Shown here piece by piece: positions 1 to 64,000 of a stretch of DNA of 64,000 nucleotides. Numbering within the stretch: the first letter of the stretch is position 1; each line of letters starts with the position of its first letter. The stretch is taken from the NCBI GenBank assembly GCA_964019335.1, contig OZ025701.1, positions 124,001-188,000 of the forward strand. The letters run 5' to 3'. The notes beneath the pieces were generated by a model that searched no databases, was not told the origin of the DNA, and worked only from the letters and a program-made list of their open reading frames with translations. The stretch is from Diplonema japonicum. Its lineage: Eukaryota; Protista; Euglenozoa: Diplonemea. A program made the translations under genes and the position numbers.

Positions 1-1028
1 CACACACATGTCCTGCGTCATTCGGCTGTTGTCGACAGCGTCCATCAGCGCTTGTACCGCAAAGGTCTTCTCTCCTAAGGCGGAGTACGTGACCCCCATA
101 TTGATCTGTGCCACAGCCCTCCCGTAGTACCCGCAGAGAGATTCTTGCTTCTTGTAATGGTGCAGTGCTAGTTTTAACTTCCCCATTCTGTAATGGCACA
201 CACCCAGAAGGTTGTGCACCACCACCAGCCCCACTCGATCGGAAAGCTTCTCCATAATCGCCACGCACCTTCCCAACAAATCCGCCGCTCTTTCATAATC
301 ATTTTGCGTGTAGTTCAACGCTGCCATGTTGAAGTATGCAACGGCTTCCTGCTTCCGTTGCCCTGCACGGCGGCATGTTAAAGCACGTAGCATATAGTCC
401 TTCGGGTCTAAAGATTTAAACCCGTTCACCTTAGGTTTGGATTTGGGGGAAGAGGATGTTTTGCTGCCGTCGAGTCCTGCTGTTGTGCTTGCTTGCACCG
501 CACGACGCGGCGCGCGTTTCATGAACGTGAAGAGCTGCTCGACTTCGCTTGCAGTTGATTTTGGATCAACTAAAGGAGGCGGGTGGTACTCCACAGGGGG
601 GTCGAACCTTATCGGGACATCTATAGAGGATTCCAAGGCCGAGATGGGTGCGAGCTGAATGGTATTGTTGTGATTAAGAACTCGCGTTCACATACCTGCA
701 GTCCTGTTATGTTGTCGGTGGGAACGCCGGTCTTCTTGAACGGGTTCTTCGGGATGAGCTTCTGTATGTCGCCCTTGCGGTGCTTGAACGGGATGTTCTG
801 GTTGGAGTGGATGAATCCTTTGATAGCGTTGAGGTCGCTTGTGGTCAACAAGCCCTCCACCTCCCCTCGATTCTCATCCTTCTTTACAAGGCTTCCTTTG
901 ATCGCAGGCAAGACGGACCTCTGCGTGCGGCGTGGAGCTGTCCGTGCTCTGTAGGGTGGTGTTCTTTCAAACACGTCTACATACTTTTCAACTGTCGGTG
1001 GTTGGGGTGCTTGAGCGGTCTGCGTCAT
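1..1028 (-). CDS. TPR-repeat protein (3' end runs off window); intron 655..695
   Basis: ORF 621..1028 spliced through a 41-nt GTATGT..TTCAG intron continues open to position 1. It encodes TPR-like helices: EAVAYFNMAALNYTQNDYERAADLL, VVHNLLGVCHYRMGKLKLALHHYKK, AVAQINMGVTYSALGE. Confidence 0.8.
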
Positions 1029-1183
1029 GCCCCGCCCCTGCCTGGAATGAATATCAGACTTTGTTTATGTTGTAGTTTATACATGGGACCAAACAGAGTG
1101 AAAACGAGAAAGAAAGCGAACATTATTCACGATAGTGAGATGTCACAAAAATAAGAGAAAAAAAATAAAGAAGAGGTCCCTGT

Positions 1184-4100
1184 TCACACGAATGCAATAT
1201 CAGTGAATCTTGTTGGCAGCGGGCGCCACGTCTTTGGAGCAGACGCTGGCCGTGTCGGGTGCTTCGCCTCAGTCTTAACCAACACGGGTGCGGCAGTCGG
1301 AAGGGACACTCGTCGCGCGCTGTTCGGGCTCCTAGGACTCGCAGGATCGCTGCTCGGAAGGGATGTTTCGGGGAGCAGCACCAAAGAAGAAGGGGTGGGC
1401 ACTGTTCCCTCTACGCGACAAGGAGCGCCGAAGATGGGCATTTTAATTTTCTGTTTTTTAACCTTCGGGTTATGCGATTCGGAGCAAAGCATGAAGTCGT
1501 TCTTGAACTCTTCATAGTTCACCACCCACTGCCGCAGGAGTCTATCGGTGGTCGTGGCGATCTTCTCCGGTTCTTCGATGCCCGAGAAGGAGAACGTGTT
1601 CGTGGGTGCGAACTTCTTCCGCAGCTTTGCAAGCACCTTCTCAGTGCACCCCAGATCCTTCAGCACGGCTATGGCCCCCGTCAGACCCTTGACACCCCCT
1701 CGTGCCAGTTCGACCAGTTCTGTTATTGTTTGCTCGATACTCGGCCTGAGTTCTGCTTGCACAGCCACCTGCTTTGGAAGTTGAACGTTGTTCAAACACT
1801 CTGTTTGACTCATCAACATCGCGATGTTGGCCTTGCGTTGTTCGTCAGACTCGTTCTCTGGCGATACCATGATCACAGGAAGTTCCCTTTTTGCATCGTG
1901 CTCCAGTTGCTCCAATAGCGCTCTTTGCTTGTGAGCCTGCTCTCGTATGTCCATGTCTCCCACTGCGAGCACGTTGCTCCAGCCCATGCTCCCGGCCATG
2001 GACATACTCCCGTCCTGCTCCTCATTGTCCGTCGTGAGAGGGAATAATTCCGTGAAGCTGTTCCGTGGGTCGCTTAGATGGTCGTCCTGCAGCGATAAGG
2101 TGTCTGACGTGGTTCTGCGGCCCAAGGAGTGACGCTTACTAGAGGCAAAGGGAGACCGGCTGTCCGTCTGCGTCCCCTTAGATAAGACACCAAGATGCAA
2201 CGCAAGGCTGCTGGAATCTTCTTCCGTCTCTGCGCCATCGTACCTGGGGTCCTTTCCGAGCATCTTGTTGTCGTTGCTCGGATCCTTCTCAAGCACCTTA
2301 TTAGCAATGCTCGCAAAGTCCTTGAGCACATTCTTGCCGTCGCTCCAATCGCCCTCAAGCACCTTATTGTCGCTTGGGTAGTTTCCAAGCACCTTATTAT
2401 CGTTGCTCGTAAAGTTCTCAAGAACTTCACTGCCGTCTCTCAGATCGTTATCAAGCGCTTCATTGTCTCCTATGTCGTTATCAAGCACCTTATCGTCAGA
2501 ACAGAACTGGTAGCGACTGTCTTTATTCTTCGACGGCTGTGTTGGTTGTCTCTGAGGCCGTGCTTCGTGTGTGTGGAGTGTAGTTTCTCTTGCTTCTCTT
2601 GCGTTTACGTTACCATCGCTGCGCTCGTTACTCAACGGCGTTCCCTGTTCTGACATCTCTGGTGTCTGGACCTCCGGCGTTTGCTTGTTATCGTTGTACA
2701 CCTCGAACTGTATGTCACTGTAATGGCCGCCATCGTTGCACGGAGTTGCAAATTGAAATGCAGACTGGTTCTTGTTGTTGCCGAGAGGAACAGCGGGTAC
2801 AATTTTTGGTGAGGTAGAAATCTTGGAAAGACCGACGCGCGGGCTGCCGGGAGGCTTCGCACTCTCCCGCTTGCTCAATCTGCGTTGCATCTTAGAGGCT
2901 ATGGTGATCTGGTCCTGGTGTGTTCCCATCGGTGACACTGGAACGAGGAATCTATTCCCGCACACTTCTTCAACAACACTTCTTAAAGGGGTGGGCCTTT
3001 TCGACACGTTGGTATTCGGCATATCTATGTTGTGAGGCACCTTGGACCTGTTCAAGAACCCCCCAAGTGTCTTAAGATTTATCTCCTTCGCAGTGTCACC
3101 GTAGACACTGAGGCTCGACACGGAAGCAATTCGCTTCGATGCCTTGTAGAAACCTACCTCGAGAGCAACGGAAATATCGTGGCCGATCTCATAAAGTGCC
3201 TTGGATTTCTCGCTGGACAGCTTGAAGTCGTAGACAATGTGAGGCAAGGTCACCTGCTCTTTTGTAATGTGTGCATGACGTAGAAGCCGCAACTGGTTCT
3301 CGAGATCGGTGTGCTCTGCTTCGTACGCTTTCTTTTTTGTGTTCAGCTCGATTTGAAGTTTTTCGATTGTCTTTCTGAGGGCGTCGGCCTCATCGCTCTT
3401 CTTTTGTAATGTTTCCTCATACTCCTCCTCTACCACCTCGCGTTCCGTCTGCCTCGCCTCTCGGATAACGGCGATAAAGTCCTCGTCTTGTTCTAAAAGC
3501 TGTGTGTGAATAGCAGCCTTCTCCAGATCTTTGTCCTGCACGAGTTGTTCCGATCGCTCCAGTTCTTCCTTCCACTTCTGCTTTTCTTCGTCGAACGTAT
3601 CCAGTGCAGTGCACAGCTTATTCTCCATTATCTTCACCTCGTTCGTTCCGCTTGAAGAGCCGATGAAACCTTCTAATGTTTTCGTCATGACTTCGTCTTC
3701 CGGGACAGGGCACATTGTTGCCACAACGTCGAGGAAAGCGGCTGCTGTTGTGTCTGTGGCTGCATTGATGTCTGTTCGTGTTGGTGGCGCGATGAGCTTT
3801 TCGAAAAGAGGCATGTCAGGATAGACATAGCGCAGGTGGTGCTTCAGCAAACACACGTCTTTCCATATTCCAGTCCTCAGCTCTACGATCGCTGCCTCAC
3901 GCTTCTGAAGTTTATCCTTTAGCAGGTTGTGAAGGTGTCTGTAAAGACTCATGTTCTTCGTCGCCTCCGTCACCTGCTTCCTTAATGCCCGGATGATGGC
4001 CGCATCGTCACCCTGCTCCGTCTGCTGTGCAGGCATGTCTCGGGGGATCAACACCTCAAACCCCTTCAGTGTGCAATCGACGTCACCTTTCAGGCACACG

Positions 4101-4231
4101 TATACCAAATTCAGTGCGTCCGCGTCTTTCATTCCAACTATCTTCAGAGAGTCATCATAAGCCGATTCTATGATGCTCTGTGTTGTTTTGCGCAGGTCAT
4201 TGAAGTGCACTTGCAGCGTGCTGGGCTTCAT
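1184..4231 (-). CDS. Uncharacterised 1015-aa coiled-coil/low-complexity protein
   Basis: Long uninterrupted ORF with heptad-rich E/K/L segments and a disordered middle. No recognisable catalytic motif. Confidence 0.8.
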   Translation of the reverse strand: MKPSTLQVHFNDLRKTTQSIIESAYDDSLKIVGMKDADALNLVYVCLKGDVDCTLKGFEVLIPRDMPAQQTEQGDDAAIIRALRKQVTEATKNMSLYRHLHNLLKDKLQKREAAIVELRTGIWKDVCLLKHHLRYVYPDMPLFEKLIAPPTRTDINAATDTTAAAFLDVVATMCPVPEDEVMTKTLEGFIGSSSGTNEVKIMENKLCTALDTFDEEKQKWKEELERSEQLVQDKDLEKAAIHTQLLEQDEDFIAVIREARQTEREVVEEEYEETLQKKSDEADALRKTIEKLQIELNTKKKAYEAEHTDLENQLRLLRHAHITKEQVTLPHIVYDFKLSSEKSKALYEIGHDISVALEVGFYKASKRIASVSSLSVYGDTAKEINLKTLGGFLNRSKVPHNIDMPNTNVSKRPTPLRSVVEEVCGNRFLVPVSPMGTHQDQITIASKMQRRLSKRESAKPPGSPRVGLSKISTSPKIVPAVPLGNNKNQSAFQFATPCNDGGHYSDIQFEVYNDNKQTPEVQTPEMSEQGTPLSNERSDGNVNAREARETTLHTHEARPQRQPTQPSKNKDSRYQFCSDDKVLDNDIGDNEALDNDLRDGSEVLENFTSNDNKVLGNYPSDNKVLEGDWSDGKNVLKDFASIANKVLEKDPSNDNKMLGKDPRYDGAETEEDSSSLALHLGVLSKGTQTDSRSPFASSKRHSLGRRTTSDTLSLQDDHLSDPRNSFTELFPLTTDNEEQDGSMSMAGSMGWSNVLAVGDMDIREQAHKQRALLEQLEHDAKRELPVIMVSPENESDEQRKANIAMLMSQTECLNNVQLPKQVAVQAELRPSIEQTITELVELARGGVKGLTGAIAVLKDLGCTEKVLAKLRKKFAPTNTFSFSGIEEPEKIATTTDRLLRQWVVNYEEFKNDFMLCSESHNPKVKKQKIKMPIFGAPCRVEGTVPTPSSLVLLPETSLPSSDPASPRSPNSARRVSLPTAAPVLVKTEAKHPTRPASAPKTWRPLPTRFTDIAFV
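2250..2500 (-). repeat. Intragenic degenerate 33-36-bp tandem repeat (about 7 copies, DNKVLxND motif)
   Basis: Plus-strand CAAGCACCTTAT recurs. Protein reads DDKVLDND, DNEALDND, DNKVLGNY, DNKVLEGD, ANKVLEKD, DNKMLGKD. Confidence 0.75.
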
Positions 4232-4462
4232 GGTGTTGTGTCGTTGGCATTAACGTGAAAATGTGCCTTCGGGTTTTACTTTGGGGGGGAGGGGGGGGAG
4301 GGGGCGGACCAATGAAAATAAAAAAGAATACTGAACCCCATGGTTCCAGCATCAACTGCTACTGATCCCAGCTCGTAATAAAGGTTTTTTGCATACTGCA
4401 AGGCTGGTCAAAGGTACTTAACGTCGTCTTCACCAGTCTCGTGTTGCCGTGGCTCACATGGT

Positions 4463-5965
4463 TTACCCTGAGAACCAAAACCTTTCAGGCATGTACGGCG
4501 TGGAGGGTATGCCTGTAGCCTTGCCCACTGTCATGTCTGACAGGATTTGGGCTGCACCCAGTGCCGTGTTGCACCCCGCAGGCCCTAGACCACAGCAAAC
4601 ATACACATTCGAAGGTCTCGAAAGGAACCAGCCCTTCTCCCTTATCTTTCCTATCACCGGTACACCATCAGGCGTAAGGGCGACTCCGTCCACATATACC
4701 CCTTCGCTCCTGGGGGCCTTGATTCGTGCGTACAGATGTAGCTGCTCGTCGTAGCGCGATGTGACCTGTTGGATGAGGCCGTGTGCTGCTCATACCTGTT
4801 CGATGGTGCTGCTGTTGGTCTCCTGCCCGAAGCTCGGACTTGGCGAACTGAGCAATCTGCAAAGCAAAAAGGTAACAAGTGATACATAGCATACCCGTTC
4901 CGTTCCAAACTCAACATCCCGCTGCCACGCACCTTGTCGGTGGCGTCCCTGTCCCGCGAGAGGGCGATGCCTTGCTCGATGGAGGTACTCCCGTCAGGGA
5001 TCGCCATGAGAGAAGTCGTAGGGGGCGACAAGTAGTCAATTACGTACCCGGTGGCCTGCGTGGTGTGTACTTATTTTAAAAATACAAAATACCTGGTAAA
5101 GGGGTGCAAATAAAGCGCAGCCTGTTTTCACCAGCAGCGAGGCTGTCTCTGCCCCGCGTGCCAACACAACAGCATCGCACGGCAACTCGGACCCATCAGC
5201 AAGCACCACGCTTGTCGCCTTACCGCCCGATCGACTGAAGCTGGAAACATTCGCAGGGTAATGCGAAATGCCCCCAACCTTGCTCAAACAGTACGTTTTC
5301 AAGCTCTCAGATAACCCCAACAGGTCGTACGTGGGCACGTTGTAGGACACAGCTCCCGCGATGTTCTTTCTGATATGCAACAGTGTGGGGAAGGCACTCC
5401 CGGTGTTGGAGCCTTTGGACGCGGAGATGTTGAAGTGCAGGCCCTGCCTTTGCAACTCGACAAGGAGGAGGCGGTGGTCGCCAAAACTGCATTTATCAAG
5501 GAATAGGTCTGTGGTGATGGTGGAGATGGGGCGTGCGGCTAGCGTTGTACTGAGGTCCTGCATCAGTGTATTGTGGTGCTGCGCGAGGGTAGCATTTGCA
5601 AGGTCGGAAGTCGAGAGGACAGACTCACGAGTGTAGAACGGCATCCTGCTCGCCCAGTTCAACATGCTCGGAGAGAGGAGAGACTGGAAGCGAAAGGCCG
5701 TGGACTGTGGTGGGACGTCTGTTTCAGCAACGTACTTCAACATCTGGAACCACCCGTGGAACAGTGTGTTAGAAACAAGCATGTGGTTCTGGACCCTCGG
5801 AGGGTGCACGTCAATAACCCCCCGAGCGTGGATGGCTTCCTTGGGACCGACATCATCACCAACTATCACGACCCTCCTCCACCCTGCTTTCCGGAGGTAG
5901 TATCCAAGCCCCCATGTCAGCAACCCTCCGTCACCCACAACAACTATCTGTGAGTCTTCTTTCAT
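4463..5965 (-). CDS. FAD-dependent oxidoreductase, D-amino acid oxidase/DadA-like (465 aa); introns 5056..5092, 4857..4894, 4766..4795
   Basis: N-terminal Rossmann-like IVVVGDGG..GYYLRKAG..VVIV, then DAVVLARG, and C-terminal TPDGVPVIG..NVYVCCGLGPAG..ALGAAQILSD. Three GT-AG introns join the ORF fragments in frame. Confidence 0.75.
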
Positions 5966-7143
5966 TATATCTCGCCTGCTCGTGATTAAGTTTAAAGAAA
6001 GAAAAGACAAGATATTTGATTCACGGTGATACGTTCACGGTGCAATGTACAAAAAAAAGGAGAGGGGAAACGTTAGTTTAGAGAAACAAGAAGATGTGCT
6101 TTTTTTTTTTCTTTCTTTTTTTTTTTCTTCTTTTTACTCAATTGTGGCTTCTGTTTCGTCAACGGTTCGATCGGGAAAAAGAAAAAAGAAAAAAAAAAAG
6201 GGTGTGAACCTTAGGATCGTGCACGCCCCCATGCCCCTCATCTAAGAGAAAGATGGCCTTCTGATTATCAAACTGTTTTAAAAAATTCGACTTTTAAAAA
6301 AGAAAGAAAACGAGGAGGGAAAAAAAGAAGCAGTGTTTTAAGGAACCTGTGTTCATCTGACAAGAAATCCAGAAAAGAAATAATAACGTTAACACCCGGG
6401 AGCAGGGAGAAAAAAAAAAAAAAAAAAAAAAAAAGCCAAGGGAGGGTAATTAAAGAATTTACTTTTAAGAGAAAGGATTAAAACAAATGAAAAAAAAATT
6501 AAAAAATTCTGTGGCATATTTAAGCCGAGCGGTGAAGCCCAAGCAAAGGAAGAGCTCTACATCCTTCAAGTCAAATTCGCCTACTGCACAAACTGAAAGA
6601 TGCTAAAAAAAAAGGAGCGATAGGAAGGAAACCATTTGTTAGGGGGGGGGGGGGGGGAAGCGCGGCCATTTTCTTTCTTTTTCTTTTTCTTTTTTTTTGC
6701 CTCTCTAAGAATATTCGGCGCTTGTTTTTTGTACAAGCCGATACTTAGAAAATAAAGGTGGGGGGGGGGGGGGGGAATAATTACAAGAAGTTCGCCCCCA
6801 AGCCTCCCAAGTTCCGTAGAAAGTAAAAGTGGAGAGGGGCCACAAAAGCACCGTTCATTGGCAAAATGCCGCGGCTTCCCCACGTGTACGGCTTAAGAAC
6901 GAGAGGTTCCCTTGTCTCCCTCCAAACCACAATTACCAAGAACCACCACTGGGAGGCTTGGGGGGCGAACCCCGGAAACATAGCCCCCCCTCAAAAATAA
7001 AGTGTTGAGCTATTTTCTAGTCGAACTCATATTCTTCCCTTCTCATTAAAGAGAGAAAGAAAAGGAGGCCATTTTTATAGCACTTTACTTTTTTTTTGAG
7101 GGGTGCAGTAAGAGGGGGCCCGGGGAGGGGAGAGAGAGGAAAA

Positions 7144-10100
7144 TCAGTGCAGGCATTTCAAGTGGGGCACAATATCCCAGTTTTGAAACTCCACCTTGTT
7201 GTGCTTCACGTCCGCATAAGGGAAACCCCTCCTCTCGATACACGTAAACCCCAACTTCTTCCCCAACATATTGAGGAAGCCAAATGGACGGATGCGCCTG
7301 ACGCTGACTAAGTCGAGCGCAATGCTATCAAAGTACAGGACGCAGTACGTATTAGTCATGTCCCACACCCACTTGTCATGAGTTCGCTGCAGCTGCGTCT
7401 CATATTCCACGCCCAGCACACCAATAAGGAGGTTTAGAAGCATGATCTGGATAATGAAAGTAAGAGCCAGCCACATGAAGGGACCGACATACGTATCAGC
7501 CAAGTAGTAGTCATTGAAATCTTCTGTATCAGACATGACGTGCCTCTCGATAGTCAGAAAGGTGTCGTACCACGACTTATACCCTTTCATATCCTCCCCG
7601 AACATCACATAAAGGCCTAGGGCGAAGAACAAGGAGATCAACTGCCAAAGCAGTGTGAAGACGATTACGTTCCTCGAGAACAGGGTCTTCATGACCGCAT
7701 CCGCCACCGGCCCCACAAAGTACCCTACGATGGGAAGCATTGCGATATGCTTGATTAGCAGCAACCCGTATACAATAAAATTTAGCCCCAGCACCTTATT
7801 TTGTGAAATGAATGCTACCTTCACATCAGGTACAGTGGCGTAAAAGTGTTTTAATTCAGGGCCGCTGGCGCTGTACGGGGGGTAGTGATCCATTTCATCG
7901 GACATGTCAGCCATACGATGCGTCAGATCCCTGTGGCGCACAAGGAGAAGAATCAGCATCACCAGCCCACAGACGTCTAAAAGATTGCTGTCCCTCCCAA
8001 GGTAGTCCAGAGGGAAGTCCCAGAAAATGCTTTTTATCGGCTTCAGGATCACCCCTAGCTCAAACAACGTCCCGCGGCTTGTGCGTAGCACTTTGTCCGT
8101 TTCTTTCTCCTCAGTTTTCCGACGGTCACTATCTTCGACATTTTCAGTGTTGTCTACTTTTCCACCAGTATATATGTGGTCCTTCATATTCTTCTTCCAT
8201 CTCGAAATGTACTTTGCATTGCTGCACACGCACGCGTGGATGTCCTTAATCTCAACAATCAAGAGGTATATGAGACTGATGAACAGCAACACGATTGCCG
8301 CTTGATGTATATTTATTTCTTTATCAGTCTGACTGAAATAAATAGGCAGGATGACAGAGGCACCCCAGAAAGGGTAAAGGGAACCCTCAAGGGGCATCTC
8401 AATGAGCATCGTGATCGACTGGAAGGTGTTTACAGAGGGGTTGTGCATGTTCACCCATATCAACACAGCACGCGTCTGCTCGTCGAACACCGCATCCTTC
8501 TCAAGCTTCTCCACATACGCTGCAGCAGCCGCCCTGTTGTTCGGGATCTCGTGGGTGTCGTTCACTGCAAACGTGTACTCGCTGGGTGACAGTTCCCAAA
8601 CCTTTCTCGTGTTCATTGAAGTGTGTCCTCCATCAGATTCCTCTATTGCAGAGTAGCAGTGCCGCTTGTATGTGTCAGTCACCATTTTGGAGGTGTTGCT
8701 TGCAAAAAGCCAGCGGGGCACATTGCATTTTCCCTGTTCACCTTGAAGCCGAACAACCCGGACACTCCCCACTACCTCCCACAGAAGCACGCCGGATGCA
8801 TTCCCGAAGAGTTGCAAAAAAGGCCCCTGCAGCCACGTGTGCAGGTCTTCTATCTCTTTCATTTCGTGAAAGGAAGTCCCGACCTCATTGTCCTTCACCG
8901 CACTCACCGACAGGTAGTCTGCCTGAGTGCGCACCCACCACGTCGTCAGCAAGCACAGTAACGTGAAAATAATGACATGCGGGATAATGTCCAGGAATGC
9001 AGAGCAGCATGAAGCCAGCCTTGTCTTTGAAGGGTTCGCGTTGTGCAGCGTCATGAGAACCTTCTTCAACTCTTCATCGACCATTTGATGTGCTTCGTCG
9101 TCACGGGCCTCCTTCACCTCGTTCTGAAGCAAGGACCTGTGGTAAAGAGCAATAGCTACATCGTGGGCGTCTACCCTCTCCAACTCAGACTGCATCTCAG
9201 TGCATGCTCCTTTGTACAAAAGTCTGTCCAGGCATTCGTGATGGCAGAACATTGCAGCCAAGTGCAGCGGCGTTACACCCGTTGTGTTGCTTCTTGCTCG
9301 TTTCTGATAAAATTCAGGATCTGTCTGTCCCCTTGAGATCAACAGGACTTCGCTGGATATTTCTTTCAGATCCTCGGGACCCATCTTTGTGTTGCCCTCC
9401 AGTTGTTCGCCAGGTGCATTCACTATCAGGTACTCCACATTATCTACACCTACATCTACCCCCGCACTATGATCAAGGAGAACCTTCAAGCAGCCATCAC
9501 TGCCTGAGTACACTGCGTAGTGTGCAGGTGTCCAACCCAAGTTATCTGTGCGCTTCAGAAGCTTATCAATCTGAGGGTTCCGACTGTTCAAATAACCTTC
9601 CAGCACTGCCTCGTTGCCCACCAAACACAACCAATGAAGGAGGGACAGTCCATTGTCGCACACAAGGGCCTCCACACCCATGCGGGTGCTCGTCCATAGG
9701 TGCCTGTACTGCAGCAGCACGGACTCGTGTGACAGCTCCTGTTTGCTGAAGTGTGTTTCACACTGTTCCCAACAGAGGAGGTGCTTCTTGAAAGCATACA
9801 CCACCTCCGATGGTGCCTTCTGCATCAGTAGCTGAAGTCCCACACGATGACTTCCATCGGATGTTTTGAGTAAACCACATCTGTCCACCAGCACTTTTGG
9901 TGTCGTGTCGGTGACGTTGTCCACCACACAGGAATCCAGCAGGTGCCGAATTATCAGAGTCGCCTTTTCGCTATGCTCTTGCGAGAGAAGGCTGTGGCTG
10001 GCAAGCCAGAAAGAGGGCCTGTTTTCGATCTCGGAGGATGTGGGTTGGGTTGACCCGACGGCATTCTGTGTGAAAGAGAAGGCGTCCCGAGACTCGTTAT

Positions 10101-11055
10101 TCATATCTGGAAGCTCGTTAAGTGCGAAGTGAAGAATGTACCGACCGGGTGCTGACCACAAATCGGCGTCGGGGCCGTCGGTATCGCGATTGGCAGCACG
10201 GGAACTGCTACTTTCATAAAGACGGTTAGAAAAGGGACTGTTACCATCAGCAGGAATGTCAGAATAACCATCGGATCTGTCGCGTCTCCTGGGATCGTTT
10301 GTGCCGGTGTCGTTCTTGAATCTCCTGGTACCCTTCTTGTAACCCCCCTCCATCATGGCCTCCACGATGCTCACGAGTCCTCGTCGGACAGCAGACTCCA
10401 GAGGAGTGCAATTCAATCTACTTAACGCTACCTCGTCGTCCCTTTCTTTTCCAAACAAACTGAGGTGGAGCTTTTGGTCTTCTTCAGATCCCGGATATCC
10501 CCGTGCTTTTTCTTTAAGCGTTTGCGAGCCTTTGTGTGACCATTCCCTGTTGACGAAGCGCACCATGTTGATGAGGAGGTCGGTGGCACTGCGCTGCTCA
10601 GAGTCATTGCTTATGCTGTGCACCATATTGTCCATCAAAACGTGGAATGGGTACTTATGCAGTTTGCAAACATCCAGCACTCTCTCCCCCTTCGAGATCA
10701 CATCGACGCCTTCGATGGAGAAGGTCGTCTCACTTTCTATATCTTCTGCAATCTCTGCCTCGGCCAACTTCGAGAGTAACCTTGATATGTGGAAGTACAA
10801 CTCCCCTGCCCTTGCCCTGTTTCGGTAGTGTGCTTTCGCCATAAGATCCAAGATGTTCTCGAAACCATCGATTTTGTCATCCACCTTTTTTTCAATCTGC
10901 CTGAAAAGCTCGAAGAAATTAATGTTCTCCAAGCCGAAGACTCGGTGCAGGAGCCGCTCCTTTTCCCGCTCCTCCTCCTCAACGTCTTTGGCATCATTTG
11001 CCTCCTTGAAACCAGTGAAAAATTTCTCAATTTCAACAAAAGTCCTCTTGGCCAT
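7144..11055 (-). CDS. Ankyrin-repeat + polycystin-2 (TRPP)-like cation channel
   Basis: Ankyrin motifs GWTPAHYAVYSG, GVTPLHLAAMF, GLSLLHWLC. PKD2-like extracellular domain (GSVRVVRL..C; DEQTRAVLIWVNMHNPSVNTF..LIEMP). S5 FFALGLYVMFG, pore loop, and S6 IMLLNLLIGVL. Confidence 0.85.
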   Translation of the reverse strand: MAKRTFVEIEKFFTGFKEANDAKDVEEEEREKERLLHRVFGLENINFFELFRQIEKKVDDKIDGFENILDLMAKAHYRNRARAGELYFHISRLLSKLAEAEIAEDIESETTFSIEGVDVISKGERVLDVCKLHKYPFHVLMDNMVHSISNDSEQRSATDLLINMVRFVNREWSHKGSQTLKEKARGYPGSEEDQKLHLSLFGKERDDEVALSRLNCTPLESAVRRGLVSIVEAMMEGGYKKGTRRFKNDTGTNDPRRRDRSDGYSDIPADGNSPFSNRLYESSSSRAANRDTDGPDADLWSAPGRYILHFALNELPDMNNESRDAFSFTQNAVGSTQPTSSEIENRPSFWLASHSLLSQEHSEKATLIIRHLLDSCVVDNVTDTTPKVLVDRCGLLKTSDGSHRVGLQLLMQKAPSEVVYAFKKHLLCWEQCETHFSKQELSHESVLLQYRHLWTSTRMGVEALVCDNGLSLLHWLCLVGNEAVLEGYLNSRNPQIDKLLKRTDNLGWTPAHYAVYSGSDGCLKVLLDHSAGVDVGVDNVEYLIVNAPGEQLEGNTKMGPEDLKEISSEVLLISRGQTDPEFYQKRARSNTTGVTPLHLAAMFCHHECLDRLLYKGACTEMQSELERVDAHDVAIALYHRSLLQNEVKEARDDEAHQMVDEELKKVLMTLHNANPSKTRLASCCSAFLDIIPHVIIFTLLCLLTTWWVRTQADYLSVSAVKDNEVGTSFHEMKEIEDLHTWLQGPFLQLFGNASGVLLWEVVGSVRVVRLQGEQGKCNVPRWLFASNTSKMVTDTYKRHCYSAIEESDGGHTSMNTRKVWELSPSEYTFAVNDTHEIPNNRAAAAAYVEKLEKDAVFDEQTRAVLIWVNMHNPSVNTFQSITMLIEMPLEGSLYPFWGASVILPIYFSQTDKEINIHQAAIVLLFISLIYLLIVEIKDIHACVCSNAKYISRWKKNMKDHIYTGGKVDNTENVEDSDRRKTEEKETDKVLRTSRGTLFELGVILKPIKSIFWDFPLDYLGRDSNLLDVCGLVMLILLLVRHRDLTHRMADMSDEMDHYPPYSASGPELKHFYATVPDVKVAFISQNKVLGLNFIVYGLLLIKHIAMLPIVGYFVGPVADAVMKTLFSRNVIVFTLLWQLISLFFALGLYVMFGEDMKGYKSWYDTFLTIERHVMSDTEDFNDYYLADTYVGPFMWLALTFIIQIMLLNLLIGVLGVEYETQLQRTHDKWVWDMTNTYCVLYFDSIALDLVSVRRIRPFGFLNMLGKKLGFTCIERRGFPYADVKHNKVEFQNWDIVPHLKCLH

Positions 11056-11562
11056 TTTCGGACTTTTTCTTTCCCCCTACCTCCTGACTATAGGTGTGAT
11101 CCGAAGAAAGCAAAAAAAAAAAAAAAAGAAAAAGAAAATTCAGAACGAGCTTGGAAGAAAGAAGAAGCGCGGGGGTGTTACATTGGAAGATAAAAAAAAG
11201 GGGGTTAAACCATTATGACTTATGTCTTTTTGTAGCTCGCACGAGTAAAATAAAACTTAGAAAAGCTGCTGAGGCTTTCTTTTCGTCTTCTTTTTTGTTG
11301 CTCGACACAAGTGATGGTATGCTCTTTTAGAAGGAAACGGAAAGGGCAACCTTTCAGGGCAAGTCCCACTTAAGGAGGTTGCTTTTATTTTGAACGACCG
11401 CCATGGCCAGCGCCAACGTGCCTAATTGTGAGCTTCCAAGCAATTAGCCTCACAGATCGCTTTAGACATTTTGGCCGCCATTTTAGCAAAGGGGGAAAGA
11501 AAAAAATCAGTACCCAGCTGGAAAGAAGGGACTTGTTATTGTTTCTCCCCCCCCCCTTTCTT

Positions 11563-12037
11563 TTATCGAATCCTGTAGTTAGGTAGCTTCGCGCGAGCAG
11601 GAAGCGGGGCTAGAGGGATTACGTTGCTGGCCTGACGGGGGACTCCAAGGTCGCCCTCATCATCGCTGTGCTCCACCCGTCCAAACTCCGGGTGTTTCAA
11701 TGGTGGCAACTCCTCGTAGGGCTCGAGGTCTTTGTTGTAGGATACCTTCGTCTTTGCCGGGACTCTCTCGTTGTTCTTCCTCTTTCTCCTTAGGCTCTTC
11801 AGAGACACCGCCCTGGCAGAATACATGTTGCTAAGATGAAATGTGGTTCAAATACTCAAAGAAAATACAAAAGAGAAAGGGTGCAGAAATCAGGAAACTC
11901 TGTTTGGCGTGTGGTCCTGTGCGTAGCGTACCCGGTTTGTATGGGACCATATCGCGTTGTGTGGATCGCAAACAGGCAGGTTCATGAGAGAGGAGTACAT
12001 GCGAGGCCTTAGGCATGTAACAAGATAAAGAGCGCAT
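11563..12037 (-). CDS. Small hypothetical protein (134 aa); introns 11900..11931, 11831..11868
   Basis: Two GT-AG micro-introns (32 and 38 nt) join ORFs 11831..12037 and 11563..11826 in frame (..PYKPEFPDFCTLSLFNMYSARAV..). Contains the basic stretch LRRKRKN. Confidence 0.55.
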
Positions 12038-12951
12038 TCAACGGGTCGTGGCAAGGGTTTCTGTGTAAAAGGTCAAGGGCGAGAAACAAAAGCGCTTTTA
12101 TTTAAAGCAAGCGGGAGGGGCGGGAAAAAAGATTAGGGGGGACTCATGGGCCCTTAGGTAGCAAAATAAAATCAAAGAAAACTCGATCCTGTATCGTCAA
12201 GGTGACTCGCAAAGACATTAAACCGTCACTTCCCACTACTTTTCAAAGTGGGGACTGCCCAATGTTTGAAGCAGATGTTCAGGTGAGCATGTACTGCAGA
12301 AGCGGGACCACATTCCAGCATACTTGATAGCGGCGCAGAGGACCATTTCTCTTAGCGTTGTAGGTGTCAACGTCTTCGAAGTCGGTCAGCTCGCCAGACC
12401 AACGTAACCAACTGCCACAGCAGGGTGAACTTTATCATAGGTCGGATACCTCCAAGCCCGCCCCCTCCGGGACTATTCCTTGTTGACGAAAAGGAGTCGG
12501 TGGCCCTGTGTGGTCTCCATCATGTCATCAGAACGTGGATACTTCAGCTCGATTTCTTTTGCATTCTCCGGATAAATATTGATGAGGTTTTCCGAAGATT
12601 CACAGCTGTCGTCTTCGCCTCAGGTCGATGATGCTTTACCGGGGAGGTGCTGAAGACGTTACTCACGACGTTCCCTCGATGGACTATGTGGACACATGTC
12701 TTCTACATGAAGCTAGCTGTAGTAAGTTGGTATTTTATTTGCAAGTTGTTGAAAACAAATGGAATAATAAAACATAAAAAAGTATACAATAAGGGAATGG
12801 GGGCACAAAGGAGGAAAGCGACATAATAAATACAAGATAAACACCGATTCGGAGGAGTGGGGGGAGGGGGGGGGGGTGGGAAAGAACTTACAACAACGAG
12901 CTATCTATTAAAGAAAGGGCATGTACAATACAAGGTCACCTACTTGCCGGA

Positions 12952-15900
12952 TCACCCGGTCCTCACCGTTACGCGCTTCTTCGGAGAGACATGTGTAGAA
13001 GAGGGGGAGATGGGCTTCGCGGGGGAGAGGTCCCAAGCATTGGTATGCGTGTGCCTGCGAGGGGAGACTGTGAGGAGGTTGGACTTGTTAAGCTGGGCTT
13101 TCTTTGCTTCGAGCTCCATGCGGATAGCATCCACGAGGGCAGTGGTCTCTGTGGATGGGGCGACGGGAGTGGCGGCGAGAGGCTTAAAGCTCGCCTCGCG
13201 GAGCTCGTTGCGCAGGCTGTCCACGGCACGCATACCCTCGGACAGGGGGCTCGCTGCTGCTGCTACTGCTGATCCTGTGAGCCTGCTCTCTTCTAGCCGC
13301 AGTCTTAGATCCGCCACTTTACTCTCCGCCCTTGCAGTGTTGTCCACCGCAACTACATAGTCCCTCTTCAACGCTTCGTTCTCAGCCAACAACACCTGCT
13401 GCTGTTTGTGCCTCTCCTGTATGGTGGCATTCAGATCTGCCGTCTCTCTCGCCTGCCTCGCCACGTCTTCCCTCAGTCGTATCGCTTCCCTCTCAGCATC
13501 ATCATTCCTGACCACCTCAGGAGCCGCCTGCAGTGCCCGTATCTGCGAGAGCAACTCCTCCTCGCGTATTCTGCTCAGGCTGAGCTCGTCCCTCAACCTT
13601 CTCCCTGCCTCCAGCTGCCCCACCGCAGAGTCCAACGCCTCTTGCAACCGTTGGTTCTGTATTTGAGGGAGTTACTCATGTTTACTGACCTCCATACCTT
13701 CTCCAACAGCATCCCCTTCTCTGCGCCCCACCCCTCGCTGCGAAGCACTACTTCGTTCCTGTTTTTCTCCGTCTCCATCCTAGCCTGCTGCAGCGCTGTC
13801 TCTAAAGAAGGGACCATGTTCTCCCTCAGATGCATCGCATCCAGCTCTCTGTGTCGGTGCGTCGTGCTTTCAGGCATACCCTTGAAGATCGCAGCTCACT
13901 TTGTTGACTGATGTCAGCTGCTCGCGTGTCACGAACAGGTCCTGCGTCACTTTTTTGAGCTCATCATCCTTCTTCTCCAAAAGCGACCTGAGCATGGCGG
14001 ACTCTCCCTTGCTATCTTTGGCCCTTTCGAACTCCAGCTGAAAGGTGTCGATGGTGCTGGTCAGTGCTTTGTTCGCGTCTTCAAGGGCACAGGACTTCGC
14101 CCCTAGCTCAGCGTTTAATTCTTTCGTCTTCTGGCGCAGGAGGTTCACCTCCTCCTCTTGCCGCTTAGCCTCCTTTGATTGGAGGTCGCGGAGCTCTTTC
14201 GTGGAATGGAGGTCGGTGTCGATCCTGTTCTGCGCGTGCTTCAGCGCGACGTGCAGTGACTCGATCGTATCTGTGGGCGTGATAAGTGTCATGTCACATA
14301 CGTTGTGAAGCTGCGTACTGCGACGTCAGCTGCTCTATTTGCTTAGAGAGCTCCGTTTCCTTTGCGGCGTACTCCGCCTGTAAGCTGTCACGGAACTCCT
14401 TCTGCTGCTGCTCCTGCACCGATGCAACGGAGTCCTTGCTAGGGTCAGCAAGCCCCAGGTGCTCCTGGCACTCATTCTTGAGCAGCTGGATGTGCACAGG
14501 GTCACCCTCCACAGTCATCGTGTTCTCCATCAGCGAGATCTGTACTCCGTACTTGTCACGGAAGTACTGGATTCCTTGCCCATTCACTGTCACGAGCTTC
14601 CTGAGCATCCCAGGCGGCAGTATAATGTGCTCTGTGTGTGACTGTTGCGTCACCTTCGACGGGTCCTGAAGCCTCTTCAGGTCTGCCGCCTGTGCAATAA
14701 GCCGCTCCTTTAGCGCGTCAATGAAGGTGCGTGCCTCTTGGAGTTCCTCTGTTGCTGCGTGTAACTTCTTGTCAACCTCACTCCTTCCCCGCTCCTCAGC
14801 TGCCTCGACGCCAAGCTGCAGGGACTCGATCTCAAGAGCTCTCTCCCGCTCACTCCGGTCGAACAAACTGTTCGCCTTTCGCAGTTCCAGCATGTCTTTC
14901 TTGAGGTCGTAGTTCTGGCGCTTCAGCTCGTCAAGCTGTGTGTGGTCTTTGTGCTATTTCGTCCTGTGCATACCTCGCTCTGCGCGTTTGGGGACATTTC
15001 GGTTATTTTCCTCTCCGCTTCCTGAAGCTTCGCAGTCGCCTCCTCTGCCACAAGCTTGACTCTGGAGAGCTCGTCCTCCAAAGACGACACCCTGTTCTTG
15101 TTGCGCATGAAGTCTTCCATGATTTGCTGCGCACGGCGCTTGGCGGCGGCCTCCTCCATCTGGGAGGAGATATCCCACGGTGCGGACTTGGGGGTGTTGT
15201 CTTGGGGGTGCGCGTGATCGTAGCCAGCAGGCGTCTGGCGCTGTGGGAGATAAGAAAAATAAAGAATTGAAAAGAACAAAAGGTTTATATTTCGCCATTT
15301 CTTCACTCTATCCGAAAGAAGAAGTAATTTGCGTGAACGCGGTACGAGATGATTGCCTAGTCTGCACTTCCTCCAAACAAGTGAAGGGTGCGTACCAATA
15401 ATAGTTGCGGGAGAACTCAACACCGACAAAGGCAAACCACCATAAAAAATGAGAAATGATCACCAGTTTCAAGGAGATATGCAAACGGACATTCGAGGGA
15501 AAAAAAAATGGATTTTGTATCGTTCATCTCTTTCCGTTTCGTACCCTTGGAAGCGCAAATTCGTATTGGTATGGGGTGAGCAAAAAAAGTTGCCAAGGCT
15601 AAGATCACCTTAGGTATAGTGGTGAAGCGAGTCGCATTCGCATTCTCGCACAAATAAAATCTGAGCCGAATTCTCGCAAAACTACTCGCATTCTCGCACA
15701 CTCTCGCGTCAATTCTCGCACATGCTAGTGTGCATGTGCCAAAAATACTCCCCCTAGGGCTACGTTGTCGGCGTACGCGTACGCAGCAAATCTGAAAAAG
15801 TGCGTACGGCTCCGTACACCTACAGGTACAGGCTACGGGTCAAAGGGCTTACACAAGAGGGGCAAATGGGAGTGGGGCATGCCAATAGGTCGCAAGAGGC

Positions 15901-17018
15901 CCTTGCGCATCCTACCACATGGTGAATATTAGATTCTTCTTGAAGATTTTCCAAAATGAATGCTGTACGCAAAAAATGCGTACGCGTACGCAGCAAATCT
16001 AAAAAAGAATGCGTACGGCGTACGTTCGAAATACGGCCGTACGCCGACAACGTAGCCCTAGAAGGGTCACATGGTCCTTAAAAACGTGGTTAAACGTGAA
16101 AAAAAAGGGTTTTTTTTAAATCTTTTTCCCTAAGGTAAAAAGAACCGCCCAACGGGAGGGATGTTTTACATCTCCAGCTCCAGTACTCTGCATTTCCGAA
16201 TTTGAAAAAACCCACTACCCATGTGACCCCCCCCCCCCCCCCCCCCCCCTCGACCTTCATACTCCTCCCGAACTAACGCGATCAGTGCGTTCACGTCCGC
16301 CCCCGTGTGTGATTCACCCTCGTTGATGTCCAGGTGGAGGAGGGCCTTCCTCTGAGTATCCGACCAGCCCAGAAATGGTGTTTGGCACTGGTGGCGTCTG
16401 TGCTTAACGAAAAAGCCAAAATAGGCCGAAATCCCTTAGGACCCCAAAAAATACTTATGACAGATTTCTGCAGACCACCGATGAGATGACAGACTTCTTA
16501 AGACATAATGAACGTTCAGAAATGCCTTTGCAGCCACAATAATATATTGTATGAAAAAAAAAAAAAAAAAGCTCGCCATGCTATTGTTCTTTCTTGCATA
16601 CCACTGGTGCAATGTACCGAGAGTCGGGTGAGACGGAGGAGGTAACGACCTGGGGCTTAGCAGGAGTGGCAAGACCGTCCGCAAGGGGGATAGGAAAAGC
16701 TGTCACAACTGGTGTGGGGGGCGGCTTGATAAGCTCACGGGTGAGGTATAAAGTGGTCCCTGTCTGCATCCCTGCCTGCTCAGGAGTTAAGTTCAGGTTG
16801 ACCCTGCTTGTCTTGGGATCGACGTTGGTCCCTGTGTACACCGCAATGCCCATTTCATCAAAGCTCAGTGTAGCATCAAAGCCCAGCAAAACGGCGAACT
16901 TGCTGCTGATCCCCGGGTGTACAAATGGCAGCATCGGGTCGACCACGAGCAGCGGTTCCTGCTTGCTGCTCGCTATCTGCGCCACCACTGTGGCGTCTCC
17001 TGTTATTTGCAGCAACAT
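12952..17018 (-). CDS. Ubiquitin-like N-domain + coiled-coil protein with a KH-like domain (854 aa); introns 15241..16601, 14936..14973, 14271..14301, 13849..13879, 13657..13697
   Basis: Four GTATG..CAG micro-introns fuse the ORFs across 12952..15240. A phase-0 donor at 16601 matches the phase-0 acceptor at 15241. KH-like segment ILPPGMLRKLVTVNGQGIQYFRDKYGVQI..VEGDP. The link to the first exon is inferred. Confidence 0.65.
15754..16061. mobile_element. MITE with perfect 24-bp terminal inverted repeats
   Basis: CTAGGGCTACGTTGTCGGCGTACG (15754..15777) is the exact reverse complement of 16038..16061. GCGTACGCGTACGCAGCAAATCT occurs twice internally. TA or CTAG could be the target duplication. 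Confidence 0.8.
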
Positions 17019-17798
17019 TTTCCTTTTTTTTTTTTCCCCTTTTCCCCCCACTCTTTTTTAGAAAAAAATGAACCTTTGCAGCGGGAAAAAAAAAAAAAAA
17101 AAACTATAAAAAAAAAAAAGATAGATTCCCCCCTGTCTCTGGGGTCGCTGTTGTTGTTGTGAGGGGAGGGGGGGGGGGGATATCCTAAAAATGTGAAAGA
17201 AGAAGAAGAAAAAAAAAAGTAAGAGAACAGCTTTCTTTTTCTTTTCTTTTTTTTCTCCTCTCACCTTCCCCCTTAAAAAAAACTTTTCTTTTCTCATTGC
17301 ATGACAGGCCTTGGTTTCTATCTACAAGCGATTCCTTTGCAAGGAGGAAACCACTCATGATAGGAAAACCGACAGTCAAGTGGGAAGGAGGGGAAAAAGA
17401 AAAAGAGTATATGGATAGGGGGGGTTGAAAAAAATTAAACAAGGTTTTTAAAAAGAAAGAAAGAAAAAAGGGGCAAAAAAAAAAGAACATAAAAGAAAGA
17501 AAAGAAAAGGAGAGGCGGTTGGTAATTTCACATGGATAGAAGTATAAAAACAGGGGGGAAAAAATCTTTCATTTTTTTCTCTTTGAACTCTTTGCCTCTC
17601 ACCTTTGTCATTCTGTCATGTTCTTTCCCTCTCTCTCTGTCTTCGGGGGCTCTGGGGGCAATTGGAGCAGGTAAAAAAAAAAAAAAATACTCGATAAAAT
17701 CTCAATGTGCAGGGGTGCTCACTGAAAAAAAGATTGGAAGCGAATGGAGAGAAAAAGAAAAAAAAAAACGTTATAATGCAACTCAAAAGAAAATAGTG

Positions 17799-17843
<45 letters not shown>

Positions 17844-18036
17844 TAAAAAAAAAAAAAAAAAAAAAAAACAACACCAGATTACCAAATCTTTCTTTTTTTT
17901 TTTTTTAAACGTTCTTTCTGTTTTTTTTTTTTTTCCCTCTTTTTTTTCCTTCGGTTCACTTCTCGTCCCTCCCCTCCTCTCGTTTGCATTTTTCATCTTA
18001 ACCCTTTTCCTTTTTCTTTTTTAAAAAAAAGGTATA

Positions 18037-19961
18037 TCAAGCTTCCCTCACAGGCAACTCAACGGCAGGGTCAACGCTGGTGGGAGCAGGGTAGCCGGGG
18101 AGGTCCACAGAGTAGTGCTCGAGTTCATTGCTCTGGATTTTTTTTTTTTTTTTTTTTTTAAAAATATTTTCACTATCCCCTCCCCTGCGAATATACCTTT
18201 TCAGAAGCCTCAGAGCCCCCTGCTACCTGGCAGAGGTTGGGCAGAGAAACATCAAGACTGGCAATAGGGGGGAGATCCCGGAGAAGAGGTGCACTGCCTA
18301 CAAAAGGCGAGAATGTGAGGTTCTTTGAGTCCGACGAGACAGGTGCTGTCTGTGTGTACAAAGAGAAGCTGAGGTGTGAGGAGCTAGCCACTGCCAGGGA
18401 GGCAGTGATGACATAAAAGACGCAGTTGGTGCAGTCCGAGATAACTACCTTGTTTGCAGTTCCTATGAAGAAAGTACATCCCTCGCAGTTCGTGACTTCC
18501 ACGCTCTCCACTGCATCGATCACTTGTACCTTTGTTTGCTTGCACCCACGCACCACAACAGGCTTCATTGTTACCTCACCAGGCACTCGGGTAACCACTG
18601 TCTCGGTGCACCCCTCTATGACACATCCCGACTCATTCACAGGCCCGTCCCCCCTCACCTTCTGCACCGCATCCCCGTAGCTGTCCACCGACGGTGGTGA
18701 CGGCACACTCCTCGCTTGCTGCTTGGCTGCCATCTTCGCCATCAACTCCGCCACCTTGTCGTCCTGCTCCTCTTCCTCCGTTTTCGCCGGTGTCCGCTTC
18801 GCCCAGCCACTGTGATAATTACTTTATTTTTCACCCAAATAAATACCTGTCCTGCTTCTCCTTCGGGCTGTGTTCCCCCTTAGACGGCGAAACTGCTTCT
18901 TGCTCGGGCCTGAGGGGTAGGGGTGTGAGGTCATGTGTGAGTCATACTTAATCTCTATTTTACGTGCGCTGTCCTCCTGCGCTTGCATTTCCCGCTCCTC
19001 TTCCTCGTCCTGGATGTCGCCCCAGTTGGCGTCGTCGGGCAGGCATTCGGGCAGTCCGTTGGGCGACAACGTAGGCAGCGTCTGCAGTGCTGTGCAGAGA
19101 CTAGTAGCATACCGTGATGGGCCGCGAGGGGGTAGTAGCTGCTGATGTCGTGAGCTCTTTCTGGGGTGTCATGAACCCCTTCTGCGGGGTTCCCATTTCC
19201 ACCTTCTTAGGAGACCTCATGTCCACAGGCCTGCCGAGGCGTGGCTGCACGGCCGTGGGCGGCAGCACGCGGCCTTGTGTGACGGGCACTTGGCGTTCCT
19301 GCGCCATGGGGCTGTTTAGCGCAGGCTCAGCAGGCTTGTCGATGACGAGGGCGTCCGGACCCGATCTTACAATGGGTACGTTGGTCGGGGTGGACTTGTC
19401 AGGAGGGGACCACGGCTGTGCGTGGGGGCTGCACTTGTGCTGGCTGGGGGTGGTGGTGATTCTACCGAAGTCCCAGTCCGACCCGACGGAGGTTGGGGTG
19501 GCGAGGCCGGGCTCGAGATGAAGGGAGGGGTTGGTGGGGGTAGAGCTGAGTGGGGGGTTCGGTGGGGTGATGTGGGGGCTGGGCCACTGGTGCTGCTGCT
19601 GGGGAGATGAGAGAGGGGAACGGTGGGGCTGCGAGGCCGGGAGGGGACGTCGAGGCGCATAGCCAGAGGCAGGGAGTTGCTGCTGCTGCCAGCCGTACTG
19701 AGACTGGGGCGGGCTCTGCTGGTAGCCTTGGTGCTGCGGGGGTGGAGGCTTGCTCAACGGGTGTGGAGGGTGCTGCAGGTGGTGTCCATAACTGCTGTGC
19801 GGTGGATGGTGCTGTCCTGGACCCGGCGGCTGCATATGGTGCCCTTGGTGGTATCCATGTGGCTGTTGAGGCGGCTGCTGCTGAGGCATCCCATACGACC
19901 CATATCTCCCATCACCCCTCATGTCCTCTCCGTACCTCTTGCCCATGCTTTGCATATCCAT
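18037..19961 (-). CDS. Pro/Gln/His-rich protein with C-terminal TBCC/RP2 (CARP beta-helix) domain (584 aa); introns 19082..19112, 18910..18947, 18810..18846, 18133..18196
   Basis: Beta-helix repeats VVVRGCKQTKVQVID..VEVTNCEGCTFFIG..VISDCTNCVFYV..FSLYTQTAPV..LTFSPF. Four introns join the ORFs in frame. Confidence 0.75.
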
Positions 19962-20346
19962 TTGAAAGAGAGTAGAGGGATAGCTTATAAGCTCTCTTCC
20001 TACTTTTCTTTATACGCGACGGGTGCTTATGTTTTGTATTCCTTTTTACTTCTTTTTGTTTTTATTTCTTGTCTGTCTTTTGTTTTTTAACCTTTTTTTT
20101 TAAAAATTATCTTTCTTGTTGTTTCTCTTGTTTATTTTTTAATTATTATTATTTCCGTTCAGCACACAGTCATACCGGGCTAAAGGGGAGAGGAGGGGGT
20201 GCCTGTGTGAGGATTTGTATGTTGTCAGTCAATACGAGGGGCGAGAACAAAAAAAAAAGAAGAAAGAAAAAAAAGATCATGACATGATTCGTTCTTTTTT
20301 TTTAAACTCCCCTCCCCTCTTGTTACTTTCTTTCGCTTAAATCCTT

Positions 20347-20567
20347 CTAGCAGTACTTTCTCCAGCCCAGCATCTCAGCGTTTTCACGGAAGGACTGACG
20401 GTCGATGTTGAGCCCGTACTTCCTGATCAAGGCGTGGCGGGACCCAGAGATACGGCAGCTGTCATGTGAGGAATTTAAATTTTTTCTCCCTTTTTTTTCT
20501 TCCCCCCATACCGGCGACCTCCCTGCTCCGTCTTAGGGTGCGAGTTCCAAACGTCACGGTGTCCCAT
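20347..20567 (-). CDS. RPS29: 40S ribosomal protein S29 (uS14), 55 aa; intron 20459..20511
   Basis: Spliced product [55 protein letters not shown] has the S29 signatures MGH..[12 protein letters not shown] and RQ.FRE.A..G. Not in the ORF track. Confidence 0.92.
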
Positions 20568-21113
20568 TTTTTTTTTGACTTAAAGAAACGAAAACCTTTT
20601 TTTTTTCTTTTCCCCAAAACCTCACCAAGAGTTATAAAAAAAAAGAAACGGAGGGGGAGGGGAGGCGCACAATAGTAAATCTATAAAAAGAAATAGAAGG
20701 GAAAAAAAAGGGGGGTGTTTTTTTTTCGATTTTTCAGCCTTACAAAGCCGACCAGTTATTCTTTTTTTTTTTTGTGGTCCCTCTCTTTCCCCCCCCTTTT
20801 TTTCTTCTTCTTCTTCCCCCCTACGAACATAAACTTCTAGTAATAGCGCTCCACATTCCCTTATGTGTTCGTGGCCTGTAACTAAGAACTGCATAAAATA
20901 TGACCTTCTTTTTTCTCTCTTTTTTTCTTGGAACATTATCCCGCTGACCTTTTGTTAAGATTAAAAAAAGTTTCCAAGGCTGTAACTACGAACACCTAAG
21001 AGAATATGCAGGCGCAAAAAAAAAAAAAATCTCTATTCTAATAATCAAAATAAACAAAGAAAAAGAGGGGGGGGGGGGATCTATTATAAAAAACCCTTCA
21101 TTTCTTTTCAGTT

Positions 21114-22807
21114 TTAGAACTGGGGCGGGGGCGGGTGGAATTGTTCAGCTGTGTTGTATTTCTCCCCTTCCCTGCAAAGTATCGCACTAACATACCTGGG
21201 GGCTGCTGCCCGTTGAAGGGGGCAGGGCCGGGGCCGACAGGGGGAGGGGGCTGGATAAGGAACTCTGTGAAATAAGAAGCAGCAAGTACAAACACGACAG
21301 TTCCTGCAACACCAAGGATGACCCAAAGGCCGTAGAGGTCATCGCTGGTGCTGTTCCCACCAGTACTGACGACTGCAGTCTGACCGAACGCCAGCTGGAA
21401 GGCCGCGCCTATCATCTCGAAGGCGGAAGCGGAGCTGAGAGCAGTGCCTGTCTTCTTGAAGCCTTGAACAATTGAAGTGCAGCTCGCCTTCCCCACAGCA
21501 CCCGTGGTTCCCACACACAGCACCCCTGCTATGGTCGTCAGGTCAGTGCCCGTCCCCCCCGTCACGTGCCCCCAAACAGTGTTCTCTGCTGTCAGTGGGC
21601 ATGTTGTGAACACTTGCTTCGCCACCGTAGCCGAGCATATCGACACGGGGTTGAAGAATTGCACACCTTTTTTGTTTTGTTTCCCTCCCGCTTTTTTTCC
21701 ATACCCAACCCCTGCAGGGTCTGGAACCTCCTCGTGTTGGCCGTCGGTGTGATCGTTGTTTCCTTCATCAGCTTCCCGATCGCGCAAAGCGTCGTGGCCC
21801 CTGCCGTGCACCTGTGAACGTTACCTTGTTATTTGTAATGCATACTCGCTTGTAGCAGGGGAGAGGAGCCCGCCCGCTAGCTTCTGCAAGTCCCCAACAG
21901 TGCTGTACCCCATGACGTCTGCCCATATGTTCGGGTGCGTCATCCACCTGCGGGTCGTCCCTTCGTAATCGAAGAGCATCGACTGCAGCAGGGCAGAGAG
22001 GGCCTCGTTCCCCCGTTGAGGGATGTTCCCAGACAGCAGCAGGTAGAAGCTGTTGCTCATGCCCAGCGGCTGCACGACGTTTTCGAAGATGTAGGCGGCA
22101 GCACGGTTGGTGTCGGTGGATGTGACGGTGATATCACCATCGATGACCATCCTGTTCAGGATGTAGACGAGGAGGGCAGTGTTGGTGTGCGCGTAGTTGT
22201 ACGAGGCAGGCTGCCCGGGTGTCAACGTGGTGAAGATGGCGGAGGTGAGGTCGGTGCTCCCGACAGACGCAGCAGTGAAGGTGTTCTCCATAAACTGCGT
22301 GAAGGTTGTGGTCCCCCCTCCTGTGCACGCACCAGCAGTAGTACACGTCACACCCTGCGACAGTTGTGCACCGAAGTACAAGTCATCTGTAAGGGTCGAC
22401 GTATGCTGCATAAGCATCCTGTAGGTGATGGGTGTGGTCCTGTGAGCAGGGTTCAGAAGGTTCAGGTTTGTGCCAGGGATGTACTTCGAAGGGACCTGCG
22501 TATCAAGAGCACCTGCGATACCTGTTGCGGAAGTCAGGGCGGCTGCGACGACGATCAGCTCTGCGAGGGATCCTATGCGTGCTGCCGTGTCCAGCTCCAT
22601 TGGTCTTGTGGGCGTCCCTAGATCCCTGTTCCCCATGGCGGCCGTTGCACCGTTGGTGTACTGTGTGGCACCGTCCACAACAGACATCACAGCGGTTGCG
22701 TAAAGGTTCGCGTCGGCGGTGACCTGACTGTCATACAAGGCCTTCAGGGTTTGCCCTGTTGCTAGCTGCAACATAGTCGCTACTATGCACACCGTTGCCC
22801 CTTTCAT
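21114..22807 (-). CDS. Beta-lactamase/serine-hydrolase-fold type I membrane protein, probably inactive (524 aa); introns 21812..21845, 21667..21704, 21149..21195
   Basis: Signal peptide, then class C beta-lactamase-fold motifs DTAARIGSLAE, ITYRMLMQHTSTL, PG..YNYAHTNTALL, VVQPLGMSNS, YSTVGDLQKL, WGHV. C-terminal TM helix and Pro-rich tail. Confidence 0.8.
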
Positions 22808-23774
22808 CTTTTTCTTTTTTTTTTTTTTTTTTTTGTTGCTTTGTATTGGGTAGTAGGTAAGATGGTATAATTGCGGCAGGAAAAAAAAAAAAAAAAAAAA
22901 AAAAGAAACTGTTAGAGAAAAAAAAAAAAAAAAATTACGGAGTAAACAAGAACTGTGCTTCAAGTGGACCAGGGAATGGATAAGGAAAACAAAACAAAAT
23001 AAAAATAAAAAAACTAGACTTTTTAAAGTTCGCGTTTTCGGCTCACCATCTAGTGGATATAAAAAAAATAAAAATAAAAAAAGGCGATCTAAAAAGGGAA
23101 AAAAAGGAGGAAAAAAAAACTGAGCCTTTCTTGATTTTCCTAAGTTCCTAAGGCCTTCCTTTTTTTTTCACCTCTTTCTGCAGTTTTCCAAGCTGGTCCA
23201 CAGCTTCATCAAGCACCTCACCATCGACATTGCTCCCTCCTACTAGCGCAGGTGTCTCTGCCACTTCAGGAAGAAAAGAAAAAAAGAAAAGATAAGAAGA
23301 GTGTTTTTTTTTTTTTAAAGTCCGAGTTTCTGGTTTTCTCTCTTCAAGTTTTTCTTTCTATTTCTTTTCATGTTACTATTTCTCTCCCCCCCCCCCCCCG
23401 TTAGTTCTGTTCTTCTTATTCTTATTCTTCTTCCTCTCTTCTTCCATCACCTTTTTTTCCCCCCTCACCCTCGTAATTATTATTTGTGGTTTCCTTTCTT
23501 CATTTCACCACCCCCCCCCCCCCCTTTTCTTTCGTACAGATAAAAAAAAAGCCCATTGTTGCTTCTGAAGGTTAATCGACAAGTTTGCCGCTGCTTTCTT
23601 TTTTACAAAGACACAAAAAGAAAGCTGAAGCAAAACAAAAAAATCAACAAAAGCGTGTTTTAAAGGGGGGGGGGGATGGGAGAAAAAAAATCACAATGAT
23701 ATGGGGGGGGGGGGGTGTGTGAACAACACTATTCCTTTTTCTTGTTACACTCCCCCCCTCCCCCCTTTTTTTTT

Positions 23775-25307
23775 TCACACCAAGTTGGGTTTCTCAGGCC
23801 GTAACCGCCTGAAGGGGTGCGCTTCAGTCGATAACACATATTTATCTAACGGCAGCAAGCTCTCATCAGAGAAGATCAAGTACAAGTACTTCACCGTCTC
23901 AGCAAGAAAAAACGACTGCATCTGATTATCTTTGTAACCCCCATTGGGCGCGTCAACATCGGTAAGCCCGGAGTAAGCAATCGGAGTCTTACAATATTTC
24001 TCAATTGCCAGGAACATCTCCCATGCCCATTCTTGGTACTTCGGGTCCTTCGTCTGCCTGTACAGAATAAACAATGATTCAAGCACCTCGGGACGAAGCT
24101 GATATTTCGGATCTGTCACACGGAAATCTCTGTTCAACGCGGAAAAACTTACAATCTCCGCACCAATACCCGTTGACATTGTACTGTACAAGGACCGGCA
24201 AGTGTGCATCAACCGCTTTGCTAGCCTCATGTCAGCGGTATTGTTGGCACCGAGTGCAATCATCCCGGGTACAAAGCAAGAGAGATGATCCATGTTGAAC
24301 GTCATGCCTTTCTGATAAGACGAAATAAACAGATTCCCTCGAAGGGTGCTCTTGTCGATGAGGTACGCCTTGAGGCCTTCAACAGAATCGTCGTAAAGAT
24401 CGCGGAGCCACGCTTCCTTTTTCCCGTCGAGAAGCCATAATTTTAGAAGGTACTCGTAAAAACTATCGCCCTGTCCTCCTATGGAGTACACGTCAGAGTC
24501 GAACTCACCCTTTACAATGTCGAAGAATAAAGGCCACAAACCTTTCGGATGCGGTGATGAGCCTGATTGACGCAGGTCCCAGAGAGTTTCAAAGAATCTG
24601 TTAGCTGCCAACGCGTACTTGTTATCACCTGTTACTATTGACAAATACGAGAATTCAAGTTGAACGGACCCGACCTCCGCAAGGCATGGTGTGTATGGGG
24701 AGTTTGCTTCGTTTTGATACATGTTGATACGAGTGTGAGGGGCACCTGATGGGGTGTTGAATGCGATGAGAAGGCGGTCGGCGAGCTCCTTTGCCTTGTC
24801 GAGGTACACAGGGTCGTCTGATAGAGAATAGGCTCCTAGAAGCCCTCCCAGATGGCGGATAGTTGTTTCAAAAACAGATTGCGGGCCGCCTGATGGAGCG
24901 TCCCATTTAATGTCCTTTACGAAATCTCTTGCTTCCGCTACTTCTTCATCCATGCCGAGGAGCATCATGGTGTCGATGCTGTCTACTAAGGTTATGCCCC
25001 ACCCGCCCCATTCGTCTGTTGCTTCTGCTGTGACGGGTTTTAGTTCGTCGTGCCCCCATGCGTATTTTTTGTACCCTTTCCATGCGTGTTTGAACATGGC
25101 TTTTACTTTTTGTCTTTTGTCTTCCAAGCTTGCTGCTGAGGCGCGTTCTTCTTCGGCTTCTGAGGGCGGTGGTGGGGTGTACCCTTTCATTGCTACCAGT
25201 ATTAAGCCCATCAACACCACCATCAACACCAATACCGGGTTTGTCTTGCAAGGTAAGGTAGCGTCCAGGAGCTTTCCCTTGATCTCTTTTCGGTCAGGGA
25301 TGTCCAT
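23775..25307 (-). CDS. MNS1: Class I alpha-1,2-mannosidase (GH47), type II membrane protein
   Basis: Motifs WGHDELKP, LVDSIDT, VFETTIRHLGGLLGAY, LAEVGSVQLEF, DSFYEYLLK, MDHLSCF, YQLRPE, SFFLAETVKYLYLIF, STEAHP, plus an N-terminal TM helix. Confidence 0.95.
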   Translation of the reverse strand: MDIPDRKEIKGKLLDATLPCKTNPVLVLMVVLMGLILVAMKGYTPPPPSEAEEERASAASLEDKRQKVKAMFKHAWKGYKKYAWGHDELKPVTAEATDEWGGWGITLVDSIDTMMLLGMDEEVAEARDFVKDIKWDAPSGGPQSVFETTIRHLGGLLGAYSLSDDPVYLDKAKELADRLLIAFNTPSGAPHTRINMYQNEANSPYTPCLAEVGSVQLEFSYLSIVTGDNKYALAANRFFETLWDLRQSGSSPHPKGLWPLFFDIVKGEFDSDVYSIGGQGDSFYEYLLKLWLLDGKKEAWLRDLYDDSVEGLKAYLIDKSTLRGNLFISSYQKGMTFNMDHLSCFVPGMIALGANNTADMRLAKRLMHTCRSLYSTMSTGIGAEIVSFSALNRDFRVTDPKYQLRPEVLESLFILYRQTKDPKYQEWAWEMFLAIEKYCKTPIAYSGLTDVDAPNGGYKDNQMQSFFLAETVKYLYLIFSDESLLPLDKYVLSTEAHPFRRLRPEKPNLV

Positions 25308-25419
25308 GTTTCTTTTTTTCTTTTTCTCTTTTTTTTTTCCTCTTTTTTTTTTTGGAGTTTATGGTCCACCCTCCCCCTCCCTCCCTTTTTATATGTTAAA
25401 TTCCTTTTTTTTTTTTTTC

Positions 25420-25820
25420 TCAGAGATCTGAGGCGGGCTGTGGAGGTGGTGAACAGCGTGAAGAAGGTTTGTGACGACGCTGACAGTGAACGGGAAGGGT
25501 TGTGGCGTACAAGTACAAGATGACGTAGAAGCGGTGAGGAAGCTGGTGGAACAAGCCAACCTCAGGGTGACAAAGAAGATCTCATAGGATCTTAGAGCGG
25601 TGACACCAGTACAGGAACACATCGCTGGTCTCGACACACCCCTGTACTACGTGCCAGTAATGAAAGTTCCAGAAGTCGCCTATAGCACCGCCGGAAGCAC
25701 TTCTATAGAGTCGGTCTCCCCCAAGGGAACAACACGAGAGGGGAGGGACGGGCAGAGCTGTGGGTACACACAGAAGCAATTCTGGCCTCCTACAGTAGGG
25801 ATAACGGACAAGCTGCCTCT
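25420..25820 (+). pseudogene. Decayed coding-like fragment, possibly a non-LTR retroelement RT remnant
   Basis: Non-homopolymeric island with a stop-broken frame ..VQDDVEAVRKLVEQANLRVTKK*, loosely like RT YxDD..L.vn..K. Orientation is opposite to all genes. Confidence 0.25.
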
Positions 25821-26833
25821 ACTCTTTTTTTCTTCTTTTTTTTTTTGCAATAACAATGAGAAGATGAAAATGAAGGAAATGGGAGCAGTTTTCTTTTATA
25901 TTAACTCTGTTCGAGGGAAAAAAAAAAAAAAAAAAAAAAAAAAGGAGAAATAAAAAGAGTAAGGCGCCCTGGTTGCACTCTTTAACGTCGATCCACTCCG
26001 CCGAAAAAAAAGGGGGGGGGCTAACTCTGTCGCGTGGTTCCTTCTCTTTTCTTTTTCGTTTTTTTTTTTCCTTCTTTTTTTTTCCTTCTTTTTTTTTTCT
26101 TTTCTACTTTAGAAATATTGCGAATAGAAGAAAGATTTAAGAAAAAGTAGAGAACGAGACAGTATGCTGTACCAAACGCGCCTTTTTTCTTTTTAAAAAA
26201 AAAAAAGAAGCACGATCTCTCATAATAAAAGAAGGGGAAAAAAAAAAGAGAAGATTCCAAAAGAAACGTGTTAGCCCACCCTTTTAAGAAAACTACTAAA
26301 AACAACAAGACAACGCACTGCATATAAAAAAAGTAGAAGAAAAGAAAAAAAGGAAGAAGAACTGTAAATAGTAAAACGGAATTTTAATAATAATAATAAT
26401 AATAAAAAACCTTCCCATGACCAAGGCTTTTTCTTCTTTTTTCTTTTTTTTCCCTTCTTCATTTTGGAATTTAGGCTATGGGAGGCGGGGACGCTCGAAT
26501 TTTCTTTTCTTTTTTTCTTCCCCGTTTTTAATAAAAAATAGTATGGGGGGGGGGGGGGGGGGGGGGCGTCCTCCCTTTCTTCAAGATTTAAGATTGTGGA
26601 GAAAAATACTAGAAACGGGGAAAAAAAAAAAAAAAAAAAAAGGAAAATGACACATTGAAGGTGTGGCTGCTATGTTCTTCGCCTTCACATCCAGCTTTCT
26701 AATCAGCCTCCCCTCAAAAAAAAAAACCCCCTTTTTTTTTTTTGAATGTAAAAATCTCAAAAAAAAAAAAAAAAAAAAAAAAACCCGGTGTGTAAATGAA
26801 ATGAAACTTGCACAGGATGAGAGGAAAATGCTA

Positions 26834-28736
26834 TCAGTGATGGGTGTAAATGGACTGGAACTGATTGGGCCGGCCTCCTGACTGAGAAGCGTTCCGCGTG
26901 GTGTGCGGTACAATCGAAATATCAATCAAATCAGAAACCATATCATCACGTAGGTCCTCTGCGATCATGGGGGACCCGTTGACCTCCAGGAGCCATACGT
27001 TGAGATTCTTGTCCAGAATAAAATCGAACCCGAGAAGTTGGAACCCCTTCAGAGGGTGCCTCGGGGGAGAGATCCCTCTTAAGGCTTCGCTTATGACAGT
27101 CGCAGTAATCTTGTCCATCTGCGGCACAATATCTCTGTCAAAATCGGCCTCGCCCCGCGTCACATCACGAAGGTATTTCCTGAACCCCCCGTACCACATC
27201 TCATTGCCTTTTTCGTATTGACCATATAGAGGGCTGTCATTTTTTTTTTTTTTTTTTTTTTTTTTTTGTTCCATACGCAGTTTGCTGGATGCAATGATTG
27301 GTCAAATGTGCCAATTCGTTCCCATAATCGTCAACACGGTATTCTGAGGAAGCTGTGCGAAGCACTCCATTCCTTGAGACGTGAACAGAGAAGTCGCCAT
27401 TGATGAGGACCCATGACCTGATGTCCGCTTTCCTTCCGTTGATAAGGAATGGTTCTTCGATGTACCTCTGTGCGACCCATGGGTAGGCGTACAGCTGTGA
27501 ATCGACGTGATCGACGCACTCCTTGTAGCTCTTTGTGATGAGTATTCCATCACCTTTGGAACCGTTGGAGGGTTTTAAGATCCACAACCCCTTCGGCCCC
27601 GTGCGCCACGCTTCGTGGAACAGATGTCTTTCATCGGCTGACCCCGGACGGAGGCAGAATGTTGCCGGCAGCCACTTCTCCCTTCCCGGCACGTATTTCA
27701 GCAACTCCGCCATTTTTAGTTTTAAGGTCATGCATCTTGTCCCTTTGAAGTAGTTCACGACCGTCTTCGCCTGTCTCTTCAGACTGGGCCCCACCATCAC
27801 ACCGAGCGATATCGACTCCACATCAGCGATGAGTTTCTCTGCAGCCGGTTTTTCCATCAATAACAACTGGTACCCCGACAGTACATCGGCAAGCCCTTTC
27901 CTTGAGAACTGTGCCTTCCCCTGTGCGGTTGTGACGTGCCATCCCCTTTTCTGTAGGATCTCCGCTATTCTCACGAACGTAGTACCGGATTGCGGGAAGA
28001 TGAGTGCACTGCAGCTCTCCGTCGGGTGTTTCTTCACAGAAGGCGGGAGGAGGGGCCGCGAGCGTACCCCGCTGCGGTGCTGCGCTGAGTGGTACCAGCA
28101 GAAGCCGTTCAAGAGCAGTTTCTTCAAAACGTCGTACTCAGGGCGGGTTTTATTGGTGATCTGCACCTCAGCAGTGATGCCTGGGTACCGCTTCAGAAGG
28201 GGTGCTATCTCGTTACAGTGGTACGGCAATGTACCAAGCTTTGACAGGCTGTAAGACGCCACCATAAGAGAGAGGGAGAAGATACGTGCACCGGGCTCTT
28301 CGAGAGGGGTTGTAGAGAAGGTGCGAAGGGCCAGCATGCAATCCTTGACCTGTTCGTAGGCGAGCATGAAGTTGGACTCCAGGAGATTGCACATCCCGCA
28401 TGTCGCCGTGATAAGGATCGAAATAAAACACTCCTTTGACAGTGTTCCGTACCCGTCCGCAGCAGGCATCACGAACCCTAAGTTGGACAGCCTTTGAAGC
28501 GCTTTCTTTATAGACCCTCTCCACACCTCCAGGAGCCCTAGAAGCATTTGTGTCTCGCGTCGTAAGTCGCCCTTGCCTCTTACTTCAGCTTCTTCGAGCA
28601 TCTCCTTCGCACCCTTGCACCCCATCATTGCCCCTTTCTCTTCCCAGTTTTCTTTCAGTACCTTCACGCACAAGATATCTGCGGCACCTTTGTTGAGCTG
28701 CTGTACATAAGCAGCATCGCTCTCCTCAACAGGCAT
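26834..28736 (-). CDS. TTL: Tubulin-tyrosine ligase with N-terminal helical extension (619 aa); intron 27234..27276
   Basis: WILKPSNGSKGDGI, AQRYIEEPFLI..RKADIRSWVL, GVLRTAS, HLTNHCIQ..YGQYEKGNEM, FQLLGFDFILD..WLLEVNGSP. The HLTNHCIQ/GNEM pattern matches TTL proper. Confidence 0.88.
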
Positions 28737-28837
28737 CCCCGTGTCCCTGCTCTGATATGATGTGAGGCGACACAGAAAACTCAAAATCTTACTAAAAAAA
28801 ACATACAAAACATGTACAGAAATATACGAACAGTCAC

Positions 28838-31591
28838 TCAGCAGGGTAGAGGGGGGGCTGAAAGTGTCGGTTAGTTATTTATCTTTTTCGAACCAAGGAG
28901 CTCACGGTAAGCCTTTTGAAGAGCGCCCTCCGATCGCTGGATGGCTGCCTGGCGGGCAGTAAGGGAGAACGTAGACTCCTTTTCCAACTGTTTCTCTTGC
29001 TGGACCCGCTCGTGGTGTTTGTAGTGAGGGTAAATAGACAGCTTTCGATAGGCCTGAGCGAGGAGACGAGTGGTGTGCTGCTTCTCAGTAAGCGGGAAAG
29101 GCGCGAGCATGTGGTGCCTTGTTTGGGTTTGCACAGATATTGCTGAGACGCGAGCCTTGGCCTTCTGGGCGACACGTGCCATTTTGTTCCTCATCTTTTC
29201 TAGCTTCGCCTCGTTCCTCCTGGCTACCTCTTCGTAGCTCGAAGTCACGGAGTGCGCGTCCTCCATCCTCTCCCTGAGTTCATCTATTGCCTTGCCCGTC
29301 CCTCTCTTGTTCAGCTCATGCTCAGCAAGCTTGTCCTCCAACAGCCTCACTGCCCCCTTTAGGTCTTCGCACTCTGCCGTTTTGTCTATCACTGCTTGCT
29401 GCAGATCACCTGCAGTCTTGATCATTTTCCCCGTTTCAGATGTCAGGGTGCTTATCTTCTCGCTCTGTTCAATGACCTCGTCCTCCAGCCGTGCCACAGC
29501 GATCGCCTTCGTTTGCACAGTTGTTTCCATGATTTCAAGCTCCTCCTGCTTCTTCCGCATGTCCGTAACAAGCTTCTGCGAATTGTTATCCAACAGGCAT
29601 TCCAAGGTACTGATCTGCCCTTCATGCTCTGTCACAGTTTCCCGTAGTAGAGAGGCCTGTCTCTCCAACTCTTCGGTCATGCGAATGGCGCTATTAAGCT
29701 CCTCTTCTTTTTCCATCTTGTACTTCGCGAAGTCTTGCTGCAATGCCGCATGGTCGCTGTCGGCTTGGTTGAGGATCTGCTTAAAACTGGCCAGCCCGTC
29801 GTTCTTCTGGCTGATGATTGAGTCCTTCGAGCTGATGACGGACTGGTGCTCCCTCAGTTGCTCTTCAAGCTGTGTAATGATAGCGTTCAAGGTTTGCTCT
29901 TTGTTCTTTGCTTGCTCCGTGTGTTGAGTGAGCATCGATGCCTGCTGTGTGTGGATAGACTCTTTCTCTTCCATGGCAAGCTTTGTGGAATGTAACACCC
30001 TCAGTGAGTTCTCTTCCACCTCGTGCATCGACTGCTGCATTCTGCCTTTTTCTTCGAGCGCCGCGCGTAACTCGCACTGTGCCTCTTCCAGTTCCCTCTT
30101 CCTACGATCCTCCGCGTCGATGATGTTCTGCCGCAAGGCAGCCATTCTCTCTTCATACTCTTGCATGACCCGCTTCTGCTCCTCCACGGAGGCCAGCACC
30201 CTTTGTTTTTCTTTTGTGGATTTGTCAAGTTCGAGATGTGCATTTGAGACTAGCTCCTGCATAGCCCGAACTTCATCAGGGGCTGTTCCTTTTCCAATTA
30301 CCCTGGCTCGGTCGCCTTTGCGAGTCAAGCTGACAAAGGGTCGCAGCATGCTGCCCCCTATCACAGACACGTCGATGGCATCGTTGACTGCCACATTGTT
30401 CACGTAGAATTTCACTGTCTTCACATACTCTGTGAGGTTCACGTGCACCGCGATGCGTGAGCCCTCACAGAGCTTGTCATGCTTGCTGTATGTGTTCCCC
30501 CCGATGATGAGCAGTCCGTCGCTGCGCAGCTCCACCCTCTCCCCCATGCAGTCTGCGCCGACACCTACACGTCCGTTTATAACCTCGAGCTCAACCTCAA
30601 AGGTGTACAGCCCCCATGTTATCACCCCAGAAGAAAACACTTCACTTGGCACGTCTTTCGTGAGGTACGCTGTCCTATCCTTGTTGGTGAGCACTACACA
30701 CGGCCCACAGCGTGTGTGGTCGAATGTGAGATAGCCTTCCGGCAGCGCCTCGTCGCTGGGTGCTTCGGGAGAATGCCATTTAGAAGGACACCACAGCTTG
30801 CAGTGAGTGACACCGTTGCACCCTGGGCAAACAGCCTCCAGAGGGGCTTCAAGGACATCCTGCGGCAGTTTTTGTTCTAAGGTTGCTATCTTGCCGGAAA
30901 GCCGTTCTCGCTCAGTGCGAGCAAGGATGCGCTCTTGCTTTGCTTGGATGAGGCGCTGCTCGAGGTCGTGCACAACACGCTTGTTCCGAACGCTCTCAGC
31001 AGCAGTGGTGTCGAACGTAGCAAAGTGGCCGTCGTCGCTGGACGAGTCAGAGTACACTTCCTCCTGTGCAGGTGGCGTAGCAACCAAGGGGGAAAAGGGA
31101 ACCAAAGGCCGCAAGGCAGGTGAGTCATCGTTCAGAACGATAGCAGGAGGGGGATCTAAGGGGCTCGGGCTGCCCGCAGCTACGGCTGGGGTGTCAGCAC
31201 TGGGCCTATAAGGTGTGATAGGGCTAGCATCCGCGGCGAGGGGTCCGGGCCCTTTGCTATAAACTGAGGGGCTCCCAACTTCTGTATCGAACTGACGTAG
31301 GTCATCAGGGCTCCCCGATGGTTCTGTTGGCAAACTCCCAACCGGCATGTTATGCTTGATAGGTAAGTCTTTAATAAGTGTTGCCACACTGGCGACCACC
31401 CGCTCTTCGTCCTTTTGGAGGCATGTGACCCTTTTCTTTGTCTCAAGGAAGTTGAATGATAATGCGTCATACAGGATCTCCCTTACAGGACCACGTCCTT
31501 TGGACAGCCCCACCGAGTAGAAAAGCTCCCTGTCCTGCACCCAGAACCTAACAACTTTGCCGTTTGCGATAGGAAAGTTGACCTCATCCAT
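28838..31591 (-). CDS. SPRY/B30.2-like domain + long coiled-coil protein; probable last intron 28858..28905
   Basis: 906-aa ORF with a SPRY-like beta region (GLYTFEVEL..VGVG..GSRIAVHVNL..VKFYVNN..LRPFVSL) and a long coiled coil. The last intron GTGAGC..CTAAC..TTTCAG gives the end YPPPLPC*. Confidence 0.8.
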
Positions 31592-31680
31592 CGTGTATCA
31601 TGCCTCGCTGTGGTGGTGGGGGGGGGGGGGGGGGGGGGGTGTTCTTGACGCATTCACGACAAAAAAAAAAAAGGGTGCAG

Positions 31681-32658
31681 TTAAACTGAATTATCTAGAC
31701 TGTTTAGGATATTCGACAGCATGCCAACAGAGCCATCATAGCAAAGGTGAAGCTTGTCAAGACGGAAAAGCGAGGTGGGGTGCGTGCCGAGCATAGCACC
31801 TAGTTCAGCCGTGGGAAGAACGCGCACCCTGTAACGTGACGCTCTTGAAGCAAGATACTTCCTCAACTCGGTGTTGTGATCGTGTAAAAGCACAGAGTCG
31901 TTGTACAAGCCGCCGAAAGACACAATGAGAGAGTCGGCAGGTTCGATGGGAAGATGTGGGAGGACAGAGGCAGGGTGATCACTTTCACCACGCATGAGGA
32001 TGTCGGTCAGCTGGAAAGCCACGCTAACGTTTCTAGGGGTTGTGATCTTTAGAATCTTCATAGGGGTGGGGGTGTACCATTCAGACTTTCCCCGGATGGC
32101 ACCCACCACCCCATGCTTTACAAAGTTCAGGTATGACGTGAACATGAAATCGGGTATCGAAAACCGTTTGTCTCTGCTTCTATACTTCCCTTTTGCAGAT
32201 GGTATCCCTGATCTCTGAAGCCCTCCTTCTGTGGTGTGGTACAGCCACTCTCGTTGTGTTTTCTCAGGATCGGATTGAAACGACAGCCAGCAAACAAGGA
32301 CTTTGAACTGTTCATGCATGCGGGTGTCGCCTATCATCCAAATTGTGGTATTCGGAGGTGATTTTGACAGGTATTCCCACCAAGCCCTTCCAGGTCTGTT
32401 ATTCTTCATTTCCCAGCAGGAATTGACTGACATTTTCCCTCCAGGTGTGTTCCTGCACCGATGGGGCGTTCCCTCGCCCATCCATGGGCACCTCCCTGGT
32501 TCCTCCTTCACCTCCCTCCATTCACACCTTGTTTTTTTTATCGCGGGAGGGCTGCTTGGCGGGTTTGTAAACTCGTACCAAGAAGCCGTTATGGTGACCA
32601 AACCTACTCCGAATGCCACACATAGCAGAAGCTCATGCCGGCTCAGAAAGAACAACAT
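31681..32658 (-). CDS. SGNH/PC-esterase (TBL/CAS1-like) type II membrane protein
   Basis: N-terminal TM, Cys-containing stem, WMIGDTRMHEQFKVLVCWL (GDS-like block) and C-terminal DKLHLC (DxxH). Confidence 0.65.
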   Translation of the reverse strand: MLFFLSRHELLLCVAFGVGLVTITASWYEFTNPPSSPPAIKKTRCEWREVKEEPGRCPWMGEGTPHRCRNTPGGKMSVNSCWEMKNNRPGRAWWEYLSKSPPNTTIWMIGDTRMHEQFKVLVCWLSFQSDPEKTQREWLYHTTEGGLQRSGIPSAKGKYRSRDKRFSIPDFMFTSYLNFVKHGVVGAIRGKSEWYTPTPMKILKITTPRNVSVAFQLTDILMRGESDHPASVLPHLPIEPADSLIVSFGGLYNDSVLLHDHNTELRKYLASRASRYRVRVLPTAELGAMLGTHPTSLFRLDKLHLCYDGSVGMLSNILNSLDNSV

Positions 32659-32786
32659 GGACCTGCAAACGGTTTTTTTCTTTTTTTTTTTTTTTGCTCC
32701 CTTCTGAACGTAAAAGGAAGGGGGGGGGGGGGGGGAAAGAAATCAACAAAGTCCAGATTTCTCTGCAATGTACAGTACTACACACA

Positions 32787-32818
<32 letters not shown>

Positions 32819-32934
32819 CCCTTTCTCTTTCTTTTTTTTTTCCATCCCGCCCCTTTCTGGCAGGAAAAGGGATAATACGATGAACGAGAAATAATTTCTT
32901 CATATCCCCTCTTCCTGTCCACCACCTCCACTAT

Positions 32935-32969
<35 letters not shown>

Positions 32970-33388
32970 TGCGCGGATTCCTGTAAACTTCATCAAAGGA
33001 AAGAAAGAAAAAAGAGAGGGGTGGGTATAAAAAAACAAGTATAAAAGATGAACGGCGAAAGAAGAAAGAGAAAAAAAAAAAGAGTCGGTTTGATTGTTGT
33101 TTGTGCACAGCCAGGATTTAACCTGTAGAAGGATAAGCCCAACAATGCCACCACTACTCTTTTTTTTAATAACAACATTCATTATCAAATAATAATTGTT
33201 TTTCTTGTTCAAGTTAAAAAGAAAAAAAAAAACAATATTTTTCTCGCACAATTATTTTGGAATTTGGAAAAAAGAAAAACAAAATATGGAAAGGGTTTCA
33301 AAATTGAATTATGATGAAGATCCACCCCAAAAAAAATCTCACCGGCTGCATGCACGGGAAAGAGGACAAAAAAAAAAAAAAACAGAAT

Positions 33389-34567
33389 TCAAACAACAGC
33401 AAGTAACGACAAAGCAAGAACGGAAAGCATGGTGCAAGTAGGCCCCGCACTGTACATCTCAATCGACTTACCGACAAGTGGCCCTGCTACTATGCTTAGA
33501 GCCTTGCAGATCCCGGCGTAGGCACTTAGGGTGGTCGCCCGCGTCCCGTCTTGCAAGCCGACCTGCTTGTTGATGTAAGAGGAGGTCATTGGCCACATGA
33601 CACCCCTCACGACACCTAAGATGCTATTCGCCAACAGGACGAAGGCCACATGTGGAAGTGTGAACAGCATGTAGCACACCGCCGTCGCGAAACTTTGTGA
33701 TTCTTTTTTTTTTTTTTTTTAAATAAAATACCTCAGCATAGCGACGACACTGCCTTCGCTGCCACCGACCAGCGCCAGGATCTTGGGTGCGTACATGGAA
33801 CCCACTGATCCGGCTGCGTTCACAGCAAACCACACCCACCCATACACAGCAGGGCTGAGCCCGTGGGCCCTCCATAAAACAGGAGCCAACCACACAGAGA
33901 TATACGTAAACGTCGAGAGAATCGACAACGGTGTGAGAATGCCGTGCGAGGCGTTCCGGAAGACCACTGCATAGGGGATAGGGTTGTAAATAGACGCCTC
34001 GTTCGGGGTAGTGGGGTTTGTGAGGAACCCTGCCAAAACAGCACCTATAAAGGTAGGCAGCGCAGAGAGGATGATGGCGTGCTGCGGAAGGAGGAAACCG
34101 CCGAAAACAGAGAAAACCGCCTCTGTAGTTGTGACATATGAGATGTGTCGGGACTCGTGTTTGAGCGCGTCTTTCTTCTCAAGATTTAGAGACCGGACTG
34201 TTTCGTGAAGGAGGGCTACGTCAGTTCCGCTGAAGAGGGCACATCCTATGGGTTTTACCACAGCTGATGCCCAGACAAAGCCCATGCCAAGGAGGAGATA
34301 CCCAATGCACAGCAGCAGGAAGGACACAACTAGCGTAGCCTTTCTCCCCAGCCTGTCAGCTACCCACCCGCTTGGAATCTCAGCTACAACGGTCACAGCG
34401 GAGGCCAGGCTCGTTACTAGGAACACTTCTTCCATCCCCAACCCCAGATCCGTGAACCATAGGTACATCACGGGGACAGCGGGGACAGCTTGTCGGAGAC
34501 ACCTCACCCATAACAGCACATCCAACTGCCATTCCTGTACTTCTTTGTTTTTTGCCGTGTACCCCAT
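33389..34567 (-). CDS. Major facilitator superfamily transporter (379 aa); intron 33693..33731
   Basis: MFS motif A EIPSGWVADRLGRK, ALFSGTDVALLHE, C-terminal RATTLS, and many hydrophobic helices. Confidence 0.88.
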
Positions 34568-35069
34568 TCCCTCCCCTCTCCCTCCCCCACCTTTGTTGTA
34601 CAAATGTGGGAAAATCGTAGGGGAACTTTTTTTTTGAGGGGGTCAGAAAACGGAAAGATAGTTTTTTGAAAGAAAAAAGAAGAGCCACAGATCGCTAAAA
34701 GAAAGTGGAATGAATGGGGTGTGATGGCACTAAGAAAAAAAAGGGGGGCGGGGACACACGAACCAAAGCAATCACTTTTTTTTTTTGCCCATTTTCTTTT
34801 TTTTTTTTTTTTTTTTTTTGTTGCTGTTCAACAAAACTACTCATTTGAAGCCTAGTCGGGGGTTCATTAGTTCCTCCCGTTCAGATGGATAAAAAAAAAC
34901 CCCTCTGGAAAAATGCTATGATCACCCCTCCTTTTTTTCCCCCCCCGCTTCCATGCTTTGTAATAAAATAATCTAAAATATAAGGAAAAAAAAATGTAAG
35001 ACATAGAAAAATAACATTAAGTTCATAACATCTACTTTCAACATCTACTATAAAAATATAAAAAAATAT

Positions 35070-36076
35070 GAGCTCGTCCGGACGAAAATGTCAACACTTT
35101 TTTGGGCACCTCCAAAAATTTCTTGTTTTGATTATTTGAGCAAAAAAAGGGCAGCATGCAACCATAGGAAGATGACATACATGGTGTACATGATGCCGTT
35201 CTTTCAATTGCGATGCTTGTTTTGCCATGAGGGTGGCAGGCTTTGCAACCGGCTGCCCCCGGGAAGCGAAAAATAGAGGTCAGAAAAACGGCGAAAAATG
35301 TTTAAAATGCAATTTTATTGCTTAAAATGCAGTATCTAGGGTGCATAAAATTGGTGATCAAGCGCACTTGTGACCCTTGGGTACAACCCAGGGTCGGGTT
35401 ACTGTTAAAAGTACTTAGCGAAAAATATATGGCGCCGATAGCCCCCGAAAATCCGGTTTTTTACACCCTATTTTTTGGCTTTTTAAAGGGGTTCCTAAGG
35501 GATTTTGGCCGGTTTTTTACACCCTATTTTTCAGAAAAACCAATTCTTAACACTTGCCTGCTCATGCAGAGCTTCGACATTGGTATCTTTGGGGTCAAAC
35601 TTTCATTCTCTACCCATCTGCTGAAGTTTTTCCTTTTCTTCTGCACTCATAATACTTTAAAAGTGAAAAATTTGCTTTTTTAAGGGGTTTTAAAGGGATT
35701 TTAGCCTTAAATAGGCCAAAATGGCACATTAAGGGTAAGTTCTCCCCACCCCATTTTAATAGTGATTTAGAGTCCAGCCCACCCAAAATGACCCCAAAGG
35801 TTTCACAGATTTTCAATCTGCGTCCATTCCTCCTGTCGCTTTTCACGGAAAAACGAAAATAAAAAATGGAGTCTGGGTTATTTGTAACTTCCAAATTGAA
35901 TCGTTTGCCAAAAACCATTCTAAAAAACATGTTTTTGCACGTGCGTTTTAAAAATAAAAAAGGACTGCATTTCTGCACACAAAGTGGTGTCGGACTACTT
36001 TTCTACTTAGAAATTTAACGGGGGTTTTCCGCCGCATAGGAGGGTCATTTGTTGACATTTTTTTCCGGACGAGATC
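35070..36076. mobile_element. Non-autonomous DNA transposon (Sola-like) with TIRs and ATAT target duplication
   Basis: Left end ATAT|GAGCTCGTCCGGACGAAAATGTCAACA; right end TGTTGACATTTTTTTCCGGACGAGATC|ATAT (24/27 inverted match). No intact internal ORF. Confidence 0.75.
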
Positions 36077-36164
36077 ATATAAAAAAAAGAAATCCCTCCA
36101 GGGATTTCTTTTTTCCCCCTTTGTTTATTGTATCAATGTGGAGCTCCCCCCCCCCCCCGACTTC

Positions 36165-39100
36165 TTATTTAGGATCATCGGGCTGCTTTGATATCACCAT
36201 CTTCTTAAAGTCGTTCATCTCTGTTTCCCACCGTTTTGTGAGTCGGAGGGTGAGCTGCGACTCCAGGACAGCAAGGCGGTCCTCGAGGGCAGGGTCGGCC
36301 TGCGGTGACGAAGGGACAGGAGATGCCGGCTCTTCATTCAGCAATGCGTCGATACTGTTTCGCATCCAGTGCAACACGGACGTTGCATCGTCCTCCGGCA
36401 GCTTCACCCTTCTAGGGGGTGGGAAAGTAGAAACCAACGACTCGTCAGGCGGGCTCCCTTCTGCCTCCATACTTTCAAATACCTGCTGCATTCCCTCTAC
36501 CATTTTGTCAAGGCCCTTCCTACAGTTTTGAGGGTACACAATGCCCTTGCTCATCCTGCTCGTACACGTGTCGTCCAAGATGTCTTCTTCACTTTTGGGA
36601 ATCGTACCGGTGCTGGAATCAAGCTGAAGGGTGGGAAGAAATGCTTAAAAAATTAAGGTCGTAACACACCTGTGACTTGTTTTTCTTCCAAGCTTCCCTC
36701 TCATCTTGCAACCGTTGTTTTACAACCGATTTCGTCAGGTCTGTGTTGTGTATGCTGCTTGAGGAGGTGTGCCATACCTCCTTCATCGGCGGTGTCTTCA
36801 CCGTCGCTTGGTGCTTTTGTAGGGGTGGCTGCCTGTTCTATCTCGTCGATAACTTCCATCGCTTTGCGTTCTTTTTCTTGTTTTCTCTGCCGTTCGTCGT
36901 TTACTTTTTTGTTCTGCTCTGCCATGGTCTTCACCTCATCGAATTTCTTCTTTAATCGCTCTTTTTTTGCAGCCTCTTCCAACAGTTTCGTGCGTTGGTC
37001 TTCTTCTTCCTGGATCCTCCTTCTCTCGTTGTTCTCTTCTTCTTCTTTTCGAAGCCTTCCCCGTTCTTCTTCTTGTTTTTTCGCCAGCTCTTCATCTTCC
37101 ATTAACCCGCTCATCAACATTTCTTCACGCATCATGAGCGCTTCCCTCTGATGCTGCTCGCGGCCTATCAAAAGCTCCACAGCCTGCTTTGCAAGTTCTA
37201 GTTGTTGTCTTTTGAGCTCTTCCTCTTGCATTTCAAGCTCCTGTCTTGCGAGGTCCTCCTTTTCCCTCAGCTCTTGCTCTTGTTTTCTCGCGAGTTCTTT
37301 TTCCCTTTCTCTTTGCTTCCTCGCGTTTTCCTGTTGTTTTATGAGCTCTTGCTGCCTTTTCTCGAATTCTTCCTGTTGTGCTGTTTCTTCCGCTTCCTGC
37401 CGTTGTTGTTCTTCTAGCGCCTTCTCCCTTTCCAGCTGCTCCTTTTCCTCTGTTTCTCTTCGAATCTTCTCCATAAGCTGTTCTTCCCTTTCTTCGGAGA
37501 TGGGCACGTTCAACGTTATGGGTACGGGATCTATGTGCTCTTGTGTGATAGGCTGGCTTGCAATTGGTGGAAAACTCAGCCCTTCGAAGGCCTGGCGATC
37601 ACCTAGCCACTTGTTATTTGCGTTCTCACGAATCACGTGGCCGGGGGCACAACTTTTGTCCTCCGCTTGCTCTCGATTCCTTTCAGACTCTTTATTCTGT
37701 TGGTGTTCCCTCGCTTCTTGGTCATCCCTGACCTGCTCTGCTTTCCGTCGCTCGTCAGCCTTCCTTTGCCATTCGACCTTCGCCCTTTCTTCTGCCTCTT
37801 TCCTCTCAGCATTCTTGTCTACGATTCCGGATGTTTTCGGCTCCAACAGGTCGTTCGGGTCGATGTGCGCTTCGACTGTCATTGAAGGGTGTGCGTCTAC
37901 AGGTGCCTCGCGAGTGGGGTCGTGGTGCACAGTGGAGGGGTGCGGGTCGACAGGCTTGTGTATTTTGCGCCACTGGGCGGTCACGCTGGTGCGCAGTAGA
38001 GATCCTGAGAGGACAGGCTTGTCCTTGTTCCACAAGGACTCGATGTCTTTCGTTGCGCAGATGCTCCTCTTGCTGAGGGGGATCTCGTTGCCGTCATCTT
38101 CGTCATCATCCGAGTCGTCAAGCGGCTTGAAGCTTCCGGCGGTTGAGATGTTGTCCATCTGCGGGAAGTTCAGGTTGTCCTCCACGAAGGCCTGGTACGC
38201 CTGACCATGCCATTTCCCGCCCACATTCCCACGAAGCACACCCGACGTGAACATAGGTCCCCTAGGGTCGCCCTTGATCTCCTCAGCAGGCTTCGGCTTC
38301 ACTTCAGCAGGCGCTGGTGTTGGATCAGCTGGAGCAGGAGCAGGAACAGGAACAGGAGCAGGAGGGGCGAGAGCTCGTGGAATCGCAGGCTTAGCACCCC
38401 CACCAGCTTCCACTATTTTAGAAGCGCTGGCGGCAGAGAACTTCCACACGTAGAGGCATCCCTCTGCATCGCCGACCACAAGCTGCAGCTTCCCAGACGA
38501 CACGACCCACGACATCACAGTAGGCTGCGCCCCCGTGTTGGGTGTTTGTGCTACGATAGTTCCGCTGAAGTAATCCACGATCTTGATGCTGCCGTTATAC
38601 CCTGCTACAGCAACCCATTCTGCACCTGGCTCGATTTTGACCATGTAATGGCCTTTGCCCTCAGATGGAATTCTGTACTGCCTGCGTACCTGACCCAGAG
38701 GCAAGGTCATCTGCCTGCAAGACAGGAAGTCATTCTTCCCCACAGACAGGAGGATAGTCCCCCGTGGATACATGGCCGTAGAAAGAATAGGTGACTTCGT
38801 AGCGTACACGGTGGGCTCGTCGGCAACCTCACCCTCCAAGGTGATCGGCTGGTATACAATGTTGCCGTCGGTGCTGCTGCTTACTAAAAGGAGTTTCCCG
38901 TCTTTGTTCACAGGCTGCAAGGTGACGGAGGTTATGGCGTCTGTGTGCGGGTTGAACGACAGGAGCACTTGTAGCTCGCTGTTGGTGGCCTTCAGCAGGT
39001 GAACCATGCCGTCCCGACCGCCCGACACGAGCAAGTCGGGTGAGCACGGTGGGCCGAAGGTCATGGTCACAACGTCTGAGTCATGTGCTGCGCACGACGT

Positions 39101-40360
39101 GACGACGAACATCTCGTTCACAATGTCGAGAAGCGTGATGGACCCTTCCTTGTCGCCAACCGCCAACAAGGTGTTCGACACATTCGCGGTCAAGGAGCGC
39201 AACGAGGCACCCTTCACCTGGAAGGACCTCACCTTGTTGTTCCCCTCTCCGGCGACACTCCAGATCTGCACCTTGCCATCTTCACTGCATGAAGCAAGCT
39301 TTATACCACCGTCATCCAAATAGATAGGCTGCATGCCCCACACTGCTGTCCCGTGCATGGATCGTGATGCAAGGAAGGTAGTGGTCGCCGACGCGGAGTC
39401 GGGCTGCAGCTCGATCTCATAGTGGTAGGTAGACTTGTCCATGTTGATGATGTGGAGGTACCGTCTATCAAAGACCATGGCGGTGATGGGTGTGGGGGAG
39501 GGGGCGGGGATTTTTGCCATGAAGGCGAGCGTTGCTGTGGAGAAGACGTTCACCTTCCCGTCGCTGGCACCGACGCAGATGTACTGCTCCGAGATGGTGG
39601 CGGTGGTGAGGACGATCTCCTGCAACCGATCGGCAGATGTAAGCCCGTGCACCCATTTGGCAGCGTTTCCACGCTTGTCAAGCTCGATGACATGCGACGC
39701 CTCTGCGATAACGTACGTCTTGCTCGCGGTGCAGCCGGCGGTGATGAAGTTAAGGTTGCTGAATCTTTTCAGATTGAACTTCGGAAGGCGGTCCTTGTCT
39801 TTGTGAGCATATGCCCAAGCCTGGAGGTGTCCCAACGACCCGTACGACATAAAGCCAAGGGACGCCATGGGTTGGATATTGCACAGCTTCTTCGGGAGCT
39901 GGTGGCTCGAGAGAGGAGACGCAAAGGACGACCGCCAGTTCCATACATACACCTCGTCATCGGCACAAGATACAAGAGTGTTCCCACATTGTGAGAAGGT
40001 CAAAGAGGTGACTGGCTTGCCGTGTTTTCGGATCACCAGTTTTGATTGTTGTGTCTTCACGTCCCACACCACGACGCGTGACAGGGTGCCTGTCTCGCTG
40101 GCGGCAACAATGTTCTCCTGTGTAGGGTGGGGTGCGATACACCTGACTACTTTTTTCGTTTTCAGCAGGGCAGCGTGCCCGTCATTTCTCCAATCGTGCA
40201 CAACTATGGCTGCCCCTGCCGACCACACCAAGTTTGAGTCAGCTGCTCCACCGACCGAGCTATCCCCACAGATCCAATGGCCGATGATCTTCGACAGTAC
40301 TATAGTTCCTGCATCTTTCTTTTTCCCGGTGTTGACCGGTGCTGCTTTTCTCCCCTTCAT
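36165..40360 (-). CDS. WD40-repeat protein, WDR62/MAPKBP1-like, with coiled-coil tail (1370 aa); introns 36741..36777, 36624..36669
   Basis: Multiple WD repeats (LASCSEDGKVQIWS; AHDSDVVTMTF..LLVSGGRDGMVHL; HTDAITSV..LVSSSTDG) and an E/Q/K/R coiled coil. The likely start is MKGRKAAP, since the ORF's first 61 codons are poly-T UTR. Confidence 0.85.
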
Positions 40361-41466
40361 ACCTATTGTCGTACGGGTTTGGTTTGGTTTTTTTTTGGGG
40401 GGGGATGAAGTTATGTATAAGAATAAAAAACAACAATAGAACATGGGGGGAAGCGGGATGAGAAAAAGAAAAAAAAGAAAGCGGAAGAAAATACTTTTTT
40501 TTTCAACAAGAAGAAAAGAGAGGAGAAGAGGGAGGGGGAACACGCCCCTTTCAGATTTCTTTTTTCTTTTTCAATGCTTCTCTCTTTTTTTATTCTTTTT
40601 TTTTTGTTATTTACTATTTCTTTTTTTTAAACACTCTACGCTGAAGATAAAGGTTTCTTCCTTTCCCTCCTCTGTAGATGGAGGAGGGTGGGGTGAAAAG
40701 AAAAGGGGGATCGGGTTAAGGTTTTTCCTTCCCCTCCCCCCCTCCTTTTTTTTTGCTTTTCATTTAACTATTTCAAGGTTTCACGCGAGAGTATAAAAAA
40801 ATGGGAGGGAAAACAAATGGAAAAAAAAAAAGAAAACTACAGTCAAATCAAGTCATAACAACAAATCGGGGGGACGGGTGAGAAGATACAAAAAAAAGGG
40901 GGGGGGAGAAAGAGAGAGAAATCACACAGTATAAAACGGACCCAGATGGGCGCACCAAAGACAATTTCACTACTATGGGTGAGGAGTAGTGTAGCAACCC
41001 GCCCCAGCAACCGCAAGAAAAAAAGAAAAAAAAAACATATCAAAACTCATAAAATGTACACGTGTTATGAAAACGCAAAACCAGCTGTTTTTTCGCTAAT
41101 ATTCCTTATTTTTTTTCTTCTTCTTCTTTCCTCAATTCTTAATACGTTGTTCTGTTCCACAGTTCCCCTTCCCCTCCCCCCCCTTTTTTTCCCCCTACAA
41201 ACCACCTTTGGGAGGGAGGGAAATATTTCCTTGTGTTCGGTACAATAAAAAAATTAAAAAAAAAAAAGGTTTCAAGATACCCGCCCCAAAGGAACGGGAA
41301 AGGACAGTACATATAAAAGCAGTTTGCATTCTTTTTCTACAGACCACCTTGGGAGGGGGGAAGGAAAAAAAAAAAACATAAAAAATTCACTATGAAAGAA
41401 AAATGAAGTGGTTAGCGCAACGGCCCACAAGAAAAAAAAAAAATAACTATTTATTGCCAACAAATT

Positions 41467-42001
41467 ATGAGTCATTATTTAACGCGAGTTCCCGAATTTT
41501 TTGCACGAGGGCCCGCAGGGCCCGAGTGCAAAAAAACGGGTAACGAGAGTTAAATAATGGCTCATTTGGCGGCAAGTAAGTCGTTTTATTTCACTCTTCG
41601 TCATTTGAGTCACTCACTCTTCACTGCTTTCACTGCTGTTTTTTTTCACGCAGGTCAGCCTTTTTGGGGAGTTTCCTAAGGTAATATGGGGTTGCTATTT
41701 CGCCATGGCATTTAAAGGGGAAGTAAGGCACTTATTCCCACTTTTAAGGGCTGGAATGGCCTCAGATGGCCAAAAATAGTCAAAATACCCCCACCCCAAA
41801 AAAATTTTTCAAGGGGTTGGGTGCATTTTTTTCCACGGCGAGACTCATTTTCCCACTTCACTCTGAAGGGCCATTATTTAACTGCAAAATCTCATTATTT
41901 AACTAGTTAAATAATGGCGATTTCGCGTTAAATAATGGCCATTTCGCGTTAAATAATGAGGCCCCTAGTGAGTGAAGAAAATGACGAAGAGTGAAATAAA
42001 A

Positions 42002-42002
<1 letters not shown>
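41467..42002. mobile_element. Palindrome-rich non-autonomous element (Crypton-like architecture, inferred)
   Basis: About 99-bp hairpin at 41467..41565. Perfect 24-bp inverted repeat 41583..41606 / 41979..42002. Perfect palindrome CATTATTTAACTAGTTAAATAATG at 41893..41916. Seven copies of CATTATTTAAC or its reverse complement. Confidence 0.6.
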
Positions 42003-42037
<35 letters not shown>

Positions 42038-42044
42038 AAGTGCC

Positions 42045-44180
42045 TTACAATGAAGTCGCACGGTTGATAATAGCAGACTTGCGTTCTCGCTGGGGGGAGG
42101 CTGCCAGGTGAGAGGCCCTGGGGGAATGAGCAGGGGAGCCGAGGCGCCTTGGCGAGTATGAAGGGGAAGATGGCTCAATACCGAGCGCTTCAGAAATTCG
42201 TTTGTCCGCAGCGTGGAATTGAAGATGTGTGTCGAACTCCCTCTTGCATACATCTAGCTCGGCTCGCACCTTTGAAGACTCCCTTTGCGCCTTGCTCAGG
42301 TCAGCCTCGAGCCTCTCGCCTCTAGTGGAAGTTTCTCGAAGTGCTGACTCGCATCGCTTGTTCTTCCCCCTGGCCTCGGCAAGCTCCTTCTCTAGCTCTT
42401 TTACTCTCAATCTTAAATCAGGGCATCTGCACATCTCGTACTTTGCTTGCAAATCGTTTCTCTCGTCTGTCATCTGCTTCAGAATTTCTGTTTTTGTGTC
42501 CAACGCTTTGGATGTTCGTCCGCACGACACCGTCGCCTCCTTCAGCATTCTCTGGTTCTCTTTTAAATCATTCTCAACCCCGCTCAGGTGCTTCCTTGTC
42601 ATCATCAGTTCTTCTGATGACTTCCGCAGCTGCTCCTCTAAGTTCTTCAGCTCTGTCTTATCCTTCTTAATAACAAATGCTGATCGGAAGGCTGCAGTGA
42701 ATTTCTGCTTTTTGTGGCTGTGCATGTCCGCTTGTATTCTTAGTTTGTCCTCCCTCAACTGTAACTTGTCAGCCTCGAGTCTTTCTTTCTCCTTCTCGAG
42801 CTGTTGTTGTTTCTCCTTCATCTCTATCTCCGTCGCCTCCGCCTCCTTCAACGCTAGTTCGGTGCTTTGAATCTGCTCTGCGTACTCCTGTCTGATGGTC
42901 TCCGCGTTCGCCACGTTCCCTGCTTGCAACTGTTCTTCTAGCTGCTTTTTAAGATCTTCCACCTAATTTTTTTTTTTTTTTTTGTTTTGTTTTGTTCTTG
43001 CAATATATAAGATGTATACCTGTCCTTTGAGGTTTGAAACCATTTTGGCGTTCGGCTGTTCGTTTTGAATGACCTTGCAGACGATGGCCTTGGCCTTCTG
43101 CGCGTAACGCAGGGTGCTGATGGTGTCTTCGATGCTTTCTTCACAAGGCGAGACGGCTGCGATCATCATGGTGCGTGAGTTGCCGCCCAAAGACTCCTTC
43201 AGCACCCATGTCAGCATCGACTCACGGTAAGGGGGGACAGCCTTTGTCTTCTTCTTGCTGTTGTCAATGAGAACGTCAAACACCTTACGAAGCGTGGAGA
43301 GCGACTGGTTGATGTTCTTGGCTTCTGTGAGCTGGGTACCTGAAGCACCGGTCATCTTAAGCCTTTCAGAACCCGCGAGGTCGACTAAATTGATCAGCGA
43401 CCCACGTCTGAGCCCTGTCTGGGCGTTGACTTGTTCGATGCAAATTTGACAGATGGCATGCGATCTTGATGAGGTAGCGTTCATTTTTGTCTCGGCGAGG
43501 GCACGCTCAGAGACACCGCGTTCCATTTGCTTCTCGCATTCCAAAGCATTGCTTACGGTAACCCGCATGAGCCCTTCTACCTGAATACCAAGAAGAGGGT
43601 GCTGGCGGATCTTCACGGCACTGTACTCACCTGCCTTTATCTTCTTGTTGAACAGATCGCGGACTTGCTCGTTGTAAATCTCCATGAACGAGATGTTCAC
43701 AACGTACTTTGCTCCGGGGTTGCTGACTTTTTCTGCTTCGATGTGTTTAAAGAGGTCGCCGATGAGGAGGTAGGAGAGGCCTGGTTGACCGGGGGCTCCA
43801 AGCATACTGTAAGTCTTTCCTGAGCCGGTTTGACCGTAGGCAAAGACGCAGCCGTTGTAGCCTTCCAATGCCTGGCCGAGGAGGACCTTACCTGTTGTTT
43901 CGTAAACATCAGTCTGACCCGCCATGCCGTTTGGGGAGTCGTGCCCGTTACAGCTCCAATAGCAGTTGTGGTAGCTGAAGGCATCCTTCGGCGCATAATC
44001 GTTGTCCGGGTCCAACACCGTCACTGTGTTCCCATCCATTTCTATTACAGGTGTAGCTGGCTTGTTATGTCGCTCGAACCAGTCTCCTTCTCTCTTGTTG
44101 AACGGCCTGCACCTGATCATGACAGCGATGCTGTTTGACACCGACTTCAGCCCCTTCGGGCTGTTCATGTCTTGTTTCAT
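42045..44180 (-). CDS. Kinesin-3 family motor with coiled-coil tail (692 aa); intron 42963..43019
   Basis: IRCRPFNKRE, P-loop FAYGQTGSGKT, SFMEIYNE, switch I MNATSSRSHA, switch II LVDLAGSER, PYRESMLTWVLKESLGGNSRTMMIA. Confidence 0.95.
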
Positions 44181-46421
44181 TTTTCCCTTTTTTTTTTGTT
44201 GCAAACCAGTCGAGGGTACCGAAAATTAAAAAGAAACAAGAAATAAAAAGAGAAAAAAAAATAAAAAAAAGGGGGAGGGGAAAAAACCCTGAGGACCATA
44301 AGGACCTGGGGGAGGGGGGGGGGGGGGGTAATTTGAGGGTTTTTTTTTTGCGGTGCCGTGTGGATCTATTTTCTTTTTTTTTTGTTATTTTCCGTATTCA
44401 TATCCAGCAAAAACCATGTTTGCAAAACCACCGAATGAATCGGGAAATCGTAAGCTAATCGTGAACAGGGGAGGTTTTATTTTCTCTCTTTTTTTTCTTC
44501 TTCTTTTTTCCGGGTGGTTAAAATAAAAGAAAACCTACCGCTGATCGACATTCTTTACGATTAGCACGTTTCCTTTTTCCTCCCCCTCTTTTTTTTTTTC
44601 TTTTTGAGGAACTCGGTAAAGATGCAACGGTTGATGGAACGGTTGTTTGCACAGTCAATGGTGTAGCCTCCTATACTAAAAAAAAAAAGAAAAGTCACAC
44701 AGTACGTTGTGCGAGAGGCGAAGAGTCACCAAGCGACCATAATTTCTCTTTTTTATTCCCCCTCCCCTGTCTGGGGCTGGGTGGCTGCAACTGCCCAGCA
44801 GCTCCGATTGAGTTGCATTTCTGAGCAACTAAAAGAGCCCTGTATAAACATTTGCGTATCACTTCCAAGAACTCCGAGCAGTACTTTGCTAGATATGAAA
44901 GGAAAGAAGAAGACAAAAAAAACAAAAAAAAACAAAAAAAAAAACACCCCTTTTTTATGCATTGTTCTGCCAACGTTCCTTCTTTTCTTTTTTAAAAAAA
45001 AAAAAAGGGAGAAAGGGTTTGAAAGAAGAGGGGAAGGGGGGAGGAGGGAGACCACTTGTGAGGAGGAGCTAGAGCGACCCACCGCAGAAGAGTGCCTACT
45101 AAAAAAAAAGGGGGGGGGGAACAAGGTAGAAAAAAAGGTGTCTTTTAACATGCTTTTAAAAACGCACTTACCCGGCCTTGTTGACTATTTTTTACCTGAG
45201 AGAACTGGCCTCCCTTTTGTCGGCTCGACCATGTACATGTAGTCTCGAATGCGCACGTGCCACTACTTTTGCTTGAGAGGGAGTGAGTGGTTGGGAAATA
45301 AAAAGAATTTTCCCAGCCCCATAAAAAAAAAAAAAAAGCGATGCTTAAGGGCAAAAATCCCACTTGAAAAAAAAAAAAGAAAAAGAATATATATATGAGT
45401 TAAAGGAGGCCGGTGTTGGCGGCGCCCTGAAAAAAAGAACGTTTATTTGGTATTCACGTAGACAAATAAAAAGGGAGAGGAACGAATTCACTGCAAAAGA
45501 AAAAAAAAGAAAAAAAAAAGAGGCAGAAAAAAAAAATATTAAGAGATACAGGAGGCCATCGGTGGAGCCCTGCACAAGTACTGTCTACTTGAGCTTGTAG
45601 TTCTGCTTTCCGCGATTTAGCTCCCCCCCCCCCCCCCCCCCAGTCCGGGGAACCTGTCTGTAAAAAAAAAAAAAAAAGAAGAAGAAGAAAAAAAAGCATC
45701 AAGTGACGTCCATTTTAACAAAAGAGAAAAAAAAAAAAAGAGAGAAGGGAGAACAAAAGATTACCACTTTAGAACCATCCCCTTGTAAAGGCCAGAGCAT
45801 TTGAATTGCTATATAAGTATGCAGGTATATCCGGCTTGTTTACAATGCTTAGAGGAGGTTTCTTGTTTTTTTTTTTTTTCCCCTTCTTTTGGAAACAGAA
45901 AGGAAAACCCTCAGTAGGCATACCCTGAAGATCAAGAGATTTTTTTTTTCTTTTTTTTTTTTCCTTTTTCTTTTTTTGAGAGGATTAATGAAGAGATAAA
46001 AAAAAATATTTTAAAAAAAAAGGTTTATTGGGTTCCTTCAGGGCGATGCGTGGTAAGCAACCCTGAACTGGGTTATCTTTTTCATTTTGCGATTTTCTTT
46101 TTCATTCTATTTTCTTTCAAAATAAAAAAAGAAAAAGCCGTAAAATTGAAGTCATCTTTTTTTTTCCTTTTTTTTTTTTTCCTTTTTTGTACCGGTAAAA
46201 TAAAGGAAAAAAAAAAAAAAAAAACTAAGAAGAAAGGTAAATCGCAGGGAAAAAAAGAAAAAAGAAAAAAAAACTGGTGTGAGACGTACTAGAGTTAAAA
46301 GGATCCCCTACAAAGAGGGGAATAGTAGAAGAAAATAAAATGCAGGGACGGTACATACAGCTTAGGGGGGGAGTAGCTATTTCTTCCCAGTATATTTAAT
46401 ACCATGAGTAGTGTCGCCTGG

Positions 46422-46453
<32 letters not shown>

Positions 46454-46804
46454 CGGCAAGTTCATTCTAAGTCTTTCTCATTCTTCAACTTCTTTCCAAG
46501 AAGTGGCACATAGCCACAACTAGATAGAATCCTCCTGTCACAAGCCGTAGCTCCCGACCACATTCTAAAAAAAGGTATTTTTTTTTTTTTTTTTTTTTTT
46601 TTCACTTCTGTGCTTTGTATCATTTCTCTTGACAGGCCACATGTGGACCACCCGTACTAAAAAAAAAAAAAAATAAAAAAAGGAGGGGAACAAACTGAAA
46701 AGGCACTCATTTCTTCATTCTCATTTTTTCGTTTCCAACAACGGAGAAACTGGGCAATTTTTCTTTGAAAAGGAGAAAAGTGAGGCTTTTTTTTTTTTTC
46801 CTCC

Positions 46805-46840
<36 letters not shown>

Positions 46841-46878
46841 CGCCGGGGAAAAGAAAACGTTCAAAAATAATAATAATA

Positions 46879-47170
46879 CATAGTATCCAGGGGGTAACCG
46901 ATCACCTTCGGTTGAAACCCCGACCCGAGCAAATTTTAGCTTTTCGATCACAGTCGGGCTAATGGTCTGAATAAGAACCGGGTGTCGTGATCGATCCAAA
47001 ACACATATTTCGGGCAAGAAAACCAAGACAATGCAAACCCGCGGATTTTGCTGAGGGGTTTGCAGGGGAAAATACTCTTTTCTAAGTCGTTTCGATGCTC
47101 CCTGGGGTCGGATTTGTGTATCTGGGGGAATAGAAGAGGTGCCGTCAATCGGTTAACCCTGGATATTATG
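46879..47170. mobile_element. Tc1/mariner-type MITE (TA target duplication)
   Basis: TA|CATAGTATCCAGGGGGTAACCGAT ... ATCGGTTAACCCTGGATATTATG|TA: imperfect 23-24-bp TIRs, 292 bp, non-coding. Confidence 0.7.
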
Positions 47171-47981
47171 TATAATACTAAGAAAAAAAAGAGAAAAAAA
47201 AAAAAAAAAAAAAACAAGAGTGATAAGAACTGCGTGCCACCATTACTCTTTTTTTTTTTTTTTTTTTTTTTTTTTCTTTTTTGTTCTTACAAGAAACTGA
47301 TCAGCTTGTTAAAATAATAAAAATAAAAAAAAAAAGGAAAAAGGAAAAAGGAAAATTCATTATGACGGGTGAAGTGTTAGCAGCTACCCAACACGAATGA
47401 AAGAAACAGCATCACCCTTTCGGGAGAGACTCCAAACTCCAACAAAAAAAAAAAAAAAAAAAGATATAGACAACCGAAACGTAGTAATAAAGAAAAACAC
47501 AGAAGAAGGGGGGGGAAAAACACAGAAGAAAGGTCAAGGGACAAAAGCACTTTAGCCAAGCGGTAGCTGCTCTCTCTTTCTTCGACAAAAAGAAAAAAAT
47601 ATGTGGTGGCAGGTGGAGAGGTAAAAAGGGAAGGTTACTTTCTTTTTCTTTTTCTTTTCTTTCCCTATAGCTAGACCCCCCCCTCGTTTATTGGTTTTTT
47701 TTTAATTTTTCTTTTTTTTTTTTTATCAATTAATAATTTAGAGAAAGGTGGGAGGTGAAGAGAAAAAGAGTAAGTCAACGACGGAAGAAAAAAAAAACAA
47801 AACAAAACAAAAAAAGAAGAAGAAAAAAAAGAAGTCAGTTGAATGTCGCATGTGATTACACAGAGATTAGATGGTAACACCCACACCGGTATCTATTAAT
47901 ATCTCTCTTCTTATCTATAACAATTCATTGTTGAAACACGGCCCATGTCAAAACCGCATTTCGGGTAATATATATATATAT

Positions 47982-49347
47982 GGCATCGTTTCAAACCCCC
48001 CCCCCCCAAAATGAGGCCAATTGACACTTTCAATATTTCTCTAAGTACTTTTTTCCAAAGAAAAAAAATTCTACAACTTTCCCGGCCCAGGTTAGGAAAA
48101 AAAACACCCCAGAAAATTGGAAAGTGAGTGTTACTAGTACCCAAAAAATTCAGTCCTAGGGGTAGAAATGGGTTTTTTCACTTTGCACAAATTCAGTAAA
48201 AGAGGGGGTGACAAAAATGGATGCTTTTAAACTTGCAGTTGAGAAGCTAGGGGTAAAAAAAAATGGTATTCGGACCGAGAAAGGGTAAATGGGAACACCT
48301 CGGCGATCAGGACACTCGCCACAGAGGTTCTTCAGGAGCTCAGTGGCAACGACTGTGCTGCACCAGTTTAGACGTAGTGTGTAAAGGGGAACTTTTAGCG
48401 GCACTTCTGCTATCATTTTCTGGTAGCCAACAAGACACCACACGGCGCCAATTGGTCAGAGGCATGAGGCTTGACCACATCACACATGATGAAATAAGGG
48501 CAGCTGGCCTTACTGTTGGAAAAGACTTGTTCCACAGTAGCATGGTCACAGAAAAAAATAAAGAAAGAAATAGAGTGGATACTCTGGACTGACGGTGGGT
48601 GTCACTTTCGTGCAAAGGAATTTTGCTACTTTGTTCTTTTTGGTCTTCGTTATGTCTATCCTGATCGGACGTTTTCCCTGTGGTTTCTGGGGGAGAAACA
48701 CGGCAAAAACAGCAGGGACAGCCACTTTGGTGTGCTCTCTCGTGTTTGGCTTTGGGTGCCTCGTTCCACAACAATTAAAACTGTGGAGAGAAAAGGCCCC
48801 CAGTCTATGAATCTTGTGATGAGTATGAGGACGTTCCTGATAGCCTTCCCGGACTTGAAAAACGAGAAAGAATAGTAACCAAATTACGAAAATACTTGAC
48901 ACCCCATGACAAGCCCAAAGCACCAAGTACACCTACGAATGAGCCTCTTAAAACCCCCCCAAAATGCGGTAGAAGGCCTAATAGTATGAAAAAGAAACGA
49001 GGTCGCCCACTCAGCAGCAGCACATCTCAGCCGCAGAAGACTAGGAAATGAAGGTTTCCACTTCCAACATCATTTCAGCCACCTTCTAGTAGTAGTTCCG
49101 CTATTTCTTGCTATTGAAAGCATACTCTCTGACTTTACCAAAACCACTAAAACCCGATTTTGACCCTAAAACTGAATTTTTCATAGGTCAAAATAGCACT
49201 CTTGAGCGATTTCTGACCCGGGTTCTTTCCTAATATGGGCCGGGAAATATGGAGAAATCTTTTTAAAGGGGATGGCATGCCCAAAGATGCAACGAAAGTG
49301 TCAATTGGCCTCATTTTTTTTTGGGGGGGGTTTTTTGAAATCGACCC
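47982..49347 (+). mobile_element. Internally deleted Sola-like DNA transposon with transposase remnant
   Basis: Long imperfect TIRs: AAAATGAGGCCAATTGACACTTTC and TTTCCCGGCCCA..TTAGGAAA are mirrored at both ends, with ATAT flanks. The + strand fragment 48516..48875 reads WTDGGCHF..WFLGEKHGKNSRDSHFG, resembling the Sola2-type DDE core (DG..HGK..D). Confidence 0.75.
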
Positions 49348-49398
49348 ATATATATTGTTTCTTGTTCAAGCAAAAAAAAAAGGGGGGGACAAGAAAAT

Positions 49399-50910
49399 TC
49401 AAACTCTTATTTTGAGTTTGAGCAGCTCGAGGCGAGCAGCAGTGCGGGAGTCATCCCGTGACCTGGCCAGGGATATTAAAGAGTCGAATGGTATACCAGC
49501 TTGGGCGAGAAAGGAAAACCTATCGAGTTTCGACGGTGACCGGTCAAAGAGTACAAAGGTGGGATCGGGGTGCGCACCTGACGCCACAAGCACCTTCGAC
49601 AAGTCCAGGTACCTGTAGTAGCACGCCACGCACAGTGGGGAGACACCCTTGGAGGTTGCATAGTTCACATCAGCACCTGCCTTGATAAGGTCCTGCGACA
49701 CAATGGTCCGACCCTTCTCGGCAGAGAGCAGTAATGGGGTCTTCTCGTTGGGCATGGCAACATTGACGTCAGCCCCCATGGCGACGAGGTAGCCCAGTGC
49801 TTGCCGTGATATGTATGTTGTCTTCATAAGCAGAAGCAAGGCTGTGTTGCCAGCGTGGTCAGCCGCGTTCACGTCGGAGGGGCTCAGCGCTCGTAATATC
49901 TCGATGCCCACAGCTGGTATCCCCACTGCGTGCATGAACGGCGTGCGGTCTGTGTCCCTGTCCCTCTTGTTCACATCGCCGCCATGCCGTTTCACCACCT
50001 CAATGGCCTCGCATCGCACGCCATACGACCCTGCCATGTGCGATAGCAACGACTTCGGCTGCGACGGTGGGAAGTGGTCGCACCCTGCTGCAAGCAACGC
50101 GTCCAGCACATCAGGCTCCCTGTTGACGGCCACCCATACAAGCGTTGAAAAACCCAAAGTGTGCGGGGTGAAACCAAGAGCGAGAAGCTGTTTAATACGC
50201 ACGGCGGTCGCTTTACGGACGATGACCTCCTGCACAGGGGGTGCATTGAGATCAGCACCGTACGCGAGGAGCAGCTGTGTGATGGCATCATGCGAACGAA
50301 GCAGAGCGGAGGCTCCTATGGGGTGCCGGGAGTCATGCGTTGAAGTGGCACTAACACCCGATGCCAGCAGCTGTGCAACAACCTCTTCGTCATTAAGCCG
50401 TATGCGGCGGAGGAGCGAGTGCGGGGTGCGCTTGACGCCTTTCTTGCGGAGGCTGTCACGGGCCACGATACACACCTTGGCATGTATCCTGACGTGGAAG
50501 TCATTCTCATGAAGACTGAGATCACTGAGAGACGACTCGTTGTCGTCCAGTAGGTCAGAACCACAGCACAAGTCATGCCGTGAGGGGTCGTAGGTGGAGT
50601 GTGTGCGCAAGGCGTACTTCAGTTGCCCTACTGTAGCGCACATTGGTACCTCGACGCAGTTGCCGCAGTCGTCCCCATCGATATCCACCCACACCTGCAT
50701 GCAGGGGGTGTCTTCGCTGGTCTCCTCGCTGCACTCGCCTATTGTTAAGTCCAAATCAACATCAGCGTCTTGGAGTGACAGAGATTCGCATGACATGCTG
50801 CCCCCCTCTTCCGTCTCTGTTTCGTCTCCCATCGAGTCCGTCTCAGCATAGCATCCCATCCTCAGCCCCGCGTCAAAGTAGTACAAGTCATCTAGTTCAC
50901 CGTAGTCCAT
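49399..50910 (-). CDS. Ubiquitin-like domain + ankyrin-repeat protein (503 aa)
   Basis: Ubl-like VEVPMCATVGQLK..LLDDNESSLSDLSL. Ankyrin repeats GADLNA, RTPFMHAV, GNTALLLL, GADVN..KTPLLLSA, GVSPLCVAC. Confidence 0.9.
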   Translation of the reverse strand: MDYGELDDLYYFDAGLRMGCYAETDSMGDETETEEGGSMSCESLSLQDADVDLDLTIGECSEETSEDTPCMQVWVDIDGDDCGNCVEVPMCATVGQLKYALRTHSTYDPSRHDLCCGSDLLDDNESSLSDLSLHENDFHVRIHAKVCIVARDSLRKKGVKRTPHSLLRRIRLNDEEVVAQLLASGVSATSTHDSRHPIGASALLRSHDAITQLLLAYGADLNAPPVQEVIVRKATAVRIKQLLALGFTPHTLGFSTLVWVAVNREPDVLDALLAAGCDHFPPSQPKSLLSHMAGSYGVRCEAIEVVKRHGGDVNKRDRDTDRTPFMHAVGIPAVGIEILRALSPSDVNAADHAGNTALLLLMKTTYISRQALGYLVAMGADVNVAMPNEKTPLLLSAEKGRTIVSQDLIKAGADVNYATSKGVSPLCVACYYRYLDLSKVLVASGAHPDPTFVLFDRSPSKLDRFSFLAQAGIPFDSLISLARSRDDSRTAARLELLKLKIRV

Positions 50911-51722
50911 TAGCTTCGCTGTCGGGGAAGAAATTGTTGTGGTATGTGAGGAAAAAGAATGAAAAAAAAAAATGCTGGAAAGGAGTGAGTGGGGAAGGGG
51001 GCAGGGCTTTTACACACTATTCTTTTTTTTTTTTTTTTTTTTTCCCCGCTTTTAAATGAAAAATATAAGAAAAAAACCACGCGCGCTTTTAAGCGGTGTA
51101 AAAAAAAAAGGGGGGGGGGAGAGGGGAAAGAAACAGTGCTTAACATAATGTAGAAAATAGAAATTTAAAAAAAAAGAAGGAAAAAAAAAAAACTGCATTT
51201 TGAAAGAAAAATAAAGAGGGGAGAAAGAAAAGGGACGTCATTTCTTCTTTTTTTTTCTCACGGTGAAGGAGGGGGGTTACAAATATGAAAGAGAAAAAAA
51301 AAAGCTGAAAAATAAATAACCGCAAGAGCATTACAATCGACCCGCGTCTCTCTTTTATCTTTTCTCCTTTTTTTTTTTCCCCTTCTTTTTTCTCTCTTCT
51401 CTCCTCCTCTCCCTTTGTGCTCTGCAGCTCAAGCACAAATTTAAAAAAAAAAAAAAAAAAGGGAATAGATATTTAATCTTTTCTCTTCATTTCTTTCTCT
51501 TTTCCCCCTTTTACTTCCACGCCCTCCTCTCTCTCTTTGTTAAAAACAAGAAATTCGAAAGCATAAAAAAAAAAAGATTTAAAAAAAAAAAGCCAAGCAA
51601 CTATATGGGGACGAAAATCTTTCTGCGGTAAAAGATAAAAAAAGGGTGGGGGGGGATGGAAAAAAAAAAACACTTTTTTTTTTCTTTTTTTTTTTTTTTC
51701 TTTCGTTCTCCCCGTATTAACT

Positions 51723-52021
51723 TTATTCCTTGAGCCAGAAATGTTGTGTTTTGTCAGTCTTGTCAGCGGTACCCGCCCTCAACATGGACCACCTTTGGTT
51801 CGTGTGTTCGATCACCTTTAAGGTTTCAGTTACGCTCTGGTACTCAGCGTTCTTAAGGAAAGTGTTTGGCGATGCCTCATCAGGGGTTTTCTTGTCCGTT
51901 GTCTTGTAGAATCTCAACCAGTTCACGATTCTGTCCACCAGGGCATCACCCTTAATAGCCTTGAGGGAGGCAATGTCATTGATCCGGCTTGAATCAGGGT
52001 CCTCCAGGGAGATGGCAATCA

Positions 52022-52054
<33 letters not shown>

Positions 52055-55000
52055 CAAATACCTTCCAGTCAGTCTCTCCCGAGTCCACCATAGCCAGCGA
52101 ACCAAGCACCTTCACTGGTACCACGGAACCCATTGGGTACGAGATCGATCCAATCTTTTTTTTTTTAAGAAAAGAGTGGGGAACATACCTCCATGACGTC
52201 CAAAGGATCGTTGTCCCCGAGGTTGCCTTCTTCGTCCCTCAAGCTTCCGTCCTCCCACGTCTGGGGGAACAGCCCGTTGTTGAAAAACGACATCCCGTAG
52301 GTGTAGTGCCTGGGGACTTTGTTCTTCACATCCTGCTTGATGGGGTTGAAGGGGAGTTCCTTCTGCACCTCGAACTTGGAGTTCGTTCCCTTGGGGAACT
52401 CCACAACCATGTTGAAGTGCTCCCCCGTCTTCAGGGGCACATCATGCCATGGAGAGATGGTCGCACCAGCTTCGTTCTACAGAAGATTTTTTTTTTTTTT
52501 TCGTTTTTCCATTTTCTATAAATTACACACCGTAAGGTAGACAGCGAAGAGCTCACCTGGAAGCCCCACCTTGGTGGCGTTGACCATCTTAGCCTGTTTC
52601 GCGATGGTGGGGATCTGCTTGGATTGCAGGACGGCATTGGCCTTCACCAAAGGCTCGTCCTTGCTTTTGTAGTACTCCCTCATGATCTTCCACCCAGAGG
52701 GAACCATGAACTTGGGAGGGACGCACTTAGGGTCCTCAGACCACGTGGCGGGGATGGCTTCAATGGAGTCGCAGACGTCGACCATCATGCGGCCCATCTG
52801 TCGCATCTTCGACCCGGAGATCTTCAAGAACCTGTTGTTGAATTCATCCTTCGTGATGCCAGCGGGCTTCGGCTTCATCTCACCGTCTGTCTTATCGTAG
52901 TGCACGGCACCAGATGCGAGCAGCCCAAGCTTGCCCATCCCGGGTGACACCTGCAGCACGTACCTCCCATGGTCAGGTTCGTAGACATCGTCACCCTTCT
53001 TCTGGTTGTGTGCTTGGGCGTACTCGTCGGAGTAAGAAAGACCCGCAGGGTCCCTCCCTACAATGAAGTAGTCAGCCCCTGCGACCCTACGTGACTTGGC
53101 ATGCCACTGCACCTGTGATGGGTGAAGAAAACGGTTGGTTTCTTTTTGTTTTACTTACCTCTGTCGGTCCAGAGTACACCATCGGAGATGGCCAGATGGC
53201 CAGCACTGTCCACGCCTTGTCAAGCATCCCCTCGTCAAGGACGGCCTGATGCTGTTTCACCCTGATGTCCAACGGCACGTCGTCGCTCTTCGTCCACCCA
53301 CCCAAAGGCGACAGCCACAGCACAGGGTTGCGGTACCCCTTCTCGAGGAGCTGTTTTGGTTGGTTTTGACATCTACTGTGTTACATACCTGCTTCCTGCC
53401 GTCCTTCATGAGGTGCGCGTGCCCAGCGTGTGTGGGGTTCCTAGTCTGGAATGCAAATACACCGTCGGCGCCCTTCTCCTTGAACTTCCTGATGAGTTCT
53501 TCAGGAGTCAGCCTCCACTGGTCGAGCCCGTCGTTGTATTTGATCCTCCTCACCTTGCTCAATTCACCGCCGAGGAGGTACTCGCCAGCCTCAATGATGT
53601 TCTCCTTGATGTACGGGTGGTGCAGGTCCCATGACCCCCACGACCTGGTGATCATCTCTTCCTTCCTGAAGGCGTAAACTTCAGGGTCGTCAAGGATGGC
53701 AACGGGCTCACCTGCAGGGGACACAAGCACGAGTTGGACCTTGCCGCCCTTCTTCTGTGCCCTGTTGATGAGCATCTTCGTGTGCGAACTCACAGGGATA
53801 GCGATGGGCACAGGCATGCTGACCCTCTCCCCGTTGTGCACCATCCTTGCCGCACCTTTGCTGTCGCCGAAGTCGGTGCCTGCAGGTCCAGGGCCGTGAC
53901 CGCTGCTGCCACCACCGTTGTCCCCAGAAGGATCGACAAGCATGGAGTTAAAGTGCAGAGCCTGCACCAAGGCACTCTCTCTCATGGGGCCCTTCAATGG
54001 GGCCGCCCAGCCTTCACCGATGACCTGTACCCACTGCACATCAACGTCCCTGATGGTCACAGGCTGCAGTATGGTCACGGTGTCGGACTTCCAGAACTCT
54101 TCATTCTCTTCAATCACGTTGGGAGGGGTTGTGCCATCGGGGTAGCCATCCGCGTGGCCCATGGCCTCTTCGCCGGGTTGCTTCTCATGGTGCTTGTTGG
54201 TCTCCGCAGCTTTCGGGCAGTCCACAGGAGCGCCGATCTGCTGGGGTGACTTCTTGTTGGTGTTGATAACCTTCTTGGCGATGAGTTCGTCTCTGAGCTG
54301 ATCGACGCACGCATTGATGCACTGCTCGAGGATGGGAGGGCAGTGGTCCTGGAACTTAGTCTTGACAGGGAGGTTCTTGGCCTCGGATTTGCAGGTCTTC
54401 AGACGTTCTTCGGCTGCGGTGTTCTCGCAGCAAGTGCCGGTGTTGAGGGTAATCTCAGGTTTGAGGGGCTTTTCATAAGGGGCGTCGATGCCTGTCATGC
54501 CCTTGATCTTCCCTTCACGGACCTTCTTGTAGAGGCCTTTGGGGTCGCGCTCCTCGGCGACGGAGATGTCGACCTTGACGAAGACCTCGATGAAAGGGAT
54601 GCGCAGTCTTTCGTGGACCTCCCTGGCGGTGTCCCGGTCCTTGCGGTAGGGCGAGATCAGGGAAACGAGGGAAAGGGTGCCGGAGTCGGCCATCATGAGG
54701 GACACCTCATAAGCCCTGCGAACAGCTTCCGCACGATCCTCGGCGGAGAGACGGAGGTCCTTGGAGAGCCCGAACCTCAGGTTGTCACCGTCAAGACGGT
54801 ACATGTGAACAGAGTCATCGAGGACAAGGCGTCGCTCAAGAGCCTTGCCGATGGTGGATTTCCCTGAACCGGAGAGACCTGTCATCCAAAGAGTTGCGCC
54901 AGGCTGGCCGACAGCCCGGATACGGTCGGTGTGGTTGATGGCATCGAAGGTATCGAAGAAGATATCCTGTGACGCCTTTACAAGCACCTGGCTCCTGAGC

Positions 55001-55197
55001 TGCCCCATGGTCGGGCAGTCGCCACGTGTCTGCACCGACTTCCCGCTGTCCTTGAACATCAGCATCATGAGCACTGCCATGCCGCAGATCACCATCATGA
55101 TTATCTTTGTGTTACCTTGCGTCATCCCTGCTTTAGCCTCCGAGATTCCCCCGTTTACCTGTCTTTTATTATAAAGGTCTGGTCGTCTGGCGCTCAT
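51723..55197 (-). CDS. PAPSS: Trifunctional APS kinase-ATP sulfurylase-inorganic pyrophosphatase (PAPS synthase) with N-terminal TM anchor (1087 aa); introns 53351..53388, 53113..53158, 52477..52530, 52155..52188, 52023..52061
   Basis: APS kinase: [28 protein letters not shown] sulfurylase: [48 protein letters not shown]. Family I PPase: [29 protein letters not shown]. All join in one spliced frame. Confidence 0.92.
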
Positions 55198-56150
55198 GGT
55201 TGTCGCCTGTGTTGGGGGGTGAATTAGGTGATTTCTTTTTTTTGCGTAAATTGGGGGGGGGGGGGGAATGGAAATATATAATATTAAGGGTCCCTGCTTT
55301 GAGTCCCTTCAAAATAAAAATAAAAATAAGATAACGTCAGAAGGTAGTCTTTGCGGTCGAGATATTTGAAAGACGAAACGGAGTAGGAAGGGTTTGGGGG
55401 GGGGGGGGGGGGAAGGGGAAGGAAGAAAAATATCTTCATCTCTTGTTTCTTGTTTTCTTGTTTTTGTTTTCTTTTTCTTCCTTTCTACCCTTTTTTTTTT
55501 GCTTGAAGAAACGAGAAAGAAGGAGGGAAACCCGAGTCAAAAGCTTTATGCACACACGAAATCTGCATTGTCAACTGGCGTTTCTTTTCCCCTCTCCTTT
55601 CTTCTTTTTTTCTCTTTTTTTTTTTTCTTTTTCCCCTGCTTGAAGGCCACCTTGATCAAGTATTATTTTTATTTATTCCTTTTTGAACACAAACTAAATA
55701 ATTTGCTTACATTTATGAAATGAAAAAACAAAATTCCCCACTATCCTCACTCCCCCCCTAAAAAAACCTTTAGGGAAGAAGGGGGGAAACGAAAAAAAAA
55801 GAGAAAAAAAAACCAGTCTTTGCGTTAAAAAAAAAAAAAGAAAATGTATTGGGTTTCACCCTTTGTTCCAGTGCTTTTTTTTTACAGGGGAAAACCCCAC
55901 TTGAAGACCACCCTCAGGGGGCGGTGGGGTCTATCACTGATGTCCCCTATAATATAAATGAGGCGTTTGAGCGTGAAAAACTTTTCAAAATAAAAAAACT
56001 TTTTTTTTCTCAGACATTAGTCCGAAGAGAAGGCGTGCGTTTCATGTTGCAGCAGAGAACAGAAAAAAAAAAGGGGGGAAAAAAAAATGGTTCATACAAG
56101 GGGGAAAAAAAAAGGGATCGGAACCGAAAAAAAGGAAGAAGAAAGAAGGG

Positions 56151-56183
<33 letters not shown>

Positions 56184-56372
56184 AAGAGCGAGAGAGTATA
56201 GCTTTTGCTTTTTTATTTTCTTTCATTTTCTTTTTTTTTTTTCATTCTCTTCCCCCCGCCCCCCTCCTCCATCCTTCCGAATTTCTTTCCCCCCCCATTA
56301 TATTTCTGCTCTGCAAGAAGGGAAAAAAAAAAGTCCACGCATTGAAATTCGTCATATAACAAAACACCACAT

Positions 56373-58545
56373 CTAGTACCCAGCGCCAGGTGTGGCGCCA
56401 GTGATGATGGCGATACCTGAAGAGGTACCGATACGGGAGATTCCTGCCGCCATGTATTTCTTGGCAATGGGGAGGGTCTTCACGCCCCCTGATGCTTTGA
56501 CAAGGCAGGTGTCGCCGACGGTGGCCTTCATGATATCAACAGCCTCGGGGGTGGCACCGCCAGTGGAGAAACCAGTAGAGGTCTTCACGAAAACAGCCCT
56601 TGCCATGGCTGAGAGGATGCTTGCATCTATGATCTGTTCCTGGGTGAGGAGGCAGGTCTCGAAGATGACCTTCACGATGGCACGGTTCTTGCACGCGGCC
56701 ACGACTGTCGCAATGTCTTCAAACACTTCCTCGTACTTCCCTTCCATGAGCTTCCCGATGTTGAGCACCATATCTATCTCGGTCGCTCCCGCTGCCACTG
56801 CTGCTGATGTCTCTTTGCCCTTTGACCTGGTGTCCATCGCTCCCAAGGGGAAGCCCACCACGCTTGCTACCTCCACCCCTGTCCCTTGCAGCATGTCCGC
56901 TGCCTCCTTCACTCTGCTGCTGTTCACGCACACAGCGTAGAACTTGTTCTTTTTCGCTTCGTCGCACAGCTTTTCAATCTCCTTCGACGATGCCGTCGCC
57001 TTCAGCAGCGTGTGGTCGATGTACTGCCTCACGTCACCCATCTTCTGCGGGGGAAGCTTCCCATCGCCCCTCAAGTGCGGCAGCACGTCCAGCACGTCCT
57101 CGGTGCCTGTTTGGTTTTTATCTTCTTTCCAAAGGTTTTGGCATACCAATGCACAGCTCTTTTGACATAGCGTGCACCCTCTTCATGATAGTCTTCTTCA
57201 TCTTACCCTGCGCGCCGGGGAGGAGCGTGAAGTCCTCAGCCTCGCCCGTCTTCTTCGCAGGGGTGGCGGACATAGTAATGGGGCCCTCGTGCTTGAAGAG
57301 GCCAGGGCGCTCCTTAACGAACTGGCGCCAGGCTTTGCGAAGGGCGGTTTCCCTGTGGTGGGGTGGTGTGGTGCTTAAAGGCATACTCCTCGTGGGTAAC
57401 GTCACGTTGCGGGCTGCGCATGCCTCCGAACTCGAGGTTAAGACGCTCACTGAGGAAGATCTTTGTTGCGGCGGTCATCTGCCACAACCCGCAGATCTTC
57501 GAGAACATCGCAAACCACTCCCTGCCGGTCTGCTGCTCCTTGTTCGCCTGTAAAAAAAAGAAAGCACAAATAATTAATCAAAAACCAACACGACCCATAC
57601 CTCTTCGAACTTCCCTGAGCTGAAAGCACGGACCATCCTGTTCCACACGGGGCCGATGGAGCTGAATCCGATGGCGATGTGCGCAGTAACACCCAGCGGG
57701 AGGCACGACGTGGTCATCCCTTCGAATCCGTTCAAGATATCGAATTCGGTGCCCACCTTCTTCCCGAAGTCAAGGGTGTCGCCGAGGTCCCACATGTTCG
57801 TTGAGGTGAACTTGGCGCCGCGGAGCGTGGGGACAACGGGGTGGAGGGCTTTCATAATGTCGGCCATGGGGAAGGCGACACCTGTGATGTCGGGGAAGTG
57901 GTAGTACAGGAAGGGTGTGTTGGGTGCCTCGGCAGCGACCTGCTTGGTGTAGTCCACAAGGAGGTCGATGGAGGCGGGTTTGAAGAAGCTAGGCGCCATG
58001 GAGGAGATAGCGGCCGCACCGACATCTTCGGCATGCCTTGCGAGTTCCTTGCTGTCCTCAAGCGACTGCGCACCGATGTGCGCCAGAACGATGAGGTTGT
58101 GCTTCTTACCAGCCTTGATCCAGGCCTCGAGAAGAACCTTCCTCTCGGCAACTGACATGGACATCGACATGCCTGCGGTGCCTGCCACGAACACACCGGT
58201 CATCCCGTCCTTGGCAAGAAGCCCAGCGTAGGCGTCGATCACATCCACGTTGATGCTGTCGTCCTCAAGGGGAGACACAACCGCGCAGAACAGACCCTTG
58301 AAGAGCTTCTTGGTCCATTGGGGGCCCTTCTGCCTCTTGGGTGTCCTTGGTGTCATGGGCATAGCCAGCCTCTTAGCGACAGGCTCCTCCTTGTTCCACA
58401 GCGACCTCTTCAACTTTGTTGAATACCTCATCTCTTCCCCATTTGACACCACACCATTGTCACTGACCTGCCTCACATTGATAGGGGTCATGGCCATCAA
58501 CTCCGCCGCCTCCTGCCACGTGGTGGGCTGTCTCCTTACTGACAT
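56373..58545 (-). CDS. Fusion of N-acetylneuraminate lyase/DHDPS-family aldolase and deoxyribose-phosphate aldolase (681 aa); introns 57548..57600, 57353..57386, 57107..57146
   Basis: N domain: GVFVAGTAG, ERK, APSFFKP, FLYYHFP, GAKFTS. C domain: IDHTLLK, VVGFPLG, EIDMVLN, KVIFET, FVKTSTGF, VKASGG, RIGTSSG. Three GTATG..ACAG introns give one continuous frame. Confidence 0.85.
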
Positions 58546-58686
58546 TATCTTACCTTGCTTGTAATATCCTGGAATCAAATGTTTTGTTGCTATGCGGGAG
58601 GAAGGAACAAAACAAAAAACAAAAAAAGAAAGACAACCACCTTTAACGAGAAGAAGAAAAAACAAGAGGGAAAACAAAAAAACAGA

Positions 58687-58895
58687 TCACAGCTGGAGCA
58701 AAAACCACTCTTTCTTCTTCCCACCCGGCGCACCAGGCTGTGCGGGGCCTTGTTGTCCTGGCGCTGCCTGGGGCGCGATCGGAGCTGGTATCGGAGGCCC
58801 TTGCTGCATCGGTGTAACTGGTTGTTGCTGCACTACCTGTATTATTGAATTGAGGCATCATTTCACCAGCATACCTTCTGCACCTGACCCACCAT
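58687..58895 (-). CDS. Small Pro/Gln-rich protein (56 aa); intron 58837..58874
   Basis: MVGQVQK|VVQQQPVTPMQQGPPIPAPIAPQAAPGQQGPAQPGAPGGKKKEWFLLQL*, via a 38-nt GTATGC..TACAG phase-0 intron. Not in the ORF track. Confidence 0.5.
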
Positions 58896-59036
58896 TAGTG
58901 TAATGTCGTGTTACGTGACGTGGTTATATGTAAGGACCACCACCTGTATAGCTATGCAGAGGGGAAGGGAGGGCGATACTAATCGGATGTACTGGGGAGA
59001 AAGGGTTCAAATTAGTTAATTAGAAGTGTATTAAAA

Positions 59037-60511
59037 CTAAACAAAATGGCACGGCATGGACGCAAGATTGAGCCGCCGCATTTCGGGGAGCGTGAGGGAG
59101 ACGATCTTACCGTCGAAAGGTGTTTGGTGCACTCGGGTGCTCAGGTATGCGACGAGAGCAGTCACGATCAGGATGGTGGAAATGCTATCGAAGGAATCCT
59201 GGTCGGCAGTTACACTACCCACAACAACTATGCAAGCCCACAAGATGGGCGCGGATATCATTGCCACGAGGCCTGCTATGCCGCCAGGGATCTTATACGG
59301 GCGGTGCAGGGAGGGGTGCTTCACCCGCAACACAACGACGCTGCACAGCACCATGATCAGCCGCAAGGCGTACAGTACCTGCTCGACACTCACAAGCATT
59401 TCGAAGTTCATGGTCACCGTCAAGGCAAAGGTCACAATAGCGTTTAACACGATAGCATTCACAGGCGTCCTTCGAGTAGGGTGCAGGGCACCAAAGGTTT
59501 TGTTGATACTTGCGGTAAAACACCCCAGAGTGCACATTCCCTGAAACGCACGTGAAGTGGTGCACAATGCGCACACCGTGAATCCGAAGGCAGACACGGC
59601 ACCGCCCAACACCATCGCTACCTCTAGCCACGTTCCACCGATCATCCCTGCCACAGGGACCCAGTACCCATCCGTCCACTCTGAGTAGTCTCCTTCATCG
59701 CCACCGTGTGCCGCTGACACACCAGCAAGAACGGGCATCGCGTACACCATTTGTGACAGAATGAGAAGCATTACCAATGCTTTTACAAGGGTCTTCCCTG
59801 GCACGCTGACTTCTTCTACCACGTGCCCCGCATTGTCGAAGCCGCTGAAGTTCCACGAGATGAGCGGTAGGAACGCCCGCCAGTCGACAGTCGTAGGAGT
59901 ATCCCCCCAGTGCGACGACGTCATGCGTGGTGCCTCGCACAAGAACAGCAACAGGAAAGGGAGCACAGAAAACACCATCAACAACACCCCGCTGCTGCCC
60001 ACCTGGTCGATCCCAGCTACGTTGAGCAGAGCACAAGATGCAATGAGGAGGAACTGCAACAATATACGAGTTGCAAAGCTGATCCCTATGAAGCGCTGCA
60101 GATAATCTGCGAAAAGGTTCGGGTATAGGGAGTTGTCCACTACGTCCAGCGTCGCCGTCCACAGCACGGCCAGCATGGTCGCCCACTCGGGCAGCGCAAC
60201 GTTGATCCACATGATGGGGCCCGCGTTTGATGGGATCATCGTAGCCAGTTCGGCCACACTGTGGTTTCTGAATTAAGTGTTAACTGACCATACGCTAGTG
60301 CAGATGGCAATCCCCACAACCATGGCAGGAAGGCTATCCCAATAAGCGTGTTCAGCGGCCCTGCTGTCTTGATGCACCCCTCGATGCCATACGCACCTCC
60401 AACAGTCCCGACAAAGAGCACTCCAAGAAGCTGCTTCGTCCCGAGGCTGGGCTTTGGGGCATGATCGCGCTCATCATGACTGTCGCACACGAAGCAGTCC
60501 CTAACAAGCAT
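59037..60511 (-). CDS. APC-superfamily amino acid/polyamine permease (479 aa); intron 60259..60293
   Basis: VGGAYGIE..AGPL..GLPSALAVAELATMIP, WNFSGFDN..VEEV, RAFQGM, LHRPYKIP, and about 12 TM helices. Confidence 0.9.
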
Positions 60512-60623
60512 CTGATGTGTAAACCTTAGGTTGTTAGAACGGTGAGTATGCACCATAAAAAAGGTTGTAAGCTCTTTCGATTTTGTCGGATGGGTGATAC
60601 AAGAACACAATTTTCACAGAACA

Positions 60624-63600
60624 CTACGTTTGTATATGCAGCAAGCTCTCCCAGTGCGCGGAGGTCGCCTGAAGGGTTGTGACGGTGTGGATGCAGGACG
60701 CGAAGGGAGACGCAGATGGAACGGACGCAATGATTCTGGCAATGGAAGAAGGAAGTTCGTGAGGGGCGGTGGAGATATCGTTAGGGAGGTGCCTGATGTT
60801 GGAGCTGAGCTTACGCATGCTGTCGGCGATCTTCGTCCAACCGGGAGAAGTGTAGATGGCGGAAGCTGCAGTGAGCCGCATGAAAGACATAAGCAGCTCA
60901 GTACGTGTAGATGCCACCCCAATCACGGGGTACATGTCAAGGCGGGATCTGGAGGCAAGCTGCACCAACGCGACAGTGTCTGCACTGTACTCATGAGCTG
61001 CAGGCCCGCCCACCATGTTCGAAGCTATACAGCTCGACACACACAGTGAGACGAGCACTTCTGCGTCGCCCTCCTCAGCAGACACTTCAATCCAGTTTCC
61101 ACTGTATTTCGGTGCATGCCACCCGCAGTAGCCATCCTTCGTGCAGAAGACAGACGTGTACTTCTCCCCGTTGATGGTCACTTCGAACAACACACCATGT
61201 TTCGGGAGCATTATCTGGATGGGGTCACCACTTGCAGGCGCTGTCAGCCCAGTGTGCAACGGGATCCCCACGGCGACCTGCTTCCCATCCCCCATCATAT
61301 TCCCCGAGCACACGTTGCTCACAACATATGATGCCCGGACACCTTCTACACTGCTAAAAAGCTCCAGGGGTGCAGTAAATTCACTGTCACCTATTCTGCA
61401 CACAAATTGCATTGCAGCAATCACCCCAAGACCTGCAGCTACGTTGCTCGTCAACTTATTCAGAACCTCGGAGAACACACTGTCCAGCCCAGTCTGTCGG
61501 TCCCCATATGACGATTTGCCAAGCTCTATTGCAAGATCTGTGTCGAAGCTGAACGGTGTCTTGATGCAGTCTCTGTAGGGGTGGTTAAGATTCTCTTGGC
61601 TGCAGCTCATACATATCGTCACCAACCAGACAGTCGATGGTCGAGGTACTGCCGCCTTCCATGAGAGCAGCCCTGTACATATAAGTACATATAGATATAA
61701 ACACATACAAAGTCACCGTGGTTAAAGGCTTGGAGTGACGTGCGACCTCATCAATGATGCACTCCTGGTGCCTGTCCATGTACTGTGAGCGGAGTTTCCT
61801 TGCAACTGGGCTGCCCGCTTCAGGAACTGCTTCAACGGAGGAATAGATCTGCCGTGGCATTGTATTGTGGTTGCATGTAGAATATACCTGCATCCCTTCA
61901 AGTGTCAAGGCCTGTGCATTCTCCTCTCTTTTCCTTCCGATGCTTACTCTCGTAACGCTAGGGGTAGTTGCTATCGGGTTCACTATTAAATCATTACATG
62001 TCTTGAGCCTGTCTTCAATCCATTCTAGACGGGTTTCTGCATCTTCTACCCCACCTCGTGTTGCCAGCTTTTCAAACCATGCATTCCACTCAGTGAGGGA
62101 GATACCACCGTCAGAGTTGGTGTCCAGTTCACGAAATAGTACCTTGGCCCCAAGTCTCTCTTGCTTCAAAACACGGAGAAGTTCGTCGCGAGACACCTCA
62201 CCGTCCTTCGAGCACTTCGCGTCAATCTCATCGAAAGCTGCTACGGATCGCTGCTTCAAAGCAGCCCATGCAGCTTCGTCACGTGCGATACGTGACACCC
62301 CTGGGCTCTGTAGTGGGTATGCTCGTGAAGATACCTTACATACCAGTGCTGCTTCGTCTGGTGTCATAATCTTGTCGCATGTCTTGAGCCTATCTCCGAT
62401 CCACTCCAGACGTGTCTCTGCCTCCTCCACCCCACCTCGTGTTGCAAGCCTTTCAAACCAGGCATTCCACTCAGTGAGGGATATCCCACCGTCAGAGTTG
62501 GTGTCCAGTTCATGGAACAAGATCTTGGCCCCGAGCCTCTCTTGCTTCAAAACACGGAGAAGTTCGTCACGAGACACCTCACCGTCTTTGGAGCACTTCG
62601 CATCGATCTCATCGAAGGCCGCTTTGGTCTTTTTGAACAACTCTTCCATTTTTTGGATGTCGTGGTGGATGCGGTCCGCTCCCTGAGAGTTGTGTCGAGA
62701 TGCAGCAAAAGCATACCAAGGAAACGGTCTCAGGAGTCGCAATTTGGTCGCACGTCGTGAGTCTGTCTTGAATCCACTCCAGACGTGTCTCTGCCTCCTC
62801 CACCCCACCTCGTGTTGCAAGCCTTTCGAACCAGGCATTCCACTCAGTGAGGGAGATACCACCGTCAGAGTTGGTGTCCAATTCATGGAATAAGATCTTG
62901 GCCCCGAGCCTCTCTTGCTTCAAAACGCGGAGAAGTTCGTCACGCGACACCTCACCATCCTTCGAGCATTTTGCATCAATCTCATCGAAGGCCGCTTTAG
63001 TCTTCTTGAACAGTTCCTCCCTCGCCTCAATATCGTGGTGGATGCGGTCCGTTCCCTGAAACAAATGCATTCTTTTTTTTTTTCAGTACTGCATACCAAA
63101 CAAAGTTCCTCGGGAGTCGCGATCTCACAGCATGTCTTCAGACGGTCTTCAATCCATTCCAGACGTGTCTCTGCCTCAGGTATGCCTCCTTTTTCTCTCA
63201 GTCTGTTGAACCAGGCATTCCACTCAGTGAGGGAGATACCACCGTCAGAGTTGGTGTCCAGTTCATGGAATAGTACCTTGGCCCCAAGCCTCTCTTGCTT
63301 CAGAACACGGAGAAGTTCGTCGCGAGACACCTCACCGTCCTTCGAGCACTTCGCGTCAATCTCATCGAAAGCTGCTGCAACTCGCTTCTTGAGCGCCACA
63401 ACTGCTTCGTTATTTTCAGCAATCCGAGTTGCACCAGTACTCTGCAAGGAGGCTTGAAAACATAAAACAATCATACCAAAGCAGGCTCTTCAGGCGTGGC
63501 AATCTCACCGCACGTCTTGAGCCTGTCCTCAATCCACTCCAGACGTGTTTCTGCCTCCTCCACCCCACCTCGTGTTGCAAGCCTTTCAAACCAGGCATTC

Positions 63601-64000
63601 CACTCAGTGAGGGATATCCCACCGTCAGAGTTGGTGTCCAGTTCATGGAACAAGATCTTGGCCCCGAGCCTCTCTTGCTTCAAAACACGGAGAAGTTCGT
63701 CACGAGACACCTCACCGTCTTTGGAGCACTTCGCATCGATCTCATCGAAGGCCGCTTTGGTCTTTTTGAACAACTCTTCCATTTTTTGGATGTCGTGGTG
63801 GATGCGGTCCGCTCCCTGAGTGCGTGTGTCAAGATGAGCATAAGCATACCAAGGAGACTTCTTCGGGCGTTGCAATCTCGCCGCACGTTTTTAACCTGTC
63901 TTGAATCCACTCCAGACGTGTCTCTGCCTCCTCCACCCCACCTCGTGTTGCAAGCCTTTCGAACCAGGCATTCCACTCAGTGAGGGAGATACCACCGTCA
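60624..64000 (-). CDS. Tandem EF-hand-pair repeat protein with unknown C-terminal domain (5' end outside window)
   Basis: At least 6 modules of AAFDEIDAKCSKDGEVSRDEL..FHELDTNSDGGISLTEW. They join via phase-0 introns (62308..62343, 62683..62716, 63056..63096, 63442..63476, 63816..63849), then via 61673..61708 and 61573..61612 to ORF 60624..61706. Confidence 0.85.
61990..64000 (-). repeat. About 375-bp exon+intron tandem repeat with 1133-bp higher-order period
   Basis: Near-identical blocks at 62588 and 63721 (offset 1133). Three module subtypes alternate. Confidence 0.85.

Follow-up and report, generated by a model that had tools for sequence, protein, structure and literature searches.

A membrane-anchored APS kinase-ATP sulfurylase-pyrophosphatase fusion in Diplonema japonicum, a candidate lumenal PAPS synthase

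PAPS is the universal sulfate donor, and in the accepted scheme it is made in the cytosol, nucleus or plastid and imported into the Golgi by SLC35B2/B3. We know of no type II Golgi enzyme that makes the sulfate donor itself. Stramenopiles and haptophytes have the closest described systems, APSK-ATPS-PPase triple fusions reported by Patron et al. 2008 (PMC2275785) and, according to PMC4220642, by Bradley et al. 2009. They are given as cytosolic or doubtfully plastidial, and neither PMC2275785 nor PMC4220642 mentions a membrane anchor. The bifunctional PAPS synthase of metazoans is cytosolic or nuclear (PMC3252339). In Entamoeba, ATP sulfurylase, APS kinase and pyrophosphatase are located in the mitosome, a sealed organelle from which a carrier exports PAPS (PMC4621310, PMC9796589). 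Besides, membrane-associated activation of sulfate outside the cytosol has a precedent among Euglenozoa in the mitochondrial “sulfate metabolising centre” of Euglena. In the literature that we found, no membrane-anchored or lumenal PAPS synthase is described, and the enzyme goes unmentioned in the Cafeteria spatial-proteomics preprint and in the genome paper of D. papillatum.

The window analysed here is a stretch of 64,000 nucleotides from D. japonicum (contig OZ025701.1, positions 124,001 to 188,000), and positions below are counted within it. On the minus strand, from 55197 to 51723, it carries a gene of 6 exons encoding 1087 aa, as assembled from the ORF list, Pfam and spliced RNA contigs. 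From the N- to the C-terminus, the protein consists of a 31-aa tail, a 17-aa hydrophobic helix, a Cys-bearing stem, APS kinase, ATP sulfurylase and inorganic pyrophosphatase. A sequence-only reading had described these elements, and all of them are found where it had placed them; the region is not a single ORF but six exons separated by five introns. The parts of the gene are as follows.

55207-55208, minus strand: AG acceptor for spliced-leader trans-splicing, from RNA contig X7; the 9-nt 5' UTR is 55198-55206
53389-55197, minus strand: exon 1, 603 aa, with tail, helix, stem, APS kinase, Cys-rich insert, linker, PUA-like domain and the start of ATP sulfurylase
53159-53350, minus strand: exon 2, 64 aa (Pfam and RNA joints)
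52531-53112, minus strand: exon 3, 194 aa, ending in FAVYLT; the joint 52476/52531 agrees with homologues P0003, P0006 and P0121
52189-52476, minus strand: exon 4, 96 aa, in which the PPase domain begins (Pfam, RNA joints and PDB match)
52062-52154, minus strand: exon 5, 31 aa (Pfam and RNA joints)
51723-52022, minus strand: exon 6, 99 aa and the stop codon at 51723-51725 (ORF, Pfam and RNA joints)

The five introns are short and of the GT..AG type (53351-53388, 53113-53158, 52477-52530, 52155-52188 and 52023-52061). Four of them are seen as direct joints in spliced RNA contigs from 3 runs, and the fifth was deduced from the contig's own coordinates. For intron 3, a frame-keeping donor at 52570 (AAG|GTGGGG) was considered and then overruled by the homologues and the RNA joint, which place the donor after 52531. 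One spliced RNA contig of 3332 nt runs from the leader past the stop codon with all 5 introns gone, and the three domains are thus carried by a single mRNA. Sequence searches were run exon by exon, the AF2 fold was made on exon 1 alone, and residues were tallied over separate exon rows.

The 5' end was determined by spliced-leader mapping, the check that had been proposed for it. RNA contig X7 reaches 55207, and its next 20 letters match the 3' end of the spliced leader in reverse complement; a count of this leader end with GT behind it gave 157 in the genome and 0 in the control. The junction is at AG 55208-55207, 9 nt upstream of the first ATG (55197, the start codon of the minus-strand ORF). 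Therefore, the first AUG of the mRNA lies upstream of the helix, not downstream of it, and the helix that had been noticed at 55054-55104 is encoded in the mature trans-spliced mRNA. It is very improbable that a soluble isoform, made by alternative trans-splicing or by internal initiation past the helix, is the dominant product and the anchored form a minor one. Minor isoforms, including alternatively trans-spliced ones, would be invisible in the contigs, and Met64 lies just past the helix; against this, the sole 5' end recovered is the leader upstream of ATG 55197, no pyrimidine tract was seen before the candidate AGs in the helix-coding stretch, and just 3 of 8 diplonemid-type sequences have Met64, the next Met being within the P-loop region. 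No internal Met is conserved between helix and kinase among the diplonemid-type homologues, so no means of making a soluble isoform is conserved.

The elements of the protein, with the evidence for each, are listed below.

55105-55197, minus strand: N-terminal tail, residues 1-31, beginning MSARR; disordered in the AF2 model
55054-55104, minus strand: hydrophobic helix, residues 32-48, candidate signal anchor; AF2 helix 31-48
54910-55053, minus strand: stem, residues 49-96, with conserved C61 (55015-55017) in C-P-x-x-G-Q-L-R; diplonemid-type homologue comparison
54445-54900, minus strand: APS kinase, residues 100-251, zero Cys; PF01583, E 2.3e-56, and PDB 1X6V (human PAPSS1), E 1e-94
54307-54432, minus strand: Cys-rich insert (C256, C257, C269, C286, C293, C297), conserved in 7 of 7 diplonemid-type sequences; helical, pLDDT 92-97
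53551-54120, minus strand: PUA-like domain of ATP sulfurylase, residues 360-549; PF14306, E 3.1e-22
52792-53520, minus strand: ATP sulfurylase catalytic domain, exons 1-3, split by introns 53351-53388 and 53113-53158; PF01747
52723-52773, minus strand: two-Cys loop (C114 and C130 of exon 3), an insertion specific to the anchored family; homologue comparison
52573-52581, minus strand: N-A-T sequon, residue 178 of exon 3, in the ATP sulfurylase-PPase linker; homologue comparison
51789-52410, minus strand: family I inorganic pyrophosphatase, split by introns 52155-52188 and 52023-52061; PF00719

Searched exon by exon, the Pfam profiles APS_kinase, PUA_2, ATP-sulfurylase and Pyrophosphatase run on contiguously between exons (PF01747 positions 2-43, 48-101 and 103-190 in exons 1-3; PF00719 positions 1-56, 59-87 and 89-152 in exons 4-6). 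The APS kinase domain has the P-loop, DGDN, ISPY and KGLYK, the ATP sulfurylase has QTRNPxHxxH and GRDPAG, and the PPase signature D-x-D-P-x-D is found as DNDPLD. The top PDB match of the PPase is the trypanosomatid acidocalcisomal PPase (E 1.2e-23). Three intact catalytic domains had been claimed from the letters, and their motifs are indeed intact with one exception: the Tyr of the PPase NYG motif, which we take to be yeast Y93, is replaced by Asn (FFNNG), as in the diplonemid-type homologues that were read. The protein shares with human PAPSS1 (PDB 1X6V) an APS kinase placed before the ATP sulfurylase and the complete set of catalytic motifs, while the metazoan enzyme lacks anchor, stem and PPase and has a Cys-rich core.

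The stramenopile and haptophyte triple fusions match it in the kind and order of the three domains, with 40-47% identity over exon 1, and also in the two-Cys loop and the N-terminal helix; their stem motif is homologous. The 6-Cys insert after the kinase and the Tyr-to-Asn change in the PPase NYG motif set the D. japonicum protein, a member of the diplonemid clade, apart from them. In a quick IQ-TREE search, run for the comparison with these fusions that had been asked of a phylogeny, the anchored fusions form one clade with support 100, which includes the D. japonicum protein, and the diplonemid subclade has support 99.

The single N-terminal hydrophobic helix is the sole membrane segment. 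Its mean Kyte-Doolittle value is about 2.8 over 17 residues (hand count), it is bordered by K31 and K49, and AF2 places it between disordered segments. The position of the helix is conserved in 8 of 8 diplonemid-type homologues, and a helix was detected in 94 family members in total. The anchored members come from oomycetes, Nannochloropsis, Ochromonas, Emiliania, chlorarachniophytes and diplonemids, with ochrophytes and haptophytes among the lineages, and they make up nearly all triple fusions examined. Family members apparently without the helix look like 5'-truncated models that start inside the stem motif or the helix. The anchor is a family-wide character of the known triple fusions and not special to the D. 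japonicum gene. A plastid bipartite leader was rejected because diplonemids and oomycetes have no plastids and a long tail precedes the helix.

The build of the protein is that of type II Golgi enzymes such as sulfotransferases, glycosyltransferases and the Golgi PAP phosphatase: a short basic tail and one short helix, then a flexible stem that leads to a large catalytic part. Among the 94 members, K+R is higher on the N side of the helix in 57, equal in 22 and lower in 15 (means 2.51 vs 1.12). For the D. japonicum protein itself, the 15-residue flanks hold 1 K/R N-terminal of the helix and 3 C-terminal of it, and the whole tail has a net charge of +3; of the 8 diplonemid-type sequences, 6 keep R4 and R5. 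Other lineages have features that do not look mitochondrial: acidic tails in several stramenopiles, stems rich in S/T/P and Cys in the Ditylum clade (diatoms), and CPxC-type repeats in Emiliania. The ambiguous local charges would suit a tether that faces the cytosol, with the helix on an endomembrane, catalysis in the cytosol and PAPS made beside its transporter for canonical import. We consider this quite unlikely. ATP, sulfate and Mg2+ are all on hand in the cytosol, and PMC4220642, a review, treats the triple fusions as cytosolic; yet a net-positive tail of 31 aa (30-60 aa and a KKR end in relatives) must then be translocated, and there is no evident reason to fuse a PPase amid plentiful soluble PPase.

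The tail raises another alternative. Its MSARR start resembles those of putative mitochondrial enzymes in the same genome, namely APS reductase (L031, MSIRR), IscU (MMLRR) and citrate synthase (MMRTTQRR), so an enzyme on the mitochondrial inner membrane, facing the intermembrane space, is possible; yet the acidic residues D7 and E20 lie in the tail. Here, MSARR would be a short matrix-targeting signal of the euglenozoan kind, the helix would act as stop-transfer and the three domains would sit in an oxidising space that adjoins exported ATP and exchanges small molecules with the cytosol through porins. Such a location would need no special transport of ATP, sulfate or PAPS. We regard it as unlikely. 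The helix is far more hydrophobic than typical mitochondrial sorting signals; orthologue tails contain Asp/Glu, Pro and Gly and range from 5 to about 36 residues; and the homologous anchors of stramenopiles and haptophytes come after acidic tails. A fused PPase would also be less necessary in a porin-open space. Relatives of diplonemids lend the mitochondrial location some weight: the sulfate-metabolising enzymes of Euglena are placed on the outer side of the inner membrane (as summarised in PMC2275785), ATP sulfurylase and APS kinase are in the Euglena mitochondrial proteome (PMC7403612), and PAPS synthesis is predicted in Rhabdomonas mitochondria (PMC8219788). But the Euglena enzymes are a stand-alone ATP sulfurylase and APS kinase, and their likely counterparts here are L001 and L031, not the fusion gene.

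The distribution of cysteines separates the anchored enzymes from their relatives. Per 100 shared catalytic-core residues, the D. japonicum protein has 0.39 Cys, full-length diplonemid-type homologues 0.71 and other anchored members 0.23, compared with 2.21 in anchor-less PAPS synthases; the anchored cores are about ten-fold poorer. In the same genome, the stand-alone ATP sulfurylase has 2.5% Cys and a SULT 2.8%. All 10 cysteines after the helix are in the stem, the insert, the linker or one loop, and 9 of these positions are conserved in diplonemid-type homologues while C327 varies. The Cys-bearing stem and Cys-rich insert reported from the sequence alone correspond to C61, C256, C257, C269, C286, C293 and C297, and conservation of the insert bears them out; the insert is largely an insertion relative to human PAPSS1 (alignment to 1X6V). 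The loop cysteines are present in 28 of 28 other anchored members and in 3 of 3 full-length diplonemid-type sequences. The number of conserved cysteines is odd in some orthologues. Cys-purged cores together with conserved Cys clusters suggest folding in an oxidising, extracytosolic compartment. A cytosol-facing tether leaves both the ten-fold purge and the Cys-rich stem and inserts unexplained, and the intermembrane space would account for them as well.

Of the two sequons that had been pointed out, NHT (residue 88) and NAT are both present. The NHT is not conserved; at the NAT site, N-x-T is found in 4 of 4 diplonemid-type sequences spanning the column, with a variable middle residue and in a linker that is itself variable. 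A conserved N-x-T would have no role in the intermembrane space. As a lumenal mark, sequon enrichment is absent both in the diplonemid-type group (13 observed vs 15.9 expected) and in other anchored members (100 vs 106).

The only APS kinase domain found in the 62.5-Mb assembly is the one in this gene, and the suggested look for a soluble or cytosolic paralogue thus found none. As for SLC35B2/B3, also named for checking, a PAPST2-like transporter (L016) of the kind that the canonical cytosol-to-Golgi scheme calls for is present, together with SLC35B-type transporters, among them one fused to a TauE anion-permease half and one fused to a sulfotransferase-like domain. Some sulfotransferases are cytosolic in appearance (L006, L013 and L014), while Sulfotransfer_2 enzymes with a membrane segment or signal are also present. 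Three inositol-phosphatase family genes were found in the genome, none with an N-terminal helix, and a Golgi-type (TM-bearing) PAP phosphatase is therefore missing among them. Because a PAPS-transporter-like gene occurs together with cytosolic-looking sulfotransferases, PAPS must cross a membrane whether it is made in the lumen or in the cytosol. The same two observations agree with a cytosol-facing tether, and they fit an enzyme of the intermembrane space too.

Weighing these results, the likeliest reading, to which we give about an even chance, is a single-pass, N-terminally anchored PAPS synthase facing the ER/Golgi lumen. The helix 32-48 would be an uncleaved signal anchor that enters the ER membrane in type II orientation, so that the basic MSARR tail stays in the cytosol and the stem and three catalytic domains lie in the lumen. 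There, the sulfurylase would convert sulfate and ATP to APS, the fused pyrophosphatase would remove PPi, which a sealed lumen would otherwise accumulate, and the APS kinase would then make PAPS for membrane-bound sulfotransferases, while SLC35B-type transporters may carry PAPS out to the cytosolic ones. We infer from sequence the ER insertion, the N-in orientation, the disulfides, the glycosylation at NAT, the supply of ATP and sulfate, and the compartment (ER or Golgi). The type II lumenal PAPS maker first proposed from the letters is in this way partly upheld: the anchor, the Cys purge and the lack of a soluble paralogue speak for it, whereas the flank charge is ambiguous and sequons are not enriched. 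A lumenal enzyme would follow the logic of the Entamoeba system, in which a membrane-bound compartment with its own pyrophosphatase makes PAPS and exports it to the cytosol; it would differ in being one anchored chain, whereas Entamoeba divides the work among three soluble proteins, separate and of bacterial origin, in an organelle related to mitochondria.

A broader proposal is more tentative, and we hold it to be possible rather than probable. For diplonemids, and on grounds of homology also for stramenopiles, haptophytes and chlorarachniophytes, it is that all PAPS might be made in the ER/Golgi lumen by a disulfide-stabilised type II chain; its supply would come through SLC35B1-like nucleotide carriers, of which the TauE-fused one could import sulfate, and the PAPS carrier-sulfotransferase fusion would hand the product to cytosolic acceptors. 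Lumenal synthesis of all cellular PAPS, if true, would be the reverse of the textbook direction of PAPS traffic.

Even without a lumenal location, the “cytosolic” triple fusions have a membrane anchor and a Cys purge, neither of which is mentioned in the literature found. If the enzyme does face the lumen, several large, mainly marine protist groups, with diatoms, haptophytes and oomycete pathogens among those concerned, would make the sulfate donor where sulfated glycans are built, and this would explain the pyrophosphatase fusion. It would be a clear case of a cytosolic pathway relocated to the secretory system, and it would change models of sulfation for organisms that produce much of the ocean's sulfated polysaccharide.

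The three-domain chain of APS kinase, ATP sulfurylase and pyrophosphatase (PPase) that the sequence-only reading had placed at 55197-51723 is present there, while its coding region, according to six-frame ORFs and reading of the sequence, is interrupted by introns and is not a single ORF. The final model has six exons and encodes 1087 aa with 0 internal stops. Pfam was run on the exons, each scanned separately.

Exons and Pfam domains of the window gene (final model)
55197-53389, minus strand, exon 1
53350-53159, minus strand, exon 2
53112-52531, minus strand, exon 3
52476-52189, minus strand, exon 4
52154-52062, minus strand, exon 5
52022-51723, minus strand, exon 6, stop included
exon 1 residues 100-251, minus strand, APS_kinase (Pfam E 2.3e-56)
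residues 360-549, minus strand, PUA_2 (Pfam)
profile positions 2-43, 48-101 and 103-190 in exons 1, 2 and 3, minus strand, ATP-sulfurylase (Pfam)
profile positions 1-56, 59-87 and 89-152 in exons 4, 5 and 6, minus strand, Pyrophosphatase (Pfam)

We aligned contigs from four public sequencing runs to window 51600-55500; these are assembled contigs, in which minor isoforms would not show. Run X7 contains a 3332-nt contig identical to the window minus exactly 53351-53388, 53113-53158, 52477-52530 and 52155-52188, each of which, read on the coding strand, begins with GT and ends with AG. The fifth intron (52023-52061) is poly-A-rich and lies in a stretch skipped as repeat by the aligner; the X7 contig has 10 letters there and the genome 49, which matches the removal of 39 nt. 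The same splice joints were found in two runs from relatives that are about 98-99% identical (about 1-2% of letters differing), while run X6 is unspliced DNA. The window match of the X7 contig ends at 55207 and is followed by 20 letters, the reverse complement of which is TACAGTTTCTGTACTTTATT. Because this sequence plus G and GT occurs 157 times in the genome and 0 times in the reversed control, it was taken as the spliced leader. The junction is AG 55208-55207; the UTR between it and ATG 55197 is 9 nt long and contains no AUG, so the recovered transcript does not start downstream of the helix and encodes the anchor.

The introns are very short (34-54 nt), and window 52023-52061 is almost pure poly-A between GT and AG; other genes of the genome (e.g. 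locus L019) are also interrupted by poly-A-rich introns. Copies of the spliced-leader 3' end with GT behind them, 157 in all, are scattered across most of the contigs, often close to a contig end, and do not form a single tandem array.

The hydrophobic helix lies exactly where it had been reported (residues 32-48; 55104-55054), behind a tail of residues 1-31. In the stem that follows, C61 stands within C-P-T-M-G-Q-L-R, and the kinase P-loop starts at residue 107. When exon 1 alone was folded by AlphaFold2 with an alignment of 29 relatives, residues 31-48 were helical, residues 1-28, 49-58 and 315-352 were disordered, and the Cys-rich insert (253-307) formed helices with pLDDT 92-97. Compared with human PAPSS1, the stretch from the CC pair (256/257) to C293-x3-C297 is largely an insertion. 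The kinase and sulfurylase motifs are complete, and alignment to acidocalcisomal PPase recovered the DNDPLD signature and the expected Glu, Lys, Arg and Asp positions. In the PPase only the NYG motif departs from expectation: its Tyr, presumably yeast Y93, is Asn in the window protein and in the diplonemid-type homologues read.

The closest proteins are 56-66% identical and include a Hemistasia transcript as well as several genes from long ENA contigs; for another gene of this genome, identity to D. papillatum proteins is only about 58%. These values indicate a diplonemid-type euglenozoan other than D. papillatum. All eight diplonemid-type homologues (8 of 8) contain the helix, a C-P-x-x-G-x-L-R stem and the six-Cys insert. 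A strongly hydrophobic segment N-terminal to the kinase P-loop, mostly with KKR or RR before it, is present in 94 of the homology matches; their sources are Pythium, Bremia, Saprolegnia, Aphanomyces, Nannochloropsis, Ochromonas, Emiliania, chlorarachniophytes and many unnamed marine sequences. The few matches without a helix start inside the stem motif or the helix and are probably truncated gene models. A quick maximum-likelihood tree separates the anchored fusions, as a single clade with support 100, from the anchor-less PAPS synthases, and within this clade the diplonemid sequences group together with support 99. The window gene is a diplonemid representative of the known triple-fusion family, whose anchor and stem appear to be ancestral to the fusion, because the stem motif can be aligned across diplonemids, oomycetes and ochrophytes. 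Triple fusions have been treated as cytosolic, one doubtful case as plastidial, with the membrane segment unmentioned (PMC2275785, PMC4220642), and literature searches for a membrane-anchored or lumenal PAPS synthase turned up no such enzyme.

In another diplonemid-type genome, the paralogues P0001 and P0004, which lie on contigs of equal length that are probably one contig, have identical catalytic cores and different tails, helices, stems and Cys-rich inserts. They could have arisen by a recent duplication accompanied by gene conversion, or they may represent alternative 5' parts. Besides, P0006 (diplonemid-type) and P0067 (Emiliania) carry long Cys/Pro-rich repeats (CPACDEC..KPCPAPEEC) in linker or stem, where the window protein is merely disordered.

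Over the shared kinase-plus-sulfurylase core (515 alignment columns), anchor-less PAPS synthases have 2.21 Cys per 100 residues, compared with 0.39 in the window protein, 0.71 in full-length diplonemid-type homologues and 0.23 in other anchored members. This purge is not a species-wide composition effect, because a stand-alone ATP sulfurylase and a SULT-type sulfotransferase of the same genome contain 2.5% and 2.8% Cys. All ten cysteines behind the helix fall within stem, insert, linker or a single loop. Nine of the ten positions are kept in diplonemid-type homologues (C327 varies), and the two loop cysteines are kept in 28 of 28 other anchored members. Both the purge and the placement would favour an oxidising, non-cytosolic location. 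Anchoring together with cysteine purge of the whole triple-fusion family appears to be undescribed.

The same location is suggested by stems that are S/T/P-rich or made of CPxC repeats in relatives, by a family-wide excess of K+R on the N-terminal side of the helix (57 of 94 vs 15 of 94), and by the N-x-T in the variable sulfurylase-PPase linker, conserved in 4 of 4 diplonemid-type sequences covering the site with a varying middle residue. Of the NHT/NAT sequons noted earlier, only this part held: NHT is not conserved and sequons are not enriched. A fused PPase would be most sensible in a sealed space without other pyrophosphatase. Against or neutral for an oxidising location are the ambiguous flank charges of the window protein itself, the absent sequon enrichment and the conserved-cysteine count, which is odd in some orthologues.

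A non-cytosolic face might also be mitochondrial, with MSARR as a short presequence, the helix as a stop-transfer and the enzyme on the outer face of the inner membrane. MSARR could serve so because matrix-type enzymes of this genome start with MMLRR (IscU), MMRTTQRR (citrate synthase) and MSIRR (APS reductase), and old Euglena biochemistry suggests that face for sulfate enzymes (PMC2275785). We consider this rather improbable, as acidic, Pro and Gly residues directly follow RR, orthologues have tails of anywhere between 5 and about 36 residues, the helix is very hydrophobic, homologous stramenopile anchors are preceded by acidic tails and the N-x-T sequon has been conserved. In animal type II proteins, a double arginine at positions 4-5 from the N-terminus is a known ER-retrieval signal, so the motif is compatible with both mitochondrial and ER readings.

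For the rest of the sulfate pathway, we surveyed the 62.5-Mb assembly (132 contigs), where the sole APS kinase domain found, cytosolic paralogues having been looked for, is that of the window gene. Locus L001 (G000:C102, L001:955-2151, plus strand) encodes a second, stand-alone ATP sulfurylase (398 aa, start MMTFTKTAMRGSLRQVRF), and L031 (G000:C100) an APS-reductase-type enzyme with CC..CxxC and ECGLH motifs (start MSIRRALQSTTRM). Their short Arg-rich starts look like short mitochondrial presequences. The Euglena mitochondrial proteome lists stand-alone sulfate-pathway enzymes (PMC7403612), of which L001 and L031 are likely counterparts, pointing to a Euglena-like mitochondrial assimilatory branch.

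Among the sulfotransferases, L006, L013 and L014 lack a helix and appear cytosolic; L008, L009, L010 and L015 have a helix or signal. About 17 kb before the window, the Sulfotransfer_2 match of L011 (G000:C54:106990-107574) is broken by two TAG stops, and it is either a pseudogene or has unrecognised introns inside. L016 (G000:C10:718309-719250; L016:1471-2457, plus strand) is SLC35B-type and orthologous to proteins source-labelled PAPS transporter 2; its C-terminus is KKRK, a dilysine-type ER-retrieval pattern. Two carriers are fusions. The 621-aa ORF of L017 (G000:C15:26543-27430; L017:1393-3255, minus strand) consists of an N-terminal domain, half a TauE/SafE anion permease (E 2.9e-16) and an SLC35B-type transporter, and the 562-aa ORF of L018 (G000:C54:345893-346753, same contig, outside the window; L018:1477-3162, minus strand) joins an N-terminal sulfotransferase-like domain (motif LLVIGQERAGTTLL, Pfam matches sub-threshold here) and an SLC35B/UAA transporter. 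The L018-type fusion is conserved: other diplonemid transcriptomes contain it, with a sulfotransferase domain recognised by Pfam and a carrier source-labelled SLC35B3/PAPST2. No helix-bearing PAP phosphatase was found among the inositol-phosphatase family members of the assembly. With sulfotransferases of both kinds and SLC35B carriers, PAPS must cross a membrane whichever face the synthase has, and these genes neither prove nor refute lumenal synthesis; the L017 and L018 fusions fit it circumstantially.

In conclusion, the anchored three-domain chain is borne out by gene model, Pfam domains, helix and transcript. The proposed lumenal PAPS factory stands in part: the Cys pattern, family charge bias and linker N-x-T make an extracytosolic, oxidising location the best reading of the sequences, with the protein's own flank charges ambiguous and sequons not enriched. 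The ER/Golgi lumen, with nothing that favours the Golgi in particular, would be the most likely version of such a location, and we give it about an even chance.

Follow-up and report, generated by a model that had tools for sequence, protein, structure and literature searches.

The question raised by this locus was whether one gene joins two class I aldolases in a single polypeptide and, if so, what such a fusion is for. The locus lies in the window, by which we mean the whole stretch of 64,000 nucleotides of Diplonema japonicum DNA that was analysed. An initial annotation had read several separate open reading frames as one 681-aa protein, with an NPL/NAL-like aldolase in front of a DeoC/DERA aldolase, and had proposed that the two act in sequence to break down or make a 3,5-dideoxy-ulosonate or another unusual sugar acid.

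A single open frame of 681 codons was found on the minus strand, to which all features given here belong. It ran from the ATG at 58545-58543 to the TAG stop codon at 56375-56373 over four exons. Exon 1 (57601..58545, codons 1-315) encoded an extension of ~80 aa and most of a DHDPS/NPL-like TIM barrel. The C-terminal helices of this domain were carried by exon 2 (57387..57547, 161 nt), and its end was followed by a conserved linker in exon 3 (57147..57352, 206 nt). The remaining linker lay in exon 4 (56373..57106), followed by the entire DeoC/DERA barrel at codons 439-681 and by the stop codon, as indicated by matches to PF01791, 3r12 and TIGR00126. Domain searches were performed with single exons or natural full-length homologues as queries. 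In Pfam, DHDPS (PF00701) was matched by exon 1 at 2.6e-31 over aa 82-314, and DeoC was matched by exon 4 at 1.2e-17. For the joined gene, reading frame, number of stops and codon effects were computed position by position, and the spliced frame of 2046 nt contained zero internal stops and gave 681 aa. A 669-aa homologue from the transcriptome of Namystynia karyoxenos (P0007) was colinear with the four exons at 60, 60, 43 and 58% identity. Its residues 289-343 aligned with exon 2 and its residues 347-419 with exon 3.

The exons were separated by three short introns. Intron 1 (57548..57600) was 53 nt long and read GTATGG...ACAG, intron 2 (57353..57386) was 34 nt long and read GTATGC...ACAG, and intron 3 (57107..57146), located between the two enzyme halves, was 40 nt long and read GTATGC...ACAG. 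All of them were of the GT..AG type, with GTATG at the start and CAG at the end. This structure was compared with contigs of run X1, which was guessed to be RNA and whose contigs were assembled from a relative ~1% diverged, not from the window's own organism. An X1 contig occupied 57014-57105, 57146-57351, 57386-57546 and 57600-58569, leaving out gaps of 40, 34 and 53 nt, each bounded by CT..AC when read on the plus strand. In the DNA run X7, the same stretch was covered unspliced and without joints. The exact skips and the open frame bore out the proposal that three introns join the separate reading frames, and the junction from 57147 to 57106 was exact at the contig joint. Because this cis-splice joint places both exons in one molecule, it was confirmed that one spliced mRNA joins the NPL-like aldolase domain and the DeoC/DERA domain. 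The transcript contigs also gave a 3' UTR of at least 28 nt (56345..56372), with record 1 of X1 beginning at 56345.

The 5' end was located in the same contig. At 58569 it ended in a loose tail whose reverse complement, GTTTCTGTACTTTATT, carries the 3' end of the spliced leader (SL). In the window's own genome, 169 copies of this SL 3' end followed by GGT were counted, against 0 of the control. A long pyrimidine tract (about 58590-58680) preceded the acceptor AG at 58569..58570, which placed the start of the mRNA body at 58568 and left a 5' UTR of 23 nt (58546..58568). These features are best explained by one protein-coding gene that is SL-trans-spliced 23 nt 5' of the ATG, with cis-splicing of the three very short GT-AG introns giving the 681-aa protein.

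Since the organism does trans-splice, the locus could instead hold two polycistronic genes. The NPL-like mRNA would end after exon 3, the DERA mRNA would get its own SL at the AG of 57107, and the fusion would be a read-through artefact. The contigs of X1 and X2 did break inside exon 4 (57014-57032), and minor isoforms can stay hidden in assembled contigs. However, the X1 contig linked 57147 straight to 57106 and extended 92 nt past this last joint, into the DeoC exon, and no loose SL end was reported at 57106. Intron 3 was 68% purine and lacked a pyrimidine tract such as that present at the real SL site. The frame was open across the junction, with no in-frame stop behind the NPL-like domain, and the linker exon was evolving synonymously. 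All four strain differences in exon 3 between the window and the ~99% identical relative were synonymous, as were 20 of the 23 in the 681-codon frame (3 were non-synonymous). In addition, full-length fused ORFs were present in the transcriptome of another genus. SL addition at 57106 with two mRNAs, which the initial annotation had considered, received no support. The two-gene reading was largely refuted, and we regard it as very improbable.

The C-terminal half was assigned with more confidence than the N-terminal half. The translation of exon 4 scored 247.4 bits on the deoC equivalog TIGR00126, for which the cut-off is 117.3. A scan of the 62.5-Mb assembly gave 247.5 bits and a single DeoC locus. 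Exon 4 matched T. maritima DERA 3r12 at 1.1e-61, and the catalytic motifs of the two lined up. In the alignment to solved DERAs, Asp549 of EIDMV (56772..56774), Lys612 of FVKTSTGF (56583..56585) and Lys641 of VKASGG (56496..56498) corresponded to Asp102, the Schiff-base Lys167 and Lys201 of E. coli DERA, where Asp102 and Lys201 act in the proton relay. These three residues were matched in the motifs of 3r12 and 3ngj, and the E. coli equivalence was drawn through these conserved motifs. The protein ended with PGAGY-stop, and Tyr681 (56376..56378) corresponded to Tyr259, the mobile C-terminal residue of the E. coli enzyme. The roles of Asp102, Lys167, Lys201 and the mobile Tyr259 have been reported (PMC8403123). 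The terminal GY was invariant in all eight full-length fused homologues, and it is not a PTS1-like tripeptide; the only literature match connecting diplonemids and DERA was a glycosome-targeting table (PMC7237986).

This half was similar to the DERAs of T. maritima (3r12), E. histolytica (3ngj) and E. coli (1jcl) in its full barrel, its Asp/Lys/Lys equivalents, its phosphate-binding GG and SSG loops and its C-terminal Tyr. In contrast to the known DERA structures, which are single-domain proteins of 204-288 aa, it follows ~440 residues of NPL-like domain and linker. Judged by its sequence, the C-terminal domain is a genuine DERA (EC 4.1.2.4), as the equivalog cut-off was passed and all catalytic residues were kept. 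It would convert dR5P to glyceraldehyde-3-P and acetaldehyde and back, via a Schiff base on Lys612 with Asp549 and Lys641. We propose that DERA was placed C-terminally because its terminal Tyr must remain free.

The N-terminal half was less simple. The best PDB match of exon 1 was human NPL 6arh at 1.7e-47 over residues 77-312. Lys245 of GAKFTS (57811..57813) aligned with the Schiff-base Lys165 of E. coli NAL, and Tyr215 of YYHFP (57901..57903) aligned with its catalytic Tyr137. Both Schiff-base lysines of the protein and their partner residues (Tyr215, Asp549 and Lys641) were intact, with the motifs found as the initial annotation had quoted them, and the alteration of a GXXGE-type motif to GTAGM was likewise confirmed at aa 122-126 (58168..58182). 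The GXXGE motif binds the alpha-keto-acid carboxylate, with XX being Ser or Thr (PMC5380162, PMC6213981). In GTAGM, the first Thr was kept, the second was changed to Ala and Glu was changed to Met, so pyruvate binding may be impaired. The Neu5Ac-recognition residues Asp191, Glu192 and Ser208 (E. coli numbering) were Glu275, Gly276 and Ile292 in the window protein. The first two were part of G-F-E-G at aa 273-276 (57718..57729) in place of the canonical G-x-D-E, and I-A-I-G-F-S was found where canonical NALs carry G-S-T-Y-N. C. glutamicum NAL is active although it has none of the three recognition residues (PMC5380162).

For the NanA equivalogs NF003164 and TIGR00683, the cut-offs are 281 and 382 bits; exon 1, which holds ~80% of the domain, reached 89 and 75.7. 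The full-length homologue P0007 was also below these cut-offs, at 98.1 and 82.6 bits. With the GXXGE Glu and all three recognition residues absent, the N-terminal domain is not demonstrable as a sialic acid lyase (N-acetylneuraminate lyase, EC 4.1.3.3). It also stayed below the DapA cut-off, with 68.9 bits on TIGR00674 against 206.15. Compared with human NPL 6arh and bacterial NanA, the domain shared the DHDPS-family (beta/alpha)8 fold, Lys in G-x-K-F-T/S and Tyr in YYHxP, and the FF(K)P segment was as in NPL. It differed in GTAGM, in the changed recognition residues, in the 80-aa N-terminal extension and in the DERA fusion. Likeness to the archaeal KD(P)G aldolase (PDB 2nuw) was detectable at 6.7e-11 in PDB and 2.8e-20 on NF040954; at 72.8 bits against an equivalog cut-off of 390, it is only a model for how the domain may act. 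In the genome, NeuB was not found and two GlcNAc-2-epimerase-family genes were present, so the Neu5Ac-related context was ambiguous. A second NPL-like paralogue was located on contig 17.

In its sugar pocket, the domain is unlike the sialic acid lyases, so another substrate is expected. In the lineage of the window, the N-terminal half may still be a 2-oxo-acid (pyruvate) Schiff-base aldolase acting via Lys245 and Tyr215. The aldehyde or sugar that it uses would be other than sialic acid, and we make both statements with less confidence than those on the DERA half.

At least eight full-length homologues carried the fusion as well, including one of the diplonemid Namystynia karyoxenos. Schiff-base Lys and catalytic Tyr were both kept in the window protein, P0007, P0156, P0157, P0158, P0002, P0159, P0160, P0162 and P0168. 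The public gene calls P0159, P0160 and P0162 break off where intron 2 lies, and from this break they appear to be split fusions; the fusion was thus missed in related assemblies. Lys245, Tyr215, Thr123 and Thr247 were conserved in every member of the window clade, and the clade shared the GXXGE change, as GTAGM, GTAGA, GTSGM or GTAGG. Within the clade, the N-terminal domain was conserved at ~55-65% and DERA at 52-58%. In the fused proteins P0006, P0161 and P0003, the Schiff-base Lys was gone (RGAIARS, RGFIATS and RGFIFED), and the Tyr was gone too. The DERA half of this group was 50-56% identical and scored 244.8 bits on the deoC model, above the cut-off. In a quick tree of DeoC domains, the fused domains shared one group of 14 rows (support 80) with short rows, possibly fragments, a grouping that would be compatible with a single origin. 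A literature search for an NPL-like and DeoC fusion found no paper describing the architecture. The initial annotation had allowed that the fusion might prove common and characterised; it was not unique to this genome, but no characterisation was found. From these comparisons, the fusion is a real and conserved but uncharacterised domain architecture.

The regions outside the two barrels were also compared. The N-terminal extension was basic and poorly conserved, and no obvious PTS2 or mitochondrial signal was seen in it by eye. The linker of ~70 aa was conserved in both clades, that is, with and without the Lys and Tyr, and read LPGxxGxLxxKIxxR ... PHL, running into exon 4. In the AlphaFold model of P0007, both barrels had pLDDT > 90, and residues 390-445 of the linker were confident and helical, with only residues 376-384 disordered. 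The pTM was 0.62, and the mutual placement of the barrels was thus not fixed by the model. The protein would consist of a disordered basic extension, an NPL-like barrel, a mostly structured linker, a DERA barrel and a free C-terminal Tyr.

The homologues bear directly on what the N-terminal domain does. It could be a non-catalytic pseudo-aldolase in the window protein too, whose sole part would be to tetramerise or regulate DERA, and the protein would then be a decorated DERA. P0006, P0161 and P0003 have an intact DERA half without the Schiff-base Lys and Tyr, the linker is conserved regardless of this loss, and the otherwise near-universal Glu of GXXGE is gone in the window clade (GTAGM, GTAGA, GTAGG). 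However, all members of this clade keep Lys245, Tyr215, Thr123 and Thr247, and their N-terminal domain is as conserved as DERA. The standalone relatives P0169 and P0171 share the GFE/IGIxFS pocket, which suggests a working enzyme subfamily. We consider a purely non-catalytic domain in the window protein unlikely. The three fused homologues nevertheless indicate that the fusion can persist where its N-terminal domain has no catalytic part. As an explanation for a fusion preserved where catalysis was lost, we propose that the N-terminal half and the linker may also have a structural, oligomerising role; this was held with less confidence.

The proposal of a tandem pathway must be weighed against the same homologues. 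Both aldolases could act in sequence on one unusual substrate or share glyceraldehyde-3-P as a common intermediate, in an undescribed pathway. From a 3,5-dideoxy-ulosonate phosphate, for instance, pyruvate and a 2-deoxy-aldose phosphate would arise, and DERA would split the latter into acetaldehyde and a smaller aldehyde. Both Schiff-base machineries are intact in the window protein, its sugar pocket is unlike that of sialic acid lyases, and fused genes are classically taken to suggest that their products are functionally linked. Some DHDPS-family pyruvate aldolases, such as the archaeal KD(P)G aldolase, use glyceraldehyde(-3-P), the DERA product, as aldehyde partner. However, P0006, P0161 and P0003 keep the architecture with a dead N-terminal domain, so the fusion cannot in general be explained by two-step coupling. 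The literature gave no supporting paper or known metabolite. DeoC is also fused elsewhere to unrelated partners, namely a PfkB kinase (P0125) and an RpiB-type PF02502 domain (P0164-P0167). In these proteins, DeoC is likewise C-terminal and is joined to an enzyme of sugar metabolism; there the partner is a kinase or isomerase plausibly feeding pentose phosphates, whereas here it is a second class I aldolase that is degenerate in some relatives. The tandem pathway is therefore doubtful, and we give it a small chance. With the NAL sugar-recognition residues absent and the N-domain Lys and Tyr lost in three fused homologues, the sequential 3,5-dideoxy-ulosonate pathway of the initial annotation was not sustained, whereas its description of one gene and one mRNA encoding an NPL/NAL-like and a DeoC/DERA domain stood.

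A narrower form of cooperation was considered for the window clade. Both centres would be active, and the N-terminal domain, with its GFEG/IGIxFS pocket and altered carboxylate motif, would make or cleave a new 2-keto-3-deoxy acid. The aldehyde, a 2-deoxy-aldose phosphate or glyceraldehyde-3-P, would be passed to or from DERA. This reading is improbable to a similar degree. The explanation that we favour, and consider probable from the sequence comparisons, is one SL-trans-spliced gene with an active DERA and an N-terminal domain that would be a pyruvate aldolase with an additional structural role.

The NPL/DHDPS-type and DERA families have been studied thoroughly and are workhorses of biocatalysis. 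A natural NPL-like and DERA polypeptide was not described in the literature searched, and the fusion is conserved over several diplonemid-like lineages. Diplonemids are among the most abundant marine heterotrophs. As the genome's only DERA is the fusion, these abundant ocean protists would cleave deoxyribose-phosphate with the fused protein. The family is a small natural experiment, in which the Schiff-base machinery of the partner was kept in one clade and lost in another, so that catalysis, channelling or scaffolding becomes testable as the reason for the fusion. Should both centres cooperate, one polypeptide would carry out two class I aldolase steps as a natural cascade, and diplonemids would have a new catabolic route.

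The gene was identified on the minus strand of 56373-58545, with its ATG at 58545. Two large ORFs lay here in separate reading frames, with two short coding pieces between the upstream (DHDPS) and downstream (DeoC) ORFs. Pfam assigned the upstream ORF to the DHDPS-family domain PF00701 (2.6e-31, residues 82-314) and the downstream ORF to the DeoC domain PF01791 (1.2e-17). Three minus-strand introns, 57600..57548 (53 nt), 57386..57353 (34 nt) and 57146..57107 (40 nt), each started with GTATG and ended with CAG. Their removal gave a computed frame of 2046 nt with no internal stops, a terminal TAG and 681 aa. No intron length is divisible by three, so retention of any one of them would break the frame. 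Three introns in a gene are ordinary for a diplonemid. The neighbouring upstream ORF, 59037-60257 (-), encoded 406 aa and resembled a multi-pass membrane transporter by eye. It was consistent with same-strand, polycistron-like gene packing.

Transcript evidence came from X1, a public run of Logan assembled contigs, presumed to be RNA, from a strain differing by about 1% from the window; rare isoforms could escape such data. One X1 contig of 1445 nt covered 57014-57105, 57146-57351, 57386-57546 and 57600-58569. The stretches that it skipped (40, 34 and 53 nt) had CT..AC plus-strand ends and were exactly the predicted GT..AG introns. Thus, the three canonical introns of the initial annotation, joining the ORFs into a 681-aa frame, were borne out by both the open frame and the contig. 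In the DNA run X7, an unspliced contig crossed the gene with no joints. The joined form was therefore a product of RNA processing. A contig spanning two genes is by itself no proof of one transcript; however, the 57147/57106 joint is a cis-splice joint with another 92 nt of exon 4 beyond it, which places both enzyme halves in one molecule. SL (spliced leader) addition at 57106, which would yield two mRNAs and had been raised in the initial annotation, was unsupported: this joint was crossed, no loose end at 57106 was reported among the matched contigs, and intron 3 was 68% purine and lacked a pyrimidine tract.

Beyond 58569, the X1 contig carried 16 extra letters, whose reverse complement was GTTTCTGTACTTTATT. 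In the window's own assembly (62.5 Mb), this sequence followed by GGT had 169 occurrences and the reversed control had none, which identified the sequence as the 3' end of the organism's SL. One genomic copy of the SL read ...ACCAACGATTCTAAAGCTACAGTTTCTGTACTTTATTG/GT (L004:1480-1520 of this assembly). The SL is nearly identical to the one reported for Diplonema by Sturm et al. (2001). The 169 copies of the SL end with its GT donor (GTTTCTGTACTTTATTGGT) were dispersed over most contigs, and many were only a few kb away from a contig end. The SL acceptor AG was located at 58570-58569 on the minus strand. A long pyrimidine tract preceded it, and the ATG followed 23 nt downstream. Summed X7 contig depth rose about tenfold at 58636-58722 (8727 versus 905), and dozens of short X7 contigs were stacked at 58649-58682. 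This pyrimidine-rich sequence ahead of the acceptor recurs many times across the genome. SL trans-splicing together with canonical GT-AG introns is known in Diplonema papillatum (PMC10161547). This combination, the SL sequence and the best named homologue, a diplonemid protein, indicate that the organism is probably a diplonemid.

Homologues were sought in two ways: the DeoC exon was used as query in an exhaustive HMMER scan, and a word-based search started from P0007, an EukProt transcriptome ORF (669 aa) of the diplonemid Namystynia karyoxenos and the best named homologue. At least eight full-length fused proteins, of the kind for which the initial annotation had suggested a domain-architecture search, were recovered: P0007, P0156 (724 aa, on an 844-kb contig), P0157 (663 aa), P0158 (664 aa), P0002 (684 aa), P0006 (678 aa), P0161 (663 aa) and P0003 (649 aa). 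Both domains were confirmed by Pfam in most of them. P0007 was colinear with all four exons of the window gene, with identities of 60%, 60%, 43% and 58% for exons 1 to 4. Between the window and the contigs of X1, X2 and X3, 20 of the 23 listed differences were synonymous in the spliced frame and 3 were non-synonymous; in the linker exon 3, all four were synonymous. Both the gene fusion and its mRNA are genuine, and they are conserved. Three shorter gene calls with the N-domain only (P0159, P0160 and P0162; public ENA assemblies, contigs of 1.2-3.5 Mb) ended in read-through sequence right past ...LT.EEY, the intron 2 position of the window. Because they broke off there, they are probably fusions split by the gene caller. 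This suggests that the intron 2 position is conserved and that public annotations are cut off, hiding the fusion. No paper on the DHDPS-DeoC architecture was found in the literature searched; the architecture appears to be new, and both component enzyme families are well known.

The C-terminal half scored 247 bits against the deoC equivalog model (cut-off 117.3) and matched the solved DERAs 3r12 and 3ngj at 1e-61 to 1e-60. EIDMV, FVKTSTGF, VKASGG and RIGTSSG all aligned with these structures, and the first three contained the equivalents of DERA Asp102, Lys167 and Lys201 (for the functions of these residues, see PMC8403123). The Schiff-base lysine and its Asp and Lys partners were intact, as initially annotated. 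In E. coli DERA, the C-terminal Tyr259 is mobile (PMC8403123). It was matched by the final Tyr of the window protein, and GY ended every fused homologue in the alignment. A whole-assembly scan found no other DeoC locus. The model score, structural matches, catalytic motifs, C-terminal Tyr and sole locus make DERA function highly likely. Other fusions with a C-terminal DeoC were a PfkB sugar kinase fusion (P0125, 562 aa) and PF02502 (RpiB/LacAB) fusions (P0164-P0167, 408-440 aa). Many more DeoC matches of 450-510 aa carried a ~240-aa N-terminal region of no assigned family (e.g. P0016, P0030). DeoC invariably comes last in these fusions, plausibly because its C-terminal Tyr has to be free.

The best solved relative of the N-terminal half was human NPL (6arh, 1.7e-47), followed by bacterial NALs. 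The alignment agreed with the initial annotation that Schiff-base Lys245 (GAKFTS) and catalytic Tyr215 (YYHFP) were in place and that the carboxylate-binding motif had become GTAGM. Sialic acid lyases are defined by GXXGE and Asp191, Glu192 and Ser208 (PMC5380162, PMC6213981). These three residues were replaced by Glu275, Gly276 and Ile292. The label "Neu5Ac-lyase-like" therefore held for overall relationship, but not for GXXGE or the recognition residues. Scores on the equivalog models for NanA, DapA and KD(P)G-aldolase were in every case far under the cut-off. Standalone proteins P0169, P0171 and P0170 had the same GFE/IGIxFS pocket with the Glu of GXXGE kept, which places the N-domain in an NPL-related subfamily. 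Judged from these residues, sialic acid cleavage was unsupported. However, C. glutamicum NAL cleaves Neu5Ac without the three recognition residues (PMC5380162), so the N-domain might still do so. A second, standalone NPL-like gene was found at L002:1396-2475 (+) (contig 17 of the assembly, about 164919-165998). Its 359-aa product was 33% identical to the fused N-domain and showed GTASE, YYHIP, GVKYTA and G-L-S-E motifs; the Glu of GXXGE was kept and the sugar pocket was also non-canonical. NeuB (PF03102) was not found in this genome. Two GlcNAc-2-epimerase-family (PF07221) genes were present, at contig 45:336156-337253 (-) and contig 98:89133-90158 (+). This gene set, with epimerases but no NeuB, may be a remnant of ManNAc/sialic acid salvage or an alternative to it. 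The N-terminal extension (58306-58545 (-), codons 1-80) was basic and poorly conserved, with TP/SP motifs (..MTPRTPKRQK..). All full-length homologues carried such an extension, with an RRR...DDSDDDER motif instead in the second clade; the equivalent region of the P0007 model (residues 1-47) was disordered.

Alignment divided the fused proteins into two groups. In the window's group, the Lys and Tyr were invariant, the Glu of GXXGE was Met, Ala or Gly, and the N-domain was as conserved as the DERA. P0002 kept the canonical GTTGE. In P0006, P0161 and P0003, the Schiff-base Lys was gone (RGAIARS, RGFIATS, RGFIFED) and so was the Tyr; their N-domains were only 22-29% identical to that of the window, and the DERA half was intact (244.8 bits, deoC model). 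The linker motif LPGxxGxLxxKIxxR ... FPHL was kept in both groups. In the AlphaFold model of P0007 (pTM 0.62), both barrels had pLDDT > 90 and the linker was mostly helical and confident.

DERA is the constant, selected function of the fusion. In the window's lineage, the partner domain is probably still an enzyme, which would use a 2-oxo acid together with some aldehyde that is not ManNAc. The tandem pathway of two aldolases proposed in the initial annotation is possible but unlikely in this lineage. The partner is kept even where it has lost Schiff-base ability, so the fusion presumably has a value independent of N-domain catalysis. Since DHDPS-family proteins are tetramers, this value would most simply lie in assembly or stability. 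The architecture offers a testable example of a pseudo-enzyme arising after fusion, and it is the form that DERA takes in an ecologically dominant group of protists.
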